Notes under the pieces: model-generated | The model's database searches: none | What the model saw: only the letters and a program-made list of their open reading frames with translations | Told to the model about the DNA's origin: nothing | Position numbers and translations under genes: made by a program | Assembly: GCA_045542115.1 (NCBI GenBank) | Contig: JAZQKK010000014.1 | Location: 120,617 to 184,616, forward strand | Direction: 5' to 3' | DNA: 64,000 bases | DNA from: Eubacteriales bacterium | Lineage (GTDB): Bacteria; Bacillota; Clostridia; Oscillospirales; UBA644 | Part shown: positions 1 to 64,000 of the stretch, in pieces | Numbering within the stretch: position 1 is the first letter of the stretch | Layout: each line of letters begins with the position of its first letter

Positions 1-1152
1 CATATCCAAAAAGGCTAACTGATGCGTCAGAGTTTCTTCCAACGTCTTCCCTGCCCGTTTCCGAGATTCGGTCAACCGGGCGGCAATCTCTTTTAAGCGA
101 GTATACAGTTGCTCTTTTTCTGCATTTAATTCGTCCAAACGCTCTGCGGAGGCATCCAAAGAGTCCAATTCCTCCGCAGCCTTATCCCGAAAGGCTAACA
201 CGTCTTCCAAGGAAGGACCGTATTTCCGTTTCAGACGGTATATTAAATCCAAACGTTCTTCCACTTCATTCAGTTCCGAAGGGTCAAACGCATATTCCTC
301 CGCATATTGACGGAGATCCACGGACAAATCGTCCAATTCTTCGGAAAGAGCCGTCAGCCGTTGAGAGAGTTGGGAGAGAGCATCGTTCACGTCTGCAATC
401 CGTTCCAATTCCCCACAGGCTTGTCCCAATTTGTCCCGGGCGTTATTTTCTTCCGAGCAAAGGGCGTAAGCAGCGGAAAGAGAAGATTCTATCTTTTCGC
501 CGTTCGCAAGAACACAACGGCGTCGTTCCAATTCCTCGTCTTCCCCCAAGCGAAGGGATGCGGCGTCAATCTCACGAACCTGATAAGACAAAAGGTCGAT
601 TCGTTGCATCCGGGTCTGCTCGTCGGTATTCAACTCCGAAATCCGGCGAAGAATCTGCTTTAACTGTCCGAAAACATCTTCATACTCCAAACGAATGGCA
701 TCGTTTTTCGCGAAGGCATCCAAATAGCGGATATGGGTCGCGGGGTCCAAAAGCGCCCGGTTATCGTGCTGTCCGTGGATGTTGACCAAATGACCGGCAA
801 GGTCTTTTAAGATAGAAACGGTAGCCGGTCTTCCGTTGATTCGAACGGTAGATTTTCCCTCACAGGTCAAATCCCGCTGAACGAGAACTTCGTCTCCGTC
901 AAAGCCTTGCTCTTCCAATAAAGAAAGCGTGGACGGAGAAAGGCCGGTAAACAATCCGGAAACCGTAGCTTTCGGACAGCCGGAACGGACAATATCCTTC
1001 CCGACCCGTTCTCCAAGCAAAAGATTTAACGAATGAATCAGAACCGATTTCCCCGCCCCGGTCTCACCGGTCAGAACCGAAAAGCCGTCGGAGAGGTCTA
1101 AATCCAATTCCTCTATCACCGCAAGGTTTTCAATATGAAGCTGTTCCAGCAA
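1..1152 (-). CDS. recN: DNA repair protein RecN, N-terminal part (gene runs off the left edge)
   Basis: Absent from the ORF track because it is open to the window edge. My minus-strand translation from TTG at 1152 (GAGGTG SD upstream) reads LLEQLHIENLAVIEELDLDLSDGFSVLTGETGAGKSVLIHSLNLL, with Walker A GETGAGKS. It sits after argR, as in Bacillus ahrC-recN. Confidence 0.85.
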   Translation of the reverse strand, partial: MLEQLHIENLAVIEELDLDLSDGFSVLTGETGAGKSVLIHSLNLLLGERVGKDIVRSGCPKATVSGLFTGLSPSTLSLLEEQGFDGDEVLVQRDLTCEGKSTVRINGRPATVSILKDLAGHLVNIHGQHDNRALLDPATHIRYLDAFAKNDAIRLEYEDVFGQLKQILRRISELNTDEQTRMQRIDLLSYQVREIDAASLRLGEDEELERRRCVLANGEKIESSLSAAYALCSEENNARDKLGQACGELERIADVNDALSQLSQRLTALSEELDDLSVDLRQYAEEYAFDPSELNEVEERLDLIYRLKRKYGPSLEDVLAFRDKAAEELDSLDASAERLDELNAEKEQLYTRLKEIAARLTESRKRAGKTLEETLTHQLAFLDM

Positions 1153-1163
1153 AGGATATCACC

Positions 1164-1634
1164 TCAGGCTTGCTTAATAATCTGACGGAACTCGTTTTGC
1201 AAAGCAATCGCGGCATCCAAAGATTCCGCAGCCAGGAAAATGGTGTCGTCTCCGGCGATGGAACCGATGATTTCCGGATGGTCTACTCCGTCAATCACGG
1301 CGGCAACGGCCTGAGCCATTCCGGAATGGCAACGAATTACCACAATCTGCTGGGCGGTACGTACGTCCACTACACCATCCCGCACCATTGCGGAAAACCG
1401 GTCTTTCCGGTCGGGGATGTCGACGGAAATTTGGTCGGAGGCCATATACTTATACCGCTTCTGCACGCCGGAGGTCTTTACCAGGTTCAAATCCTTAATA
1501 TCCCGGGAAACAGTGGCTTGCGTCACCTTAAATCCGAGATTTTGCAGATACAGCGTGATTTCTTCTTGTGTTTCCACTTCCGTGGAAGAAATCAACTTCA
1601 AAATCTGCGCCTGGCGTTTCTCTTTGACTTTCAT
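1164..1634 (-). CDS. argR: arginine repressor ArgR/AhrC
   Basis: 156 aa. N-terminal winged helix (TQATVSRDIKDLNLVK) and C-terminal oligomerisation domain (GSIAGDDTIF). Confidence 0.9.
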   Translation of the reverse strand: MKVKEKRQAQILKLISSTEVETQEEITLYLQNLGFKVTQATVSRDIKDLNLVKTSGVQKRYKYMASDQISVDIPDRKDRFSAMVRDGVVDVRTAQQIVVIRCHSGMAQAVAAVIDGVDHPEIIGSIAGDDTIFLAAESLDAAIALQNEFRQIIKQA

Positions 1635-1650
1635 AGTGTATCTCTCCTAA

Positions 1651-2505
1651 TCAATTATGATTCAGTTTCATTGAAAGAACCCTTCCGAAGGGGGCATTGG
1701 AAAAGCGGATGAGCCGTGTCATCCGGGGGGATTCGGAAATAAAGATTTCATCCCCTTGGTTTAGCAGAAAATTATCCTCTCCGTCAAAAGACAGATAGGC
1801 TTCTCCCTTTTTCTGAGCGCCCACACGCAGAGACAACTGAGCGTCGGAAGAAAAAACCGTGGGGCGGGCCGTAAGGCTATGAGCACAGACCGGGGTTGCC
1901 ACGATAGCCTTCAACGTGGGGTCCACGATGGGACCTCCGGCAGAAAGGGAGTACGCCGTCGAACCGGTAGGGGTGGCAAAAACCATTCCATCGGCGTGAT
2001 ATGAAGCGAAAACCTGTCCCCGTTGAAGCAAATCAAAGGTCACCAAGTGGGGCAACGTTCCATAGGAAACCACACCGTCGTTAAGGCAATCTTTCCGGAC
2101 GACTTCTTCCCCGTCTCGAATCACACGAACGGTCAGCATCATTCGTTCTTCTGTCGTATAATCTCCGGAAAACAAGCGGGAAAGAGATTCAAAAGACTCT
2201 CCGTTCAATTCTGCCATATAACCAAGCGTTCCGCAGTTTATCCCCAAAATGGGAAGGTTTTGCAGTGCGGCGGCGTGGGAAAAGCGCAATATCGTTCCGT
2301 CTCCACCCAAAACGATGGCAATATCGGCCTGTTTTGCCCCGTCTTCCGGAGTGCAGTAAGAAAGGCCGGGAATCGGTTCGGTACAAATCACATCGCCCCC
2401 CAACCGTTGCAGGTCACAGGCTACGGCTCGCGTCAAAGATAACCCGATATCCCGGTCGGGGTTCGGGACCAAAACGATCCGAAGATTCCGATTCAAAGCA
2501 ATCAC
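1651..2505 (-). CDS. nadK: NAD kinase
   Basis: 284 aa. GGDGTILR and NCGTLGYM motifs typical of NAD+ kinase. Confidence 0.9.
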   Translation of the reverse strand: MIALNRNLRIVLVPNPDRDIGLSLTRAVACDLQRLGGDVICTEPIPGLSYCTPEDGAKQADIAIVLGGDGTILRFSHAAALQNLPILGINCGTLGYMAELNGESFESLSRLFSGDYTTEERMMLTVRVIRDGEEVVRKDCLNDGVVSYGTLPHLVTFDLLQRGQVFASYHADGMVFATPTGSTAYSLSAGGPIVDPTLKAIVATPVCAHSLTARPTVFSSDAQLSLRVGAQKKGEAYLSFDGEDNFLLNQGDEIFISESPRMTRLIRFSNAPFGRVLSMKLNHN

Positions 2506-2511
2506 CTCGCG

Positions 2512-3273
2512 TTATAAAGATGCGTGGGCAGACCGGACCAAAGCGGAAAAATCCACGGGACGGTCTTGCTCCGCAAGAGTAAGATGCAATAAATATTCGA
2601 TATTTCCTTCCGTTCCTTTGACCGGAGAAAAGGTTGCATTTCGCAGAGAATATCCCATCGTCCGGGCGGTATCCGACACCGAACGAAGAACCTCCCGGTG
2701 TATCTTCGGGTCCCGGACAACGCTTTTTTTATGCCGAATCTCAAATTGCGGCTTGACCAACGCAACCACGTCAGCGGAAGAAGCGTAACCAACCAAATGT
2801 GGGAGCACTTTGGTCAAAGAAAGAAAGGAAACGTCAATACAGATAAAATCCGGGGTTCCGGAATAGTGCAACGAAAGGTCTTTTACGTGAACCCCTTCCA
2901 AATTATGTACCCGGGGGTCTACCCGAAGTTCGGGAGCAAGCTGGTCGTGTCCCACGTCAACGGCAAAAACCTCTTTCGCACCGTTTTGCAACGCACAATC
3001 GGTAAAACCTCCGGTAGAAGCACCGATATCGAGGACCGTCTTTCCTTCCAAGGAAATGGAAAAGACTTGGAGGGCTTTTTCTAATTTGTACCCGCCTCTG
3101 CCCACGTATTTCAGGGAGGAGGTGACGGTAATCTCATCCCCGTCGGAGACCTCGGCGCTGTTTTTCGTGCAAACCACACCGTTTCGCAACACCGAACCGG
3201 AACGAATCAATTCCTGGGCCCGTTCCCGGGACTGCGCCAGAGAAGATTGGACCAAATAAACGTCAAGCCTCAC
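2512..3273 (-). CDS. tlyA: TlyA-family rRNA 2'-O-methyltransferase (S4 domain + FtsJ fold)
   Basis: N-terminal MRLDVYLV...S4-like domain and SAM motif LDIGASTGGFTD. Confidence 0.85.
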   Translation of the reverse strand: MRLDVYLVQSSLAQSRERAQELIRSGSVLRNGVVCTKNSAEVSDGDEITVTSSLKYVGRGGYKLEKALQVFSISLEGKTVLDIGASTGGFTDCALQNGAKEVFAVDVGHDQLAPELRVDPRVHNLEGVHVKDLSLHYSGTPDFICIDVSFLSLTKVLPHLVGYASSADVVALVKPQFEIRHKKSVVRDPKIHREVLRSVSDTARTMGYSLRNATFSPVKGTEGNIEYLLHLTLAEQDRPVDFSALVRSAHASL

Positions 3274-4147
3274 GTCCGCACATCCGTATCGTCAATTCCC
3301 GTAAAAACGCGGGATTTTCAAACTGTTCCAAAATGGACAACGCCTCGTCGGTAAGCCGTTCCACTTCCCGTTGAGCACCATCCATACCGAGAATATCCAC
3401 AAAAGTAGTTTTGTTTTCTCCCGAATCCTTTCCCGGAGTCTTGCCCAAGGTTTCGGGAGTGCTGATAACGTCGAGAATGTCGTCCCGAATCTGAAAAGCC
3501 TGTCCCACAAGCCGTCCGTATCGGTCCGCAAGAGCACAGATTTTAGCATCCACGCCGGCGGCAATACAACCAAGGACACAGGACGCGGAAAGCATCGAGG
3601 CGGTCTTCAAATCATTGACCTGCTCCAAATATGCCCGGTCCACGGTACGGTCGGAATTTTTCATATCGAGGACTTGTCCCGTCAAAATTCCGTCCAGACC
3701 GGAAGCAGAACAAAGGACTTTAACCGAATCCAGAATCTGTTCTGCCGAAAGGCCGTACTCAACTCCGTGATGTAACACCGTTTCAATGGCTTTGTCATAA
3801 AGGCCGCTTCCGGCAAGGAGGGCAACATACTCCCCGTAGACCACGTGGTTCGTAGGTCTTCCCCGGCGCAGCGTATCGTTATCCATACAGGGCAAATCGT
3901 CGTGAATCAGCGAATACGTATGTATCATCTCCACCGCGGCGGCGGCGGGAAGAGCGGCGGAAGCGTTCACGCCGCACAATTCACAAAAGGCAAGGGTCAG
4001 AACCGGACGGATTCGCTTACCGCCAGCTAAAAGGCTGTACCGCATTGATTCGACCAAAACGTTATTCTCGTCTGCCGGAAGGAATCGGTCAAAGGATTCC
4101 TCTATCGAAGAGCGATACCGCGAAAATTGTTCATCGAAGGTCGTCAT
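3263..4147 (-). CDS. ispA: polyprenyl (farnesyl/geranylgeranyl) diphosphate synthase
   Basis: First aspartate-rich motif LIHDDLPCMDNDTLRRGRPT and second motif FQIRDDILD. Confidence 0.85.
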   Translation of the reverse strand: MTTFDEQFSRYRSSIEESFDRFLPADENNVLVESMRYSLLAGGKRIRPVLTLAFCELCGVNASAALPAAAAVEMIHTYSLIHDDLPCMDNDTLRRGRPTNHVVYGEYVALLAGSGLYDKAIETVLHHGVEYGLSAEQILDSVKVLCSASGLDGILTGQVLDMKNSDRTVDRAYLEQVNDLKTASMLSASCVLGCIAAGVDAKICALADRYGRLVGQAFQIRDDILDVISTPETLGKTPGKDSGENKTTFVDILGMDGAQREVERLTDEALSILEQFENPAFLRELTIRMCGREA

Positions 4148-4370
4148 TTGTCAGCGCTACCTCCTCTCCGTTCCGGACAAGGGAAATTTCTCCCCGAAAT
4201 TTCTCTAAAATTTTAGCACATTTTTCCGACAGAGCAAGGGCTTCCCGATAGACGTTCATCGTTTCGTCCAAAGAAAGTTCTCCCGATTCGAGAGAAACTA
4301 CAATTTCCTCCAACCGGGCAATCATTTCTTCATACGTTGCGGGGTTCTTTGTATTCTGCGACACAACCAA
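4131..4370 (-). CDS. xseB: exodeoxyribonuclease VII small subunit
   Basis: 79 aa. YEEMIARLEEIVVSLESGELSLDE is the typical XseB helix. Overlaps the xseA stop. Confidence 0.85.
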   Translation of the reverse strand: MVVSQNTKNPATYEEMIARLEEIVVSLESGELSLDETMNVYREALALSEKCAKILEKFRGEISLVRNGEEVALTNDDLR

Positions 4371-5529
4371 TCACTCCATCCTGTAAATGTAACCGAAGGG
4401 GGGCTCCCGGAGAAATCTGCTCCACGGAACGAAGGGGTTTTCCTTCCGATTCCGCTAACGCGTATCCGCGAGATAAGACCGATAAAGGGTTTAACGCCGA
4501 CAGACGGGCGGTCAACGCCGAAAAATCGGAACAGCGACGTTGTACCTGCTTGTCCGAGGCGGATTTTAAGCGAAAATCAAGATAATCCAACTGCTGAGAC
4601 CGGGATTGCAACGCCGCAGTCGGGTCTACACGGGCGGCCAATCCCTGCAATTTTTGTTCTTCCAACCGAAGACGGGTGGATGCAAACGTATCGACGGAAC
4701 GTTTGGCCCGGGCGAACCGTTCCGACAATGCGGGAGCCTGTCCCACGGCCACTTCGGCGGCAACCGAGGGGGTTGCGGCTCGAAAATCGGACACAAAATC
4801 AAGTATCGTAAAATCGGTCTCGTGACCGATAGCACTAATCACCGGCAAAGGATAATCTGCAACAAGGCGGGCGAGGGATTCGTCGTTAAAAACTGCCAAA
4901 TCTTCGTAAGAACCGCCACCTCGGGCAATCATAACCAAGTCTACGCCGGGACGGGTCCGAAAATAGTCCAGCCCTTCCGCCACGGAACGGGCAGCCTGTT
5001 CTCCCTGCATCAAACAGGGATAAACGCACAGATTGACCGACGGTGCAAGGCGGGAACAAACGCTGAGGATATCCCGGATAGCAGCCCCTGTTACCGAGGT
5101 ACAGATTCCGATGGTACGAGGGTAAAGGGGGAGCGTTTTTTTTCGTTCAAAAAGGCCTTCTTCTTCCAATACGGCTTTAATACGAAGGAATTCCAAATAC
5201 AAGCCTCCCAAACCGTCGGGGAGCATTTCTTCCGTATAGAACTGGTACTGGCCGTCCCGCTCGTACAGGGAAACTTTTCCCCGAAGCAACACCTGCATTC
5301 CATCCTTTGGAGCAAACGTAAGATTCGAGGCCTGCCACTTGAACATCACGGCTTTCACCGAGGCATCTTGGTCTTTGACCGAAAAGTAACAATGACCGCT
5401 TTTAGAATTACGGACAAAATTGGAAAGTTCTCCCCGCAGCCAGACCGATTTCAGATTCCGGTCGGACTCCAAAAGAGATTTTACGTAAAGATTCAATTGT
5501 ACAACGGAAAGTGCCATAGGCGGGTGCAA
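4330..5529 (-). CDS. xseA: exodeoxyribonuclease VII large subunit
   Basis: 399 aa. N-terminal OB fold (LRGELSNFVRNSKSGHCYFSVKD), catalytic core and C-terminal coiled coil. Confidence 0.9.
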   Translation of the reverse strand: MHPPMALSVVQLNLYVKSLLESDRNLKSVWLRGELSNFVRNSKSGHCYFSVKDQDASVKAVMFKWQASNLTFAPKDGMQVLLRGKVSLYERDGQYQFYTEEMLPDGLGGLYLEFLRIKAVLEEEGLFERKKTLPLYPRTIGICTSVTGAAIRDILSVCSRLAPSVNLCVYPCLMQGEQAARSVAEGLDYFRTRPGVDLVMIARGGGSYEDLAVFNDESLARLVADYPLPVISAIGHETDFTILDFVSDFRAATPSVAAEVAVGQAPALSERFARAKRSVDTFASTRLRLEEQKLQGLAARVDPTAALQSRSQQLDYLDFRLKSASDKQVQRRCSDFSALTARLSALNPLSVLSRGYALAESEGKPLRSVEQISPGAPLRLHLQDGVIGCVAEYKEPRNV

Positions 5530-6456
5530 TCAAATCACTCCTTCGTAACGCAGACGGGTAAGACAAGCGATGCCGGCGGCATTGTCACAAGAATATCCGT
5601 CAGCGGCAAACACCGCACCGTACCGCTGTGTAAGGCGGCGGCGAATAATGGAATTGGAGCAAACTCCGCCAATCATCAAAAGCGGAAGGTCCGGGTGTTG
5701 AGCCAGAGCAAATTCAATCATCGCTTCCAATTCGGCACAGACCGAATCCACCGCAAAAAAGGCGATTTCCTCTTTGGAATGGCCTTCGGAAAGCATTTTT
5801 TGTGCTTTGTTTTCATATCCGGAAAGGGAACAGCAACCGTCTTTCAAGCGAACGCGGTGTTTGGTAGGAATTTCAGCCTTTAAGGCATCCGGGTCCATTT
5901 TCGCACCGCAAGGAAACCCGTACCCCAACAAAACGCCCACACGGTCAATCAACTGTCCGGCGTGAAGGTCAAGGGTGTGGGCAAGAATTTGGATGTCGTC
6001 CAACCCGTTGACCAACAGAAGCTCCGTCGTACCTCCTGAGACGTGAAACGCCAAAAAAGGACGTTCAAACCACTGGGTCTTTCCCACCGACCACAGGCCC
6101 GCGGCAATGTGCCCCTGCTGATGAGAAAACTCATACAACGGACAGCCGAAGGAATGAGCCAACGTCCGGGCATAGGACACGCCGGAAAGAAAACAGGGCA
6201 TATACGAATCTTCCGTCCAGCGCGGACGGGAAGAAACCCCCACCGCCGTCAAAGATTCGAAGGGCGGAAGGGATTCAAACAATTCCGGAAATTGCTTTAT
6301 ATGCAGGAAAACGGCGTCGCCTTGCCGAAGCCCCCGCTGACCTTCTCTGACAGGTAAAAGCCGTCTGCGGCTTTCCATTCCCTGAGACAAATAAAGTGCA
6401 ACGGAGGTGGTGTAATTGCTGGTATCGACGCCGAGATATTTACTTTTCACGGACAT
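5530..6456 (-). CDS. TsaD/Kae1-like ASKHA-fold protein (peptidase M22 / glycoprotease family paralog)
   Basis: 308 aa. GVDTSNYTTSVAL phosphate-1-like start, SHQQGH (HxxxH metal motif) and MIGGVCSN near the C-terminus. Distinct from the canonical tsaD at 62364. Confidence 0.6.
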   Translation of the reverse strand: MSVKSKYLGVDTSNYTTSVALYLSQGMESRRRLLPVREGQRGLRQGDAVFLHIKQFPELFESLPPFESLTAVGVSSRPRWTEDSYMPCFLSGVSYARTLAHSFGCPLYEFSHQQGHIAAGLWSVGKTQWFERPFLAFHVSGGTTELLLVNGLDDIQILAHTLDLHAGQLIDRVGVLLGYGFPCGAKMDPDALKAEIPTKHRVRLKDGCCSLSGYENKAQKMLSEGHSKEEIAFFAVDSVCAELEAMIEFALAQHPDLPLLMIGGVCSNSIIRRRLTQRYGAVFAADGYSCDNAAGIACLTRLRYEGVI

Positions 6457-6835
6457 AAGAGGCCAAGACCCCGTTCCCGTAGGACGCGGCCTCGGGAGAA
6501 TCGTAAGTCTTAATGAGATTGACCGCTTCGTTAATCACGATGGCGGGAGGAGTGTCGGTACATTCCATCTCATAAAAAGCAATCCGCAACGCGGTGAGAA
6601 GCATTTTCGAGAGACGGTCAACGGTACGTTTGGTGCAATACCGGGCAATGGTTTCGTCCAGCTGAGGCTGACGGTCCAAAACGCCGTGGAACACCGAAAG
6701 AACAAATTCGTCCAAGGCGATCTCGTGATTTTCTTCCGCAAGACGGAGAACCTCTTCCCGGTCCGGTTGGGACTGGAAAGCGCACTCAAACAAAAGAATA
6801 AAAGCATTATTCCGGGCTTCGGAACGTTTCAACAT
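6440..6835 (-). CDS. nusB: transcription antitermination factor NusB
   Basis: 131 aa. ARNNAFILLFE and ALRIAFYEM are typical NusB helices. Confidence 0.9.
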   Translation of the reverse strand: MLKRSEARNNAFILLFECAFQSQPDREEVLRLAEENHEIALDEFVLSVFHGVLDRQPQLDETIARYCTKRTVDRLSKMLLTALRIAFYEMECTDTPPAIVINEAVNLIKTYDSPEAASYGNGVLASYVREK

Positions 6836-6853
6836 AATTCTGACGCCTTTCGG

Positions 6854-7225
6854 TTATTTCGTGTTCTTTTTAGCTTCTGCCTTATTGAGAGCAACGCCCA
6901 CAACGGCAACGTTCACGTTCCGCACGGCAATCCCGGTCATATCGGTAACCGCTTCCGCAACGTCGGCTTGCACCACGGCACAAACGTCCTGAATCTTCGT
7001 TCCGAACAGAACCGAAATCTGAACCGTCAATTCCAGGCCGGATTCGGACGGAGCCAAAGTTACGCCCTTCACGAACGTGACCCTGGAAGACATCAGATTT
7101 TTAGCATTGTTCAAAAGACGCTGATGAACGCTGGCAACACCTTCCACGTCCTGAGCAGCCTTGATAGCAATGTCGGCGATAACTTCGTCTGCGATGCGGA
7201 TGGAACCGTTTTTAATTTCTTCCAT
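6854..7225 (-). CDS. Asp23/Gls24-family alkaline shock protein
   Basis: 123 aa. IADEVIADIAIKAAQDVEGV is the Asp23 family signature. First gene of the operon, as for Bacillus yqhY. Confidence 0.85.
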   Translation of the reverse strand: MEEIKNGSIRIADEVIADIAIKAAQDVEGVASVHQRLLNNAKNLMSSRVTFVKGVTLAPSESGLELTVQISVLFGTKIQDVCAVVQADVAEAVTDMTGIAVRNVNVAVVGVALNKAEAKKNTK

Positions 7226-7273
7226 AGTAAACCTCCAAGGGTGTTTTGAATCGTTGATTCATAATTTAATAAT

Positions 7274-7302
7274 ATTATAACATATTTTTACCCGTTTGTA
7301 TA
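7274..7302 (-). promoter_or_regulatory. sigma-A-type promoter for the asp23-to-recN operon
   Basis: Minus strand reads TATACA-17 nt-TATAAT with TGt extended -10, about 50 nt upstream of the asp23 start. Confidence 0.55.
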
Positions 7303-7352
7303 GAGGCAATTTGGAATTTTTTTTGAATTTTGTATAAAAATTCGTCATTTTT

Positions 7353-7862
7353 TCAAGGGTACGTGACGATTTTTACCGACCCGCTTTGAAATCCGGTCTG
7401 AGCAAGAACTGCATCAAATATCTGTGCGGATTGCTGATCGGTCAAGGATTCGGCCCCCACCACCACGGTAGCAGTATCAGACGTGAGGAATACGATACAT
7501 TCTTCAAAGCCTTTTGCTTTCAGAATATTTTCCACGGCAGTCTCTCCTTCGGTGATTTTTGCATAAGCAACCACTTCTCCGTAGGCATTGTTACGAATTT
7601 CCTCTTCCACCGTTTCGTCGTTGATAATTTCGTTGAGCATCGCCAGGGCTTCCTGTCGGGATTGAGTGCGGGTATACCGCGCGTTGTCAAAATAAGTATC
7701 GTCTTCCGCCGAAGCTCCGGCCTGCACCGAGGGAGGTTGGGTGTCCTCATTCCCAAAAGATGAAAACAAATTACTCAAAAGAGAATATTTCCAATTGACC
7801 GCTACGGCGACGAAAACAAAGACGGTCACGCCCACCAAGGCGATTACGGTTTTCTTTTTCAT
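7353..7862 (-). CDS. spoIIIAH: stage III sporulation protein AH
   Basis: N-terminal TM segment, YFDNARYTRTQSRQEA and ILKAKGFEECIVF motifs like SpoIIIAH. Last gene of the spoIIIA operon. Confidence 0.75.
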   Translation of the reverse strand: MKKKTVIALVGVTVFVFVAVAVNWKYSLLSNLFSSFGNEDTQPPSVQAGASAEDDTYFDNARYTRTQSRQEALAMLNEIINDETVEEEIRNNAYGEVVAYAKITEGETAVENILKAKGFEECIVFLTSDTATVVVGAESLTDQQSAQIFDAVLAQTGFQSGSVKIVTYP

Positions 7863-7873
7863 TTACACCACTC

Positions 7874-8434
7874 CTATGGATTCATTTTTTTTACGGAAAT
7901 CCGTTCGCCGGAAATTCCTAAGGTTCGGGATAAAACTTCGGTCACGTCATTTTTTACACGGGTACTGTCACCTCCCTGACAAACTACGGCAACCCCCTGG
8001 ACCGAAGGGGTATAAACCTTTAAAACCAACCCCGACGACCGGGAAGAGACCAGAACGTATTGACGTTTTGAATCGATCTTTCCATTGGACTGCGATGCGT
8101 TTTCATCCATTGCATAGACGGTTTCACCCCCATCGGAATAGGTGATGAACACCGAACATTTTCCTACACCGGATATTTCCGAAAGCGTTGCCTCCAATTC
8201 CCTCCGAAGTGCTTCGGAGCAAAAGGCGGTACTTCCGGACTCCGGAACCGTCTTTTCGCCTTGTTTGGAACAGAAAAACAAAAGTAGAATCACAGACAAC
8301 AGGCAAAGGAAAATCAACCACTTATTCTTTCGAAAAAAAGCGGAAATCGCAACCACGTCAAGGGTCTTGCGTGACGACGGTGAATCCCGGGAAGGAAAAA
8401 GCTTTTTCCAGGGCATATTGAACCTCCTTTTCAT
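7874..8434 (-). CDS. spoIIIAG: stage III sporulation protein AG
   Basis: Single TM then C-terminal VQGVAVVCQGGD...VTEVLSRTLGI like SpoIIIAG. The true start may be the internal Met at 8416. Confidence 0.7.
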   Translation of the reverse strand: MKRRFNMPWKKLFPSRDSPSSRKTLDVVAISAFFRKNKWLIFLCLLSVILLLFFCSKQGEKTVPESGSTAFCSEALRRELEATLSEISGVGKCSVFITYSDGGETVYAMDENASQSNGKIDSKRQYVLVSSRSSGLVLKVYTPSVQGVAVVCQGGDSTRVKNDVTEVLSRTLGISGERISVKKMNP

Positions 8435-8777
8435 CTCCGGCCTGCAAAACTACGGTGATTTGGGTCAGCCGATACTCTTCCCCCACCAAACTTAAATCGT
8501 TCTCCACCGATATGGGCACTTCCCCGGTCAATTGCCGCACCTGGGAGGAAACGGCAAGATTCAACGCCGCAGACGAAGGAGCCGAAACGTCGTATTCTAC
8601 GGATTGCCGGGAATCGATTTCCCCAAATTCCACCTCCCGGAAGAGCGTTGAAATAAGAGAAGAAGCAACCACTAAAAGCAACAAAAGATAAATCCATTCC
8701 GTTTTTCCCGTCAAAGGAAGAATCATTGATATCAGCCCAAAGAACAGGCACGTCAACAAGAGAGATTGCAACGTCAT
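8358..8777 (-). CDS. spoIIIAF: stage III sporulation protein AF
   Basis: C-terminal 139 codons of the 495-aa track ORF, starting at MTLQSLLLTCLFFG. Two TM helices plus a soluble domain. Its ATG overlaps the spoIIIAE stop (TGATG). Confidence 0.7.
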   Translation of the reverse strand: MTLQSLLLTCLFFGLISMILPLTGKTEWIYLLLLLVVASSLISTLFREVEFGEIDSRQSVEYDVSAPSSAALNLAVSSQVRQLTGEVPISVENDLSLVGEEYRLTQITVVLQAGDEKEVQYALEKAFSFPGFTVVTQDP

Positions 8778-9892
8778 CAACCTCCCGTCAGCAAAAGCAT
8801 TGCGGAAGACACCACCACAAGGGAACAGACGGCAAAACAGGTCATCATTGCAAAAGTATCCTTGATATCTGCGAAAAAATCCGTTAAAAGAGAACCACCC
8901 AAAGAGGTCCCAATGGAAGAAAGAAGAGAATACAAAAACACAAACAACAATCCGACAATACAGGGAGTTGCAAAAAGAACGCCCACGACAAGGACGCAAA
9001 TTACGCCTAATTTTCCGCAAATACTTCTTCCGCAAGCATAAACCGTTTCGATTCCGTCGGTTAAAGCGCCACCGGCAAAAGGCAACATTTGAACCAAAGC
9101 AAACCGCACCCCTTTTCGGGTCACGGTGTTTGCAGACGCCACGGCCGCCCGTTGAACACAAAACACCCCGACCGAAAGCCCCGATAATATTTCCACTCCC
9201 CGGATACAAAACTTTTTTACCGACGCGACCAAGGGTCGAAGGGAAACGGAACTTCGGTAAAATCCGCTGAGAGAGGCGGCGTAACAAAACCAACATAAGG
9301 GGTAATACAAAGCGGAAACGGCGGAGGATAACACGGTCAATACCACCGGCAACGTAGCAGAAACCACCGTCGCACCCTCCGGAGAACCGGACCAGACCTG
9401 AGAAGCACAAAGCACCGGAAGGGCCGCCGTTAAAAACGAGGCAGATTGCTGAGCAACTTCCGTAAGGGAAGATAGGAGCGTTTCTATCACAGAAAAAGAA
9501 TACACCCCATTGGCAATCACCGTCAGATAACCGATGGATTGAATCAATCCACCATTGGAGGGGCAAACGGCAGCCAAGACCCGGAATAAAATCAACAAGA
9601 GCAAACCGACACTTAACAACGGAAGATATTCCGTGAACACGGAAAAAAACAGGGAAAGTACCGTTTTGACCGTATGGGCAAGACCGGGAGCAGGAGCCTC
9701 GTCCGAAAGGTCGATTCCGTGCGATTCCAAAAAATCCAAACAGTCTTGGGGAATCGCGTCGAAAAACGCAGCATAGTCCACCGCTTGTTCCGTCTGCTCC
9801 AAAATGTCCGATGTTTCTTCTCCCAAAAAAGGCAGAGAAAACCAAGTCAGAAAGACCGGAATCAGCAAAATCAAAATCGACTTCTTTTTCAT
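8777..9892 (-). CDS. spoIIIAE: stage III sporulation protein AE
   Basis: 371 aa polytopic membrane protein with signal-like N-terminus, in the expected operon position. Confidence 0.85.
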   Translation of the reverse strand: MKKKSILILLIPVFLTWFSLPFLGEETSDILEQTEQAVDYAAFFDAIPQDCLDFLESHGIDLSDEAPAPGLAHTVKTVLSLFFSVFTEYLPLLSVGLLLLILFRVLAAVCPSNGGLIQSIGYLTVIANGVYSFSVIETLLSSLTEVAQQSASFLTAALPVLCASQVWSGSPEGATVVSATLPVVLTVLSSAVSALYYPLCWFCYAASLSGFYRSSVSLRPLVASVKKFCIRGVEILSGLSVGVFCVQRAAVASANTVTRKGVRFALVQMLPFAGGALTDGIETVYACGRSICGKLGVICVLVVGVLFATPCIVGLLFVFLYSLLSSIGTSLGGSLLTDFFADIKDTFAMMTCFAVCSLVVVSSAMLLLTGG

Positions 9893-9905
9893 AGAATTCT
9901 CCGGA

Positions 9906-10292
9906 TCAGAATTTTACTTCCATCATTTTTTGAGCAAGGTCAACAATCAAAGGAACCGCAAGAGAAACAATGGCAATCTGGCCGCAATACTCCACCGTCT
10001 CTCCCAAAGCCCGTTGGCCGTTATCGTTGCAAACTCCGGCGGCAAGGCGGGTCACAAGAACGATTCCCACCCCTCGAAGAATGAGGCCGATAGAATCGGA
10101 ATCCAACCCGGAACGCTGTCCTAAATCGGTTACGGCGGAAAGGACCGATCCCACCAAGGGAAGTACCGCAGAAAACAACAATACCATTCCCATCAACGGG
10201 AGCAGAGGAGCCATTTCGGGGGAATATCGCCGTAAAGCAAGACCGCCGAAGACTGCAACCAACGCCACACCGAACACCCAGACCGGATTCAC
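9906..10292 (-). CDS. spoIIIAD: stage III sporulation protein AD
   Basis: 128 aa, four TM segments. GVCNDNGQRALGETVEYCG is a conserved SpoIIIAD motif. Confidence 0.85.
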   Translation of the reverse strand: MNPVWVFGVALVAVFGGLALRRYSPEMAPLLPLMGMVLLFSAVLPLVGSVLSAVTDLGQRSGLDSDSIGLILRGVGIVLVTRLAAGVCNDNGQRALGETVEYCGQIAIVSLAVPLIVDLAQKMMEVKF

Positions 10293-10483
10293 AATCCAAA
10301 CACCGTCCGTATGGTTTCAAACAAAGAACCGATTTCATTCACGACCAGGGCAAGAACGAGAATCAGTCCCCCAATCGTTACCATTAACGCCTGTTCGGAG
10401 CGGTCGGATTTGGTCAGTATTAAATTCAAGACGGCCACCACCATTCCAACCGCAGCGATTTGAAATAAAATATCCGCATCCAT
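10289..10483 (-). CDS. spoIIIAC: stage III sporulation protein AC
   Basis: 64 aa, two TM segments. ILFQIAAVGMVVAVLNLILTKSDRSEQA is the typical SpoIIIAC sequence. Confidence 0.85.
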   Translation of the reverse strand: MDADILFQIAAVGMVVAVLNLILTKSDRSEQALMVTIGGLILVLALVVNEIGSLFETIRTVFGL

Positions 10484-10492
10484 AGGCGCTCC

Positions 10493-11020
10493 TTACAACA
10501 GCAACAATACCAGAACCGCTCCGGCACAACATCCTAACACAAGCGACGATTTTCCGTTTTTAGAAAGCGTCTGCAAAACCGTTTTATGGGCTTCCCGGAA
10601 CGACTCTTCCGCCAAAATCAGCAACCGTTCTTGCTCGTCACAATCTCCCTGCCCCAAGGAAAAAAACAAGTCGTCCATCGCTTTCCATTCCTCAGAAGTA
10701 AAAAACATCTCTCCGCGGCAAGCAGTCTTTGCCGATTGATACGACTCGGTCAAATCAAAGGGCGGCTCATAAGAAAAACGGCGAAACAGGGGCAGTTGCC
10801 GGGGAAAGGATTCCGATGCCAGAATCTGATGCAACGGAGCCTGCGAACAGCGAATTTCCCGGCGGAGATATCGAATGCCCCCCAATGCCTGTTCGATCTG
10901 ACGGCGACGGGCTAACAAATCAAGAACGTAAAGTCCGCCCCAGCCCCCGCAGAGAAGAAACACCAGCAACAGCATTATCCATTTCAACGCACAAATCTTC
11001 CCTTTCCGCAAATTTCGCAA
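10493..11020 (-). CDS. spoIIIAB: stage III sporulation protein AB
   Basis: Operon position, N-terminal TM and helical soluble domain. The start is probably the internal Met at 10975 (MLLLVFLL), which reduces the overlap with spoIIIAA. Confidence 0.7.
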   Translation of the reverse strand: MRNLRKGKICALKWIMLLLVFLLCGGWGGLYVLDLLARRRQIEQALGGIRYLRREIRCSQAPLHQILASESFPRQLPLFRRFSYEPPFDLTESYQSAKTACRGEMFFTSEEWKAMDDLFFSLGQGDCDEQERLLILAEESFREAHKTVLQTLSKNGKSSLVLGCCAGAVLVLLLL

Positions 11021-11864
11021 TTTTTCCCACCCGAGCGGGGTCTAAAAAGGCCACGAGGTCCATTCCCCCCTCCAAAAACAATTCCCGGACCGGGGGACGT
11101 TGAAACAATTCCGATACGGAATGGGCGTGGGCGGAAACGATGAGGGAAACTCCGCTTCGCAATCCGTCCATCATTGCCGAAACTTCTTCCCGCGTTCCGA
11201 TTTCATCACAAACGATAACCCGGGGAGAAAGGGTCCTTACACTCTGCAAAATTCCAACGGCTTTCGGATACGACCGCAAAACGTCACACCCCACGGGGAC
11301 GGGATGAGAAGGGGGAAACAACTCTTCCCGCTCGTCGATGACCGACACTGGGACTTGTTCCGACAAGCGTTTGGCAATCGACCGCAAAACGGTGGTTTTT
11401 CCACTGCAAGGAGGCCCAAGCAGCATCAGATTCCGGATGCGGTCTTGTTGCAAAATCTGGGCCAACACGCCCTCCGTTTCGGTGTCAAACTGCCGGGAGA
11501 TACGAAACGAAAGACCGTATACGTTTCGGATTCCTTCCACCGTTCCTTCCGCGCCCAACACCGCCGTTCCCATAATCCCGACCCGATGCCCTCCGGGCAA
11601 AGTAACAAATCCGGAGCGAATCTCGTTTCGGTGGCTATATGCGGAAGAGGCGCAAACCTTGCGAAAAGTGGTTTCAATATCCGATATGGTATGTACCGTT
11701 TGGGGATAAATTTGCCGCCCCGATGCGGAATACAAGAGCAAAGGACACTCCGCTTTTATTCGAATCTCCCGAAGTCCTTCCTGTTCTGCTTTCGACAGCA
11801 AAGATATGGAAGAAGACGCCTGCGGAGGCAAATAAGGTAAGATTTCGGACAATACGGAGTCCAT
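10920..11864 (-). CDS. spoIIIAA: stage III sporulation protein AA (secretion-type ATPase)
   Basis: 314 aa. Walker A LLGPPCSGKTT and Walker B VIVCDEIG. Confidence 0.85.
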   Translation of the reverse strand: MDSVLSEILPYLPPQASSSISLLSKAEQEGLREIRIKAECPLLLYSASGRQIYPQTVHTISDIETTFRKVCASSAYSHRNEIRSGFVTLPGGHRVGIMGTAVLGAEGTVEGIRNVYGLSFRISRQFDTETEGVLAQILQQDRIRNLMLLGPPCSGKTTVLRSIAKRLSEQVPVSVIDEREELFPPSHPVPVGCDVLRSYPKAVGILQSVRTLSPRVIVCDEIGTREEVSAMMDGLRSGVSLIVSAHAHSVSELFQRPPVRELFLEGGMDLVAFLDPARVGKIAKFAEREDLCVEMDNAVAGVSSLRGLGRTLRS

Positions 11865-11898
11865 ATTGATTCACGGCCTTTCTGTTTGGGTCTATTTC

Positions 11899-11906
11899 AG
11901 TGTATG
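11899..11906 (-). promoter_or_regulatory. candidate sigma-E -10 element (CATACACT) upstream of spoIIIAA
   Basis: Minus strand reads GCATACACT 35 nt upstream of the spoIIIAA ATG and matches the sigma-E -10 consensus CATACA-T. I could not find a convincing -35. Confidence 0.3.
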
Positions 11907-11925
11907 CGCCGCGGACAGGTTTAGA

Positions 11926-11958
11926 ACAAAAAAAGAAACCCGAAAATTCAGGTTTCTT
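11926..11958 (-). terminator. intrinsic terminator after spoVAE
   Basis: Minus strand: AAGAAACC-loop-GGTTTCTT hairpin followed by a T-run. Confidence 0.6.
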
Positions 11959-11965
11959 AAAATGA

Positions 11966-12319
11966 CTATTTCATTTTTGGCTTAAAAATCAGCGAGGCTA
12001 TCAGAGAAAATACGATTGCGGCGGCAATTCCCCCGGCGGTTGCCGTAAGTCCTCCGGTGAGAATCCCCAAAAAACCTTTTTCCCGAATGGCGGTGCGAAT
12101 TCCTTCCGCCAGCAAGTGCCCAAACCCCGTCAACGGAACCGATGCCCCCGAATGAGCAACTTCCAATAAAGGTTGATATAACCCCACGGCAGACAGAACG
12201 ACACCGGCGACCACGTATCCCACCAAAATCCGTGCCGGTGTCAACCGGGTACGTTCGATCAATACCTGTCCGACGACACAAAAAAGACCGCCTATCACAA
12301 ACGACATCACGTAATTCAT
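11966..12319 (-). CDS. spoVAE: stage V sporulation protein AE (SpoVAEB-type)
   Basis: 117 aa membrane protein. GASVPLTGFGHLLAEG motif. Confidence 0.85.
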   Translation of the reverse strand: MNYVMSFVIGGLFCVVGQVLIERTRLTPARILVGYVVAGVVLSAVGLYQPLLEVAHSGASVPLTGFGHLLAEGIRTAIREKGFLGILTGGLTATAGGIAAAIVFSLIASLIFKPKMK

Positions 12320-12328
12320 AGTAACACC

Positions 12329-13342
12329 TCACCGTGCCGAAAGTTCTATCAGATGAGCAATTCCGGGAACCGATTCCCCTTGCATAATACTGGTAGGACT
12401 CATCAGTGCCCCCGTTCCCATCACAAGAACCCGGTTCCATTTTCCCCGACGCATTTCCGGAAGCACGTATCCGCACAACACCGACGCCACGCAACCGCAT
12501 CCCGAACCGCCGGAATGGACATCCTGTGTCTTGGGGTCAAAAATCATACAACCGCAATCCCGATACCGTTCCGTCAGAATAATTCCGTCTTGTTTAAGCA
12601 ATTCTCCCAAAAGCCTTGCCCCGATGTGCCCCAAATCTCCGGAAAGAATCAAATCGTAGTCTTCGGGAGACGTATGCGTATCGTCCAAAAACCGCTTTAA
12701 CGTCAATGCCGCCGCAGGAGCCATCGCAGCCCCCATATTGGCCATATCGGTAATATTCATATCAATAATCGCGCCGGGACAGACCCGAGAGATTTTGACC
12801 CCTTCTCCGGACGCAGCCACCACCGCACACCCGGAACCGGTCACGGTCCATTGGGCAGACTGAGGGCGAAATCCACCGTATTCCAAAGGGAACCGGTACT
12901 GTCGCTCCGAAGAACAAAAGTGGGAACTGGTCACAGCGGCGCATTGGTCGGCAAATCCTCCGTCAATGGCAAGGGAGGATAGAATCAGCCCTTCCACCAT
13001 TGTTGAACACGCTCCGTACAGGCCAAAAAACTGTACCCCGCTATCACGAAGGCTATAATTAGAACCAATACATTGATTGAGAAGGTCACCCGCGAACACA
13101 AAGTCAAGATCTTTTTCCAATATTTTTGCTTCTTGAAAAGCATATTTCATCGCCTCTTTCTGCAAAAAGCTTTCCGCTTTTTCAAAACTGCTTTCCCCAC
13201 AATATTCATCTTCCTGCCAATGGTCGAAATACTGCCCCAAGGGACCTTCTTTTTCTTTTCGTCCCACCATCGCGGCGGAAGAAAGGATCACCGGAGGGTG
13301 TTCCAAACGGTAGGTTCCGCTTCCCATTTTTTTTCGGCTCAT
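12329..13342 (-). CDS. spoVAD: stage V sporulation protein AD (thiolase-like fold)
   Basis: 337 aa. GDLLNQCIGSNY and GLYGACST are typical SpoVAD motifs. Confidence 0.9.
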   Translation of the reverse strand: MSRKKMGSGTYRLEHPPVILSSAAMVGRKEKEGPLGQYFDHWQEDEYCGESSFEKAESFLQKEAMKYAFQEAKILEKDLDFVFAGDLLNQCIGSNYSLRDSGVQFFGLYGACSTMVEGLILSSLAIDGGFADQCAAVTSSHFCSSERQYRFPLEYGGFRPQSAQWTVTGSGCAVVAASGEGVKISRVCPGAIIDMNITDMANMGAAMAPAAALTLKRFLDDTHTSPEDYDLILSGDLGHIGARLLGELLKQDGIILTERYRDCGCMIFDPKTQDVHSGGSGCGCVASVLCGYVLPEMRRGKWNRVLVMGTGALMSPTSIMQGESVPGIAHLIELSAR

Positions 13343-13788
13343 CCTACCACCCCCATCTGGTAAAGAATATAATAAATCAATCCATACAAAGAAGATGAGG
13401 CAACCCCATAGGCGATCACCGACCCGGCAACCGAGAAGATCTTCGGACCGATCCCCAACACCATCCCCTCTACCCGGAACTCAATCACGGGAGAAGACGT
13501 TGCGTTGGCAAATCCGGTGATAGGAACCAGCGTTCCGGCACCGCCCACCCGGGAAAGTTTATCGTAGACACCGATTCCGGTGAGAAGAATACTGAAAAAT
13601 ATCAACGTTACCGATTCCAAGGTAGAAGCAGACGTCTCGTCCAATCCGCAAGCCAAATAGATCTCCTGAAAAACTTCTCCCAAAAGACAGATGGTCCCAC
13701 CAAACAGAAACGCTCCTAAACAGCCTTTCCACAAGGGTTTTTTCGGGGTATGTTTCCATACAAGTTGCTGATAATCCTCTGCTCGCAT
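13339..13788 (-). CDS. spoVAC: stage V sporulation protein AC
   Basis: Start moved to MRAEDYQQLV (ATG 13788) behind an AGGAGGG SD. VPITGFANATSSPVIEF motif. Confidence 0.85.
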   Translation of the reverse strand: MRAEDYQQLVWKHTPKKPLWKGCLGAFLFGGTICLLGEVFQEIYLACGLDETSASTLESVTLIFFSILLTGIGVYDKLSRVGGAGTLVPITGFANATSSPVIEFRVEGMVLGIGPKIFSVAGSVIAYGVASSSLYGLIYYILYQMGVVG

Positions 13789-13812
13789 AACAAACCCTCC
13801 TTTTTTTGAAAT

Positions 13813-13842
13813 TAGTTTTTCCGTGGGGCAAAAAAATATGCA
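13813..13842 (-). promoter_or_regulatory. candidate forespore (sigma-F/G-type) promoter for spoVAC-AD-AE
   Basis: Minus strand reads TGCATA-14 nt-GGAAAAACTA, resembling GCATA-15-GGnnAnAnTA. Bacillus spoVA is sigma-G dependent. Confidence 0.4.
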
Positions 13843-13873
13843 AAAAAATATCCGCCGTTCCATCGGCGGATAT
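13842..13873 (-). terminator. intrinsic terminator after the PH-domain membrane protein gene
   Basis: ATATCCGCC-loop-GGCGGATAT hairpin followed by T7 on the minus strand. Confidence 0.65.
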
Positions 13874-13884
13874 TTGAATATTTC

Positions 13885-14391
13885 TTATTTTTGAAGATTT
13901 CCGATCGCCTCAAACCAAGCAAGGGCATCGGACACGGTAAACACTTCCGAAGAAGCATCCCCGGCGGTTACGGTAATCTGATTGTGCTTCGGGTCCGTTA
14001 TTTGCACCGAAGAAATTTCCTCCGCAGACAAGCGACGCAATTCCTTTTCTTGATTATAAAAAGACAAGGATTGTGAGGTCAAAAACAGCCAGCCGCGGAC
14101 CCAACGGTCGGACACCAGCCGCTTTGCCCCGTCTTCCAGGAGAATCTCCCCTTCCAACGCCAACTGTTTTCGATAGGGGTCGTAGGTTTTCGCCCGAATT
14201 CCTTCCACAAGAAAGAGAACGCCGGTAATTACGATTCCGGAAACAACTGCACAAATGGCGGAAACCAACAAAATTTTCAACGTTTGGGGCAACACCGAAT
14301 CCGGAGGCGTATTGAGAAGAAACAAAAACATCCCCACCATAGCTCCATAGGTAAATCCCGAAGAAATCGTTTTCAAAACGCGTTTTTTCAC
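13885..14391 (-). CDS. membrane protein with C-terminal bacterial PH/GRAM-like domain
   Basis: 168 aa. Two N-terminal TM helices, then WLFLTSQSLSFYNQE...ITDPKHNQITV, which resembles bPH/GRAM domains. Confidence 0.4.
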   Translation of the reverse strand: MKKRVLKTISSGFTYGAMVGMFLFLLNTPPDSVLPQTLKILLVSAICAVVSGIVITGVLFLVEGIRAKTYDPYRKQLALEGEILLEDGAKRLVSDRWVRGWLFLTSQSLSFYNQEKELRRLSAEEISSVQITDPKHNQITVTAGDASSEVFTVSDALAWFEAIGNLQK

Positions 14392-14408
14392 AGTAATTCA
14401 CCTCAACA

Positions 14409-15488
14409 TCAAAGAAGGAGTAATTCTTTGGGGCTTGCAGTAATGTTCCGACATCCGTCTTCCAAAACCACGACCAAATCTTCGATACGAACCCCGCAAT
14501 CGTCTGCAAGATAGATTCCGGGTTCCACGCTCATCACCGAATAAGCGGGAATAATACCTTCGGAGCGGGGAGAGAAATTCGGTGCTTCGTGAATCATCAG
14601 ACCGACCCCGTGCCCCAAAGAATGGCCGAACGCGTCTCCATACCCCTTTTCGGCAATAACGTCCCGGGCAAGGGCATCAATTTCCTTACCGGTCATCCCG
14701 GCTTTCAGATGGTCCAGAGCGTTCTTCTGGGCAGAAAGAACGGTATCGTAAATCTCCCTCTGGCGGTCAGAAATCTGTCCAACCGCCACGGTACGGGTCA
14801 TATCAGAACAGTATCCGTCGTAGATCGAGCCAAAATCCATTGTAATCATATCACCGCTGCGAACGATACGGGAAGAGGGCACGGCGTGAGGCTTCGAGCC
14901 GTTTTCCCCGGAAGCAACGATGGTGTCAAACGAAGGATTAGCGGCTCCGGCACACTTCATCGCATAATCAATTTCCGTAGCGATGCGTTGCTCGGTCAAA
15001 TCACCCTTTTTCCAATTTGCCGCAATGAAATCGCAGATATGGGCAAAGGCCTTGTCGGTAAAGGATTGGGCGATAACGATCTTTTCAATCTCCCCTTCCG
15101 ATTTGACCATCCGAAGGTCCGAGAGAACTTTTTCGTCCCCAATCAGTTCAAAGCGGTCGGACAACGCATCCGACAACCCCCGAAATTCCCGATAGGTCAA
15201 AAACTCATCTTCAAAATAAACAGTCTTAACACTCTGGGGAAGAGCGTCTGATAGGGTGGCAGAAAAAGATTTTTCCAACAATTCCACGGCGTACCCGGGA
15301 CGGATATCGTTACGAGCCATCGTAATATAGCGGAAATCCGTGTAAAAAATCTGTTTTTCCTCACACACCAGCACCATACCGTTCGACGAGGTAATTCCCG
15401 TCAGATAACGGCGGTTTTCCGGGCGAAAAGATACGTAGGCAGAACCTTCGGGAAGTTTTGCGAGTAATTTTTGAGCAAATTCGTTCAT
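14409..15488 (-). CDS. pepP: M24-family Xaa-Pro aminopeptidase
   Basis: 359 aa. Creatinase-like N-domain plus pita-bread domain with HSLGHGVGLMIHEAP and SVEPGIY metal-ligand motifs. Confidence 0.85.
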   Translation of the reverse strand: MNEFAQKLLAKLPEGSAYVSFRPENRRYLTGITSSNGMVLVCEEKQIFYTDFRYITMARNDIRPGYAVELLEKSFSATLSDALPQSVKTVYFEDEFLTYREFRGLSDALSDRFELIGDEKVLSDLRMVKSEGEIEKIVIAQSFTDKAFAHICDFIAANWKKGDLTEQRIATEIDYAMKCAGAANPSFDTIVASGENGSKPHAVPSSRIVRSGDMITMDFGSIYDGYCSDMTRTVAVGQISDRQREIYDTVLSAQKNALDHLKAGMTGKEIDALARDVIAEKGYGDAFGHSLGHGVGLMIHEAPNFSPRSEGIIPAYSVMSVEPGIYLADDCGVRIEDLVVVLEDGCRNITASPKELLLL

Positions 15489-15489
15489 A

Positions 15490-16344
15490 TTACGCCTCCA
15501 ATGCGGAAAGATACATTGTTTTCATTGCAAGAGAATCCACGTCCATCGTTCCGTCGGATTCGCAGATAATGTGAGCATCCGACTTCTTTTGAACCAACAG
15601 GTCGGCCAAGGGCTCAAAATCCGGCCCAAACACCGTATCTTCAAAGGTAAGATGTTTCTTCTCTCCCCCGGCGGTATATTCGATTTTAGAGAAATGGACG
15701 TGCATTTTACGAGCACGTTCTTCCCCCAAAACGGATTCTATCCGGTCCAGAACCGCAAAATAATCTTCCCGGGTACAAACGCCGCCCCGGGTACGGGCGT
15801 TCAAATGGCCGAAATCCACCGTGGGAAGGAAGGATTCGTGGACCAAGCAGAGTTGTAAAACTTCGTCTAACGTTCCCAACTGATTGATTTTTCCCATCGT
15901 TTCCGGGCAGATACGGATATGTTCCAACCCTTCACTTTTCAAGGCATCCGCGGCACGAGACAAGGTCTGCTTTGCCAGGGAAAGGGCTTCTTCCCGGGAA
16001 ATTTTAGCACAACTACCACTGTGAACCACGATGCGTTCCGCGCCCATCCAATCTGCGGCACGGGCGGTTTTTAAAATATAACCGATACTGTTATCCCGCT
16101 TTTCCGGTTCCACGGAAGACAGCGAGATAAAATACGGAGCGTGGACCGACAATATCTTCCCCTTTTCTCGAAAAGCGTCTCCCAATTTCCGGGCAGTCGC
16201 TTCGCCCACGGTGACTCCGTTTCCGCATTGATATTCAAACAGGTCCAATCCCATTTCATCCAAAAATTCCGGCAATTGCAGAGATTTTTTATACCCGCGG
16301 TCAAAAAAACCTTGGGGCGTTCCGGCAGGTCCGAACAAAACCAT
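15490..16344 (-). CDS. endonuclease IV-like TIM-barrel (xylose isomerase-like fold) protein
   Basis: Start moved to MVLFGPAG (ATG 16344) behind AAAGGAG. HAPYFISL, VVHSGS, CPETMGK and DFGHLNAR motifs resemble Nfo metal sites. Confidence 0.6.
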   Translation of the reverse strand: MVLFGPAGTPQGFFDRGYKKSLQLPEFLDEMGLDLFEYQCGNGVTVGEATARKLGDAFREKGKILSVHAPYFISLSSVEPEKRDNSIGYILKTARAADWMGAERIVVHSGSCAKISREEALSLAKQTLSRAADALKSEGLEHIRICPETMGKINQLGTLDEVLQLCLVHESFLPTVDFGHLNARTRGGVCTREDYFAVLDRIESVLGEERARKMHVHFSKIEYTAGGEKKHLTFEDTVFGPDFEPLADLLVQKKSDAHIICESDGTMDVDSLAMKTMYLSALEA

Positions 16345-16361
16345 AATAAATGCTCCTTTTC

Positions 16362-17705
16362 TTAGCAGGGAAACAATTTTTGGCAAGTCTCTTCCAAAAT
16401 TCCCAAATCCCACAACAAGCGGGTGATGGAATACTTATCCCGGATATCCTTAGAGACGATAGAAGCATCGTATACTTCCTTAGGAGAAAATCCGATCTCT
16501 TCCGCACTCAAAGGGAAGCCGGCAGCCTTCAACGTGGCATAAACCTCGTCATACGTGGGCATTGCATTGATAATATCCATAATCTTATCGTAATTAGCTA
16601 AAATATTCTCCAAACGGGCCGTGTGCTTCGCGGGGTCGTATTTTCCTTCTTTTTCTTCATTCAGAATCATACTGTCCGAGCTCTTGCCCAAAACGGAAAT
16701 CAAATACTTCTTATATTCTTCGTAATCAAAAGCCCGGACGTACGCCAACGCTTTTTCTTTATTGGGAACGACGGATTTAATATAATCAAAAATTTTCAGC
16801 GAAAGCAACGTTGCAACACCGCACTGAATTCCGTGCAAATCGGAAGGTGCATCGAATTCCAGAGCACGCATATCCCAAATGTGAGAGAAATAGTGTTCGA
16901 TGCCCGATACGGGGCGGGAAATTCCGGCATAATTAGCGGCAATGCCAGCCAAGACCAACCCTTCCATTATCGCACGAACCGCCTCAGGGTCCCGTTTCAT
17001 AATACCGTCAGCGTTGTCGGCACACTTTTTCAAAGCGGCAGAAACCATATCCGCCACCATCGGGCAATAGTATTCTCCGTTGATAACCTTAGACAACTGC
17101 CACTCCCCGATACTGACGTATTTTGCCGCCATATCACCGATCCCGGCCTGAATCATCCGCAGGGGCGCGGCGGAGAGCACGTCCAAGTCCCCAACCACCA
17201 CTTCGGGACACTTACTGTTCAGAGAGACCTTCAAGCCGTCCCGAATCATCGAAGAGGTGTCGGAAGAATAACCGTCCATCGAAGGAGCCGTGCCGACAAT
17301 CATATAGGGCTTGTTTGCCACGCTTGCAACGATTTTGCCGATATCGTTCAAACAGCCGATCCCCACCGTAATAATCATATCGCAAGTGGAGTCAAAATGC
17401 ATTATCGCAGACCCAACGGAGCGTTCATCGGGTTCAAACCGTTTTCCGGGAAACTGATATTGACTGTAAGAAATTCCGGCCTTGTCCAAAATGGACAAAA
17501 CCTTCTCCCCTGCGGCTATGTAGGTATTTTCATCAAAATATACGAACACTTTTTTTGCACCGTATTTTGAAATCAACTGAGGAATTTTTTCCAAAGCTCC
17601 AAAGTCAATCAACACATCTTTCACTTTCGCAAAGTGTTCTTTTCCGCATTCACAGGAAAATCCGTCCTTTGCAAGCAATGCTTCAATACTTGTTTCAACT
17701 GCCAT
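16362..17705 (-). CDS. sn-glycerol-1-phosphate dehydrogenase-like (AraM/EgsA, iron-ADH superfamily) protein
   Basis: Start moved to MAVETS (ATG 17705) behind AAGGAG. GIGCLNDIGK, APSMDGY and HYFSH motifs of the G1PDH/glycerol dehydrogenase family, plus a C-terminal extension of about 100 aa. Confidence 0.6.
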   Translation of the reverse strand: MAVETSIEALLAKDGFSCECGKEHFAKVKDVLIDFGALEKIPQLISKYGAKKVFVYFDENTYIAAGEKVLSILDKAGISYSQYQFPGKRFEPDERSVGSAIMHFDSTCDMIITVGIGCLNDIGKIVASVANKPYMIVGTAPSMDGYSSDTSSMIRDGLKVSLNSKCPEVVVGDLDVLSAAPLRMIQAGIGDMAAKYVSIGEWQLSKVINGEYYCPMVADMVSAALKKCADNADGIMKRDPEAVRAIMEGLVLAGIAANYAGISRPVSGIEHYFSHIWDMRALEFDAPSDLHGIQCGVATLLSLKIFDYIKSVVPNKEKALAYVRAFDYEEYKKYLISVLGKSSDSMILNEEKEGKYDPAKHTARLENILANYDKIMDIINAMPTYDEVYATLKAAGFPLSAEEIGFSPKEVYDASIVSKDIRDKYSITRLLWDLGILEETCQKLFPC

Positions 17706-17782
17706 CGATCCATACTCCTTTGAAATGTCCATAATATACCATATAATTATAGCACACTTTTTTTGGAATGTCAAACGATTTT

Positions 17783-17818
17783 ATAAAAAAAACGACGTGT
17801 CGAACACGTCGTTTTTTT
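17783..17818. terminator. bidirectional hairpin terminator (A8-ACGACGTGT-cga-ACACGTCGT-T7)
   Basis: Perfect 9-bp stem flanked by A- and T-runs. On the minus strand it follows tRNA-Gln. Confidence 0.75.
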
Positions 17819-17893
17819 GGCAGGGATAGCAGGACTCGAACCTACGAATGCCAGAGTCAAAGTCTGGTGCCTTACCGACTTGGCTATATCCCT
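17818..17893 (-). tRNA. tRNA-Gln (anticodon UUG), CCA encoded
   Basis: Minus strand: AGGGATATAGCCAAGTCGGTAAGGCACCAGACTTTGACTCTGGCATTCGTAGGTTCGAGTCCTGCTATCCCTGCCA. Cloverleaf with 7-bp acceptor stem, anticodon loop CUUUGAC and GTTCGAGTC T-loop. Confidence 0.92.
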
Positions 17894-17907
17894 AAACATA
17901 CCCGTAT

Positions 17908-17937
17908 ATTATAGCACGGATTGATGCGGATTGTCAA
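17908..17937 (-). promoter_or_regulatory. sigma-A promoter for tRNA-Gln
   Basis: Minus strand reads TTGACA-18 nt-TATAAT with TGc extended -10. The tRNA 5' end lies about 15 nt downstream. Confidence 0.7.
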
Positions 17938-18032
17938 GGGGGTTTACAAAAAGTTTTAAAAACAAAAAGGCGTTTTTTGGAATGACTGTGAAATTTATTT
18001 TGGGGGAAAATAGTTTTGCGAGGTGAAAAGCA

Positions 18033-18224
18033 ATGAAAGACAAATTTAACAAACACTATCCGGCGGAAAATGCATTTCTGACCAATCCCATCGCCTCTAC
18101 CACAGAAACGACGGGCTGTGCTTTGCGAATTGAAAAACGGGACGGAGAGACCGTAAGTCTGAGTGCCCCCTGCAAAGGGACGAAATTGCCGGGTGCAAAA
18201 TCCGGTGCCGTAGTGAAAAAGTAA
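18033..18224 (+). CDS. small hypothetical protein (63 aa), no family recognised
   Basis: GAGGTG SD 7 nt before the ATG, and the stop is followed directly by a strong hairpin terminator. Lys-rich ends, two Cys. Confidence 0.45.
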   Translation: MKDKFNKHYPAENAFLTNPIASTTETTGCALRIEKRDGETVSLSAPCKGTKLPGAKSGAVVKK

Positions 18225-18265
18225 AAAAACGGTGCCGAAGAAACTCTTCGGCACCAATTTTATTT
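18223..18265. terminator. bidirectional terminator shared by the small ORF (+) and the GH2 gene (-)
   Basis: GGTGCCGAAG-aaact-CTTCGGCACC 10-bp stem flanked by A7 and a T-rich run. Confidence 0.8.
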
Positions 18266-18266
18266 G

Positions 18267-21200
18267 TTATTTGTACCAGTTATTACCGGCTTCAATATTG
18301 ACCTTCAAATCGCTGTCATTTGCAAAATTCCACTTCTGGATGGCGAGAGATTCCCAAGCCTGAACGGTGAGAACCGTAGCGCTGTCCACAGAACGAAGAG
18401 TCAACGCCTTGTTGGTAGCGGTATTAACGATACCGTACATACCGTCGCAAGCGACGACAGACCAAATCTGTTCTGCCGCATCGGTGGCATCGGACTGAAC
18501 CAATCCGGTTTCGGAAACGGTCAGGGCTTTTCCGGTCTGCTTATTTACGATCAGGTATCCGTCCTGAGCAGGAACGAAGGTCCACATCTGCGTAGCGGCG
18601 GGAAGCAATTCCCACTGGGTGACGTAGTAATCTGCACCTACCCATTCCTTCACGTCGGCGGCGGTGTAGCGCTTCGCGGCGGAGATGGACTGGTAGTTAT
18701 TCCAGTTCACGCGGGTGGGATAGTTCCGGGCACGGAAGGCCTGGTCTTCCACCAAGGAGTTGGAATAGGTCATATTGTCTACGACGGTCAGATATTTTCC
18801 GGACAGAGCATTCTGGATCCGAATCCGGGAAGGATCGTTTTCGTCCGAGATAATGGTCCACTTGGACTGATTGTCGGAACGAGCTGCCTTCAAGGCCAAG
18901 CGTGCACCGGCATTGGTGAAGCCTTCGGCACCGGCGATATACAGAGAATAGTAACCGCCCATACCGTAGTTGTTTGCAAACAACTGGCTATCTTCATAGG
19001 TCCAGTTCTGCCAACGGAGGTTGAGATATTTTGCAAGCGTCAATTCCACTTCCGCAGGAGAAGCACCGGAAGAGTCCTTGGAAACAGGAGACAAATACAG
19101 CCCCTTGGAAAGGCTCTTGATACGGAAGGCATCCGCAACGTTGATATCTGCGGCGTTTTCCTTAATCCAGTACTGAGAGTCATTGCCCAAAGCATCTTGA
19201 ATTGCCACAGTCCCGTCAGCAAGAACCGACAGATACGTGGAAGAAGAAGCGGCATTGGTCAGAGCGAAGGTATTGTTGGGAAGAGTAAGGGTCTCTTCCG
19301 CGGTAAGAGTGGTTCCGCTGTTCAAAACAGTTTTACTGATGGCATCGGCATCATAACCGGAAGTCACAGGTACGATACGGAAGGAATAGGTGTAGTTCAC
19401 ACCGGGTTCGATGTACTTACCGTCGGAATATTCCTGGTCAAACAGAGAGTTCGCATTGATACCCTTCTGCTGACCGATGACACGGAGGACCGTATCCTTC
19501 TTATCCGCAACATTGCCGGACAAAACGTAGCCCGCTTCGGTCCAGGGATAATCCTTGGAAACGTTCACTGCAAACAGGTCGGTATCACTGGTAATAACGA
19601 TACCGCTTCCGTCGGCCCGTTCCAGAGCCATCCAACGAACTTCGGACTTATCGCCAGAACCGGTGGAATACAGATATTCATCCCCCAGCTGGTCAACGAT
19701 GGCAACGTCCTTATAAATACCCACGCGATTATCAGCCTTCTTGTCGCTGAAAGATTCGCCGGGGCCCATACCGAACCAGCTCATCTTCTTAAACTCGGAG
19801 GTCAGCGTCATCACGGAAGAAAGTTCCATCGGAACGGTGGACTTCACGGTGGGCTGATATCTTACAGAGACCTGAATCTCACCATCTGCGTAAACGTCGT
19901 AAACTACCGTGTAATAAGTATCGTAAGAGAATGCTCTCATCTTCTGGACAGGATAGGTGACCCAGACGTAATCCAGTTCAATACGGTACTGCGTGTCGGA
20001 AACTTTTGTAATCTTGTAGTCGTTGGGAAGGGTCTTGGTTTCCGTATAATTCTGAGAAAGACTGGTCAGAACGTTGCGGGAAGTCGCGGACAGAGAGGAA
20101 GAGAGCAGGTCTCCGCCGGTGGGTTTCCGCAACAGGTTGGAAATCATAGAAGGAGTAAAGGTATCTCCGTCTACGAAGATATCTTTTCCGCCAACGGAAT
20201 ACTTGGTAATCAGACCGGTATCCCCATTCAAACGGAAGGAAAGGTTTCCATTTTCCAACAGAATGACCGAGGCACCCTTATAAGATTCGGGCACTTCGGG
20301 GAGAAGTTCCATATCCGTATCTTTGACTTCGGGTTCTTTATCCACGGGAGCGGGGCCCATAATGGGATTATCCTCTTCGTCAAGCCCCACTTCAACGGCA
20401 TTACGAGCGGGGTCGGTACGGAAAGGAATGTCGGACGATTCGTTCGCATTCAGAGCATAAACATACTGTGTTCCGGCGGGAACGCCTGCCATATCAACCT
20501 TGGTGGTCAACGTAACGTAAGCGGCATATTTCGCGTCTGCGGCAGCGCCGTTCGTATTGATGGGAAGGGTAATCAGGTGATTCTTTGCTCCGCCGGGAAC
20601 GTTGAGATCCATCGAGCCTTCGCTGTAAACGATCCAGCGGGGAGTTTCCCACAATTCGTGCCGTTCGTATACCGTCCAAGCGATGGTATACAAATCTTTA
20701 AAGTTGTTCTGAGAAGGATTGGAGACGTAAAGCTGACCCTTAGAGAAGGTATAGCTGGAAAGATACACTTCGGGGGCCTGGAAGACCGAAAGGGTCAAGG
20801 CATCACCGGTATGGTCTTTCACCGTACCGTCTTTGGAAACGGAAGCTTCGTCTTGGAGGGCGAACTGCTTCTGGAACACGGCAAAGTCGTTATTTTCTGC
20901 CCAGGAAGGAGCAGACTTATACTTCACGGTAAAGGAAACGTAGAAGTTTCCTTTGGTAATGTCGGTTCCGTAGTCTACCGTAACTTCGGCAGAAGCGCCG
21001 GCTTTCACGTTCAGATCGGAAAGGGTTCCGGTCTTGACGGAATTCTTGCCATCGGTCACTTCGTAAGAAATTTCGTAGCCGGAAAGATCGGTGAAGGAAT
21101 TCCGGTTCACGATCTTGAAGGTGCCGGCCTTGGCGTCAACGACCACCACATTCACGGGAGACAGGGCATTTTTCAGTTCTACGGCATCGGATTGCAGTTT

Positions 21201-23216
21201 ACGGTCTGCCGACAGAACACCGGAAAGGGACTGATAAGCGTCCTTTGCGGAAGTTGCGGCATCGCCCCAACCACCGGCATAGGTCAGTTTGTACTGGTCT
21301 GCCGTTTCGGGACCGTAGGGAGAAGACTGCAAAATGGAAGAAGCTTCTCCGGCGTTGGTGGGCCAATAAATTGCATTATCGGACCAGTAAGAGAAGAATC
21401 CGCCTTGGAAATTGCTGTATTCATCCAACAGATTGGAGTAAGCACTGAAATTGGCACCGTTATTCAGAAGACCGCCTTTATTTTCTTGCAGAAGAATGGC
21501 CTTCTTGTTGTCAGCATCCTTTAACAACTGAACGAAATCGTTCAGAGAAAGGTCCGGAGTGATAACCACGTCGGAAGAAGACTCATCGTCATCGTAGATA
21601 ATCAAGCGGTTATCTGCGGAAGTAAGCCAGCTTCTGAGAACGGAGAAGTTGGACCCCATTCCGGAATTATTCCCTACCGTCCACATAATAACGGAGGCAC
21701 TGTTCTTGTCCCGATATACCACGTTCAAAAGACGGTCCAAGCAGGCGTTCTGCCAAACACTCTGGTCACCGGGGATGGAGGCTTCGTCTTTTTCACTGTA
21801 AGGATTGGAGTTCAGGCTCATATCGTCAATGACGTAGAGACCATATTCGTCACAAAGAGAAATGAATTCTTCGCTAAGGGGACGACCAGGAGAACGGACG
21901 GCGTTAACGTTCAATTCTTTCATTAACTTAATATCGGAAACCAGTTCTTCGGTAGAAACGGTCATCCCGGTAACGGGGCTGTTTTCGTTATAAAGAACCC
22001 CCCGCAACGTGATGATTTCACCGTTCAAAACTAAGTTCTGACGACCGTTATCGTCAATAACGATACCGACGGTCTTAAAGCCGATGCGTTTGCTTACGGT
22101 GTCAAGGACCTTATCACCGTCTTTCAATTCCAGAACAACGGTGTAAAGGTTGGGGGTTTCCGCACTCCACAGCTTGGGGCTGGGAACGGAAATACGGGAA
22201 CCGACTTCCCCAAGGTAAGCGTTCGCCGTGGTGGCGGGCTTTTCGGAGAAGTTGGGGGTAGCGCCAACCTTCGTGGGCTGCAAAACACAGTTTCCGGAAG
22301 CGTCGTAGACAGACATATCCACAGACAGACCGCCGGCGGGCTTGTTGTAAGAAGCCAAAGAAACCGTAACGTTCATCAAAGCGTCGTTTCCGCTCATCTG
22401 CATATCATAAGTAAAGTCCCGAATCTGGGTATCGGGGGCAGAATACAGATAAACGTCACGGTAAATACCGCCGAACTTGATGGAATCGTTTGCTTCCAAA
22501 TAGGAACCGTCGCAATATTTATACACTTCAAAGACAACCAGGTTATCTCCGCCGATATTCACCGCTTCGGTGATATTGAAGGTTTTTCCGGTATAACTGT
22601 CTTCCGCGTAACCAACCATTGCACCGTTCACGTAAACGTATACACAGGAAGCGACCCCTTCAAAGGTCACATATACCTGACGGCCGGACCAATCGGAAGG
22701 AACGTTGACGGTATTCCGATAAATCCCCACGGGATTGTAGGCTTCGGAAACATTGGGAGCAACCAGTTCTTTCCCCCAAGGATAAGTATTGTAGGTATAA
22801 GAAGGAGCATCGTACCCTTCCATTTCCCAGTTGGAAGGAATCGAGATTTTACCCCAGGTAGTCTCCCCTTTCTCATCGGTGCGAACGGTAGCGGAATCGG
22901 AAACGGTATAAACGTATTTCAGACTCTGATACCCTTCGGGCATAAGAGAAGGATTCAACGCGATGGAAAAATCCCATTCCCCATTCAGGGACTTGTAGTA
23001 AGGAGATGCGGCAAAATCTCCGCCCAACGCCTGTTCTACGGACTCATAAGGAATGAGTGTGGTAGAATACGGCTCTTTGTTTCGGCCGGCCGTTTCCGGG
23101 CTTCCGAACGCTTCACTTTCTTTGGTCAATCCCTTGACGTTGTTACAGGCGGAGAATACTCCCACCGCCAGTGCCAACACAAGGACCAGCAAAAGTGCCT
23201 TTGAAACGTGTTTCAT
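18267..23216 (-). CDS. 1649-aa LacZ-like glycoside hydrolase family 2 lipoprotein with C-terminal ricin-type (QxW) lectin repeats; canonical catalytic residues apparently degenerate
   Basis: Signal peptide with lipobox VGVFSAC. Collinear with LacZ across the sugar-binding domain (IPSNWEMEGYDAPSYTYNTYPW), the TIM barrel and domain 5. C-terminal QYW/SKW/QMW/QIW/QKW repeats. See the finding for the active-site substitutions. Confidence 0.85.
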   Translation of the reverse strand: MKHVSKALLLVLVLALAVGVFSACNNVKGLTKESEAFGSPETAGRNKEPYSTTLIPYESVEQALGGDFAASPYYKSLNGEWDFSIALNPSLMPEGYQSLKYVYTVSDSATVRTDEKGETTWGKISIPSNWEMEGYDAPSYTYNTYPWGKELVAPNVSEAYNPVGIYRNTVNVPSDWSGRQVYVTFEGVASCVYVYVNGAMVGYAEDSYTGKTFNITEAVNIGGDNLVVFEVYKYCDGSYLEANDSIKFGGIYRDVYLYSAPDTQIRDFTYDMQMSGNDALMNVTVSLASYNKPAGGLSVDMSVYDASGNCVLQPTKVGATPNFSEKPATTANAYLGEVGSRISVPSPKLWSAETPNLYTVVLELKDGDKVLDTVSKRIGFKTVGIVIDDNGRQNLVLNGEIITLRGVLYNENSPVTGMTVSTEELVSDIKLMKELNVNAVRSPGRPLSEEFISLCDEYGLYVIDDMSLNSNPYSEKDEASIPGDQSVWQNACLDRLLNVVYRDKNSASVIMWTVGNNSGMGSNFSVLRSWLTSADNRLIIYDDDESSSDVVITPDLSLNDFVQLLKDADNKKAILLQENKGGLLNNGANFSAYSNLLDEYSNFQGGFFSYWSDNAIYWPTNAGEASSILQSSPYGPETADQYKLTYAGGWGDAATSAKDAYQSLSGVLSADRKLQSDAVELKNALSPVNVVVVDAKAGTFKIVNRNSFTDLSGYEISYEVTDGKNSVKTGTLSDLNVKAGASAEVTVDYGTDITKGNFYVSFTVKYKSAPSWAENNDFAVFQKQFALQDEASVSKDGTVKDHTGDALTLSVFQAPEVYLSSYTFSKGQLYVSNPSQNNFKDLYTIAWTVYERHELWETPRWIVYSEGSMDLNVPGGAKNHLITLPINTNGAAADAKYAAYVTLTTKVDMAGVPAGTQYVYALNANESSDIPFRTDPARNAVEVGLDEEDNPIMGPAPVDKEPEVKDTDMELLPEVPESYKGASVILLENGNLSFRLNGDTGLITKYSVGGKDIFVDGDTFTPSMISNLLRKPTGGDLLSSSLSATSRNVLTSLSQNYTETKTLPNDYKITKVSDTQYRIELDYVWVTYPVQKMRAFSYDTYYTVVYDVYADGEIQVSVRYQPTVKSTVPMELSSVMTLTSEFKKMSWFGMGPGESFSDKKADNRVGIYKDVAIVDQLGDEYLYSTGSGDKSEVRWMALERADGSGIVITSDTDLFAVNVSKDYPWTEAGYVLSGNVADKKDTVLRVIGQQKGINANSLFDQEYSDGKYIEPGVNYTYSFRIVPVTSGYDADAISKTVLNSGTTLTAEETLTLPNNTFALTNAASSSTYLSVLADGTVAIQDALGNDSQYWIKENAADINVADAFRIKSLSKGLYLSPVSKDSSGASPAEVELTLAKYLNLRWQNWTYEDSQLFANNYGMGGYYSLYIAGAEGFTNAGARLALKAARSDNQSKWTIISDENDPSRIRIQNALSGKYLTVVDNMTYSNSLVEDQAFRARNYPTRVNWNNYQSISAAKRYTAADVKEWVGADYYVTQWELLPAATQMWTFVPAQDGYLIVNKQTGKALTVSETGLVQSDATDAAEQIWSVVACDGMYGIVNTATNKALTLRSVDSATVLTVQAWESLAIQKWNFANDSDLKVNIEAGNNWYK

Positions 23217-23485
23217 TTGAACATAACCTCCGTGTTTCTTTGCGATTCATTTCTCTTTGCACATCAGTATATTATAGATCAATATAAAGTCGTGCTACGA
23301 AGATTATATAATAGAGTTGTGGCAATTTAATGTCATTTCCAAGCCGAAAAGGTGTGGAATCGTGACTTTTTTATGAACACAAAGTTTTTTTAAAATGCAA
23401 AACTTAAAACGGGAATTTTTTCGCACAATTCTGTAATTTTTTTGCAAACTGACGAAAAAATCTTACCAAAACCCGGGATTTGACA

Positions 23486-23514
23486 TTGACAGAACTGCTT
23501 TTTTATATTATAAT
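23486..23514 (+). promoter_or_regulatory. sigma-A promoter for proS
   Basis: TTGACA-17 nt-TATAAT, 34 nt upstream of the proS ATG. Confidence 0.75.
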
Positions 23515-23547
23515 GGTTGCATATTTTAGAAAAGGAAGTCACGCGAA

Positions 23548-24981
23548 ATGGCCGAAAAGACTGTAAAAGAAATCACGTCGATGGACGAGGACTTTACTCA
23601 ATGGTACACTGATATTTGCCTGAAAGCGGAATTGGTGGATTATTCCAGCGTAAAGGGTTGTATGATCATTCGTCCTTACGGATATGCAATCTGGGAAAAC
23701 ATCCAGAAAAATATGGACGCAATGTTTAAGGCGACAGGGCACGAAAACGTGTATATGCCGATGTTTATCCCGGAATCCCTTCTTCAAAAAGAAAAAGACC
23801 ACGTGGAAGGATTTGCCCCCGAAGTTGCTTTGGTGACCAAGGGCGGAAGCGAACCTTTGGCAGAACCCCTGGTGGTTCGCCCCACGTCGGAAACGTTGTT
23901 CTGCGAACACTTTTCCCACATCGTCCAATCTTGGAGAGATCTGCCGAAGCTGTACAACCAATGGTGCTCCGTGGTCCGCTGGGAAAAGACGACCCGACCC
24001 TTTTTACGTTCCCGGGAATTCCTGTGGCAAGAAGGACATACGGTCCACGCTACGGCGGAAGAAGCCAAAGAAGAAACGATTCGGATGCTGAACGTTTATA
24101 CCGACTTCTGCAAGAACTATCTTGCAATGCCGGTCATTCAGGGACAAAAGACCGAAAGTGACAAATTTGCCGGCGCGGAAGCGACCTACGCTATCGAAGC
24201 GTTGATGCACGACGGCGTTGCTCTGCAAGCGGGAACGTCTCACTATTTCGGCGACGGATTCCCCAAAGCCTTTGACATTCAGTATACCGACAAAAACAAC
24301 AAATTGCAATATTGCTATGAAACGTCTTGGGGGGTTACTACCCGCTTGATCGGGGCGTTTATTATGGTACACGGAGACAACAACGGTCTGGTCATTCCTC
24401 CCCGAATCGCTCCCACCCAAGTAGTCGTCATTCCCGTGGCAATGCACAAGCCCGGCGTTTTGGATAAGGCGTCGGAAATCCAGGAAAAATTGGCCGCTGC
24501 CGGAATCCGGGTGAAGATGGATTCTTCGGAACAGTCCCCCGGCTGGAAGTTTGCGGAATACGAAATGAAGGGCGTGCCCCTTCGGCTGGAAATCGGGCCG
24601 AGAGACATTGAGAACAACGTTTGCGTTATTGCCCGTCGGGACACCGGAGAAAAGATGACCGTCTCTTTGGACGAAATTGAAACCAAGATTCCCGAGCTTT
24701 TAGATACCATCCACAACGATATGTACGAAAAAGCGTTGAAGCATCGGAACGAAAAGACCTACGTTGCCCGGAACAAAGAAGAACTGAAAGAAATTACCGA
24801 TACCAAACAAGGCTTTATCAAAACGATGTGGTGCGGAGACCCGGAATGTGAAGACAAAGTCCGGGAAGAATTTGGAGTTCGTTCCCGCTGTATTCCCTTT
24901 GAACAGGAAGAGCTGAGCGACAAATGTGTCTGCTGCGGAAAACCTGCCAAATATATGCTTTATTGGGGCAAACAATATTAA
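23548..24981 (+). CDS. proS: proline--tRNA ligase (archaeal/eukaryotic-like short type)
   Basis: 477 aa. Class II motifs, anticodon-binding domain and C-terminal zinc-like CxxC...CxxC region ending in WGKQY. Confidence 0.95.
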
Positions 24982-24992
24982 CACATAAAAGA

Positions 24993-25024
24993 AAATCCTC
25001 CCCGGCTGAGGGAGGATTTTTCTT
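24993..25024 (+). terminator. intrinsic terminator after proS
   Basis: AAATCCTCCC-loop-GGGAGGATTT followed by a T-run. Confidence 0.8.
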
Positions 25025-25026
25025 GT

Positions 25027-25061
25027 AAAAAAACGCGAGAACACAATCCACGTGTTCTCGC
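25027..25061 (-). terminator. intrinsic terminator after the 25074-26123 oxidoreductase gene
   Basis: GCGAGAACAC-loop-GTGTTCTCGC followed on the minus strand by T7. Confidence 0.75.
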
Positions 25062-25073
25062 ATTTTTATCTTC

Positions 25074-26123
25074 TTATTCAAAATCGGTGATGACCCGGTT
25101 TTCTTCGGCGGAACGGAAACAGGCTTCCATAAACCGCATATCCCGAAGCATTTGTTTGTGGGTAATCAATTGGGTCGCTTCCCCTTGAATGGTCTTCGCA
25201 ACGTTTTTATAATAATCTTTCAACGTCACGTCCACCGTAGGCAAGGGGTATTCGGTGATGGTTTCTTTGGTGCGAGGTGCCATCGTTTTGGTCAACCCGG
25301 CCGAAGTCTGCACGGGAACCGCATCCCGGTTCTCCCAATCGGAGACCATTACGATTCTACCGTTGTGCCAGTCTTCCATAATGGCAGAGCCGTTTTCGCC
25401 CAGCATATACCACCGAGGCAGATTGATAAAGTTGCTGGTACCGACTTCTACGTGGAAGTGAATTCCATCTTCAAATTGAACGATAACCTTAAATCCGTCG
25501 TCACACTCTTCGTTGGTCACGTAAGACAGGGTGGAATAGATGGATTTTACCTTCCGGTCGCCCATCATCATAAACATCTGGTCGAACAGATGGATTCCCC
25601 AGTCGAGAATCATTCCGCCCCCTCTTACCTTCTGATTCCGCCAGTCCCCGGGGATTCCGCGGGAGCCGTGGACTCTCGATTCAATGCAAAAAACATTGCC
25701 CAGGGTGTTGTCATCGAAGATTTTCTTCATAATATTGAAATCTTCGTCCCAGCGGCGATTCTGATGCACGGTAAACAATACGCCGCACTCTTCCGCCACA
25801 GCAATCATTTCCAGCAATTCCGCAGAAGACAAAGTAACGGGCTTCTCGCAAACCACGTTTTTTCCGGCCCGCATACATTGGATACAAAGGTCTTTATGAA
25901 TATCATTGGGGGTAGCCACGGTGCAAACGTCCACGGTGGGGTCTGCCAAGAGGGATTCCAGAGAGTCGTACGTTTTTACTCCCAATTCCCGGGCAAGGTC
26001 CATCCGGGCAGGGTCAATATCGTAAGTACCGGCACATTCCACAAGGTCGTTGCCGTCCATAATATTTACGTGATGTTTTCCCATTCCGCCGAAGCCGACG
26101 ATGGCAATGCGAATCTTTTTCAT
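25074..26123 (-). CDS. Gfo/Idh/MocA-family NAD(P)-dependent oxidoreductase
   Basis: 349 aa. N-terminal Rossmann IAIVGFGGMGKHH and the EKP motif (VVCEKPV). Confidence 0.85.
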   Translation of the reverse strand: MKKIRIAIVGFGGMGKHHVNIMDGNDLVECAGTYDIDPARMDLARELGVKTYDSLESLLADPTVDVCTVATPNDIHKDLCIQCMRAGKNVVCEKPVTLSSAELLEMIAVAEECGVLFTVHQNRRWDEDFNIMKKIFDDNTLGNVFCIESRVHGSRGIPGDWRNQKVRGGGMILDWGIHLFDQMFMMMGDRKVKSIYSTLSYVTNEECDDGFKVIVQFEDGIHFHVEVGTSNFINLPRWYMLGENGSAIMEDWHNGRIVMVSDWENRDAVPVQTSAGLTKTMAPRTKETITEYPLPTVDVTLKDYYKNVAKTIQGEATQLITHKQMLRDMRFMEACFRSAEENRVITDFE

Positions 26124-26170
26124 AATAAAAAGCCTTTCTGTGTTTCGGTAAATTTTCTGTCCTTAATATC

Positions 26171-26199
26171 ATTATATCACAAATAAAAAAAAGAATCAA
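26171..26199 (-). promoter_or_regulatory. sigma-A promoter for the 25074-26123 oxidoreductase gene
   Basis: Minus strand reads TTGATT-17 nt-TATAAT. Confidence 0.6.
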
Positions 26200-26257
26200 T
26201 ACTTTTTTTAAAGAATCGCAAAGATTTGATATTTTTTAAGCAAATAAATATCATCGT

Positions 26258-26295
26258 AAAAACAGAAACGGTCCGCCGCAAAGACGAACCGTTTC
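26258..26295 (-). terminator. probable terminator after the 26322-27485 oxidoreductase gene
   Basis: GAAACGGT-15 nt loop-ACCGTTTC followed by TGTTTTT on the minus strand. Confidence 0.5.
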
Positions 26296-26321
26296 CAGAC
26301 ATTGAAAAATCAATGATTCAA

Positions 26322-27485
26322 TCAGATTTCAGGAATAACGACTTCTACTTCTTTGCCCAATTCGTTGGACTTAACGATGGCGTCGATAATCGCCTGATTG
26401 TAGAGGATTTCGGAGGAAGGAACGGTAGCTTTACCTTCTCCGGCGGGTTTCTTAACTTCATTGATGAAGGAACGACACTTCTCGAAGAAGAAGTTTTTCT
26501 TGGACTTAATCATCGGGACTTCATAAGACATCGGTTCCCCGCAAACGTTCCGGTAAACCTTCAAAGGCGTGGCAAATTCGCCGTTCCAACAGTCGGTGGA
26601 AGGAATCCGCAGACCGCCCTTGGTACCAAGAATCAGAGCGTCGCCGCAGGTATCCATATGCATCGCCCAGGAAATACGGAAGTCCAGAATGATGCCGCCT
26701 TCCAAACGAACGAAGGCTGCCGCAAAATCATCTACGCCGAACAATTTTGCATATTCGGGATGATTTTTGTAATAACCGGGGTCTTTTCCGAAGAAATCAG
26801 AGGTGTAACCGGAAACGGTCAGGGGCTTGGGATACCCAACCGCATTCAGCAACATATCCAAAGAATAGGAACCGATATCACCCACGGCACCAATCCCGCC
26901 GGTTTCCTTTTCAATAAAGGTAGTACCGAAGGGGGTGGGGATTCCGCGACGGCGGCCGCCACCGGCCTGCAAGTAATAGATATCACCCAATTCACCGGAT
27001 TCTACGATTTTCTTGATCATCTGCATATTTTCGCTCATCCGGGGCTGGAAACCGATGGTCAGAATCTTTCCACTTTCCTTTTCGGCCTTCATAACTTCGA
27101 CCGCTTCATCCAACGTAACGGTGAAGGGTTTTTCCAGCATAACGTTCACGCCGTGTTTCAGAGCGTAAATGGTGGGTTCGGCGTGTTGACAGTTGTAAGT
27201 ACAAACAGAAATGGCGTCCAGCTCTTCGTTGTCAATCATTTCTTTGTGATTCAGGTAAAAACGGGCACCTTCCACATTGTATTCCTTCGCAAAAGCTTCC
27301 GCTTTTCCGGGAATCAAATCCGCAAGAGCAACGATCTCTACGTCTTCCATCTGCAAATACTGCTGAATGTGAGAAGATGCGATCCAGCCACAACCAATGA
27401 TACCGACTTTTACTTTTTTCGAGGTATCGATAACGACTTCCTCATTTTCGTTCATAAATGCATTAAGCCCTTTATCTACTGCCAT
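26322..27485 (-). CDS. Gfo/Idh/MocA-family NAD(P)-dependent oxidoreductase
   Basis: 387 aa. VGIIGCGWIASSH Rossmann motif and MLEKPF motif. Confidence 0.85.
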   Translation of the reverse strand: MAVDKGLNAFMNENEEVVIDTSKKVKVGIIGCGWIASSHIQQYLQMEDVEIVALADLIPGKAEAFAKEYNVEGARFYLNHKEMIDNEELDAISVCTYNCQHAEPTIYALKHGVNVMLEKPFTVTLDEAVEVMKAEKESGKILTIGFQPRMSENMQMIKKIVESGELGDIYYLQAGGGRRRGIPTPFGTTFIEKETGGIGAVGDIGSYSLDMLLNAVGYPKPLTVSGYTSDFFGKDPGYYKNHPEYAKLFGVDDFAAAFVRLEGGIILDFRISWAMHMDTCGDALILGTKGGLRIPSTDCWNGEFATPLKVYRNVCGEPMSYEVPMIKSKKNFFFEKCRSFINEVKKPAGEGKATVPSSEILYNQAIIDAIVKSNELGKEVEVVIPEI

Positions 27486-27502
27486 AACACAATTCTCCTT
27501 TT

Positions 27503-28330
27503 TTATTTATTGATGGTTTTTACGTAATCAATGCTCATTTTGGCGCATTCCAAAGGAGTTTTATCGAATGCGGGACGGTCTTGTTCCACAACGACCCATT
27601 TTGCACCGGATTCTTCCGCCGCTTTGAGAATCCCAGGGAAATCCTGAACCCCGGAACCCACGGGACGAAGTTCAAATTCCTGATTGGCGGCTGCCTTCTT
27701 ATCCGCATCGTCCTTAATGCCGATAAGAGCGTACATATTATCCGATTTCTGACCGACAAAATCCTTCAAATGAACCACGGGGCAACGGCCGGCATATTTC
27801 CGAATATATTCCGCGGGATTCTCGCCGCCGACGTTAACCCAGCAAGTATCCAACTGCGTCTTCAACAAGTCGGCGTCTACCGATTCGTACAATACGTCCA
27901 GCATATGTTTGCCGTCAATCATATTGGTAAATTCAAAGTCGTGGTTATGGTAGCCCAATTGAAGTCCATACTCTTTGGCAACCTTACCAAACTCTTTGGC
28001 ATATTCCACCAATTGAGGGAACTTTTCTTCCTTTTTGCAGAATTCACCGGAGACGTGAGGAATTACTACGTACTCACATCCGATGGCCCGATATTTTTCA
28101 AAGGTCCCTCGGACATCCGCAATCATCTCTTTGATGGGAACGTGGGCAGAAATCGGCGTAAGACCGTGTTTTTCACATAATGCACGAATCTCTTCTGCAC
28201 TATGGCCGTGCAGTCCGGCAAATTCAACACCGTCGTACCCCATTTCTTTGACTTGTCTGAGGGTGTCGTCCAGGTTTGCCGCCGCATCGTCGCGGACGGA
28301 ATACAATTGCAGTGCTACGGGAAATTTCAT
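27503..28330 (-). CDS. sugar phosphate isomerase/epimerase (xylose isomerase-like TIM barrel)
   Basis: 275 aa. YDGVEFAG, LGYHNHDFEF and VVEQD motifs of the AP-endonuclease-2/xylose-isomerase-like fold. Confidence 0.8.
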   Translation of the reverse strand: MKFPVALQLYSVRDDAAANLDDTLRQVKEMGYDGVEFAGLHGHSAEEIRALCEKHGLTPISAHVPIKEMIADVRGTFEKYRAIGCEYVVIPHVSGEFCKKEEKFPQLVEYAKEFGKVAKEYGLQLGYHNHDFEFTNMIDGKHMLDVLYESVDADLLKTQLDTCWVNVGGENPAEYIRKYAGRCPVVHLKDFVGQKSDNMYALIGIKDDADKKAAANQEFELRPVGSGVQDFPGILKAAEESGAKWVVVEQDRPAFDKTPLECAKMSIDYVKTINK

Positions 28331-28360
28331 AACTTTGTAACCTCCGGTTCACAGTTTTAT

Positions 28361-28397
28361 ACTTGTATTATAAGACAAAATATGCTATAATACAAGT
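28361..28397. promoter_or_regulatory. perfect 12-bp inverted repeat (ACTTGTATTATA-13 nt-TATAATACAAGT) encoding two overlapping divergent promoters and a possible operator
   Basis: Each arm contains TTGTAT overlapping the reverse complement of TATAAT. On either strand this gives TTGTAT-17 nt-TATAAT, pointing at the TIM-barrel operon (-) and at araC (+). Confidence 0.6.
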
Positions 28398-28449
28398 CAA
28401 GACTAGGATTTTACAAGACAATAATTGCGAATCGGAGAAAAATTAGCTT

Positions 28450-29286
28450 ATGCCAACCTTTTATGAGAACAAACGGATTCCCATTGCTGCATACGAAGGT
28501 GTACGTTTGGTTGACACCCCGCACTTACACGACCACCTGGAAGTTGTGTTTTTACGACAAGGAGCCACCGGTGCCGCCTGTGAAACCTTTCAAGGCGAAA
28601 TGGAACCGGGGGACATTTTTATTTCATTTCCAAACCAGGTACACTATTATCCGAAAATCGGAGATGAAACGGCAATTCATTCGATTATCATCTTCTCGCC
28701 GATGGTTTGCAGTGAATTTAAGGATATGTTTCGACGAATGGTCCCCCTCTCCCCCATCGTTCGAGGACGAGATCTTGACCCAGACATTTCAGAGTTGATT
28801 TCCAAGATAGTCGAAGAAAATCATAAAGAAACGCCTTATGCAGAAGCAACGACGCGAGGGTATTTGATTGCTTTTCTCGGAAAACTCTTCCGCTCGATGG
28901 AATTTCGGGAAGAAAAAAAGACCGACGGCTCCCTATTGAACAGTATTCTCAATTATTGCGGACGTCACTATACGGAACCTCTATCCTTAGAAATTCTTTC
29001 CAAGGAACTGAACGCGGGAAAATACCATATTTCCCACATTTTCAGCGAAAAACTAAAAATTTCTTTTTCCGATTATATTAACGGTCTTCGTATCAACGAT
29101 GCCATCCGGCAATTGACCTCCGACCCAAACAGTTCTATTACCGACATTTGTTACGAATGCGGCTTTAACAGTACCCGAACCTTCAACCGTGCCTTTTTAA
29201 AGTACACGGGAACAACCCCCCGGGAGTATCGGGAACAAAACCTATACAAAGACGTCAAACCCATCAATTTTTATATTAAAGATTAA
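28450..29286 (+). CDS. AraC-family transcriptional regulator (cupin-like sensor + HTH)
   Basis: 278 aa. C-terminal YECGFNSTRTFNRAFLKYTGTTPREYR is the AraC HTH signature. Confidence 0.85.
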   Translation: MPTFYENKRIPIAAYEGVRLVDTPHLHDHLEVVFLRQGATGAACETFQGEMEPGDIFISFPNQVHYYPKIGDETAIHSIIIFSPMVCSEFKDMFRRMVPLSPIVRGRDLDPDISELISKIVEENHKETPYAEATTRGYLIAFLGKLFRSMEFREEKKTDGSLLNSILNYCGRHYTEPLSLEILSKELNAGKYHISHIFSEKLKISFSDYINGLRINDAIRQLTSDPNSSITDICYECGFNSTRTFNRAFLKYTGTTPREYREQNLYKDVKPINFYIKD

Positions 29287-29335
29287 AAAAGTCCTTTGGG
29301 GAGAAAAATCTCGACCCAAAGGACTCTCTTTTTTA
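29285..29335. terminator. bidirectional terminator between araC-like gene (+) and efp (-)
   Basis: GTCCTTTGGG-14 nt-CCCAAAGGAC flanked by A6 and a T-run. Confidence 0.75.
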
Positions 29336-29341
29336 ATTATA

Positions 29342-29908
29342 TCAGTCTTTGCAACGTTCCATATAAGAACCGCCGTCGCGGGTGTCGATGCGAATCTTTT
29401 CCCCTTCATTGATGAAGAGAGGAACGCGAATCACAGCTCCGGTTTCCAGGGTAGCGTTCTTGGTAACGTTGGTTGCAGTATCGCCGCGGACACCGGGTTC
29501 AGTCTCGGTGACCAAAAGGTCAACGAAGAAGGGAGGTTCCACGCTGAAAATATTGCCTTTGTAAGAAAGAATCTTACAAACGGTTTCTTCCTTCACATAT
29601 TTGAAGGCGTCTCCGAGCATATCGGCATTGAGGGGAACCTGGTCATAGGTTTCCATATCCATAAAGTAGTACAATTCACCGTCGGTGTAAGAGTACTGCA
29701 TTTCTTTTCTTTCAATGAAAGCCTGGGGGAATTTTTCTGTGGGAGAAAAGGTCTTTTCAACCACACCGCCGGAAATGACGTTCTTCAACTTCGTACGAAC
29801 GAACGCTGCACCTTTACCGGGCTTTACGTGCTGAAATTCAACGACCTGATAAACGTTTCCGTCCAGTTCGAACGTAACGCCGTTTCTGAAATCGCCTGCA
29901 GAATACAT
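29342..29908 (-). CDS. efp: elongation factor P
   Basis: Start moved to [10 protein letters not shown] (ATG 29908) behind [20 protein letters not shown] carries the conserved modified Lys loop. Confidence 0.95.
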
Positions 29909-30037
29909 AGGAAAATACCTCCGAGTATAAAATTCGATAAAAATATTACAATATGTACTATTATACACCACATTCGTACAAATTGCAAGAGTTGTGATAA
30001 AAAAGTTTCAAATATGTAAAAAATAGAGGAAGCCAAA

Positions 30038-30736
30038 ATGAAAATAAAGGGTATTCAACGGGGAATCGCCGTGGGAATCGGGGTTCTCCTGGCAATCGTC
30101 TTATTCCTCTCCCCGGTTCTGCACGGACTTGCGGAAGAGCCGGAATATCTTGTCATCGTAGACCCGGGCCACGGAGGGACCGACGGCGGGGCTGTGGGAG
30201 ACGACGGCACGATAGAAAAACATTTGAACCTTACCATTGCATTGCTGTTGAAAGAGAAACTGGAAGAAGAAGGAATCAAGGTTATTTTGACCCGACAGAC
30301 CGATGAAGATACCGATGGACTGACGGGTTTTCACAAACGGCAGGATTTAGAAGAACGAGCCCGCATCGGAAACGAATCGGGGGCGGACGCATATATCAGC
30401 ATCCACATCAACGCCTCAACCGCCCGAAAAGACCAGGGGTTTCAGGCCTGGTTCGGAAAGGGCAGCAACGATTCGGAACGGTTAGCCCGCTCCTTATCGA
30501 ATGCTGTGGAAAAAGCGGCTATCTGCAATCGTATCCGAACCGTAAAACAAGTCCCGGATACGCTCTATATTTTTCGCACGGTAACCATTCCCAGCGTATT
30601 GGTGGAATGTGGATTCATCTCCAACGCCGCAGACTTGTATCAACTGCAACAAGAAACCTTTCGCAACGAATTATGTTCCGCACTGTCCCGGGGAGTCAAG
30701 GCTTATCTTTCGGGCAACAATTCCCGAATCACGTAA
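30038..30736 (+). CDS. cwlD: N-acetylmuramoyl-L-alanine amidase (Amidase_3), CwlD-like germination-specific type
   Basis: 232 aa. N-terminal TM segment, VDPGHGGTDGGAVG and SIHINAS motifs. Size and architecture match CwlD. Confidence 0.7.
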   Translation: MKIKGIQRGIAVGIGVLLAIVLFLSPVLHGLAEEPEYLVIVDPGHGGTDGGAVGDDGTIEKHLNLTIALLLKEKLEEEGIKVILTRQTDEDTDGLTGFHKRQDLEERARIGNESGADAYISIHINASTARKDQGFQAWFGKGSNDSERLARSLSNAVEKAAICNRIRTVKQVPDTLYIFRTVTIPSVLVECGFISNAADLYQLQQETFRNELCSALSRGVKAYLSGNNSRIT

Positions 30737-31797
30737 TCGGAGACCAAAAAGCCCTCCGGGGTAAGAGCAAAACGCTCTTGGGTCATTGTGGCAAACCCTT
30801 CGGAGCAAAGTCGCGCTGCGAACGCTTGTTTTTCCGGGGGAATGAGTGCGGCGGGAATTCCTTCTGAGAGTCGTAAGCCTAAAAAAACCGCTTCTTTTTT
30901 CGCCTCTTCCCGATCGATCACTTCGTCAAGTACCGACTGCAAATGCCCTGCTTTGGCACAGAATTCGGAGGTGTCGGCAGGAATATGATACCGAACACCG
31001 TCGCAGTATCCGGACGCTCCCGGACCGAAGGCAAGATATTCTCCACCCTTCCAATAAACGGTGTTATGCTTTGCCCGGAATCCGGGTTTTGCAAAGTTGG
31101 ATATTTCGTAATGTTCATATCCGGCCTCGGCCAGCAATTGATGGGCAATCAAGTAATGCTCCCGTTGGACCTCGTCCGGAGCATCTTTCATTCCCTGTTT
31201 TCCAAACACCGATTCCGCCTCGATTTTCAGAAGATAGACCGAACAGTGTTGCGGGGAAAGTGCAATCAATTGTTTTAAATCTTCTCTCAGGTCTTCGTTT
31301 GTTTCTTCGGGAAGGGCCATCATCAAATCCAAACTGATATTCCGAAATCCGACCTTTTGCAACGTTTGGTAAGATTCCAATGCTTTGGCCCGATCGTGGA
31401 GTCGTCCCAAACGGAAAAGGTACTTGTCCGAAAAGGTCTGAACTCCCATACTGACCCTGTCTACGCCGGCGTCTAACCAGGTCTTGGCGAGGGACTCAGT
31501 CACACTTTCGGGATTACATTCCACGGTAAATTCTTCACAGTCGGATAAATCAAAGGTGGTTTTTAACGCATCTACAACGGCAAGGAACTCCGTTTCCGAC
31601 AAAAGCGACGGGGTTCCGCCACCGAAATACACCGTCCGGACGACATTGCCTGCCTTCGGACTGTTTTTTATTTGTTCGCACAATGCCTGAACATAGGAAG
31701 AAACCGCCCCGGAGGTGGCTGGGGCGGAATAAAAATCGCAGTAATTACATTTTCTTCGGCAAAAGGGTACGTGTAGATAGACCGAAAGATTACTCAT
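30703..31797 (-). CDS. hemW: radical SAM heme chaperone HemW (HemN-like, oxygen-independent coproporphyrinogen oxidase family)
   Basis: Start moved to [24 protein letters not shown] (ATG 31797, 8-nt overlap with the lepA stop). CxxxCxxC cluster. lepA-hemW synteny is common. Confidence 0.85.
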
Positions 31798-33595
31798 CCA
31801 ATTTAAGAACGGCCATAAAGGCTTCCTGGGGAACTTCGATGGTTCCCAGCTGCCGCATCCGTTTCTTCCCTTCCTTTTGTTTTTCCAACAGTTTCTTTTT
31901 CCGGGTAATATCCCCGCCGTAACATTTGGCAAGCACGTCTTTACGCATTGCACGAACGGTCTCCCGGGCAATGATCTTCGACCCAATGGCCGCTTGTATG
32001 GGAACTTCGAACAACTGACGGGGGATATTATCCTTTAACTTTTCTGCCAATTTACGGCCTCTGGCATAAGCGCGCTCCGAAGGAACGATAAAAGACAAGG
32101 CGTCCACCACTTCCCCGTTGAGCAGGATATCCAGCTTGACCAAATCGCTCTTGACGTAATGAGAAAACTCGTAGTCCAAAGAAGCGTATCCCCGGGTACG
32201 GGCTTTCAGAGTATCAAAGAAATCGTAAATTATCTCGTTTAAGGGCATATCGTAATGCAAGTCCACACGGGATGCGTCGATATATTCCATCGTTTTAAAA
32301 ACGCCCCGGCGTTCTTTACACAAATCCATTACCGTTCCCACGAATTCCGAGGGGGCGATAATGTCGGTCTTTACGATAGGTTCTTCCGCCTCAATGATGG
32401 AACCGGGCGAAGGATAGTTTGTGGGATTGTCGATATAAACGGTACTTCCATCTGCCATCGTCAGCCGATACACGACGCCGGGGGCAGTGGTAATCAAATC
32501 CAGATTAAATTCCCGTTCGATACGCTCCTGCATAATCTCCATATGAAGAAGGCCCAAAAATCCGCAACGGAATCCAAACCCAAGGGCAATGGAGTGTTCC
32601 GGCTCGTAGGTCATAGAAGCGTCGTTTAAGCTCAGTTTATCCAAGGCGTCCCGCAAATCTTCATACCGGGAGCCATCGGCACAATAGATACCGCAATACA
32701 CCATCGGATTGGCTTTTTTATAACCGGGCAACGGTGCATCGGCAGGGACGTCCGCCAAGGTCACGGTATCCCCGACCCGGGTATCGCTGACGGTCTTAAT
32801 GCTGGCCATAATATATCCGACTTCTCCGGCCCGAAGCGTGTCCGCCGGACGGCATCCGAAGGGAGATAAATAGCCGATCTCCACCACGTCGAATTCCGCT
32901 CCGGTGGCCATCATACGGATCCGCTGTCCCTTTGAAAGTGTCCCGTCCTTCACGCGAACGTAGACGACGACCCCGCGGTAGGCATCGTAATAGGAATCGA
33001 AAATCAAGGCTTTTAAAGGCGCTTCCGGGTCCCCTTTCGGAGGGGGAACATCCCGAACCACTTGCTCCAAAACGTCCTGAATGTTAATGCCGTTTTTGGC
33101 AGAAATCCGCGGCGCTTCTTCCGCCGGAATTCCAATCGTATCTTCAATTTCCCGAATGACCCGGTCCGGGTCTGCGGCGGGAAGGTCAATTTTGTTGATA
33201 ACAGGAAGGATCTCCAAATCTCCATCGATGGCAAGGTAGGTGTTTGCCAAAGTCTGAGCTTCAATTCCCTGGGAGGCATCCACCACCAAAAGAGCCCCTT
33301 CGCAAGCGGCAAGCGCCCGGGAAACTTCGTAGTGGAAGTCCACGTGACCGGGGGTGTCAATGAGATTCAGGGTGTACGTCTCTCCGTCGGAGGCCTTGTA
33401 CTCCAATTTTACGGCACGGGCCTTAATGGTAATGCCGTGTTCTTTTTCCAGGTCCATATTGTCTAAGACCTGGTCTTCCATTTCCCGCTTTTCGACCGTC
33501 TCGGTCAGCTCCAAAAGGCGGTCCGCCAAGGTGGATTTCCCGTGGTCGATGTGGGCGATGATGGAAAAATTGCGGATTTTGGAAATATCGTACAT
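31790..33595 (-). CDS. lepA: translation elongation factor 4 (LepA)
   Basis: Start moved to [28 protein letters not shown] (ATG 33595) behind GGAGGA. Ends with the characteristic LepA C-terminal domain. Confidence 0.95.
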
Positions 33596-33750
33596 TCTGT
33601 TCCTCCGAATGGAATGGTTTTTCTCGAAAATTCTCTTTCTATTATATCCGAATCTTTTGATTTTGTCAAGCATTTCTTTCAATTTTGACTTGATTTTCTG
33701 TTATAAATATGTTATAATAATTATAAATACGAAAGAAAGGAGGACAACCT

Positions 33751-34569
33751 GTGGGACTTTTTCAGAAATTAACCCGAAAAAAGACCTATTCCGCCAGCGA
33801 AAGTCAAATCAAACCCACCGCCGCCGTCTTTGTGGATTTTGAGCATTGGTTTATTGCTATGGGCAATATGTACCGCGCAAAGCCGGACTATAAAGGCTGG
33901 TTAAAAGACCTAAACAAACGGGTCAACGTAGAAGAAATCGTGTTTTTTGCGGACTTTTCCCATCCAAATCTCTCTCAGGAGATTCCCCGCATCCGGGAAT
34001 TTACCAATCGAATCATCGAAACAAAGAATCCCGACCCCCGTTACAAAAAAGATTTCACCGATTTCATTATGCTGGACAGCATTTATCAAAAAGCAATGTT
34101 TGACCGGAACATCGACACCTTTGTCTTATTTACCGGCGACGCCCATTTTTCTTCCGTCGTCAGTTTCCTGGTCAACCGCTGCGGAAAAGAGGTCGGGGTA
34201 TACGGCGTAAAGGATTCTTTCAGCCAACAGTTGAAGAATACGGCTTCTTGGTTCGTTGAAGTGACCAAGCCCGTGCAGGAGAATCCCTACGACACCTACT
34301 ACAAGATGCTGTTTTCCAGCCTTTCCAATGCGGAAAACAAACATCGAAAGAACGCAAAACCCACCTTCCAGAAAACGGTAAACGTGGTAGCAAACTATCA
34401 CAAAATTCCCGTAAAGACCGTGCAAAAAGCGTTGGAAAAGATGATTGAAGAACAGTATATCATCCGGGAGCGGACCGGGAAATCCAAACCGTCCGACCCG
34501 CTGGTCATCAACTGGAAACGCTGTGCACAAAATCCCCTTTTTACCGCCCACGTACAAACCGACAAATAA
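33751..34569 (+). CDS. NYN (LabA-like PIN-fold) domain protein with C-terminal winged-helix-like region
   Basis: GTG start 6 nt after AGGAGGA. AVFVDFEHW...FVLFTGDAHF pattern of NYN/LabA domains. Confidence 0.55.
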   Translation: MGLFQKLTRKKTYSASESQIKPTAAVFVDFEHWFIAMGNMYRAKPDYKGWLKDLNKRVNVEEIVFFADFSHPNLSQEIPRIREFTNRIIETKNPDPRYKKDFTDFIMLDSIYQKAMFDRNIDTFVLFTGDAHFSSVVSFLVNRCGKEVGVYGVKDSFSQQLKNTASWFVEVTKPVQENPYDTYYKMLFSSLSNAENKHRKNAKPTFQKTVNVVANYHKIPVKTVQKALEKMIEEQYIIRERTGKSKPSDPLVINWKRCAQNPLFTAHVQTDK

Positions 34570-34584
34570 CGGAGGCACACGACC

Positions 34585-35529
34585 TTGAAAAAAACTGCCG
34601 CTTTCATTTTAACCCTGGTGCTGCTTTTGACCCTTTCCCTGAACTCCTTTGCCCTTGCTAACGTGACCGAAGAGATTTCCAATCTCAGAAGCTACTATGC
34701 GAAACGTGAATCGGTGGACCTGTGGGAAGAGACTTTGGCCTTAGCATCAATGGGGATTCTCACCGGGAGAACGCCCCACTTACCCGAACAGGACGGAACA
34801 GCGGGAACCTTGGCAAAACGCATCCTTGCCGTCTCGGCAACGGGAAATGTTCCCCAGGAAGACTCTGATGCGAAGACTTTAAAAGACCTGCAAAATACCG
34901 ACGGCTCCTTCGGAAACGTAGAGAGCCACTGTCTTTCGATGCTTGCCCTGACGGCCCGGGAGGAACTCTACAACAGTGCAAAAGCCTATTCCTGGCTGAT
35001 GACGCAACAATCGGAAAACGGTTCTTTCTCCGATTCAGCAAAGGACACTGCGCTTGCGATATGCATTCTGACCCGTTCCGAAAATGAGGCAGAATTGGCC
35101 GCCGCGGCGAAGGCTGTTAAATATTTGAATCAGTACGAAGCCGGCAACGGAATCGACTTGTGTTGGCAAATTATCGGAATTTCCGACGGAGGCGGAGATG
35201 CCGCAACCGCCGGGAAGCGGGATTTGCTGGAAAATCTCCTGTCCTATCAAAATCCCTCGGATTATTCGTTTTACCGTTCTAACAACGACACTGTGTCCGA
35301 CCCTCAGACCACGGCGATTGCTTTAATTGCCTTGGATGCGGTAAATAAGAGCGGAAGCGTTTTTCAGCGTTTGGCGACGGACGGAGAAATCAGCTTTTTC
35401 AACCCCGCAGACGCTCTGCCGCTTTTGATTTTCGTGGGAGTTGTGTTGGTGATTTCCATCGGATTTTGGTGTTTTATTTTCCTACATAAAAAGAATTCCA
35501 AGACCTTAGAAGAAACTAAAACTTATTGA
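34585..35529 (+). CDS. secreted, C-terminally membrane-anchored protein with prenyltransferase/terpene-cyclase-like alpha/alpha repeats
   Basis: TTG start after GGAGG. Signal peptide ...SFALA, repeated DGSF/NGSF motifs (TDGSFGN, ENGSFSD) and a C-terminal TM helix. Confidence 0.4.
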   Translation: MKKTAAFILTLVLLLTLSLNSFALANVTEEISNLRSYYAKRESVDLWEETLALASMGILTGRTPHLPEQDGTAGTLAKRILAVSATGNVPQEDSDAKTLKDLQNTDGSFGNVESHCLSMLALTAREELYNSAKAYSWLMTQQSENGSFSDSAKDTALAICILTRSENEAELAAAAKAVKYLNQYEAGNGIDLCWQIIGISDGGGDAATAGKRDLLENLLSYQNPSDYSFYRSNNDTVSDPQTTAIALIALDAVNKSGSVFQRLATDGEISFFNPADALPLLIFVGVVLVISIGFWCFIFLHKKNSKTLEETKTY

Positions 35530-35542
35530 AAGGAATCTTGTT

Positions 35543-36310
35543 ATGCTTATTCCCGTTTTTGAAAAAGACGTACCATATTTCGAACAGGATAAACGGCAAT
35601 TCGCCCCGACTCTTTCTCCTTTTTTGTTGCCCGGAAACAACAATCCCTGCTGTATCGTCATCCCCGGTGGCGGATACAGTAAAAAAGCCTGGGACCACGA
35701 AGGAATTCAGGTGGCAGAGTGGCTAAATACCATTGGCATCAGTGCCCTGGTGCTGGATTACAGAATCGGTCCTGCCTACGATGGAAAAGCAATTCTTGCG
35801 GACGGTCAACAGGCCATTGTAACGGTTCCAAGCAAAGCAAGCGAATTGGGAATCGACCCGAACCGCATCGGCGTGTGCGGTTTTTCCGCCGGCGGACATT
35901 TGGCGGGCAGCTGTGCAACAATGTACAAAACCCCGGAACAACGGCCGGATTTTGCGATTCTATGTTACGGGGTCCTTACTCTGGGAGAAGGAACCCACGG
36001 CGGAACCTCCAAGTATTTTATGGGAGACCGAAAAGACGACCCGAACGCCATCAAGGAATATTCTCCTGTCAATCGCGTGACAAAAGACTGCCCTCCGATG
36101 TTTTTGTGGACGACGATAACCGATACCACCGTTCCCCCGAAGCCGAACACCTTCGCGATGGAAAAAGCGTGTCGCAAGGCGGGGATCCCCTACCGATTCA
36201 TTTGCTACGACCACGGTCCTCACGGTCTTGGGATTCCCAAAGACGACCCGGAAATCGCATCTTGGACCAAGACTTGCGAAGAGTGGATGCGGGAACAAAA
36301 AATTATTTAA
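35543..36310 (+). CDS. alpha/beta hydrolase (esterase/lipase-type)
   Basis: 255 aa. Oxyanion IPGGGY and nucleophile elbow GFSAGGHLA. Confidence 0.75.
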   Translation: MLIPVFEKDVPYFEQDKRQFAPTLSPFLLPGNNNPCCIVIPGGGYSKKAWDHEGIQVAEWLNTIGISALVLDYRIGPAYDGKAILADGQQAIVTVPSKASELGIDPNRIGVCGFSAGGHLAGSCATMYKTPEQRPDFAILCYGVLTLGEGTHGGTSKYFMGDRKDDPNAIKEYSPVNRVTKDCPPMFLWTTITDTTVPPKPNTFAMEKACRKAGIPYRFICYDHGPHGLGIPKDDPEIASWTKTCEEWMREQKII

Positions 36311-36358
36311 ATGAAAAATCTCCGGAACTGCAATGCAATTCCGGAGTATTTTTTCGCT

Positions 36359-37237
36359 TTAAACGTTCAAAAGAACCACAGAAAATACGGCAATCAAGGC
36401 GCCGACCACTTGTTTCCAATTCATCTTTTCTTTAAAAAGCATCAAGGAGACCAAGACCGAGAACACCAAGATGCCACCCATCAAGGAGGCATTGATCACG
36501 GTAACCGGGAGGGCGGTACTGTACATATACATTACCAGATTGGCCGCAACCGTCGCCGCAACACAGGAACTAACGGCAAAAATCCAAGCCTTAGGTTTCA
36601 TTCGGAAGGTGGAAACAAACTTCTTTTTGGCGGTAATCAAAAGATACACCGCGGAGATAATTCCTCCAAAAAGAAACGTCGTCGCCAACATCTCGCCCCG
36701 CTCTCCCCCATTCATATACCGGGCCTGCAAGGACAGAAAGACCGAATACAGACCGTTGACCGTAAACAAGAGAAGAATCCAAAGATAGAACGATTTTTTC
36801 GCTTTCTGGCTTTCTTTTTTCAGATTCAAAAGAACGAAAGCCGCCAACATCAATATTACACCAATTCCACGAACCCAGGTAATTCCCTCGATCCCCATAA
36901 TCCCAAGAACGAACAGGGGCATCAAAAGTCCGCCGGACAGGTTGCAAATCATCAAAAAAGAATAGGGACCGCGGCGGGATCCTTCAATGAGGGCAAGGTT
37001 ATACAGAAACAGCACCACGCCGTTGGCAAGCCCCAGCAACAGAGTCAAAAGAGATGGCGAATACACGAATCCATTCATCGCTAACGTCAAAAAACCGACC
37101 ACAAATCCGTAAATAACCGAAAAAACAGGCGAAGAGAACTTCGCTTCTCCTGTATATTGGTCGGAGAAGAGCTTTGCAAAAAGAGATTGGAACGTGTAAA
37201 TCAACGCCAAAATCAGCAACAATGCGATATTCAGCAT
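36359..37237 (-). CDS. DMT-superfamily (EamA-like) transporter
   Basis: 292 aa with about ten hydrophobic helices arranged as two EamA-like halves. Confidence 0.65.
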   Translation of the reverse strand: MLNIALLLILALIYTFQSLFAKLFSDQYTGEAKFSSPVFSVIYGFVVGFLTLAMNGFVYSPSLLTLLLGLANGVVLFLYNLALIEGSRRGPYSFLMICNLSGGLLMPLFVLGIMGIEGITWVRGIGVILMLAAFVLLNLKKESQKAKKSFYLWILLLFTVNGLYSVFLSLQARYMNGGERGEMLATTFLFGGIISAVYLLITAKKKFVSTFRMKPKAWIFAVSSCVAATVAANLVMYMYSTALPVTVINASLMGGILVFSVLVSLMLFKEKMNWKQVVGALIAVFSVVLLNV

Positions 37238-37256
37238 AGAAAGACACTCCGAGGTT

Positions 37257-37613
37257 TTATTTCAAAATCGTAATATTTCCAATCACGGGCAATTTGGATT
37301 CTTTGTCGTTTACAGCATTCAGAATCCCAACCACAATGAGAACGGCGGTCAAAATACCGGCCAGCGTGGAAACGATATTCACGAGAGTTCCCACAATACC
37401 GAAAAGAATCCCAACGATGCCGCCAATCCGAGCAATAGCACCGATAATTGCACCAAATACACCGAAGACAATCTGAATACCGGTTCCGAAAATACCCAGG
37501 ACCAGGCCTTGATTCAGATGGAATTTAGCAGCTTCCTTATCTCCGGCAAGAAAGGCAACCAGCCAACCGAGAATGGTGCAGTAAGAGACGATGGACGTAG
37601 CTTTTTTGTTCAT
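37257..37613 (-). CDS. small membrane protein, DUF4870-like
   Basis: Start moved to MNKKATS (ATG 37613) behind GAGG. AAKFHLNQGLVLGI resembles the DUF4870 motif. Gly/Ile-rich C-terminal TM region. The longer track ORF runs through tRNA-Thr. Confidence 0.5.
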   Translation of the reverse strand: MNKKATSIVSYCTILGWLVAFLAGDKEAAKFHLNQGLVLGIFGTGIQIVFGVFGAIIGAIARIGGIVGILFGIVGTLVNIVSTLAGILTAVLIVVGILNAVNDKESKLPVIGNITILK

Positions 37614-37680
37614 TCGAAAAACCTCGCTTATTCTTATTTTCCAAGTAGGAACAGGATAAAAATCCCTACACTTTGTGTAT

Positions 37681-37709
37681 ATTATAGCATATCGCACTAT
37701 TTTTGTCAA
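37681..37709 (-). promoter_or_regulatory. sigma-A promoter for the DUF4870-like gene
   Basis: Minus strand reads TTGACA-17 nt-TATAAT with TGc extended -10. Confidence 0.7.
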
Positions 37710-37717
37710 GGGATTGA

Positions 37718-37753
37718 GAAAAAAAGAACGACTCAATTGAGTCGTTCTTTTTT
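37718..37753. terminator. bidirectional hairpin terminator downstream of tRNA-Thr
   Basis: AAGAACGACTC-aatt-GAGTCGTTCTT flanked by A- and T-runs. Confidence 0.75.
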
Positions 37754-37829
37754 TGGAGCTGGTAATCGGATTCGAACCGATGACCTGTTCATTACGAGTG
37801 AACTGCTCTACCGACTGAGCCATACCAGC
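37754..37829 (-). tRNA. tRNA-Thr (anticodon CGU), CCA encoded
   Basis: Minus strand: GCTGGTATGGCTCAGTCGGTAGAGCAGTTCACTCGTAATGAACAGGTCATCGGTTCGAATCCGATTACCAGCTCCA. Anticodon loop CUCGUAA. Confidence 0.92.
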
Positions 37830-37861
37830 AAATTGCGGCGGTATTCCACCGCAACGGTATA

Positions 37862-37890
37862 ATTATATCATATCTTTCGAGAAAATTCAA
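37862..37890 (-). promoter_or_regulatory. sigma-A promoter for tRNA-Thr
   Basis: Minus strand reads TTGAAT-17 nt-TATAAT, about 30 nt upstream of the tRNA 5' end. Confidence 0.65.
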
Positions 37891-37928
37891 TGAAAAAAAT
37901 GTAACATTTTTATTTTCTTCGATTTTTC

Positions 37929-39083
37929 TTACATTGACCGGCGGCGACGGTTCCCAAAACGCAACGAATGGTCGGGTTTCATTCGTACGCTCTCCGCAAG
38001 TCCGATGGCAAAAAAGCAGGCCAAGACCGACGAACCGCCGGAACTGATAAAGGGCAACGTAACGCCAATAACGGGAGAAACTCCGATACACATTCCGATA
38101 TTCATCATAAACTGAACGGCAAACATTGCGGCAAGACCAAAACAAATCAATTTCCCCGTATCGTCTTTTGCGTGCTTTGCCCCTCGGGCAAGAAGCACCA
38201 CGAGAAGAGTCATCAAGACCAACACGGCGATACAACCGATAAATCCGAATTCTTCCCCGATAACGGAATAAATAAAGTCCGTATGGCTGGCGGGGAGCAA
38301 TTCGTTTTGAGACTGCACGCCTTCCCCATATCCAAGTCCGGTCAACCCGCCCGAGCCGATGGCAATTTTGGAAAGAATAGGCTGATAGCCGAAATCCAGG
38401 GGATCCAGCTCCGGGTTCAGGCTGAACAAAATCCGTTTTTTGTGATAATCCTGCAATACGAAATTCCAAAGAATCGGAAACAAGGCAACGATTCCCACAC
38501 CGGCAAAAATAAAATACCGATACTGCAACCCTGCCATATACAGAATAACCAGCAACATTCCGCAGTAGACCAAGGCCGTACCGAAATCCCCTTGGATACA
38601 AATGGGAATAAAATAGGCTAAAAAATGAAGGGCCAACATACAAAGCGTAGGAATACGGTTCAACGATTCAATCCCGCGGGAAACGTGGGTAGAAAAGGTG
38701 AGGATAAACGCCACCTTTGCAAATTCCGACGGCTGGACGCTGATAAAACCCAAATCCAGCCAGTTGGTATTCCCCCCGGAATAAACTCCCACGAAAGAGG
38801 TAAGGAGCAGAACCACGGAACAAATCAACACAATCGGCACGGAAAAATGCCCTAAAAAGGAATAATCTATCTTGGAAAAGAGGAACACGACCAAAAGCCC
38901 TGCGGCAATTCCCAACAACTGAATCGTTACTTCGTGCTTTTGATTTCCGCCGGCAGCGGTAGCCGTGCTGACCGCGGCAACCCCAAGGGCAGACAACAAC
39001 AGGGCAATCCACAAAATTCCCTTGTCCAAGGCGGCAAAATAGTCGGAAATTGCTTGGCTGAAATCCCCCAACGGTCGCTTCAC
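37929..39083 (-). CDS. FtsW/RodA/SpoVE-family peptidoglycan glycosyltransferase
   Basis: 384 aa, about ten TM segments. SEFAKV, GDFGTAL and LPFISSGGSS are SEDS motifs. GTG start after GGGAGGA. Confidence 0.85.
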   Translation of the reverse strand: MKRPLGDFSQAISDYFAALDKGILWIALLLSALGVAAVSTATAAGGNQKHEVTIQLLGIAAGLLVVFLFSKIDYSFLGHFSVPIVLICSVVLLLTSFVGVYSGGNTNWLDLGFISVQPSEFAKVAFILTFSTHVSRGIESLNRIPTLCMLALHFLAYFIPICIQGDFGTALVYCGMLLVILYMAGLQYRYFIFAGVGIVALFPILWNFVLQDYHKKRILFSLNPELDPLDFGYQPILSKIAIGSGGLTGLGYGEGVQSQNELLPASHTDFIYSVIGEEFGFIGCIAVLVLMTLLVVLLARGAKHAKDDTGKLICFGLAAMFAVQFMMNIGMCIGVSPVIGVTLPFISSGGSSVLACFFAIGLAESVRMKPDHSLRFGNRRRRSM

Positions 39084-39115
39084 GGCGATTCCTCCCCTCT
39101 TGTAGTAATATATAC

Positions 39116-39144
39116 ATTATAAAACAAACCGGGCATTTTGTCAA
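39116..39144 (-). promoter_or_regulatory. sigma-A promoter for the SEDS (rodA/spoVE-like) gene
   Basis: Minus strand reads TTGACA-17 nt-TATAAT. Confidence 0.7.
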
Positions 39145-39211
39145 GGGTGTTTCGGTCATATTGCGGATTTCTTCAAAATATAAATAAACAGAACCGAACA
39201 AGGAGGAAGTT

Positions 39212-39808
39212 ATGAGAACAAAACGAAACCGGGAAATGAAACAGGCGGCAATACTGACGTTATTATTGTTCGCCGCAACGCTTGCCGTGACCGGAATCAC
39301 CGGATTGATTCCAAAGGGCGACACGGCGCCGACAGAAGAAGAAAAAACCGAAAGCATCGTTTTGTATCAAGAAGTTTTTTCCGTGCTTCCTACCGATGAA
39401 ACAGTAACGGTTTTTGCGGATTTTTGCCCACCTCTGACCGGCAGAATAACTTCGGGGTACGGATATCGAAAAGACCCGTTTTCCGGGCAAATCAAATATC
39501 ACAAAGGGGTTGACGTGGCCGTGGAACGGGGAACGGAAGTATTGGCCGTCTCCAACGGAAAAGTCACCGCATCCCGATACGATTCCATCGGCGGAAATTA
39601 CGTCACCATCGACCACGGGAACGAGGTGGAAAGTTATTACGGACACCTTCAAACCCGAACAGTCGCCGTGGGTGATACGGTAACGACGGGACAAATTATT
39701 GGACTTTCGGGAGATACAGGGAAGGTCACAGGCCCCCATCTTCACTTTCAATTAACCTATCGGGAACGAACGGTAGACCCCCGACAATATTTTGAGTTAG
39801 AACAATGA
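39212..39808 (+). CDS. M23 (LytM-type) peptidase, SpoIVFA-position homolog
   Basis: 198 aa. N-terminal TM segment, with intact HKGVD (HxxxD) and GPHLHF (HxH) catalytic motifs. Confidence 0.8.
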   Translation: MRTKRNREMKQAAILTLLLFAATLAVTGITGLIPKGDTAPTEEEKTESIVLYQEVFSVLPTDETVTVFADFCPPLTGRITSGYGYRKDPFSGQIKYHKGVDVAVERGTEVLAVSNGKVTASRYDSIGGNYVTIDHGNEVESYYGHLQTRTVAVGDTVTTGQIIGLSGDTGKVTGPHLHFQLTYRERTVDPRQYFELEQ

Positions 39809-40395
39809 GACGGTTTTACATTCACCCCTCGGTATTTTTTGTGGCCCTATTCCCCTGCCTTGGGATTCTAACCTGGGCACAGACGGCACTGTTGTGGGCA
39901 AGTGCCGCCCTTCACGAGACGGGACATATCCTTGCCTACGGTCTTTGCGGAACAACGATGGAACGAATCATCCTTCTCCCCTTTGGGATTTGTGCCGTGC
40001 CGCAAAACCCCTTGAAAATTCCGCCGAAAAACGAAGTTTTCTGTGCCGGAGCAGGACCGGTACTCAATTTGCTTGTTACCGTAATACTGCTGGCACTTCC
40101 CATTTCTTCAAAAAACGAAATCCTCTTATATCTTCTGTATTGCAACGGTGCGCTGTTTTTGATAAATCTGCTACCCATCCTCCCTTTGGACGGGGGACGG
40201 ATGCTGTATTACGCGTTGGCGATAAAATACGATGGAGAGCGGTGTGAAACCGTATCGCGGCGATGCGCTCTGGTGATACTGATTCTTTTACTCTATCCCG
40301 TCATTGCATCCCTATGGGTGGAACATAACCCGTCTCTTGCAATGATTTGGGGATATTTGGCAAGTTATACCGTGCTTCGACGGGGCTCGATTTGA
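39805..40395 (+). CDS. M50 site-2 protease family protein (short, SpoIVFB-like without CBS domain)
   Basis: 196 aa. HETGH (HExxH) in a TM helix and NLLPILPLDGG motif. ATGA overlap with the M23 gene. Confidence 0.7.
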   Translation: MRRFYIHPSVFFVALFPCLGILTWAQTALLWASAALHETGHILAYGLCGTTMERIILLPFGICAVPQNPLKIPPKNEVFCAGAGPVLNLLVTVILLALPISSKNEILLYLLYCNGALFLINLLPILPLDGGRMLYYALAIKYDGERCETVSRRCALVILILLLYPVIASLWVEHNPSLAMIWGYLASYTVLRRGSI

Positions 40396-40422
40396 ATTTT
40401 TTCCGACTTTTCTCAAAAGGTA

Positions 40423-40451
40423 TTGAAATTGTAGAAATATTATGATATAAT
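40423..40451 (+). promoter_or_regulatory. sigma-A promoter for the DUF4364/DivIVA-like operon
   Basis: TTGAAA-17 nt-TATAAT. Confidence 0.7.
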
Positions 40452-40484
40452 GTAGTATCAATATGCGAAAGGAGCCGTTGGACG

Positions 40485-41045
40485 ATGAGTGCAAATCTGT
40501 CCCTTCATCAAATCAAAGTGTTAGTACTTTATACCGTGGACGGAACGCCCGGACCGGTTCCCCGTCACGTCGTTGAAACGGCCCTGGCTCTGTGCGACGC
40601 CAATATTTTTGCCATTCAGGAAGCGTTACACGATTTGATTGCCAATGAAAACCTAACGCAAAAATACGATGAAAACGAAATTCCCTACCTGTTTTTAACG
40701 CCCCAGGGAAAGAGCGTGGTGGAACCCTTACGAAAAGACGTTCCCCTTTCCTATCGGGAAAAAGCCCTCGCTTTTGCGGCGGCGGAAATGTCCAAGCTCC
40801 GCAAGGAAATCGGCGTGGAAGCAAAGGTAGAACCTATCGTCAAGGGAAACGGTACGGAATATGCCTGCAACATTTCCCTTTCCGACGAAGGGGTCACGAT
40901 GATGGGAATCACCCTCTATTCTCCCAACAAATTGCAGGCAGATATGATGGCGGAACGGTTCCGTAAAAACCCTTTGGATATTTACCGGAAGGTATTGCAT
41001 ATTATGACCGGCACGGACAAGCCGACCGACGAAACAGAGGAGTAA
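40485..41045 (+). CDS. DUF4364-family protein (PadR-like winged helix, function unknown)
   Basis: 186 aa. N-terminal IKVLVLYTV...FAIQEALHDLI...YLFLTPQGKSVV pattern matches my recollection of DUF4364. Confidence 0.5.
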   Translation: MSANLSLHQIKVLVLYTVDGTPGPVPRHVVETALALCDANIFAIQEALHDLIANENLTQKYDENEIPYLFLTPQGKSVVEPLRKDVPLSYREKALAFAAAEMSKLRKEIGVEAKVEPIVKGNGTEYACNISLSDEGVTMMGITLYSPNKLQADMMAERFRKNPLDIYRKVLHIMTGTDKPTDETEE

Positions 41046-41049
41046 CTCA

Positions 41050-41844
41050 ATGAAACAAGACAAGCTATTCCGGGAGACCGCCTTCGGGGGATACAAACGG
41101 GAAGACGTGCTGAAATATATTGACAGCACCGACAAGGCCCACCGTGTCGCCCTGGACGAGTTAAACGACCGCATCCTGGAACTAAACGAGGCCTTGACCG
41201 CCGCTGCCAAAAAAAATGAGGCGTTGGAGCAGGAACTGGAAATCAAGACTGCCTACGCCGTGGAAGCGGAAGAATTAAAGAAACAGTTGGAAGCGAAAGA
41301 TTCTCAGATTGAAGAATTGCTTCAACGGTGCCGGCAACTCTCCGCACAGACCGAAGAAGTGGCTAAAAAATGCGAAGAATTGGCCGCAGAACTGGAGAAT
41401 AACAAAGAAGGTTTCGCCTGTGAAAAACTGCAAAACGGCGTTTGTGTTGCCGTGACGGAGCAGGCAGAGAAAATCTTGGCGCAAGCGAAAGCGGAAGCAA
41501 AACGGAAAATTTCCGATGCGGAAGAACAAGCCTCGGGGATTTTGTTAAAGGCACGCATCGAATCGCAATCGATGATTACCGAAGCGGAAGGGCAAACCGA
41601 AGCGTTGGCGCAACAGGTTTCAGAAGAGGCGCATCAGATTATTACAATGACCGTCAACGAAGCAAAAGGCATCATCGGTGCCGCAAAGGCGCAGAGCGAC
41701 GTTATTTTGTCCGATTCGGCCCGTTCCATCGGCAAGATAAAAGGAAACCTCTCCTCGATGCAAATGGTGGTTAAAACCATTGAAAATGAACTGAAATCCG
41801 CAAAGGAATCCCTTTCGGAAACGATTTTGAAAAAAGAAGGTTGA
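41050..41844 (+). CDS. DivIVA-domain coiled-coil protein
   Basis: 264 aa. N-terminal FRETAFGGYKREDVLKYID matches the DivIVA/GpsB N-domain pattern. The rest is Ala/Glu/Lys-rich coiled coil. Confidence 0.55.
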   Translation: MKQDKLFRETAFGGYKREDVLKYIDSTDKAHRVALDELNDRILELNEALTAAAKKNEALEQELEIKTAYAVEAEELKKQLEAKDSQIEELLQRCRQLSAQTEEVAKKCEELAAELENNKEGFACEKLQNGVCVAVTEQAEKILAQAKAEAKRKISDAEEQASGILLKARIESQSMITEAEGQTEALAQQVSEEAHQIITMTVNEAKGIIGAAKAQSDVILSDSARSIGKIKGNLSSMQMVVKTIENELKSAKESLSETILKKEG

Positions 41845-41850
41845 TGAATT

Positions 41851-41958
41851 ATGAACAAAAAAACGAAACTCGCTGTCCGTATTATATGCCTGCTCCTTGC
41901 CGTCGCGATGATTGCATCTTTGGCCTACACGATGCTCTATTTCATCTTTATGGTATAA
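41851..41958 (+). CDS. candidate 35-aa hydrophobic micro-protein (MNKKTKLAVRIICLLLAVAMIASLAYTMLYFIFMV)
   Basis: Read by me; below the track size cutoff. The ATG lies 4 nt after the DivIVA-like stop, with a purine-rich AAGAAGG upstream. Basic N-terminus plus one TM helix. Confidence 0.3.
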   Translation: MNKKTKLAVRIICLLLAVAMIASLAYTMLYFIFMV

Positions 41959-42002
41959 AGACAATCAGTCGCTTTTCCCCTAAGGCCGAGACGATTTCTC
42001 CA

Positions 42003-42031
42003 TAGACAAAAGCAATGGGATATGCTACAAT
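42003..42031 (+). promoter_or_regulatory. candidate sigma-A promoter for the 42095 oxidoreductase gene
   Basis: TAGACA-17 nt-TACAAT with TGc extended -10. Confidence 0.5.
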
Positions 42032-42046
42032 AGAATCATCATCAGG

Positions 42047-42080
42047 AAGCACTCAGCGTATTACTGAGTGCTTTGTTTAT
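42047..42080 (+). terminator. terminator-like hairpin (AAGCACTCAG-cgtatta-CTGAGTGCTT + TGTTTAT)
   Basis: 10-bp perfect stem. Either the terminator of the upstream DivIVA-like operon or a 5'-UTR attenuator, because it lies downstream of the candidate promoter. Confidence 0.55.
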
Positions 42081-42094
42081 AAAAGGAGTATCGT

Positions 42095-43381
42095 ATGAAG
42101 CGAGTAAAAGTTATTATCGCCGGTTGCGGAAGCCGGGGCGCTCACACTTACGGACGCATTATGAGCAAAATGCCCGAAGAATACGAAGTCGTAGGAGTAG
42201 CAGAGCCCATTGAAGCCAGAAGAAATCATATGAAAGAAACGTTCCATCTTTCAGATGAGGTTTGTTTCCTGGATTGGAAAGATATGGCCCAGAAGCCCAA
42301 ATTTGCGGACCTGGTGGTCATTGCCACCCAAGATTATATGCATACCGAGCCTGCCCTTGCTTTTATTGAAAAGGGATACGACATTTTGTTGGAAAAGCCG
42401 ATGGCACCTACACCGAAGGAATGTCTTGAAATCGTTGCTGCGGCCCAAAAGCATAATACGAAAATTCTTGTCTGCCACGTATTGCGTTATACAAAATTCT
42501 TCAAGACCTTAAAGAAAATCATTAACGACGGTCTTATCGGTGATGTTCAGGTCATCAACCATCAGGAAGACGTGGGACACATTCACCAAAGCCACAGTTT
42601 CGTCCGCGGAAATTGGCGGAATTCGAAAGAAACCACCCCGATGATTTTGGCAAAATGCTGTCACGACACCGACTTGTTGCAATGGTTGGTTGGGGATAAC
42701 TGCAAAAAGGTGCAATCCTTCGGAAGCCTTTCCCACTTCAATTCCAAAAATATCCCCGAAGGAGCTCCGGACCGGTGCACTGACGGTTGCCCCCACGCCG
42801 ACACCTGTTATTACAACGCTATCAAACTTTATTACGACGATAAAATGAACGGTTGGTTCCGCACCACCAGCACGGAAAAGCCAAACCCCACCGACGAAGA
42901 CGTAATGTACGCCCTGAAAAACGGGCCCTACGGACGATGCGTTTACAAGTGCGACAACGACGTGGTAGACCATCAGACGGTGAATATGGAATTTGAAAAC
43001 GGCCAAACCGTTCTTTTGACGATGACTGCCTTCACCAAAGGGGGAAGACATACCCGGATTATGGGGACCAAGGGAGAAATCGAGGCTCACGTCAGCAACG
43101 ATTACATCACCGTCTTTACCTTTGAAGACAAACAATACCACGAAATCAAGCTTGACAATTACGTCGGCGGCAACACCATTGCCAGCGGTCACGGCGGCGG
43201 AGACGACGGAATCATTCGGGCATTGTACGAATACGTCACCGACACCTACGAAGGATTTTCCATTTGTGACATTGAGACTTCCGCGAAAAATCACCTCATC
43301 AGCTTTGCGGCGGAAGAATCGAGAATCAACGGCGGTCAGGTCGTCGATCTGGACGAATACGCAAAACGCGTTATGCAATAA
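42095..43381 (+). CDS. Gfo/Idh/MocA-family oxidoreductase (long form, 428 aa)
   Basis: VIIAGCGSRGAHTY Rossmann motif, LLEKPM motif and a Cys-rich insertion (CTDGCPHADTC). Confidence 0.8.
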   Translation: MKRVKVIIAGCGSRGAHTYGRIMSKMPEEYEVVGVAEPIEARRNHMKETFHLSDEVCFLDWKDMAQKPKFADLVVIATQDYMHTEPALAFIEKGYDILLEKPMAPTPKECLEIVAAAQKHNTKILVCHVLRYTKFFKTLKKIINDGLIGDVQVINHQEDVGHIHQSHSFVRGNWRNSKETTPMILAKCCHDTDLLQWLVGDNCKKVQSFGSLSHFNSKNIPEGAPDRCTDGCPHADTCYYNAIKLYYDDKMNGWFRTTSTEKPNPTDEDVMYALKNGPYGRCVYKCDNDVVDHQTVNMEFENGQTVLLTMTAFTKGGRHTRIMGTKGEIEAHVSNDYITVFTFEDKQYHEIKLDNYVGGNTIASGHGGGDDGIIRALYEYVTDTYEGFSICDIETSAKNHLISFAAEESRINGGQVVDLDEYAKRVMQ

Positions 43382-43429
43382 TAAAAAACGACAGAGCATC
43401 GGTTTGAACCGGTGCTCTGAATTTTTAAC

Positions 43430-43987
43430 TTAAAATATTTTATTAACGCTTCCCTTGAACATCGTCAACTCCCCGGGGTAATCCCCTTCCGGGGGCGTGG
43501 ACTGATAGATCTTAAAACCGTTGCGTTCAAAGGCTTTCCGTGCCCGCTCGTTGTAATCAAACAGACCAAAGGCAAACAAGTGGGAGCAGGACGTGTTTTC
43601 AAAAGCAAACCGGCATAAAAGACCAATGGCGCGACTGCCATAACTTTTCCCCCAACAGTCGGTCTCCCCTATCATAATATCCAACCGACGGCAATCGGTG
43701 GAAGAAGCCAGCGGCTCGGGGAAGGGAGATTTTATCGCCTGCATCCGACATTCTCCGATAGGACGGTCGTCCAGGGAAATGATATAGCAATCGGCGGTTT
43801 GGGAAAGAGAAGCGTACAGCGATACCACTTCTTCTTCCGTATAAGGGTCAACCTCTCCTTCGCTGAAATGAAGCACGTCGAGGTCGGCGTTCCATTTTGC
43901 AAGCAACGGAAGGTCTTCGTCCGTCATAGGACGAAGGGTAACCACTCCGTCGGAAAAGGTTCTTTGATGGGTTCGTATCAACGACAT
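43430..43987 (-). CDS. GNAT-family N-acetyltransferase
   Basis: Start moved to MSLIRTHQ (ATG 43987) behind AAAGGAG. DIMIGETDCWGKSYGSRA acetyl-CoA-binding-type motif and NERARKAFERNGF. Confidence 0.75.
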   Translation of the reverse strand: MSLIRTHQRTFSDGVVTLRPMTDEDLPLLAKWNADLDVLHFSEGEVDPYTEEEVVSLYASLSQTADCYIISLDDRPIGECRMQAIKSPFPEPLASSTDCRRLDIMIGETDCWGKSYGSRAIGLLCRFAFENTSCSHLFAFGLFDYNERARKAFERNGFKIYQSTPPEGDYPGELTMFKGSVNKIF

Positions 43988-44004
43988 AATCTGCTCCTTT
44001 TGGG

Positions 44005-44035
44005 AAAAAATCCAAGGACCGTGCAGTCCTTGGAT
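44005..44035 (-). terminator. intrinsic terminator after the G5/3D-domain gene
   Basis: ATCCAAGGAC-loop-GTCCTTGGAT followed by T6 on the minus strand. Confidence 0.75.
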
Positions 44036-44051
44036 TTTGTTTGTTGTTTGA

Positions 44052-45044
44052 TCAAGAGCCGTAACTGATGACGTACACCGTTCCGTAGGGGCGCCCGAAA
44101 TAACGGCAATCCGTATCGGAAGGCAAGAACAGGTCAACGATATTTCCCTTGATTGCACCGCCGGTGTCTTTGGCATAACAATAGCCATAGACAAACCCGT
44201 TATTCAGCACCACGTAAAGATACGAATGGATGGGAATAACATTCGGGTCTACCGCGACGTAACCTACTCGGGCTTTTTCGCCGGAGAAGGTGTAGGAAGC
44301 TCCGGTACGGTTGTAAGTGTAAGCAGTAAACTCACAAGAAAGTTTCTTCACGTAACTTGTGGGGGCACCGTTACCCAAATTCAACAGATGGGTCGCATCC
44401 ACGTAAACCAAGGCGTCTTTGGGCTGAGAAATCACTTTGGAAGAAACTCTGGTCCGTTCGACTTCTTCGCCGTTGACCAATTTGATCCGGGACGTGATTT
44501 CACGAATACCGGGGGTCCCTGCCGTGTTCTTCAACCGCGAAGCATACTTGCCGTTCAAGGTGGGAGAAAGGGCATAAGACATCAAAATCTGCTTGGTTGT
44601 AAAGGGGATGGATTCCCGTTCGGTAACTTCCTTGTAGGTCACACGACCTACCTCGACCGACATATCCGCCTCTAACTCTTGGGACAAGTCGTAGTTAATG
44701 GTATCTTCCGCATTGAGATAAACGTCGTTGCGGTAAAGAAGGTCTAAGACTGTCTGTCCGTCTTCCTTGTCGTAGCAATGAGTATACTCTTCGCCGTCAA
44801 CTTTCAGATGGACTAAATAAGAGTTGTTTCCGCTGACTACAATCTCTTCGGACTGCTCGTCTTTGGAAAAGGAGGTGATCTGTCCGGTCAAACATTCGTC
44901 GGATGCAGCATCTTCCTCGGCAAACATAACAACGCAGCACACCGAAAGAAGAACCACAGTCAATCCAAACGTCACCAGGGAGAGCAAAACTCTCCGATCG
45001 GACAGGACCGACTTCCAACGGATGTTTTTCGGAATTATTTTCAT
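44052..45044 (-). CDS. cell-wall protein with N-terminal TM segment, DUF348-like region, G5 domain and C-terminal 3D (MltA/RlpA-like) domain (YabE/RpfB-type)
   Basis: 330 aa. G5-like VTYKEVTERESIPFTTK...GTPGIREI. 3D-like FTAYTY...GYVAVDPNVIP...AKDTGGAIKGNIVDLF. Confidence 0.75.
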   Translation of the reverse strand: MKIIPKNIRWKSVLSDRRVLLSLVTFGLTVVLLSVCCVVMFAEEDAASDECLTGQITSFSKDEQSEEIVVSGNNSYLVHLKVDGEEYTHCYDKEDGQTVLDLLYRNDVYLNAEDTINYDLSQELEADMSVEVGRVTYKEVTERESIPFTTKQILMSYALSPTLNGKYASRLKNTAGTPGIREITSRIKLVNGEEVERTRVSSKVISQPKDALVYVDATHLLNLGNGAPTSYVKKLSCEFTAYTYNRTGASYTFSGEKARVGYVAVDPNVIPIHSYLYVVLNNGFVYGYCYAKDTGGAIKGNIVDLFLPSDTDCRYFGRPYGTVYVISYGS

Positions 45045-45057
45045 TAAAACACCACCG

Positions 45058-45169
45058 TAGTAATTGTTTTGTCACGATCTATATGAACCTGCCGGCCGGG
45101 AAGATCCCGACGCGGACAGGGGTATAATCTTGCAACCAGGTCGAAGGGCTTGGTCCAACCCAATTACTA
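45058..45169 (-). promoter_or_regulatory. structured 5' leader RNA (riboswitch-like domain, class unconfirmed) of the G5/3D gene
   Basis: 9-bp long-range helix (UAGUAAUUG at 45169-45161 with CAAUUACUA at 45066-45058) enclosing nested GC-rich hairpins (45088-45120). The 3' strand ends 1 nt before the SD GGUGGUG (45056-45050). Confidence 0.4.
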
Positions 45170-45251
45170 TGTATATGTACCGGAAATCGGTGGTATGACC
45201 CCGATACATTGCAGAACGTATCTGACGATACAAAATCCTCTGCAAGGATAA

Positions 45252-45662
45252 TCAGCGCTTGGAGAACTGAGGAGCGCGACGAGCAGCTTTCAAGCCGTAC
45301 TTCTTTCTTTCCTTCATACGAGGATCGCGGGTCAACAGACCGGCTTTCTTCAAAGTAGCTTTGTAAGCTTCGGCATCAATCTTGACCATAGCGCGGGCAA
45401 GACCGTGACGGATAGCACCGGCCTGACCGGAAACGCCGCCGCCGACAACTTTGACCACCAGGTCGAATTTGCCGATGGTTTCGGTGAGAGCCATAGGCTG
45501 ACGAACGATGAGCTTCAAGGTTTCAAGACCGAAGTAATCGTCGATATCTCTACCGTTGATGGTAATTTTGCCGGTACCTTCGTAAACGCGAACGCTGGCA
45601 ACGGACTTCTTTCTTCTACCAGTACCGTACTGGTATGCTTTCTTGGAAGTATACATTCTCAT
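45252..45662 (-). CDS. rpsI: 30S ribosomal protein S9
   Basis: [14 protein letters not shown] and C-terminal [16 protein letters not shown]. Confidence 0.95.
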
Positions 45663-45673
45663 TATCCCCCTAA

Positions 45674-46105
45674 TCAGTCAAGATTATAAACTTCGGGCTT
45701 CTGGGCCTGATGTTTGTGTTCGCTGCCGCGGTAAACTCTCAGACGAGTCATCGCATTGCGGCCGATGGTGGTAGCGGGAAGCATACCCTTCACAGCACGC
45801 TCAAAAGCGAATTCGGGGTTTTCTTGCATCAGGGTAGCGTACTGAACTTCTTTCAGACCGCCGACCCAACCGGTGTGATGACGATAATATTTATCGGTCA
45901 GCTTCTTGCCGGTGAGAACTACTTTTTCAGCATTGAGAACGATGACGTGGTCACCGCAATCAACGTGCGGGGTGTAAGTGGGCTTATGTTTGCCCTTCAA
46001 GATTTTCGCCACTTCGCTAGCAACCCGGCCCAAAGGCTTGTTTGCAGCGTCGACGATGTACCATTTGCGATCCATTTCGGTCGCTTTCGCCATAAATGTT
46101 GCCAT
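45674..46105 (-). CDS. rplM: 50S ribosomal protein L13
   Basis: Start moved to [20 protein letters not shown] (ATG 46105) behind GGAGGA. Confidence 0.95.
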
Positions 46106-46159
46106 AGCATCCTCCGTAATCATTCATTTTTCAGAATGGGTATTTTTTTCAGCCTGACT

Positions 46160-46188
46160 ATTATATCACAAGAGGATGAATTTGTCAA
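46160..46188 (-). promoter_or_regulatory. sigma-A promoter for rplM-rpsI
   Basis: Minus strand reads TTGACA-17 nt-TATAAT, with an A/T-rich UP-like region immediately upstream. Confidence 0.8.
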
Positions 46189-46231
46189 TAGTTTTTTTAA
46201 AAAAATTTAATTTATACATTCCGAACTTTGA

Positions 46232-46268
46232 TTTTCTTTTGTTTTCTTCGTTTTTCTTTATTTTTCTT
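46232..46268. repeat. four TTTTCTT tracts at an exact 10-bp period (phased T/A-tracts)
   Basis: TTTTCTT at 46232, 46242, 46252 and 46262. The tracts lie 45-80 bp upstream of the rplM -35 and directly after the rqcH stop. Confidence 0.7.
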
Positions 46269-48016
46269 TAATCGCAATTCTTGTTTTTCCACGTTTTACA
46301 TTGTTCCGGGGCGGGATTTACGTAGGCGGTACGATAGGTTTCATAGACAACCATTCCCGGCTTTGCCCCCGCAGGTTTGCGGATATTCCGCACCTCCGTA
46401 TAGTCCACGGCCACGTTATCCGCATCCCGAAGGCTGCTGTTGGTGGCGGCAATCACGGCCGCATCGGTCATAGCCTCGTTGGTGGGAAGATTTCCATCAC
46501 AAACTAAAATGACGTGGCTGCCGGGAGAATTTTTTACGTGGAACCAAATATCGCGACGCTCAGCAGTTCGGAGGGTAAGAGTATCGTTTTGCAGATTATT
46601 CCGTCCGCACAGAACCGTAAAACCGTCGGATACGGTATAGCGGAGGGGTTTGGATTGTTCCCGGTCTTTTCCCTGCCGTTTGGATGCCGCCTTTCGCAGA
46701 TACCCCTGCCCTGCCAATTCCCGGCGAAGGTCGGTCAGTTCCGCCAACCCGGTAGCCCGGGTCAGAGCATCGGAAACCGAGTTGAGATACTCCAATTCTT
46801 GAAGGGCAATGTCAATCTGTTCTTTGAGTACATTTTTTGCCGTTTGTGCCTTTTTATACCTTTTATAGTAATTTTGGGCATTTCGGCTGGGGGACAAGGA
46901 GGGGTCCAGGGGAATCTTTACGTCCGCCGGAGGGTCCTGGGTATAATCCGGCAAGACCACCGACGACTCGTGCCCCTTAAATATATATAGGTTGGAAAGA
47001 ATCAAATCCCCGTAGGTTTTAAACTCCTCGGCACGGGCACTGTCTGCCAATTCCCGACGCTGGGCTTCGATCTTGCGGGTCAAACGGGACGTGGCGTTGG
47101 AGATAAGCTTGGAAATATCAGAAGAATGACGGCGAATGTGTTCCGCCCGGTCTTTTTCTCCGTAATAGGCATCCAAGGCGACCGAGCACGTCTCATAGGT
47201 TTGACTTGTATAAGTGGTTCCGTATTGGGAAATGGGGAAACAGTAAAAATCCTTGGGGGTCTCCCCTTTCAACACGGTGGGAGTATAGGATTGGGACAAA
47301 ACCGCTTGTTTTAGTTTTGCCAATTCCAGAGACAGTGCGGAAATTCCCTTATCGGGCATTGAAAACAGGTCTGCATCGCACACTCCAAAAGCTCTGTAAG
47401 AGATTTCCCGGGACAAGAGCGGAGAAAACCCTTCAAAGCGGTTGGTTAAAAACCGGTCGCACCGTTCTTCCCCGTCGGGGATGGGGACAACAAACTCGTC
47501 TAAAATGGAAATCTTATTTTGAGAGGGAGGCAATTCATAGGTCACCCCCGGCAACAATCTGCGGGGAGAGGCGGATGAAAGGTCGGTCTGCCGGAGGGCA
47601 TCGAAAATCTTCCCTTGCCCATCGGTCAGGATAAGATTGCTGGCCCGCCCCATAATTTCGATAATCAAATGCTTTTCTTCCGCTTCGTAGAAATCGTTTT
47701 TACAGTCAAAGCGAAGCATCAAAACCCGTTCCAATCCGGGCTGAACCGCATCAATCAAACGGGCGGAAGCAAGATGTTTCCGCAAAAGCATACAGAAATT
47801 GGGGGCATACGCCGGATTCTCCTTGGGATAGCCAATCCATTGTACCCGGGGTGCCACCGCGTTGGCGGAAAGAAGCAACCGCCGGTTTTCTCCCTTCGAA
47901 TAAAAATACAGCACCACCTCATCCCGTTCCGGTTGGGTGATACGGTCCAGACGTGCACCGGCGTGGGAGGACAATTCATCCCGCAGGGCACGAAGCATAA
48001 TTCCGTCAATAGGCAT
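46268..48016 (-). CDS. rqcH: ribosome quality control protein RqcH (NFACT / FbpA family)
   Basis: 582 aa. N-terminal MPIDGIMLRAL...RLDRITQPERDEVVL (NFACT-N) and C-terminal NFACT-R (IWFHVKNSPGSHVIL). Confidence 0.85.
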   Translation of the reverse strand: MPIDGIMLRALRDELSSHAGARLDRITQPERDEVVLYFYSKGENRRLLLSANAVAPRVQWIGYPKENPAYAPNFCMLLRKHLASARLIDAVQPGLERVLMLRFDCKNDFYEAEEKHLIIEIMGRASNLILTDGQGKIFDALRQTDLSSASPRRLLPGVTYELPPSQNKISILDEFVVPIPDGEERCDRFLTNRFEGFSPLLSREISYRAFGVCDADLFSMPDKGISALSLELAKLKQAVLSQSYTPTVLKGETPKDFYCFPISQYGTTYTSQTYETCSVALDAYYGEKDRAEHIRRHSSDISKLISNATSRLTRKIEAQRRELADSARAEEFKTYGDLILSNLYIFKGHESSVVLPDYTQDPPADVKIPLDPSLSPSRNAQNYYKRYKKAQTAKNVLKEQIDIALQELEYLNSVSDALTRATGLAELTDLRRELAGQGYLRKAASKRQGKDREQSKPLRYTVSDGFTVLCGRNNLQNDTLTLRTAERRDIWFHVKNSPGSHVILVCDGNLPTNEAMTDAAVIAATNSSLRDADNVAVDYTEVRNIRKPAGAKPGMVVYETYRTAYVNPAPEQCKTWKNKNCD

Positions 48017-48037
48017 AAAACAAAAGATTCCTCCGAA

Positions 48038-48796
48038 TCAGATAGAGCGTACCGGGTCGGGCATCGAGGCATAGACCACTTCCAGCGAGGAGTCTGCGGC
48101 GGTCAACCATTGTTCCAACACCGGAAGAATCAAGACTTCCGTGGCGTAGTGACCGGCTTCGATAAGATTGATTCCCCGTTGTTCCGCTTCCAGAAAATGG
48201 TGGTATTTTGCCTCGCCCGTAAGCAAGGTATCAATTTCCGTTCCCACCAAAGATTCCCACAAATCACCCCCGGAACCGCTGCAAAGAGCCACGCGATGAA
48301 CCGGACGTCCGCCGTCAGCATAACGGAGACTGTTGGCAGAAAGAAGGGCTTTCACCCGCGCGGCATATTCTTCCAACGCCACGGGAGCGGGCAGCGTTCC
48401 TTGCCGACAAACGAAGGAAGGGTCCTCCCCCGTAAACGGTTGAATATCCGTCAGACCTACGGTGGTGGCAAGAACGTCGTTCACTCCGCCCGGTGCCATA
48501 TCCAAATTGGTATGGGCGGCCACGGCGGCAATCCCGCTTTCCATCAGCCGATAAACACGGTCTGCGGGAGAAAAGGTCTTTTGCGCCGAAAACAGGGCCG
48601 GATGATGGGTCAATATCAAATCGACTCCCTGCTTCTTTGCAGAATCGATTACCGAATAAGTAATATCCAGAGAGAGCATTACTTTTCGAATCTCCCGCTG
48701 AGGGTCTCCGCACAGGATTCCCGCATTGTCAAAATCCAATGCCATATCAAAAGGTGCATAGCGGTCCAGGACCGCCACAAGGTCAATGAGTTTCAT
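48038..48796 (-). CDS. Nif3-like dinuclear metal centre protein (YqfO family)
   Basis: Start moved to MKLIDLV (ATG 48796) behind GGGAGG. DLILTHHP and GHYATE motifs. Confidence 0.85.
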   Translation of the reverse strand: MKLIDLVAVLDRYAPFDMALDFDNAGILCGDPQREIRKVMLSLDITYSVIDSAKKQGVDLILTHHPALFSAQKTFSPADRVYRLMESGIAAVAAHTNLDMAPGGVNDVLATTVGLTDIQPFTGEDPSFVCRQGTLPAPVALEEYAARVKALLSANSLRYADGGRPVHRVALCSGSGGDLWESLVGTEIDTLLTGEAKYHHFLEAEQRGINLIEAGHYATEVLILPVLEQWLTAADSSLEVVYASMPDPVRSI

Positions 48797-49493
48797 TATA
48801 AAGCCTCCCGGAATAAGTTTGCCATAAGGCACTCAAACGTCGGTACAAATCTTCCTCAAACGCCTCGGCAACGGGGTCGGGCAGTTCTGCACGTCGCAAT
48901 CCCAACAAGCGTTTCTGATGGGACGTCAGTAATTTTTCAATATAATCCAGAGCATCGGGGGTACAATCCAAATTTTGAGGAAGATAACAGTCAGTTTCGG
49001 TATATGCTTCGGTGGGACGGTTGCGAACCAAAAAAATAATATACCGTTTTTCCCCTTCGCTGACCGCTCGTTCCCGGTCGATGGAATAGCCGTGGCGAAA
49101 CAAAAAACGACGAAGGACCTCCGGTTTGGTCATCGGTTGTAACACCAACGTTTGGGCACAAATCGGGGGGTGTTCGTATAAGATGCGGGAAATCAAGTCT
49201 CCGCCCATCCCTGCAATCACCAAGGCATCGTATTCCTCGGGGACCGAGTGAAGTCCGTCGCTTTGAATCAACTCGATTGCCCCGGAAAGGTCGTATTTTT
49301 CTACGCAAGACCGGGCACGGAGCAACGGTCCGTCGTTTACGTCACAGGCAAGCGCCCGGCGGCAACGGCCGGATTGTATCATATACACGGGGAGATGAGC
49401 GTGGTCCGTACCGATATCCGCAAGAACGTCACAATTCCCAATCAGTTCCGCCACCACAGACAATCGGGGCGGAAGCATTACTTTTTCAGACAT
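48783..49493 (-). CDS. trmK: tRNA (adenine22-N1)-methyltransferase TrmK
   Basis: Start moved to MSEKVMLPPRL (ATG 49493). LADIGTDHAHLP and VIAGMGG motifs. trmK-nif3 synteny as in Bacillus yqfN-yqfO. Confidence 0.85.
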   Translation of the reverse strand: MSEKVMLPPRLSVVAELIGNCDVLADIGTDHAHLPVYMIQSGRCRRALACDVNDGPLLRARSCVEKYDLSGAIELIQSDGLHSVPEEYDALVIAGMGGDLISRILYEHPPICAQTLVLQPMTKPEVLRRFLFRHGYSIDRERAVSEGEKRYIIFLVRNRPTEAYTETDCYLPQNLDCTPDALDYIEKLLTSHQKRLLGLRRAELPDPVAEAFEEDLYRRLSALWQTYSGRLYNETH

Positions 49494-49539
49494 AGCATCC
49501 TCGGAAAAAGAGCGAGGGGACCCCCTCGCTCCAATCAAA

Positions 49540-49734
49540 TCAGTCTTCGATGGCGGCGTTCAGAGCTTCCACCAGTTCATCTACGTCAATGCCGTGAACG
49601 GCGCAGGCATCCTCAATGGATTCCCCTCTTGCGGCCATACAGCCGATGCAGTGCATCCCGAAGTGGAGCAGCACGTCACCCACCTGGGGGTAAGCACGAA
49701 TCATATCGCCGATGAGCATTTCTTTGGTAATCAT
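49540..49734 (-). CDS. DUF1858-domain protein (hybrid-cluster-protein-associated redox disulfide domain)
   Basis: Start moved to MITKEM (ATG 49734) behind GGAGGA. MHCIGC motif. Confidence 0.6.
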   Translation of the reverse strand: MITKEMLIGDMIRAYPQVGDVLLHFGMHCIGCMAARGESIEDACAVHGIDVDELVEALNAAIED

Positions 49735-49764
49735 AGTAATATCCTCCAAAATTATTTTTCGCTG

Positions 49765-51222
49765 TTAGTCATTTCCCAAATCGTCCCGATGATTCCCCCG
49801 GAACGAAACGGAATTGGTGGGAGTCAACTCTTCCAGGAGTTTGTAGTAAGAATCGTTTTGCAGTCCGGGCAGACAATCGTTTTTCCAGGCAATCTCCCCG
49901 TGACCGGTAAACCAAACGATGTGATAACCGAAAGACGTTTTAATGATGGCCTTGTCATCCTTGGTTCGTCCGGCTTCATAAAGCCAATCGTTAATCTCGG
50001 CGACCATCGTGCCGTAAGCAAAGGATTCGTACAGTCCGCCGGTCTCTTTCGAACCGGGGTCTTCGGTATACTTTTCAACCAGTTCGGTGAAGGTTTCCTG
50101 AGAAAATCCGGCGTCTTCCCATTGGTCATAGAGGCTCTGAATTTCTTTTTTCACGTCTTCATCGTCGGAAGAGCCGTCTTCTTTTTCGGTTACGGCAAGC
50201 AGCAGATGGCGCATCGAAACCAAGGGGTGCTCATCCCGTTGGCGGGAAAGGAAGAAGCAGACCGAATAAGCCTCGGCCGCAGTTTGATATACTGCAACGT
50301 CGCCGGCCGCACGGGTCTTATCGAAGAGCCACGTGGACATTTCCGTATTGGCTAAATCCGAAGCACTTACGTTTTTCGCGAGGGTCGCATTGTCGGCACC
50401 GTAACTTGCCTTCTGACTTTCGGGAGCAAAGGAAACCGCCCGATTTTTGAATTCTTCTTCGGTCTTCAAATCCTTGGAAAAGGATTCTGCCAGACCCTTG
50501 ACTGCCTGTGCGGTTTCTTCCTCGGTAGAAGGCGTTGCATCGGCGGGAAGGAAATCTTTGGTAAGGGTATAGATGCGGAAATTCACCTTATCGATGGAAT
50601 CTGCATTTTCGGTATAATATTTTTCAAACTCTCCATCGGAATAGACAATCGCGCCCAATTTTTCATCACAATATTGGGTTGCAAGGAACCGATGACCGAG
50701 AAATTCCCGATACAGGTCGGTGGTCAATCCTTCCCCGAAGTTTTCGGAAAGATACTTATCCAAAGTCTTGGATTCCTTTTGAGCGGCTTCGGTGGCAGAC
50801 AAAACAAAGGCATCTATCTGAACCAGAGAATTCTCACTCAGTTCCATTCCTTCGGCTTTGGCCGCATTGTAAAAGGTGAATACCTGTTTGAGAACGTCTT
50901 CGGTCTGGTCCATAAAATAATCGGCCCAGGTCTGCTCGGTCTCCGTAACGGTGCAGGGCTGTTCTTTCAAGGGTTTTTCGGGGTCTAATTCAAAATAAGA
51001 AAGATAATCCGCGTAGCCGCTGCAAAAATCACGAACCTGAGTATAATAGGTGTAATTATACTCTGCCGCGGAAATCTCCGTATCGCCCACGATCATCACC
51101 GTGTCTTTTGCGGAAGAACAACCGCAGAACAAAGACAAAGCCATTGCGCTCAAAAGAATCAAGGTAAAAATACGTTTCAAAACTGTTTCCTCCGTAATAT
51201 TATTCATCGGTATCGTCGTCAA
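49765..51222 (-). CDS. PrsA/SurA-like peptidyl-prolyl isomerase lipoprotein (PpiC-type parvulin domain)
   Basis: Lipobox LFCGCSS. C-terminal parvulin domain (MRHLLL...GGLYESFAYGTMVAEINDW...SFGYHIVWF). The start (TTG 51222 or ATG 51207) overlaps the LamG gene stop. Confidence 0.75.
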   Translation of the reverse strand: MTTIPMNNITEETVLKRIFTLILLSAMALSLFCGCSSAKDTVMIVGDTEISAAEYNYTYYTQVRDFCSGYADYLSYFELDPEKPLKEQPCTVTETEQTWADYFMDQTEDVLKQVFTFYNAAKAEGMELSENSLVQIDAFVLSATEAAQKESKTLDKYLSENFGEGLTTDLYREFLGHRFLATQYCDEKLGAIVYSDGEFEKYYTENADSIDKVNFRIYTLTKDFLPADATPSTEEETAQAVKGLAESFSKDLKTEEEFKNRAVSFAPESQKASYGADNATLAKNVSASDLANTEMSTWLFDKTRAAGDVAVYQTAAEAYSVCFFLSRQRDEHPLVSMRHLLLAVTEKEDGSSDDEDVKKEIQSLYDQWEDAGFSQETFTELVEKYTEDPGSKETGGLYESFAYGTMVAEINDWLYEAGRTKDDKAIIKTSFGYHIVWFTGHGEIAWKNDCLPGLQNDSYYKLLEELTPTNSVSFRGNHRDDLGND

Positions 51223-53848
51223 TCCGACGGAATTTTGCAGTCATTTCTCCGGAAAGAGCAGAAGATTCGTGGTCGGAATCCACCTTGCGGAATTTCACCG
51301 TGGCATCGGTTCCCTCGGAAGAAGCGGCCGAGGCAATTCGAGCGGCACTTCGGGGGCCGATAACCGTAGTCTGAGGTCCTTCCGGCCCGGCAATGGGAAC
51401 GGGCAGCGGGGCTTCTTCCTCGGGAGAACGCTTCTCTTTTTTCGTAATGATGACAACGATCAACGCCACCACGCCAAGAACCATTACGATTCCCGCAATG
51501 ATGATTGCCGTCAAAATCACGCCCCATACGTCCGAGTCCTGCTCTCTTTCACCGTTCACGGCGTAGGAGATTCCCCGGACAAAAAGCGCTACCTGTTCCG
51601 GAGGAAGGGCCTGGTCGGAAATATAGACCTCATCCACCGTTCCCCGGAACATCGGGTCGCCTTTCACTCCGCTGCGCCCCACGTAACAGAAGTTGGGACG
51701 AATGGAGGCTACGTCCACCTGGGTATCTCCCGTAGCGGCGACGGTGTCGTTCAGATAGAGAATAATCTTTCCGTCGGCAATGGTCACGGTAATCCGCGTC
51801 CAGGTATTCACGGCGTTATAATCACAGGACAAATACGTAGAAGACACTCCGTCGGTAATACCAAATCGTAAGCCGGAGATTCCGTTTCCGGCTTCCAGGA
51901 AAATCGATGCGTCGGGAGCCGAAACCGAAGATGCTTTTCGGGAAAAATCAAAAATTCGTTGCGAACGCTCTCCCCCATCCGGACCATCCCAAGAATAGGA
52001 AAGAGACAAGGTAAGGGATTGAGCATCATCCAAGATCCCGGAAGGGTATCGAAGGAACGAAACGCCGTCCAAGGCAAGGCCGTAGGAAGAAACGCCCTGA
52101 GACAACCGTCCGCCGGTCAACGCGGCGTGGGCGGAATTGTTCCAATCTTTGCCCATATTGTCCCGCACGTCAAAGGTCGTTCCGATAAATCCGCCGGAAA
52201 TAGCCGCCAATTTTTGATAGGCGTCTTCCGCCAAATCCACACTGTCGGGGGCATAAGGATTCACAGGTTGGTCATCGGTACCGGTCTGTCCCGGGTCGGG
52301 CAGAACTTCGGACGTATAGCGGGCAAGACCGTAAACGTGAATCTTGCGAATCTCCCCATCGGAAAGGACTTTGGGGGTAACGTACACTTCGTCGATGGCG
52401 GTGCGGGTCGTGTCGTAGGCGGAAGAACCGGTCAAAACGCGACATTGAGTGTAATTCGTCCCGGCGGGAAGAATACCGGTGGCAAAGGTTCCCACGCAAA
52501 CGCCGTTGACATACACCTTCAACTCTCCGGCTTCCCCGAGCGTCAAGGCGTAATGGACCCACTGATTTTTGGGGGAAGGAAGATTACTTCCGGTTATGGA
52601 CTTTCGTTGCAGGTTTCCTCGGGTATCGGTATATTCCACGTATCCGGCCAATTTTCCCTCGGCCCCGGCGTAGGGTGAAAACCGCAAAACGCCGTTCCCT
52701 TTTAAATCCAAAAGACATTCTTCGTTATCCACCGTTTTTCCGTTTCGGTAGACCCAACAGGAAAAGGTAACGGAAGACTGCCCTCGGAACAGGCGGGGAT
52801 CCAAAGTAAGATACGCCGCCGGAACAGATGCTTCTCTGCGAATCAAGGCATATCCGTTTTTCTCTTTTAGTTTGGACGTGTCAATCAAAGAACAGCCGTT
52901 GTCCACCGTCGCGGGGATATCCCCGGAATGGTAATCCGTGCCGGCGGCAAAGGTTCCTTCAAACAGATAAGCAGCCCAGGTATAAGCGTGCTTTTCTCCG
53001 GGGGTAGGGTTGATATCGGGAAGCGTTCCCGAATCTTCCGTTCCGGAAGAGGCGTTTTTCTGTGCATTGTAAAACCGGTCTGCGGTCTGCCCCGCCAAAG
53101 ATTGCATCTTTATCGGTTCCATTGCGGAACGGGACAGGTACAAATCATCCAGAGAAACTCCGTGAAACGCGGCGTTTTTACAGGTCAGCTTCGACAAATC
53201 TACGTATTTTGCGGAAATCGACGAGCCGGTGGATTTTCCGTTGACATACAGCGTGAGAAGGGACACCGTGCCGGAAACTTTATAAGTAAATCCCAGATGG
53301 ACCCAAGCGGACGCATCGGTAAGAATCTGGGACATATCGTAAGAACATTCGGTACTGTTTTTCCCGTCACTTACAAATAATTTCAGAAGCACGGCCCCAT
53401 CTTCCGCAGAGAACCCAACTTCCAGCGATTCCTTTGCGCCGCCGTTCAATAAGAACAGCGTAGATTTCCGCTCCGCTTCTTCCAAGGTAAAATTAACGCG
53501 GAATCCCATCGTAAACTGAGAAATTTTCTCAAACAAACTACCGTTGAGATTCACGTAGCCCTTCATCCCCCCATTCCGGTATCCGGAAACAGGTTGAAGC
53601 GCTGACGCCCCGAATTCCCTGGTGGATAACGGATATTTTCCGCCCACCTCCGCGGCAAGGTTGGAAGCATCGTCAAACGTATAAGCCGCCTGCACAGGCA
53701 AGTCGCTCCCGGAAGAAGACGCGGTGCTGCCAGATGCAGAAGAACTGTCGGTGACGGCGAGCGTCGGAATGGCAAATGCCGTAAAAAACAAAAGAGCCGC
53801 AAGAAGCCCGGAAAGAATGGAATTCAAATACCGTTTTTTCAAATTCAT
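51200..53848 (-). CDS. secreted triple LamG/concanavalin-A-like lectin-fold protein with C-terminal TM anchor and short cytoplasmic tail
   Basis: Start moved to MNLKKRYL (ATG 53848) behind GGAGGGG. Signal peptide, three Laminin_G_3-like units (each ending ...DEVY(V/I)...), TM segment VWGVILTAIIIAGIVMVLGVVALIVVII, and a tail with a duplicated KFR(K/R)(V/I)D motif. Confidence 0.65.
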   Translation of the reverse strand: MNLKKRYLNSILSGLLAALLFFTAFAIPTLAVTDSSSASGSTASSSGSDLPVQAAYTFDDASNLAAEVGGKYPLSTREFGASALQPVSGYRNGGMKGYVNLNGSLFEKISQFTMGFRVNFTLEEAERKSTLFLLNGGAKESLEVGFSAEDGAVLLKLFVSDGKNSTECSYDMSQILTDASAWVHLGFTYKVSGTVSLLTLYVNGKSTGSSISAKYVDLSKLTCKNAAFHGVSLDDLYLSRSAMEPIKMQSLAGQTADRFYNAQKNASSGTEDSGTLPDINPTPGEKHAYTWAAYLFEGTFAAGTDYHSGDIPATVDNGCSLIDTSKLKEKNGYALIRREASVPAAYLTLDPRLFRGQSSVTFSCWVYRNGKTVDNEECLLDLKGNGVLRFSPYAGAEGKLAGYVEYTDTRGNLQRKSITGSNLPSPKNQWVHYALTLGEAGELKVYVNGVCVGTFATGILPAGTNYTQCRVLTGSSAYDTTRTAIDEVYVTPKVLSDGEIRKIHVYGLARYTSEVLPDPGQTGTDDQPVNPYAPDSVDLAEDAYQKLAAISGGFIGTTFDVRDNMGKDWNNSAHAALTGGRLSQGVSSYGLALDGVSFLRYPSGILDDAQSLTLSLSYSWDGPDGGERSQRIFDFSRKASSVSAPDASIFLEAGNGISGLRFGITDGVSSTYLSCDYNAVNTWTRITVTIADGKIILYLNDTVAATGDTQVDVASIRPNFCYVGRSGVKGDPMFRGTVDEVYISDQALPPEQVALFVRGISYAVNGEREQDSDVWGVILTAIIIAGIVMVLGVVALIVVIITKKEKRSPEEEAPLPVPIAGPEGPQTTVIGPRSAARIASAASSEGTDATVKFRKVDSDHESSALSGEMTAKFRRIDDDTDE

Positions 53849-53899
53849 AAGCCCCTCCGAAGAAATGAGCAAAACGTGTCTTTAATATATATATACTAT

Positions 53900-53928
53900 A
53901 TTTTACTACAATTCGAAACGTTTGTCAA
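53900..53928 (-). promoter_or_regulatory. sigma-A promoter for the LamG-PpiC operon
   Basis: Minus strand reads TTGACA-17 nt-TAAAAT. Confidence 0.65.
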
Positions 53929-53964
53929 GTACGGCACGACATTTTGAACCATTTTTGAAAACTC

Positions 53965-53993
53965 TTGCATTTCTGTCAAAAATGTTATATAAT
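53965..53993 (+). promoter_or_regulatory. sigma-A promoter for the radical SAM pair
   Basis: TTGCAT-17 nt-TATAAT. The track ORF start at 53965 is actually this -35 box. Confidence 0.7.
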
Positions 53994-54024
53994 GGTGAGA
54001 AAGAACACATTGAGGAGAAACGCT

Positions 54025-55806
54025 ATGGATTTGGAACGACTGCTGCTTCGGGTAAAAAACCCGGCGTGGTACAGCGGCGGAGAATTAAACAGTATCGTCA
54101 AAGACCGCGATACCGTTAAAACACGGTTTGCCTTCTGTTTTCCCGACCTGTACGACGTGGCAATGTCCCACCTTGGAATTAAGATTTTGTACGATATTCT
54201 GAACCGCAGAGAGGATATCTGGTGTGAACGGGTTTGTGCCCCCGCTCCGGATATGGAACGACTGATGCGGGAAAAAAAGGTTCCCTTGTTCGGATTGGAA
54301 AGCCGGGACCCTATCAAAGACTTCGACTTTATTGCCTTTACGTTGCAATACGAACTGAGTTACACCAACGTCTTGAATATGCTTGACTTGGCGGGGCTTC
54401 CCGTATTGGCGGCGGAGAGAACCGAAGAAATGCCCGTCGTCATCGCCGGCGGTCCCTGTACCGTCAACCCCGAACCGATGACGGATTTTGTGGACTTATT
54501 TAACATCGGCGAAGGGGAAGAGACCCTGTTGGAATTGGTGGACCTTTGGCAAGAATGTAAGGGGAACAAGGCTTTGTTCTTGGAAAAAGCGGACGAATTG
54601 GAATCCTGCTACGTGCCCGCCCTCCACGACCAAGCGAAAAAAGTGCGCCGTCGGATCATCAAAGATCTGGATACGGTACCTTATCCGGAAAAACTTATCG
54701 TTCCAAATGCAAAGGTCATTCACGACCGTATCTCGATGGAGATTATGCGGGGCTGTATCCGGGGATGCCGGTTTTGTCAGGCCGGGATGATCTACCGTCC
54801 CTTCCGGCAAAAGTCGCCCGAAGTGATGATGGAAAACATCAAAAAACTCTGTCAATCTACGGGATACGAAGAAATTTCTTTGACTTCCCTTTCCAGCAGT
54901 GACTATGAAAAACTGCCGGAATTTGCGGATATGCTTTTGGATTACTGCAACCCGAGAAAAATCAACCTGGCGTTACCTTCCCTTCGCATTGATAATTTTT
55001 CCGAAGATCTGCTGAAAAAACTTCGGGCCGTCCGCTCCTCGGGGTTGACGTTTGCTCCGGAAGCGGGAACCCAGCGCTTGCGGGACGTCATCAATAAAAA
55101 CATCACCGAAGAAGATATTTTCGAATCCTGCCGCATTGCTTTTAACGGAGGGAATACGGCGGTGAAATTGTATTTTATGATTGGCCTTCCCACCGAGACC
55201 GACGAGGATATTCTGGGCATTGCGGACCTGGCTCAGCGTATCGTAGACTACTATTATCAGTTGAAGCTGAAAAATCGCGGGAAAGGCGTTTCGGTTACCA
55301 TCAGCCTTTCTACCTTCGTTCCGAAACCCTTTACTCCCTTCCAATGGGAGCCGCAGATTCCCCTGGAAGAGATTCACCGGCGCCAGCAATTGCTGAAAAA
55401 CGCCATCACTTCCCGAAAAATCCGTCTGAATTATCACGAAGGAAAAACCAGTGTTTTGGAAGGAGTTTTCTCCCGGGGAGATCGGAATTTAGGAAAATTG
55501 CTGCTTCGCGCTTGGCAAAAAGGATGTATTTTGGATGCCTGGGATGAGCATTTCAAGTACGATTCGTGGCTGGAAGCAATGGAAGAGTGTAATATCCATA
55601 TCGAAGATTACGCCGGCCGGCGCTACGCCTACGACGAACCACTTCCCTGGGACGTGGTGGACTGCGGTGTTTCCAAGGAATTTTTGATTCGGGAATCCCG
55701 GCTGGCTTACGAAAACAAAACGTCCCCCAACTGTAAACAACAATGCCTTGGGTGCGGCGTAAAAAAAATCTGCGGAGGTGACGTGTGTGATAAGAATCGT
55801 GTTTGA
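54025..55806 (+). CDS. TIGR03960-family B12-binding-domain radical SAM protein (function unknown)
   Basis: Start moved to MDLERLLLRVKNPAWYSGGE (ATG 54025) behind GAGGAG. CIRGCRFCQAG radical SAM cluster. Confidence 0.8.
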   Translation: MDLERLLLRVKNPAWYSGGELNSIVKDRDTVKTRFAFCFPDLYDVAMSHLGIKILYDILNRREDIWCERVCAPAPDMERLMREKKVPLFGLESRDPIKDFDFIAFTLQYELSYTNVLNMLDLAGLPVLAAERTEEMPVVIAGGPCTVNPEPMTDFVDLFNIGEGEETLLELVDLWQECKGNKALFLEKADELESCYVPALHDQAKKVRRRIIKDLDTVPYPEKLIVPNAKVIHDRISMEIMRGCIRGCRFCQAGMIYRPFRQKSPEVMMENIKKLCQSTGYEEISLTSLSSSDYEKLPEFADMLLDYCNPRKINLALPSLRIDNFSEDLLKKLRAVRSSGLTFAPEAGTQRLRDVINKNITEEDIFESCRIAFNGGNTAVKLYFMIGLPTETDEDILGIADLAQRIVDYYYQLKLKNRGKGVSVTISLSTFVPKPFTPFQWEPQIPLEEIHRRQQLLKNAITSRKIRLNYHEGKTSVLEGVFSRGDRNLGKLLLRAWQKGCILDAWDEHFKYDSWLEAMEECNIHIEDYAGRRYAYDEPLPWDVVDCGVSKEFLIRESRLAYENKTSPNCKQQCLGCGVKKICGGDVCDKNRV

Positions 55807-56410
55807 GAAAAAAGATACCGCCATTTATATGTCACACCTGGACCTGATGCGGTGTATGACCCGGGCGTTGACCCGGGCAGAGATTCCGGTAAAATACACG
55901 GAAGGATTCAATCCCCACCCCTATTTGGTCTTTGCCGCCCCTCTTGCCTTGGGAATTACGGGGGAACGGGAATATTTCGAAATCAAAACCACAGAAGAAA
56001 TGCCCCTTTCCGAGATGAAAGAAAGACTCAACAACACCTTGCCTCAGGGGTTGAACGTTTTGGACGTTTTGGAGTCGACAACCGATTTCAACGACATTGA
56101 AAGCGCCTCTTATCGGGTCTTTGTGGAAGGAAAAACCGAGGATAATTGGAACGAATTCTTTTCCGCAGAAACGATTCCCACTCAAAAGAAAACAAAACGG
56201 GGAATCGAGACCATTGATATGAAGGGAGAAATCCTCGGCTGCCGACCGGAAAACGTTAACGGAGGGGTCCTTCTTCACCTGCATCTTCCCTGCGGAAACC
56301 GGAGAAACCTGTCCCCCCTTCTGGTGGTTGCCACTTTTGCCCCCGGAGAAGAAACCTATTACACCGCCGCGAGAACCGGGTTTTTCGACAAAAACGGAAA
56401 CATATTCTAA
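55778..56410 (+). CDS. TIGR03936-family (DUF2344) radical-SAM-associated protein
   Basis: IRIVFEKKDTAIYMSHLDLMRCMTRALTRAEIP is the typical N-terminus. The likely start is GTG 55787, 6 nt after GGAGGTG. Overlaps the upstream gene. Confidence 0.7.
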   Translation: MTCVIRIVFEKKDTAIYMSHLDLMRCMTRALTRAEIPVKYTEGFNPHPYLVFAAPLALGITGEREYFEIKTTEEMPLSEMKERLNNTLPQGLNVLDVLESTTDFNDIESASYRVFVEGKTEDNWNEFFSAETIPTQKKTKRGIETIDMKGEILGCRPENVNGGVLLHLHLPCGNRRNLSPLLVVATFAPGEETYYTAARTGFFDKNGNIF

Positions 56411-56449
56411 ATTTTGTCACAGATTCGTGACAGATAAAAGATAAACCCG

Positions 56450-56458
56450 TGGTATAAT
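56450..56458 (+). promoter_or_regulatory. extended -10 promoter (TGgTATAAT) for the preQ1 leader/queT
   Basis: TGGTATAAT is read directly. No good -35 at 17-bp spacing. Confidence 0.55.
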
Positions 56459-56501
56459 GAAGAAAGAGACCGGATGTTCGTTACAGAAAATCCGGCCTTT
56501 A

Positions 56502-56540
56502 CGTCAGTCGCAATTCCCTGACGAAAATTAAAATACGGAG
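56502..56540 (+). promoter_or_regulatory. preQ1-I (class I) riboswitch aptamer, translational type
   Basis: P1 CGUCAG/CUGACG. The 10-nt loop UCGCAAUUCC compares with the Thermoanaerobacter preQ1-I loop UCGCAGUAAC. A-rich tail AAAAUUAAAAUA. Loop UUCC can pair with the SD GGAG (56537-56540) to form the pseudoknot. Located upstream of queT. Confidence 0.7.
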
Positions 56541-56551
56541 TGATCCCCGAA

Positions 56552-57055
56552 ATGAAACGTTTTTCAACGAAACAGATTGCCTTCTGCGGCTTGATTGCGG
56601 CACTTTACGTGGTTTTTACCTGGGTTTTGGGCGAGTTCGCCTACGGCCCCGTACAATTCCGCATTTCCGAGTGTATGACCGTTCTCCCCTACTGCTTTCC
56701 CGTTGCGGGAGCAGGCCTTACGGTGGGTTGCTTTCTTGCAAACCTGTTGAGTACGGCAGGACCTTTGGATCTTGTCTTTGGAACAGTTGCCACGTTGCTG
56801 GGATGTCTGGGGACGCAGCTTTGCCGCAAAAAGGGACTGTGGTGGCTTGCACCGTTGCCTCCGGTAATCACGAATGCGCTTCTTATCGGGACGATGCTGA
56901 CGATTTACAGTAACACGAAGACCCTGTTGTTCTTTGCCACGATGGCAGCTCAGGTAGGCCTGAGCGAGCTTGTGTGCTGTTACGGATTGGGACTTCCGTT
57001 GCTGTTGTTGATTCGACATTCTCAAAAATCAAACAATCGAGGGATGAAACTATGA
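56552..57055 (+). CDS. queT: queuosine precursor transporter QueT
   Basis: Start moved to MKRFSTKQIAFCG (ATG 56552). About 5 TM helices, QueT-like FRISECMTVLP motif and riboswitch context. Confidence 0.75.
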   Translation: MKRFSTKQIAFCGLIAALYVVFTWVLGEFAYGPVQFRISECMTVLPYCFPVAGAGLTVGCFLANLLSTAGPLDLVFGTVATLLGCLGTQLCRKKGLWWLAPLPPVITNALLIGTMLTIYSNTKTLLFFATMAAQVGLSELVCCYGLGLPLLLLIRHSQKSNNRGMKL

Positions 57056-57930
57056 ACGTAAAAAAAGCGGTCATTCTGGCGGCAGGCTTGGGAACAAGAA
57101 TGCTGCCCGCAACCAAATCCGTTCCCAAAGAATTGGTACCCATCGTTGACAAACCCGCATTGCAGTACCTTGTGGAAGAAATCAAGGCTTCGGGCATTGA
57201 CGACATTATGATCATCATCTCCCGGGGCAAAACGCTGATTGAAGACCACTTCGACTACGCTCCGGAATTGGAAGAACGCCTGTTGGCGGGAGGCCCCGCA
57301 AAAGAGCCGATGCTGAAACAGGTTCGCGAGATTGCGGAATTGGCGGATATCGTTTACGCCCGGCAGAAGGAAATGCTGGGGACCGGTCACGCCCTGCGGC
57401 TGGCGAAGAATTTCGTGGGCGACGAACCCTTTGCTCTTTTGTACGGGGACGACGTAATTATGAACGATGAAAAACCCGTAGTGGGCCAAGTCGTTGACGT
57501 TTACAACACCTACGGAAAAAGTGTGGTTGGGGTTCAGGAAGTTCCGGAAGAATTGGTGATGAAATACTGCACGCTGGACGTTCAGAAGGTCTCTGACCGA
57601 ATTTACGAAGTGTCCGATATGATTGAAAAACCCAAGAAAGAAGAGATCATTTCTTATTTCTCGGTGTTGGGGCGCATCGTATTGACCCCCGACGTATTTG
57701 AGTACTTAGATAAAACACCCTACGCCGCCAACGGCGAGTTACAGTTGACCGATACGATGAAATTGATGGCCAACGACGGCAAGATGATGGCCATTGACTT
57801 CGAAGGAAAACGGTACGATATGGGCAACAAATTAGGCGTAATGCAAGCCCAGGTGGAAACCGCTTTGAAACACCCTGAAATCGGCGAAGATTTCCGGGCG
57901 TATCTGAAAGAATTTGTAAAAACACTGTAA
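57052..57930 (+). CDS. galU: UTP--glucose-1-phosphate uridylyltransferase
   Basis: Start at MNVKKAVILAAGLGTRMLPATKSVPKELVPIVDKP (ATG 57052, ATGA overlap with the queT stop). Confidence 0.9.
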   Translation: MNVKKAVILAAGLGTRMLPATKSVPKELVPIVDKPALQYLVEEIKASGIDDIMIIISRGKTLIEDHFDYAPELEERLLAGGPAKEPMLKQVREIAELADIVYARQKEMLGTGHALRLAKNFVGDEPFALLYGDDVIMNDEKPVVGQVVDVYNTYGKSVVGVQEVPEELVMKYCTLDVQKVSDRIYEVSDMIEKPKKEEIISYFSVLGRIVLTPDVFEYLDKTPYAANGELQLTDTMKLMANDGKMMAIDFEGKRYDMGNKLGVMQAQVETALKHPEIGEDFRAYLKEFVKTL

Positions 57931-57946
57931 CATAACGCAATAACGA

Positions 57947-57981
57947 ACACCCGCAAGAAATTCTTGCGGGTGTCTTTTTTT
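57947..57981 (+). terminator. intrinsic terminator after galU
   Basis: ACACCCGCAAGAA/TTCTTGCGGGTGT stem followed by T7. Abuts the convergent epimerase stop. Confidence 0.8.
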
Positions 57982-58852
57982 AATCCAATTGATAAGAGAC
58001 CGAACAAACTTCCTTTTGACCGGGGGCAAGGATTCGCATATCCCGTTTGACCGTCAGATCTTCCGGGTCCTTGGAATCGCTGGGAAGACCGTTCCAGGGC
58101 TCGATACAAACGTAATTTGCACCGTCGCCCGTTTCCGACCAGAACGCCAGATAATCAAACTCCGAAGCATCGCAACGAATTTTGTGAGATGAACGGGGCG
58201 ATTTGATTTCGAAGACTTTGTTTTTCAGGTCCTCGAAAATCAAGGCGTCGTCCCGGAACAGGGCGTGAGACAGGGGAATTTTATTGTCGGTGGCATAAGG
58301 GCAGTCCACCACGGTTCGGGACATATAAAGGCCGTCAAGGAGCATCTGATTCAGTTTTTGGCCGGGGGCAAATTCCAAATGCCAATCAGTATATTCAGTG
58401 TCATCCCCCGGAGGAATCAAAAAACCGGGATGGGCGCCGAAGGCATAATACATCGTTTCTTTTCCGGTGTTAGTCACCGAAAAGGTTAGGATGAGTTTAT
58501 TGCCATCAATGGCATAGATGACGTCAAAAACAAAATCAAAGGGATAGATCTTCTTAGTCTCTTCGTTGGAAACCAAGCGGTAGGTCAAGGACGTTTCGGT
58601 TTGCACTGCCAAAGAAAACCGTGACGCGGCGGCAAAACCGTGAAGCGTTGCGGAATAAGAATTTGCTTTGTAAGTATACGTGTCGTCTTTTATTCTGCCC
58701 ACAAAGGGGAACAGAATGGGAGATCGGTCTTTCCATACGGTGGGATCTCCCTGCCAAAGACGTTCGGTTCCGTCCAGAGAGACCGATTGCAATTCCGCAC
58801 CCAAGTCCCGGACGGTAATGGTAAGACGATGATTTTGAAGGGTAGTCAGCAT
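57980..58852 (-). CDS. aldose 1-epimerase family protein (LacX/YihR-like)
   Basis: 290 aa. SPILFPFVGRI and HGF... motifs of the aldose epimerase superfamily. Starts 3 nt after the HK stop. Confidence 0.7.
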   Translation of the reverse strand: MLTTLQNHRLTITVRDLGAELQSVSLDGTERLWQGDPTVWKDRSPILFPFVGRIKDDTYTYKANSYSATLHGFAAASRFSLAVQTETSLTYRLVSNEETKKIYPFDFVFDVIYAIDGNKLILTFSVTNTGKETMYYAFGAHPGFLIPPGDDTEYTDWHLEFAPGQKLNQMLLDGLYMSRTVVDCPYATDNKIPLSHALFRDDALIFEDLKNKVFEIKSPRSSHKIRCDASEFDYLAFWSETGDGANYVCIEPWNGLPSDSKDPEDLTVKRDMRILAPGQKEVCSVSYQLD

Positions 58853-58855
58853 AAT

Positions 58856-60883
58856 TTAAATCTCCTCACTGGATTGATTTTCACATTCTTGTCCTTTTAA
58901 GGGGAAGGTAACGGAAGACAAAAATTGGTCTCCGTCCACTACAATCGTAAAAACGGCGCCCAACTGTTCTGCAAAGGATTTTGCGATGGCAAGACCAAGA
59001 CCGCTTCCTTCCCCGGTACGGGAGGGGTCACCCCGAACGAATTGCTCGGAAATTTCTTCCGCAGAAAAATTCATTTCGTAAGACGACGTGTTTTTTACCG
59101 TGACCGTGGCGTGGGTCTCCGTAGCGGAAAGATTCACGAAAATACGCGTCCCGGACAGAGAGTATTTCAGGGCGTTGTCTAACATATTTTGCAAAATCCG
59201 GTAGATTTTGTTCCCATTGGAACAAATGGGGGCAGACGAATCCCCCGTCAGGCGAACGGTCTTTCCTGCGGCAGAGGCAGAGTCAGACAGATCCGCAACC
59301 AACTGCCGGGCCAACAAAAACAAATCCAAATCTTCCATCGGTATCTCTTCCGCACCGCTGTTGGCCTTCGACAAAGCAAATACGTCGGAGACTAAATGAT
59401 TCAGACGGTTGGATTTTTGGGTCAAAACCGTGACGTAGTCCCGCGCCTCCGGGGAAAGGTCGGTTTTGGAAAGAAGGTCCAAATACCCGATAATCGAAGT
59501 CAAGGGCGTGCGAAGGTCGTGGGACACGTTTGTGATCAGATTCACCCGGGAACGCTCGGCGGAAATCTGGCTTTTCAAGGTCTGATCAAATCCGTCACCG
59601 ACGCTTCTCAGTTGATTTTCATATTCGGAAAAAACGTTATCTTCGGGGATATTCGCCCGATAGGATAAGTTTCCGTCCTGCAATTCGGTGATATGCTCCA
59701 AAAGTTTATTCAACGACCGCAAATCATAGTAGCAGCCAAACAGATAGACAACCATCAGAGAGAGCATTGCGAACAGAAGCAATATCTGCACGACGATCCA
59801 ATAATGGTTCACCGATGCTGCCACGAAAAAGGCAATCAAAATTGCCTCTATTAATAAAAACACGGCGGTACGGACCGTGAAGGACACAGAATAACGGTAC
59901 CGACGGAAGTAGTGCTTGTCCACCCGGCGCCGCAACGCCAAGAAGGGTCTTTGGCAAATCCACCAAAGAAACGACCCCTGAATCAAGCGATGCTGTTTCA
60001 AAGACGAAATCAAAGAAAGAACGCACAACAAGAGGGTCAATATCAAAAAGGTAAACAAAAACGACCAGGCAAGGTATACCGATCGGTCGCTGCCGTAATT
60101 AAACAACGAAAATAGATTTTGGAACCATCGGAAAAACGAAATATCCAAAATCTGTACCGTCCAAACCACGGACAGAATCCCTGCGGAAACGATAATCTCC
60201 GTAAAGAACCGAGGTCCGGAACGGGACGAAGATTCTTCCGTTCCCCAGCTGACGGCAAGAATCAAATATACCATCGGGAGGACCGCCACCGAAAGAAGAA
60301 TAATAAAGAGTAGTGCCAGATTCTTGGCCGTGGCCCATACGGAATACTGTTCGTTGATCCAGTTGGAATCGGGGACGAGAATCGCTCCTGCATCGCAAGA
60401 AAATACCGGAACGGAGACGGTTTTAGTCAAGTCGAAGGATTGCCAAGAATACTCTTCCCAATGGGAAAAACTGTCGGTCTGGGTATGATTAGTATCCATT
60501 AAGTAGCAAACGTTGTTTCCATAGACCGCCAAGGTTTTTGCGTGGCTGAAATCCAGAACTTCTAACAAAGGAATGTCGGTCAGAACCATACCGTCGGCGT
60601 AAAAATAGTAATGAAACGCACCGTCCACGGCGCCCCCTTCCAAGTCCACGGAAGAAACTTTCCGGCCGGAATAGACCTGTCGGGCCAAAGAAACCATTTC
60701 TTCCGAGGCGGCGGAGAGCCGTTGATGATACGTCAGCGTATTCCGGAAGTCGGTATAGGTAAAAATTTCGCTCATTCCGGCGTTGTCGTTGGCGTACGCG
60801 TAACACAACGCGGCAGAAAACAACAACAGCGCACACAGAATCAATGCAATAATCTGCACCAATCGGGAACGAAGAAATCGCAT
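58856..60883 (-). CDS. sensor histidine kinase (extracellular domain + multi-TM region + HisKA + HATPase_c)
   Basis: 675 aa. H-box SHDLRTPLTSIIGY, N-box LDNALKYS and G2 box GSGLGLAIAKS. Confidence 0.85.
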   Translation of the reverse strand: MRFLRSRLVQIIALILCALLLFSAALCYAYANDNAGMSEIFTYTDFRNTLTYHQRLSAASEEMVSLARQVYSGRKVSSVDLEGGAVDGAFHYYFYADGMVLTDIPLLEVLDFSHAKTLAVYGNNVCYLMDTNHTQTDSFSHWEEYSWQSFDLTKTVSVPVFSCDAGAILVPDSNWINEQYSVWATAKNLALLFIILLSVAVLPMVYLILAVSWGTEESSSRSGPRFFTEIIVSAGILSVVWTVQILDISFFRWFQNLFSLFNYGSDRSVYLAWSFLFTFLILTLLLCVLSLISSLKQHRLIQGSFLWWICQRPFLALRRRVDKHYFRRYRYSVSFTVRTAVFLLIEAILIAFFVAASVNHYWIVVQILLLFAMLSLMVVYLFGCYYDLRSLNKLLEHITELQDGNLSYRANIPEDNVFSEYENQLRSVGDGFDQTLKSQISAERSRVNLITNVSHDLRTPLTSIIGYLDLLSKTDLSPEARDYVTVLTQKSNRLNHLVSDVFALSKANSGAEEIPMEDLDLFLLARQLVADLSDSASAAGKTVRLTGDSSAPICSNGNKIYRILQNMLDNALKYSLSGTRIFVNLSATETHATVTVKNTSSYEMNFSAEEISEQFVRGDPSRTGEGSGLGLAIAKSFAEQLGAVFTIVVDGDQFLSSVTFPLKGQECENQSSEEI

Positions 60884-60918
60884 CTCTTCCCTGCCTCCTT
60901 TCTCAGACTCGTCTCAAA

Positions 60919-61629
60919 TCATTTTTCCAACTTATAACCGATTCCCCAGATCACCTTCAAATAGCGGGGTTCCCGGGGGTCGATCTCAATTTTTTCCCGA
61001 ATACGGCGGATATGAACGGTTACGGTATTTTCCACGGCGTGGGCGTCTTCCTTCCACACGGCACGGTAGATCTCTTCCGCAGAATATACCTTTCCGGGGG
61101 AGCGCAAAAACAATTCCATAATCCCCCATTCGGTGGAAGTCAGTTTTACCGGACGCTCGTCCACGAAAAATTCCCGGGAATCACAATCCATCCGGAGGCC
61201 GCCGACCACGATACTGTTTCCGTTGTCGGGCTCAGTGGAGGCACCCAAACGGAAGTACCGACGCAACTGAGAACCGACGCGTGCCAGCAATTCCATCGGA
61301 TTGTAAGGCTTTGCAATATAATCGTCCGCCCCCACGTTCAGCCCAAGAATCTTATCGCTGTCCTCGGTCCGGGCGGAAAGAATGATGATGGGAATATTTT
61401 TTGTTTTGCGAATCTGCATCACCGCAGAAAGCCCGTCCACCCGGGGCATCATCAAATCCATCAAAATCAGATGCACCTTATTCCGGGACAGAATTTCCAG
61501 GGCTTCCAGTCCGTCGTAGGCTTTTAAGACGGAGTATCCTTCCAATTCCAACAACTTCGTGATGGCGGAAACGATTTCAGGGTCGTCGTCCACCACAAGC
61601 ACGGTGGCGTTCATTTCGGGAGAATCCAT
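60919..61629 (-). CDS. OmpR-family response regulator
   Basis: Receiver (VLVVDDDP...LILMDLMMP) plus winged helix (YLKVIWGIGYKLE). Confidence 0.9.
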   Translation of the reverse strand: MDSPEMNATVLVVDDDPEIVSAITKLLELEGYSVLKAYDGLEALEILSRNKVHLILMDLMMPRVDGLSAVMQIRKTKNIPIIILSARTEDSDKILGLNVGADDYIAKPYNPMELLARVGSQLRRYFRLGASTEPDNGNSIVVGGLRMDCDSREFFVDERPVKLTSTEWGIMELFLRSPGKVYSAEEIYRAVWKEDAHAVENTVTVHIRRIREKIEIDPREPRYLKVIWGIGYKLEK

Positions 61630-61700
61630 AGGTCCCTCTTTCTCCGGACACGCCGGGAAATATAATATATTCTATATTATATCACACCACAGAAAGATTG

Positions 61701-62240
61701 TCAAGGCAAGGAAGGATTTTCGTTTAAAAAGAGCGACACGGCGCAGGGAAGCAGCGTTCCGTGTTCTGCCAAGAAACTGCGGTCTACAAAAGAAGAATCT
61801 CCGTATTCCAACATTGTCAAAGTAAAATCGTCAAATCGGTCGGGAGACGTATAAAACTCATACCAAAGATAATATTTTCCGTCCCATTGATAAATTTCTA
61901 CGCATAAATCGGGATCGCGCAGAAAGGCGTTGCGACTGTCCAACAATCCGTCCAGGTCGGAAAACTCGATCACCTGACAATACACGCCTCTCTCCGCCTC
62001 CCCGGTCAACGAAAAATACAGCAATAAATCTCCCGACGGATTTTCCACGGCACGAATCGAGAGATTTCCCCGCGCCTGCCACCCTTCCCGCAGGCACACC
62101 AACACCGCCGCCTGCTCACAAAAACGGCGGGTCTGCCCGTCGGAAAAGGACATCGTTTCATAGCGGATTCCGAAGGCTGCCTGATCCGACGGACTCAGCG
62201 TTATCAAAATTTCATTCCGGGAAGATTCTTCCATTCGCAC
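61701..62240 (-). CDS. MecA-like adaptor protein (short form)
   Basis: 179 aa. The N-terminal ILITLSPSDQAAFGI and C-terminal IEFSDLDGLL...YQWDGKYYLWYEF patterns resemble MecA N- and C-domains. By-eye call only. Confidence 0.45.
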   Translation of the reverse strand: MRMEESSRNEILITLSPSDQAAFGIRYETMSFSDGQTRRFCEQAAVLVCLREGWQARGNLSIRAVENPSGDLLLYFSLTGEAERGVYCQVIEFSDLDGLLDSRNAFLRDPDLCVEIYQWDGKYYLWYEFYTSPDRFDDFTLTMLEYGDSSFVDRSFLAEHGTLLPCAVSLFLNENPSLP

Positions 62241-62303
62241 CCCATCGCCCCCTCCCGAAGTCTTACCCCATTATATTTCGTCAATCGGTTTTTTGACAAT
62301 CAC

Positions 62304-62332
62304 TTGACAAAGAGCGAAGAATGTGTTATTAT
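62304..62332 (+). promoter_or_regulatory. sigma-A promoter for tsaD
   Basis: TTGACA-17 nt-TATTAT. The track ORF start at 62304 is this -35 box. Confidence 0.7.
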
Positions 62333-62363
62333 CTTAAATAGATTACAAAAAAAGGACTCTGCT

Positions 62364-63362
62364 ATGAAGATTTTAGCCATTGAAAGTTCCTGTGACGAGA
62401 CCGCGGCCGCTTTGGTAGAAGACGGACGGACCATCCTGCGCAACGAGGTGATCTCTCAGATCCCCATTCACGAACGGTACGGAGGCGTCGTGCCGGAAAT
62501 CGCTTCCCGCTGTCATATTGAAGCCATTGAACCCCTGGTGGAACGTACTCTGCAAGGGGAACTTCCGGATGCCATCGCCGTCACCTACGCTCCCGGACTT
62601 ATCGGAGCTCTGTTGGTGGGGGTAAATTATGCAAAAAGCCTGGCGTTTACCTTGGGGATTCCTTTGATTCCCGTTCACCATCTGCGGGGGCACGTCGCGT
62701 CGAATTATCTGTCCCACCCCGATTTGAAGCCTCCGTTTACAGCGCTGATCGCTTCGGGAGGACACAGCCATATCGTTCACGTAAAATCTTACACGGACTA
62801 TGAAATCTTGGGCAAGACCCGGGATGATGCGGCGGGAGAAGCCTTTGATAAATCCGCCCGGATTTTGAATTTGGGATACCCCGGCGGTCCAAAGATTCAA
62901 AAAGCGGCGGAAACGGGAAATCCCAATGCAATCCCCTTTCCCCAAGTACATTTTAAAGATGCCCCCTACGATTTCAGTTTTTCCGGCGTAAAAACGGCGG
63001 TAGTCAACTACGCCCACACGGCAAAACAACGGGGAGAAGCAATCAACGCACCGGACCTTGCCGCATCTTTTACGAAGGCCGTCTGTTCGGTTTTGACCGA
63101 AAAGAGTGTACTTGCGGCAAAGAACACCACCGGTCGGTTAGTGCTTGCCGGAGGGGTATCCGCAAATCGAAATTTGCGGGAAATGATGGAAAAAACCTGT
63201 AACGAACAAGGAATTGAGCTTTTCCTTCCCCGGACGGATTTGTGCGGAGACAACGCCGCAATGATCGCATCCCAGGGCTTTTACGAATATCAGGCCGGTC
63301 ATCTGGCAAAAACCGACCTGAACGCCTATGCGACAATGCCGGTGGACGCCCCTGTTTGGTAA
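62364..63362 (+). CDS. tsaD: tRNA N6-adenosine threonylcarbamoyltransferase TsaD
   Basis: Start at MKILAIESSCDETAAAL (ATG 62364). HHLRGH metal motif and GGVSANRNLR. Confidence 0.95.
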   Translation: MKILAIESSCDETAAALVEDGRTILRNEVISQIPIHERYGGVVPEIASRCHIEAIEPLVERTLQGELPDAIAVTYAPGLIGALLVGVNYAKSLAFTLGIPLIPVHHLRGHVASNYLSHPDLKPPFTALIASGGHSHIVHVKSYTDYEILGKTRDDAAGEAFDKSARILNLGYPGGPKIQKAAETGNPNAIPFPQVHFKDAPYDFSFSGVKTAVVNYAHTAKQRGEAINAPDLAASFTKAVCSVLTEKSVLAAKNTTGRLVLAGGVSANRNLREMMEKTCNEQGIELFLPRTDLCGDNAAMIASQGFYEYQAGHLAKTDLNAYATMPVDAPVW

Positions 63363-63415
63363 CTTCGAATCTTTGTTCGATTTTTTGTTCTACGAATGTA
63401 ATACATAGGACACAA

Positions 63416-63466
63416 AAAAGAGTTATAATGAAGATGAAAGCTTCACTATAACTCTTTTCTTTTTTG
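63416..63466 (+). terminator. intrinsic terminator after tsaD
   Basis: AAAAGAGTTATA-19 nt loop-TATAACTCTTTT followed by CTTTTTT. A weaker TCGAA/TTCGA+T6 hairpin precedes it at about 63366-63387. Confidence 0.6.
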
Positions 63467-63475
63467 AGGAAAACG

Positions 63476-63847
63476 ATGGCAGGAACAAGAAAATACTGTT
63501 GTAATAAATACGTTGAGAGGGTCATTGAAGAGTACCCTCACACACAATTTGAAAAAGCAGTCAAACGGTTAAGCGAAATGCCGCCTTCCGACCCGAGAAT
63601 CAATACCGACCGCATCTATCAGCGGCTTATTTTTAATCGGGAAGCGATGGAGGGAGCGATGAATCGCATTTTGTGGTACCCCAACGGGGAAAAGATCTTC
63701 GACCTTTTGCAACTGGTCTATTGGTCGAAGACTCACTCGGAAGTACAGGCCGCCTTGGAATTGAATCTTCTCCCCCAGGATGCGGAAAAACTGCTTCGTC
63801 AATTCCGCATTATCCTATACGATGAGTTGGGCTTGATTTTGCCCTGA
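63476..63847 (+). CDS. hypothetical protein, possibly an ArpU/RinA- or sigma-region-4-like small transcription regulator
   Basis: Start moved to MAGTRKY (ATG 63476), 5 nt after GAGGA. The C-terminal SEVQAALELNLLPQDAEKLLRQF looks HTH-like. Weak by-eye call. Confidence 0.35.
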   Translation: MAGTRKYCCNKYVERVIEEYPHTQFEKAVKRLSEMPPSDPRINTDRIYQRLIFNREAMEGAMNRILWYPNGEKIFDLLQLVYWSKTHSEVQAALELNLLPQDAEKLLRQFRIILYDELGLILP

Positions 63848-64000
63848 TTCCTTTGCAATCTCAATCCGATAAACAATTTTGGAAAGGTCTTCCGACGTTT
63901 CGCAATGGGTCTCAAAGCCGGAATTTTTCATTAAATCCACCGTTCGGTTGATGGAATTCAGATACAACCGCAAGTCCCGGCAAAAGCCCTTGCAGAAGGA
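63815..64000 (-). CDS. 3' end of an unidentified minus-strand ORF entering from the right edge
   Basis: My translation reads ...FCKGFCRDLRLYLNSINRTVDLMKNSGFETHCETSEDLSKIVYRIEIAKESGQNQAQLIV-stop (TAG at 63817-63815). It overlaps the + ORF end by 33 nt, so one of the two may be spurious. Confidence 0.2.
   Translation of the reverse strand, partial: SFCKGFCRDLRLYLNSINRTVDLMKNSGFETHCETSEDLSKIVYRIEIAKESGQNQAQLIV

Follow-up and report, generated by a model that had tools for sequence, protein, structure and literature searches.

Within the window, i.e. the whole stretch of 64,000 nucleotides that was analysed, one gene encodes what is probably a non-catalytic, lipid-anchored scaffold derived from a GH2 enzyme and equipped with a beta-trefoil binding head; the protein would then descend from a LacZ-type GH2 beta-galactosidase and have lost catalysis. 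All five LacZ domains are still in place, purifying selection acts on them and, as read from the family alignment, the former active-site positions drift freely across the orthologues. In principle such a protein belongs to a known kind, namely the glycosidase-derived pseudoenzymes, and what appears to be new is the LacZ-type GH2 case and the occurrence of trefoils that lack the canonical sugar triad. The family, which is seemingly maintained as a pseudoenzyme in gut Clostridia, is apparently undescribed, as a full-text literature search retrieved no description of a GH2/LacZ-type pseudoenzyme or of the family itself.

The protein had been proposed to be collinear with LacZ in a sequence-only reading, and this is borne out: Pfam recovers domains 1-5 (Table 1), with the matches to PF02837, PF00703 and PF02836 above their gathering cut-offs, and all the fold-defining peptides that were quoted are found in the translation. 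A phmmer search against solved structures returned the LacZ proteins of T. maritima (E 4e-89) and E. coli (E 1e-69), and a comparison of the family profile with a canonical profile by hhalign (probability 100, E 2e-184, 1011 columns) together with the three Pfam families places the protein in the GH2 sequence and fold family (clan GH-A). The additional presence of PF16353 and PF02929, and the superposition of the model on 1DP0/6CVM, make it a five-domain protein of the LacZ type. The AlphaFold (AF2) model has a pLDDT of 90 and a pTM of 0.85 and superposes on E. coli LacZ with a Foldseek TM of 0.81. In domain 1 the equivalent of LacZ D201 (D244) is kept and N102 is replaced by Y142, the barrel of domain 3 houses all the former catalytic positions and has its catalytic columns substituted, and in domain 5 the mobile 794-loop is shortened. 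The extra Ig-like domain between domains 4 and 5 is absent from LacZ.

Table 1. Features of the gene, its protein and its immediate surroundings (positions in the window).
Feature	Position	Strand	Details and basis
Complete coding sequence	18267..23216	-	1649 aa + stop; lipoprotein of LacZ-type GH2 descent, tandem beta-trefoil at its C-terminus; Pfam, phmmer
Intrinsic terminator	18230..18256	-	12-bp stem, 7 GC pairs, T-run; starts 11 nt past the stop codon
Beta-trefoil 2, residues 1463-1649 (QMW, QIW, QKW)	18270..18830	-	Model, profile alignment
Beta-trefoil 1, residues 1313-1462 (QYW, QNW, SKW)	18831..19280	-	Model pLDDT 89; Foldseek HA33 E 9e-11
Domain 5, Bgal_small_N, residues 989-1285	19362..20252	-	PF02929 E 5.9e-28 (989-1281)
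Extra all-beta Ig-like domain (second LacZ_4-like), D4/D5 insertion, residues 791-988	20253..20846	-	Second PF16353 stretch; modelled beta-strands, pLDDT about 80-93
Domain 4, LacZ_4 Ig-like, residues 693-790	20847..21140	-	PF16353 (700-788); model
Domain 3, degenerate (beta/alpha)8 TIM barrel, residues 386-692	21141..22061	-	PF02836 E 1.3e-42 (GH2_C 393-689)
Codon GAA, Glu578, position of the LacZ nucleophile E537	21483..21485	-	Alignments
Codons AAT AAT, Asn516-Asn517, where clan GH-A has its Asn-Glu acid/base motif (LacZ N460-E461)	21666..21671	-	Alignments, codon reading
Domain 2, GH2 Ig-like, residues 263-385	22062..22430	-	PF00703 E 1.3e-16 (264-381); model
Domain 1, GH2 N-terminal jelly-roll, residues 75-262	22431..22994	-	PF02837 E 3.5e-30 (GH2_N 75-261)
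Lipoprotein signal peptide and lipobox (MKHVSKALLLVLVLALAVGVFSA followed by C24)	23145..23216	-	PROSITE PS51257 core match
Shine-Dalgarno GGAGG	23227..23231	-	10 nt 5' of the ATG; direct sequence reading
Candidate sigma-70-like promoter (ATGACA-17-TATTAT)	23308..23336	-	Divergent intergenic region shared with proS; consensus match only
proS (prolyl-tRNA synthetase)	23548..24981	+	Divergent neighbour of the GH2 gene

The register of the active-site positions was checked with three independent alignments, i.e. phmmer to solved structures, MAFFT with the genuine LacZ of E. coli K-12 (NC_000913) and hhalign, the position readings of which cover domains 1-4, to near LacZ residue 720. The three agree, and a misregistration of the original by-eye alignment was thereby rejected: each of the substitutions listed in the sequence-only reading was reproduced by phmmer and MAFFT and, for domains 1-4, also by hhalign, which puts an Asn at the acid/base and a Glu at the nucleophile position. 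Going from LacZ to the window protein, H357 is replaced by N410, H391 by G444, E416 by N469, H418 by N471, E461 by N517, Y503 by D555, H540 by G581, W568 by S609, F601 by Q662, N604 by S665 and W999 by F1259, while N460 is kept as N516 and the nucleophile E537, where barrel strand 7 ends, as E578. The position given earlier for the two AAT codons is exact, and the survival of E537 next to the loss of H540 had been called correctly. In domain 5, RKPTGGD is the counterpart of RAPLDND (R786 kept as R1030, N791 replaced by G1035), and the column of the mobile-loop residue G794 is a gap in 48 of the 49 family members. The GH2 acid/base, which is the Glu of the Asn-Glu motif closing barrel strand 4, is missing, its place being taken by Asn517, and the former Mg2+ ligands read Asn/Asn/Asn; among the 13 listed residues of the Mg2+ site and the -1 subsite (E416, H418, E461; N102, D201, H357, H391, Y503, H540, W568, F601, N604, W999) D201 alone is retained. 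Scored over 15 LacZ active-site positions, the window protein matches 4 and its relatives 3-5, against 12-15 in most canonical representatives.

The loss of the site is a property of the entire family, which is monophyletic and comprises 49 full-length orthologues (clusters at 90% identity) from about 39 GTDB species, at 35-100% identity; its member P0001 is the window protein (100% identity along the full length), and P0047 and P0049 count 407 and 189 member sequences. The catalytic set is missing in all 49, not one of which has a Glu at both catalytic positions, and the residues that replace it differ among subclades. Canonical GH2 neighbours, on the other hand, keep the set near-invariantly (70 of 71, column entropy about 0 bits), and given this near-invariance the loss is far beyond chance. 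From about 0 in the canonical set, the entropy of the active-site columns rises to 2.0-3.2 bits in the family, at the 76th-99th percentile of the barrel columns, whereas the mean barrel entropy is equal in the two sets (1.25 vs 1.29); few regions of the barrel vary as much as the former -1 subsite. In total 55 columns that canonical GH2 keeps fixed are free in the family, including N102, E416, H418, E461, M502, E537, Y538, H540, W568, D569, F601 and N604. The family and canonical GH2 have 102 skeleton columns in common and are distinguished by a mere 14 switch columns; the latter are mostly conservative (W to Y, R to K, E to D) and a newly conserved, repurposed pocket was not found among them. 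Very few invariant positions are specific to the family. Intermediates with a partial catalytic set were absent from the best 150 matches among 1.84 billion representatives, where the score drops from 610 to 441 bits. A protein of 3246 aa (P0216), which had been considered as a fusion of an active and a dead module, proved to consist of two canonical LacZ modules in tandem and was rejected.

The ratio dN/dS is about 0.10 overall, 0.08-0.09 over domains 1-3 and about 0.1 in every domain, and conservation peaks in domains 1 and 3, which share 47% identity with distant members and have 13-14% of their columns invariant (14% in domain 1). That the gene is maintained is seen from this low dN/dS, from a lipobox Cys that never varies and from the synteny with proS, which is kept in 39 of 46 loci. 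With its fold kept, its catalytic motifs absent across orthologues and purifying selection acting upon it, the protein is, by sequence, what is operationally called a pseudoenzyme, and the earlier suggestion of a candidate pseudoenzyme rather than a canonical beta-galactosidase is upheld by a loss that is common to 49 orthologues under such selection. A beta-galactosidase gene that was recently inactivated and is turning into a pseudogene, or else an artefact of misalignment or misassembly, would also have its catalytic residues missing, and the gene is indeed overlapped by an antisense ORF of 1086 aa. The probability of this explanation is nevertheless negligible: the reading frame is intact across 4950 nt, the 49 orthologous clusters are full-length, none of the domains has escaped purifying selection, the lipobox is invariant, the synteny is conserved and three alignment methods give one register. 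A decaying pseudogene was rejected on these grounds, and the antisense ORF is an ordinary shadow frame without support.

A second alternative, put forward in the sequence-only reading by analogy with myrosinases, is a glycosidase or transglycosidase with non-canonical chemistry, which would employ Glu578 as the nucleophile in combination with an exogenous or substrate-borne acid/base, or else a substrate-assisted mechanism. The GH1 myrosinases and natural thioglycoligase-like enzymes are the models for an exogenous or substrate-borne acid/base. The retention of Glu578 at the E537 position fits this idea, as do the invariance of D244 (D201), E411 (E358) and R441 (R388) and of the family-specific Y409, N410 and G444, the fact that purifying selection is strongest in the core formed by domains 1-3, and the Asn/Ser/Thr-Glu that clades 1, 3, 5, 6, 8 and 9 keep at 460/461, the nucleophile being missing in several distant subclades. 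Yet no catalytic candidate is conserved across what is a single orthologous and syntenic family. The column of Glu578 contains Asp in 20 and Asn in 1 of the 21 other members of the clade to which the window protein belongs (an 80%-identical orthologue has Asp), and the window protein is the only one there with a Glu at the nucleophile position; in the other clades S/T/N/Y prevail, with D/E in a few, and for the family as a whole the column reads D/S/N/T/E/Y. Likewise, column 461 reads N/D/E/Q/H and toggles between N and D inside the clade, among close relatives, which looks neutral; conservation of the Asn-Asn motif in orthologues, which had been raised as a check, is therefore not observed. 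The sugar-recognition set (including N102) and the Mg2+ site are lost and variable, so that the protein has no evident means to bind or distort a glycoside, and the invariant residues that are left belong to a fold skeleton shared with canonical GH2. In view of the above we consider non-canonical chemistry improbable.

With regard to the location of the protein, the signal sequence has Lys/Arg in its n-region, a hydrophobic h-region and a lipobox Cys, as in lipoproteins that are processed by Lgt/Lsp. The lipobox VGVFSAC, pointed out before, matches the PS51257 core; the pattern is present in 52 of 52 family members. The window protein is predicted to be extracytoplasmic, as a lipoprotein: it would be exported and lipid-anchored via Cys24 on the outside of the cytoplasmic membrane, in an uncultured, spore-forming gut lineage of the Clostridia.

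The array of C-terminal QxW repeats noted earlier is modelled as a tandem beta-trefoil, with QxW/SxW motifs (SxW being SKW) at 1348, 1403, 1453, 1543, 1583 and 1627, and Pfam reports RicinB_lectin_2 (PF14200) three times (E 6.9e-16). The fold is that of the R-type/CBM13 proteins, i.e. a beta-trefoil with (QxW)3 core repeats; the second trefoil contains a helical insertion (~1480-1530) and ends in a conserved tail, NIEAGxxW[FY]. A CBM5/12 chitin-binding motif was considered for the insertion and dropped, as the match to 2RTS (E 0.086) is not significant and helices are modelled there. In a profile alignment with ThreeFoil and CtCBM13 the ligand Asp ('LDV') of trefoil 2 is replaced by Thr, the stacking aromatic residue ('IQY/VQW') by a non-aromatic one and the Asn of 'DNQQW' by Glu/Asp; an LDV-type Asp occurs in 0 of the 6 subdomains when the family alignment is read by eye, and no subdomain has the full R-type sugar-ligand triad, which consists of this Asp, a stacking aromatic residue and an Asn/Gln ahead of QxW. 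A search for the trefoil pair outside the family architecture, as a pointer to the ligand, gave just three short matches, of which two are PF14200-only proteins of ~290 aa that appear to be C-terminal pieces of family members and one is unrelated.

The sequence-only reading had envisaged a surface-anchored, glycan-binding scaffold or adhesin. Its lipid anchor, GH2 body and trefoil fold stand; the glycan-binding part, with the triad absent, is not supported in the form proposed. In the corresponding alternative, which is modelled on the display of HA33 in the botulinum HA complex, galactose-type glycans of host or diet would be the targets of the ricin-type repeats, and possibly of the dead active site as well, and an oligomeric body would provide multivalent avidity. 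Such a role is suggested by the confidently modelled tandem trefoil, which has the Gal/GalNAc/sialic-acid-binding HA33 as its best structural match, by the RicinB_lectin_2 assignment (E 7e-16), by the extracytoplasmic location expected of a lipoprotein and by the hosts being gut bacteria. There is also precedent, as pseudo-glycosidases that serve as lectins are well known (e.g. the GH18 chi-lectins). However, the Asp, aromatic and Asn ligand positions are replaced relative to ThreeFoil and CtCBM13, the ligand Asp being gone from all subdomains, the conserved trefoil residues are the core QxW, Gly and Leu, the hypervariable -1 subsite is unlike a retained sugar pocket, and the non-lectins HA17 and cocaprin also match the trefoils significantly. 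A lectin or adhesin is not established because the trefoils lack the canonical triad, and we regard it as a doubtful though not far-fetched reading; sugar binding by the trefoils is possible but should not be deduced from the label 'ricin'.

In the reading that we prefer, i.e. that of a non-catalytic scaffold, the window protein would not hydrolyse beta-galactosides. Its GH2 body would have been co-opted as a rigid spacer or scaffold, perhaps forming oligomers as LacZ does, and would hold the pair of C-terminal trefoils clear of the membrane, and the trefoils and the conserved tail would constitute the ligand-binding head. Because the canonical R-type triad is absent, the candidate ligand is either a glycan that is bound in a non-canonical manner or else some protein or constituent of the cell envelope. 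The scaffold role, the binding-head role and the oligomerisation are what we infer from the architecture. A pseudoenzyme call made from sequence may fail where catalytic residues have moved to other positions. Three observations form a counter-point: Glu578 occupies the nucleophile position in the window protein and an Asp/Asp pair occupies 461/537 in about half of its clade, the Asn-Glu without a nucleophile in several distant subclades is reminiscent of substrate-assisted enzymes, and the conservation of domains 1 and 3 exceeds what a passive spacer might need. More speculatively, both 'carbohydrate' modules may have been exapted, in which case a dead LacZ body and trefoils with dead sites would make up a vertically inherited envelope protein of an order-level lineage with a non-carbohydrate role, perhaps protein-binding or structural in the organisation of the wall or the spore envelope, or in the binding of host proteins; though a rather unlikely scenario, it would give the LacZ type its first pseudoenzyme family, with a classic enzyme fold now serving as architecture and nothing else.

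Taken by its signals (Table 1), the GH2 gene looks monocistronic. Divergent adjacency to proS is kept down to 66% ProS identity, and the neighbourhood further includes genes for an Fe-ADH-like protein, AP_endonuc_2, an M24 peptidase, SpoVAD and LepA. Membership of a polysaccharide-utilisation or lac operon is ruled out by these neighbours, proS being the only conserved one.

LacZ is perhaps the best-studied glycosidase, and surveys of gut metagenomes routinely tally GH2 genes as 'beta-galactosidase capacity'. The family, whose hosts are uncultured Clostridia including MAGs from the human (Hadza) and ruminant gut, carries source labels such as 'beta-galactosidase', 'DUF4981' and 'RICIN domain-containing protein', and CAZyme counts for these Clostridia would consequently be overstated. 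The NCBIfam beta-galactosidase equivalogs (NF052611 / NF007074 / PRK09525) do not include the window protein, the best score being 598.6 bits against a cut-off of 999, and all 11 NCBIfam matches fall under their cut-offs. A full-length and well-conserved LacZ homologue can, judging from its residues, be catalytically dead. The family moreover offers a natural experiment on the maintenance of the LacZ fold, in which the skeleton columns stay fixed while the function-linked columns drift, and a predicted surface lipoprotein of ~180 kDa that is found beside proS across a whole lineage is experimentally approachable.

Compared with the LacZ of E. coli (1DP0) and T. maritima (6SD0), the order of the five domains is the same (jelly-roll, Ig, TIM barrel, Ig, beta-supersandwich), but the window protein lacks the acid/base Glu, the Mg2+ ligands, H357, H391, Y503, H540, W568, F601, N604, W999 and the 794 loop, and adds the lipoprotein signal peptide, the extra Ig-like domain and the two beta-trefoils. 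Among glycosidase-derived pseudoenzymes, Klotho is GH1-like, and GH18 YKL-40/CHI3L1, GH14 BAM9 and the GH28 pseudo-polygalacturonases of beetles have been described (PMC6549527, PMC12046210, PMC10211241). In these GH18, GH14, GH28 and GH1 cases a GH fold is likewise under purifying selection with its catalytic carboxylates substituted and its function shifted to binding or regulation; they are mostly eukaryotic, whereas the family described here is GH2, and the chi-lectins keep a conserved ligand-binding groove where the old pocket of this family is hypervariable. Two consecutive (QxW)3 beta-trefoils are also found in HA33/HA1 of C. botulinum (2E4M, 3AH4) and in CBM13/R-type proteins (ThreeFoil 3PG0, CtCBM13 3VSF), with E 9e-11 for HA33 in Foldseek and E 7e-13 and 3e-11 for the profile matches, but the family has not conserved the sugar ligands (Asp, aromatic, Asn) of these lectins, trefoil 2 has its helical insertion and the orientation between the trefoils differs (global TM about 0.3). 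Finally, BgaA of S. pneumoniae is catalytically active, LPXTG-anchored and carries CBM71 modules. It is described as a GH2 beta-galactosidase of the cell surface with a second role in adhesion (PMC4161441). Like the window protein, it is a Gram-positive GH2 protein of very large size that is attached to the surface and has non-catalytic modules added to it; the window protein differs from it in its predicted lipid anchor, its degenerate active site and its beta-trefoils.

The open reading frame at 18267-23216 on the minus strand, an extent on which our analysis agrees exactly with the sequence-only reading, encodes a protein of 1649 residues (hereafter the window protein) with a complete LacZ-type domain set (see table). 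Its closest solved relative is the Thermotoga maritima beta-galactosidase 6SD0 (E 4e-89), followed by that of E. coli (E 1e-69). AlphaFold2 modelled residues 74-1273 with confidence (pLDDT 90, pTM 0.85), and the model superposes on E. coli LacZ in every one of the five domains (TM 0.81 when normalised to LacZ), which bears out the collinearity proposed earlier; between domains 4 and 5 the model contains an extra all-beta Ig-like domain that LacZ does not have. The C-terminal remainder was modelled with confidence as two beta-trefoils (pLDDT 89), the closest structural match of the pair being the botulinum haemagglutinin HA33 (E 9e-11). The proposed lipobox also holds: its PROSITE core is present in 52 of 52 family sequences examined, with an invariant Cys, so that lipid anchoring of the mature protein outside the cytoplasmic membrane is expected. 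A domain-2 loop carries the family-conserved motif KTANAY...VGGRV, in which R341 is invariant; in LacZ this loop extends into the active site of the adjacent subunit, and by analogy the motif may reflect a retained LacZ-like oligomer interface. An antisense frame of 1086 aa, wholly within the gene, looks like a shadow of the real minus-strand gene and not a gene itself; the family analysis has no need of it.

Features of the window protein and its surroundings
Feature	Residue(s)	Window positions	Strand	Basis
GH2_N	75-261			Pfam
GH2	264-381			Pfam
GH2_C TIM barrel	393-689			Pfam, E 1e-42
LacZ_4	700-788, plus a second, weaker stretch			Pfam
Extra Ig-like domain	791-988			model
Bgal_small_N	989-1281			Pfam
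RicinB_lectin_2	three C-terminal stretches			Pfam
Two beta-trefoils	1275-1649			model
Domain-2 loop	~325-345	22062-22430	-	
Trefoil-2 insertion	~1496-1542	18270-18830	-	
C-terminal tail	1634-1649	18270-18317	-	
LacZ N102	Y142			alignment
LacZ H357	N410			alignment
LacZ H391	G444			alignment
LacZ E416	N469			alignment
LacZ H418	N471			alignment
LacZ E461	N517			alignment
LacZ Y503	D555			alignment
LacZ E537	E578 (kept)			alignment
LacZ H540	G581			alignment
LacZ W568	S609			alignment
LacZ F601	Q662			alignment
LacZ N604	S665			alignment
LacZ W999	F1259			alignment
Antisense frame		18264-21524	+	
SpoVAD		12329-13342	-	E 2e-137
LepA		31790-33682	-	

The lacZ of E. coli K-12 was fetched, the literature residue numbers were confirmed to fall on the expected residues, and its product was aligned with the window protein and 120 database homologues. 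All the active-site substitutions first listed by eye were reproduced, as were the AAT AAT codons at 21671-21666, and domain 5 has a shortened mobile 794 loop. Well-conserved flanks (NAVRSPG, YVIDD, SVIMW..G, KKP...Q, QGGFF, LSGI..AD) anchor the aligned blocks, and a profile-profile comparison of the family with canonical GH2 gave an identical register (probability 100, E 2e-184, 1011 columns), confirming the by-eye register instead of placing Glu at both catalytic positions. Sequence and fold make the protein a GH2/LacZ homologue; functionally, it lacks the acid/base, the Mg site and the -1 subsite, and it scores below every NCBIfam equivalog cut-off.

The database search separated sharply into two tiers. 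The upper comprises 49 full-length clusters (35-100% identity), all sharing the GH2 and beta-trefoil architecture at 1620-1740 aa; the lower consists of ordinary beta-galactosidases, mostly about 1050 aa long, whose match (27-38% identity) is confined to the N-terminal half. In 70 of 71 ordinary matches N102, D201, H357, R388, H391, E416, H418, N460, E461, Y503, E537, H540, W568, F601 and N604 are kept nearly invariantly, the exception (P0050, 2695 aa, 27% identity) keeping 13 of 15 positions, with H357 replaced by Gly and W999 by Tyr. All 49 family members are without this set and retain only D201 and R388, which upholds the earlier view that this is not a canonical beta-galactosidase. The family is monophyletic with respect to canonical GH2. 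In an exhaustive HMMER scan of 1.84 billion representatives it forms only about ten clusters at 50% identity, the score falls from 610 to 441 bits below it, and no intermediates occur among the best 150 matches. P0216 (3246 aa), considered as an exception to the split, was rejected because it consists of two canonical LacZ modules in tandem; it has a signal peptide, and SHYP, ETH, GNE and CEY recur in each complete module, both of which are apparently active. In two unrelated GH2 representatives, P0275 (1314 aa) and P0334 (1073 aa), part of the catalytic set of LacZ is missing as well (9/15 and 7/15 positions; e.g. Y503H, E537D/A, W568S/G), alignment error being possible; they may represent independent degenerations of GH2.

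The replacement residues vary. The acid/base column holds N, D, E, Q or H, so that the Asn-Asn motif is not conserved among orthologs, and the nucleophile column D, S, N, T, E or Y; no member has Glu at both, and which one is lost differs by subclade. Active-site columns have an entropy of about 0 bits in canonical GH2 versus 2.0-3.2 bits in the family, where they rank between the 76th and 99th percentiles for variability within the barrel, whereas the barrel as a whole is equally conserved in both groups (1.25 versus 1.29 bits). When all columns were partitioned, 102 proved conserved in both groups and make up the fold skeleton; another 55 are fixed in canonical GH2 and free in the family, among them all known catalytic, metal and -1-subsite residues; and 14 are switch positions, mainly conservative. 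Within the clade of the window protein position 461 alternates among close relatives between Asn and Asp (10 versus 12), as a neutral site would, and Glu578, its sole remaining catalytic residue, is Asp in 20 of the 21 other clade members and Asn in one. An enzyme using non-canonical chemistry is improbable, as no conserved replacement chemistry was found in the family.

The gene itself is maintained: against six orthologues dN/dS is about 0.10-0.17 overall and lowest over domains 1-3 (0.08-0.12), ratios that are approximate because dS exceeds 1; a pseudogene or artefact can practically be dismissed. The gene comes with its own Shine-Dalgarno sequence and promoter-like site, and a strong terminator lies 11 nt past the stop codon; it is divergent from proS, an adjacency kept in 39 of 46 family loci while ProS identity falls from 97% to 66%. 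The other genes nearby serve housekeeping or unrelated functions, and there is no transporter, regulator or glycosidase operon among them. The family gene is accordingly a single-gene unit that is inherited vertically. In the clade of P0029 (loci L002-L004 and L020) the gene has left proS and has a polysaccharide deacetylase gene on one side and that of a D-Ala-D-Ala carboxypeptidase (Peptidase_S11/PBP5) on the other, spoIIGA/sigE-like genes being close by; at L005 and L006 a polysaccharide deacetylase adjoins proS too. A cell-wall or spore-envelope connection is a possible hint from these neighbours. The SpoVAD gene suggests a spore-forming host and, with LepA and the housekeeping neighbours, indicates a chromosomal region of endospore-forming Clostridia and not a mobile element. 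Every one of the roughly 39 GTDB species that carry the gene is represented by MAGs of uncultured Clostridia, Eubacteriales or Oscillospiraceae, recovered from the guts of deer, cattle and goats and from human gut samples (Hadza, UMGS, MGYG).

The family profile of the trefoil region matches the sugar-binding ThreeFoil (E 7e-13) and the CBM13 of C. thermocellum 1,3Gal43A (E 3e-11); further significant matches are the non-lectins HA17 and cocaprin. Three positions, which we take from ricin B and CBM13 to be the sugar ligands of R-type lectins, are substituted: the Asp of 'LDV' by Thr, the stacking aromatic of 'IQY/VQW' by a non-aromatic residue, and the Asn of 'DNQQW' by Glu/Asp. By eye, none of the six trefoil subdomains in the family alignment has an 'LDV'-type Asp. 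The lectin half of the sequence-only reading is consequently not established, and a canonical lectin or adhesin, a sub-case of the scaffold reading set out below, is rather unlikely given the absent triad. Conservation is seen in the QxW/Gly/Leu core, the helical insertion of trefoil 2 and the C-terminal tail. The insertion, RVNWNNYQSISAAKRYTAADVKEWVGADYYVTQW, resembles a CBM5/12 motif by eye; its weak similarity to a chitin-binding domain from a Pyrococcus chitinase (2RTS, E 0.086) fell short of significance and the model shows helices, so a CBM5/12-like assignment was rejected. In the family W1505, R1495, T1533, W1535 and P1539 are invariant or almost so. In the family-wide tail (dl.vNIEAG..W[FY]) W1647 is invariant and G1644 almost so; a docking strand is one possible role of the tail, a sorting or interaction motif another.

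As far as sequence can tell, these comparisons show that the gene is maintained, that its LacZ-fold product, the window protein, is exported and anchored by a lipid, and that the residues for catalysis, metal binding and sugar recognition are gone throughout the family, their positions now drifting. We are highly confident that the protein is no beta-galactosidase; a non-catalytic scaffold or binding protein, taken whole, is the probable reading. The GH2 body would form a rigid, possibly oligomeric scaffold presenting a C-terminal trefoil head, which would bind a glycan in a non-canonical manner, or a protein or envelope component; the former galactose pocket is hypervariable and so makes an unlikely choice for a binding site that has been kept.

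The full-text literature, in incomplete coverage where absence is no proof, yielded neither a GH2/LacZ-type pseudoenzyme nor an account of this family. It is a solid, somewhat surprising 'dead LacZ' family in bacteria of human and ruminant guts, which bears on CAZyme annotation and whose function is a tractable question, with no sign so far of a new mechanism. In its behaviour the window protein resembles other glycosidase-derived pseudoenzymes, namely the GH18 chi-lectins, BAM9 of GH14, the beetle pseudo-PGs of GH28 and Klotho of GH1.
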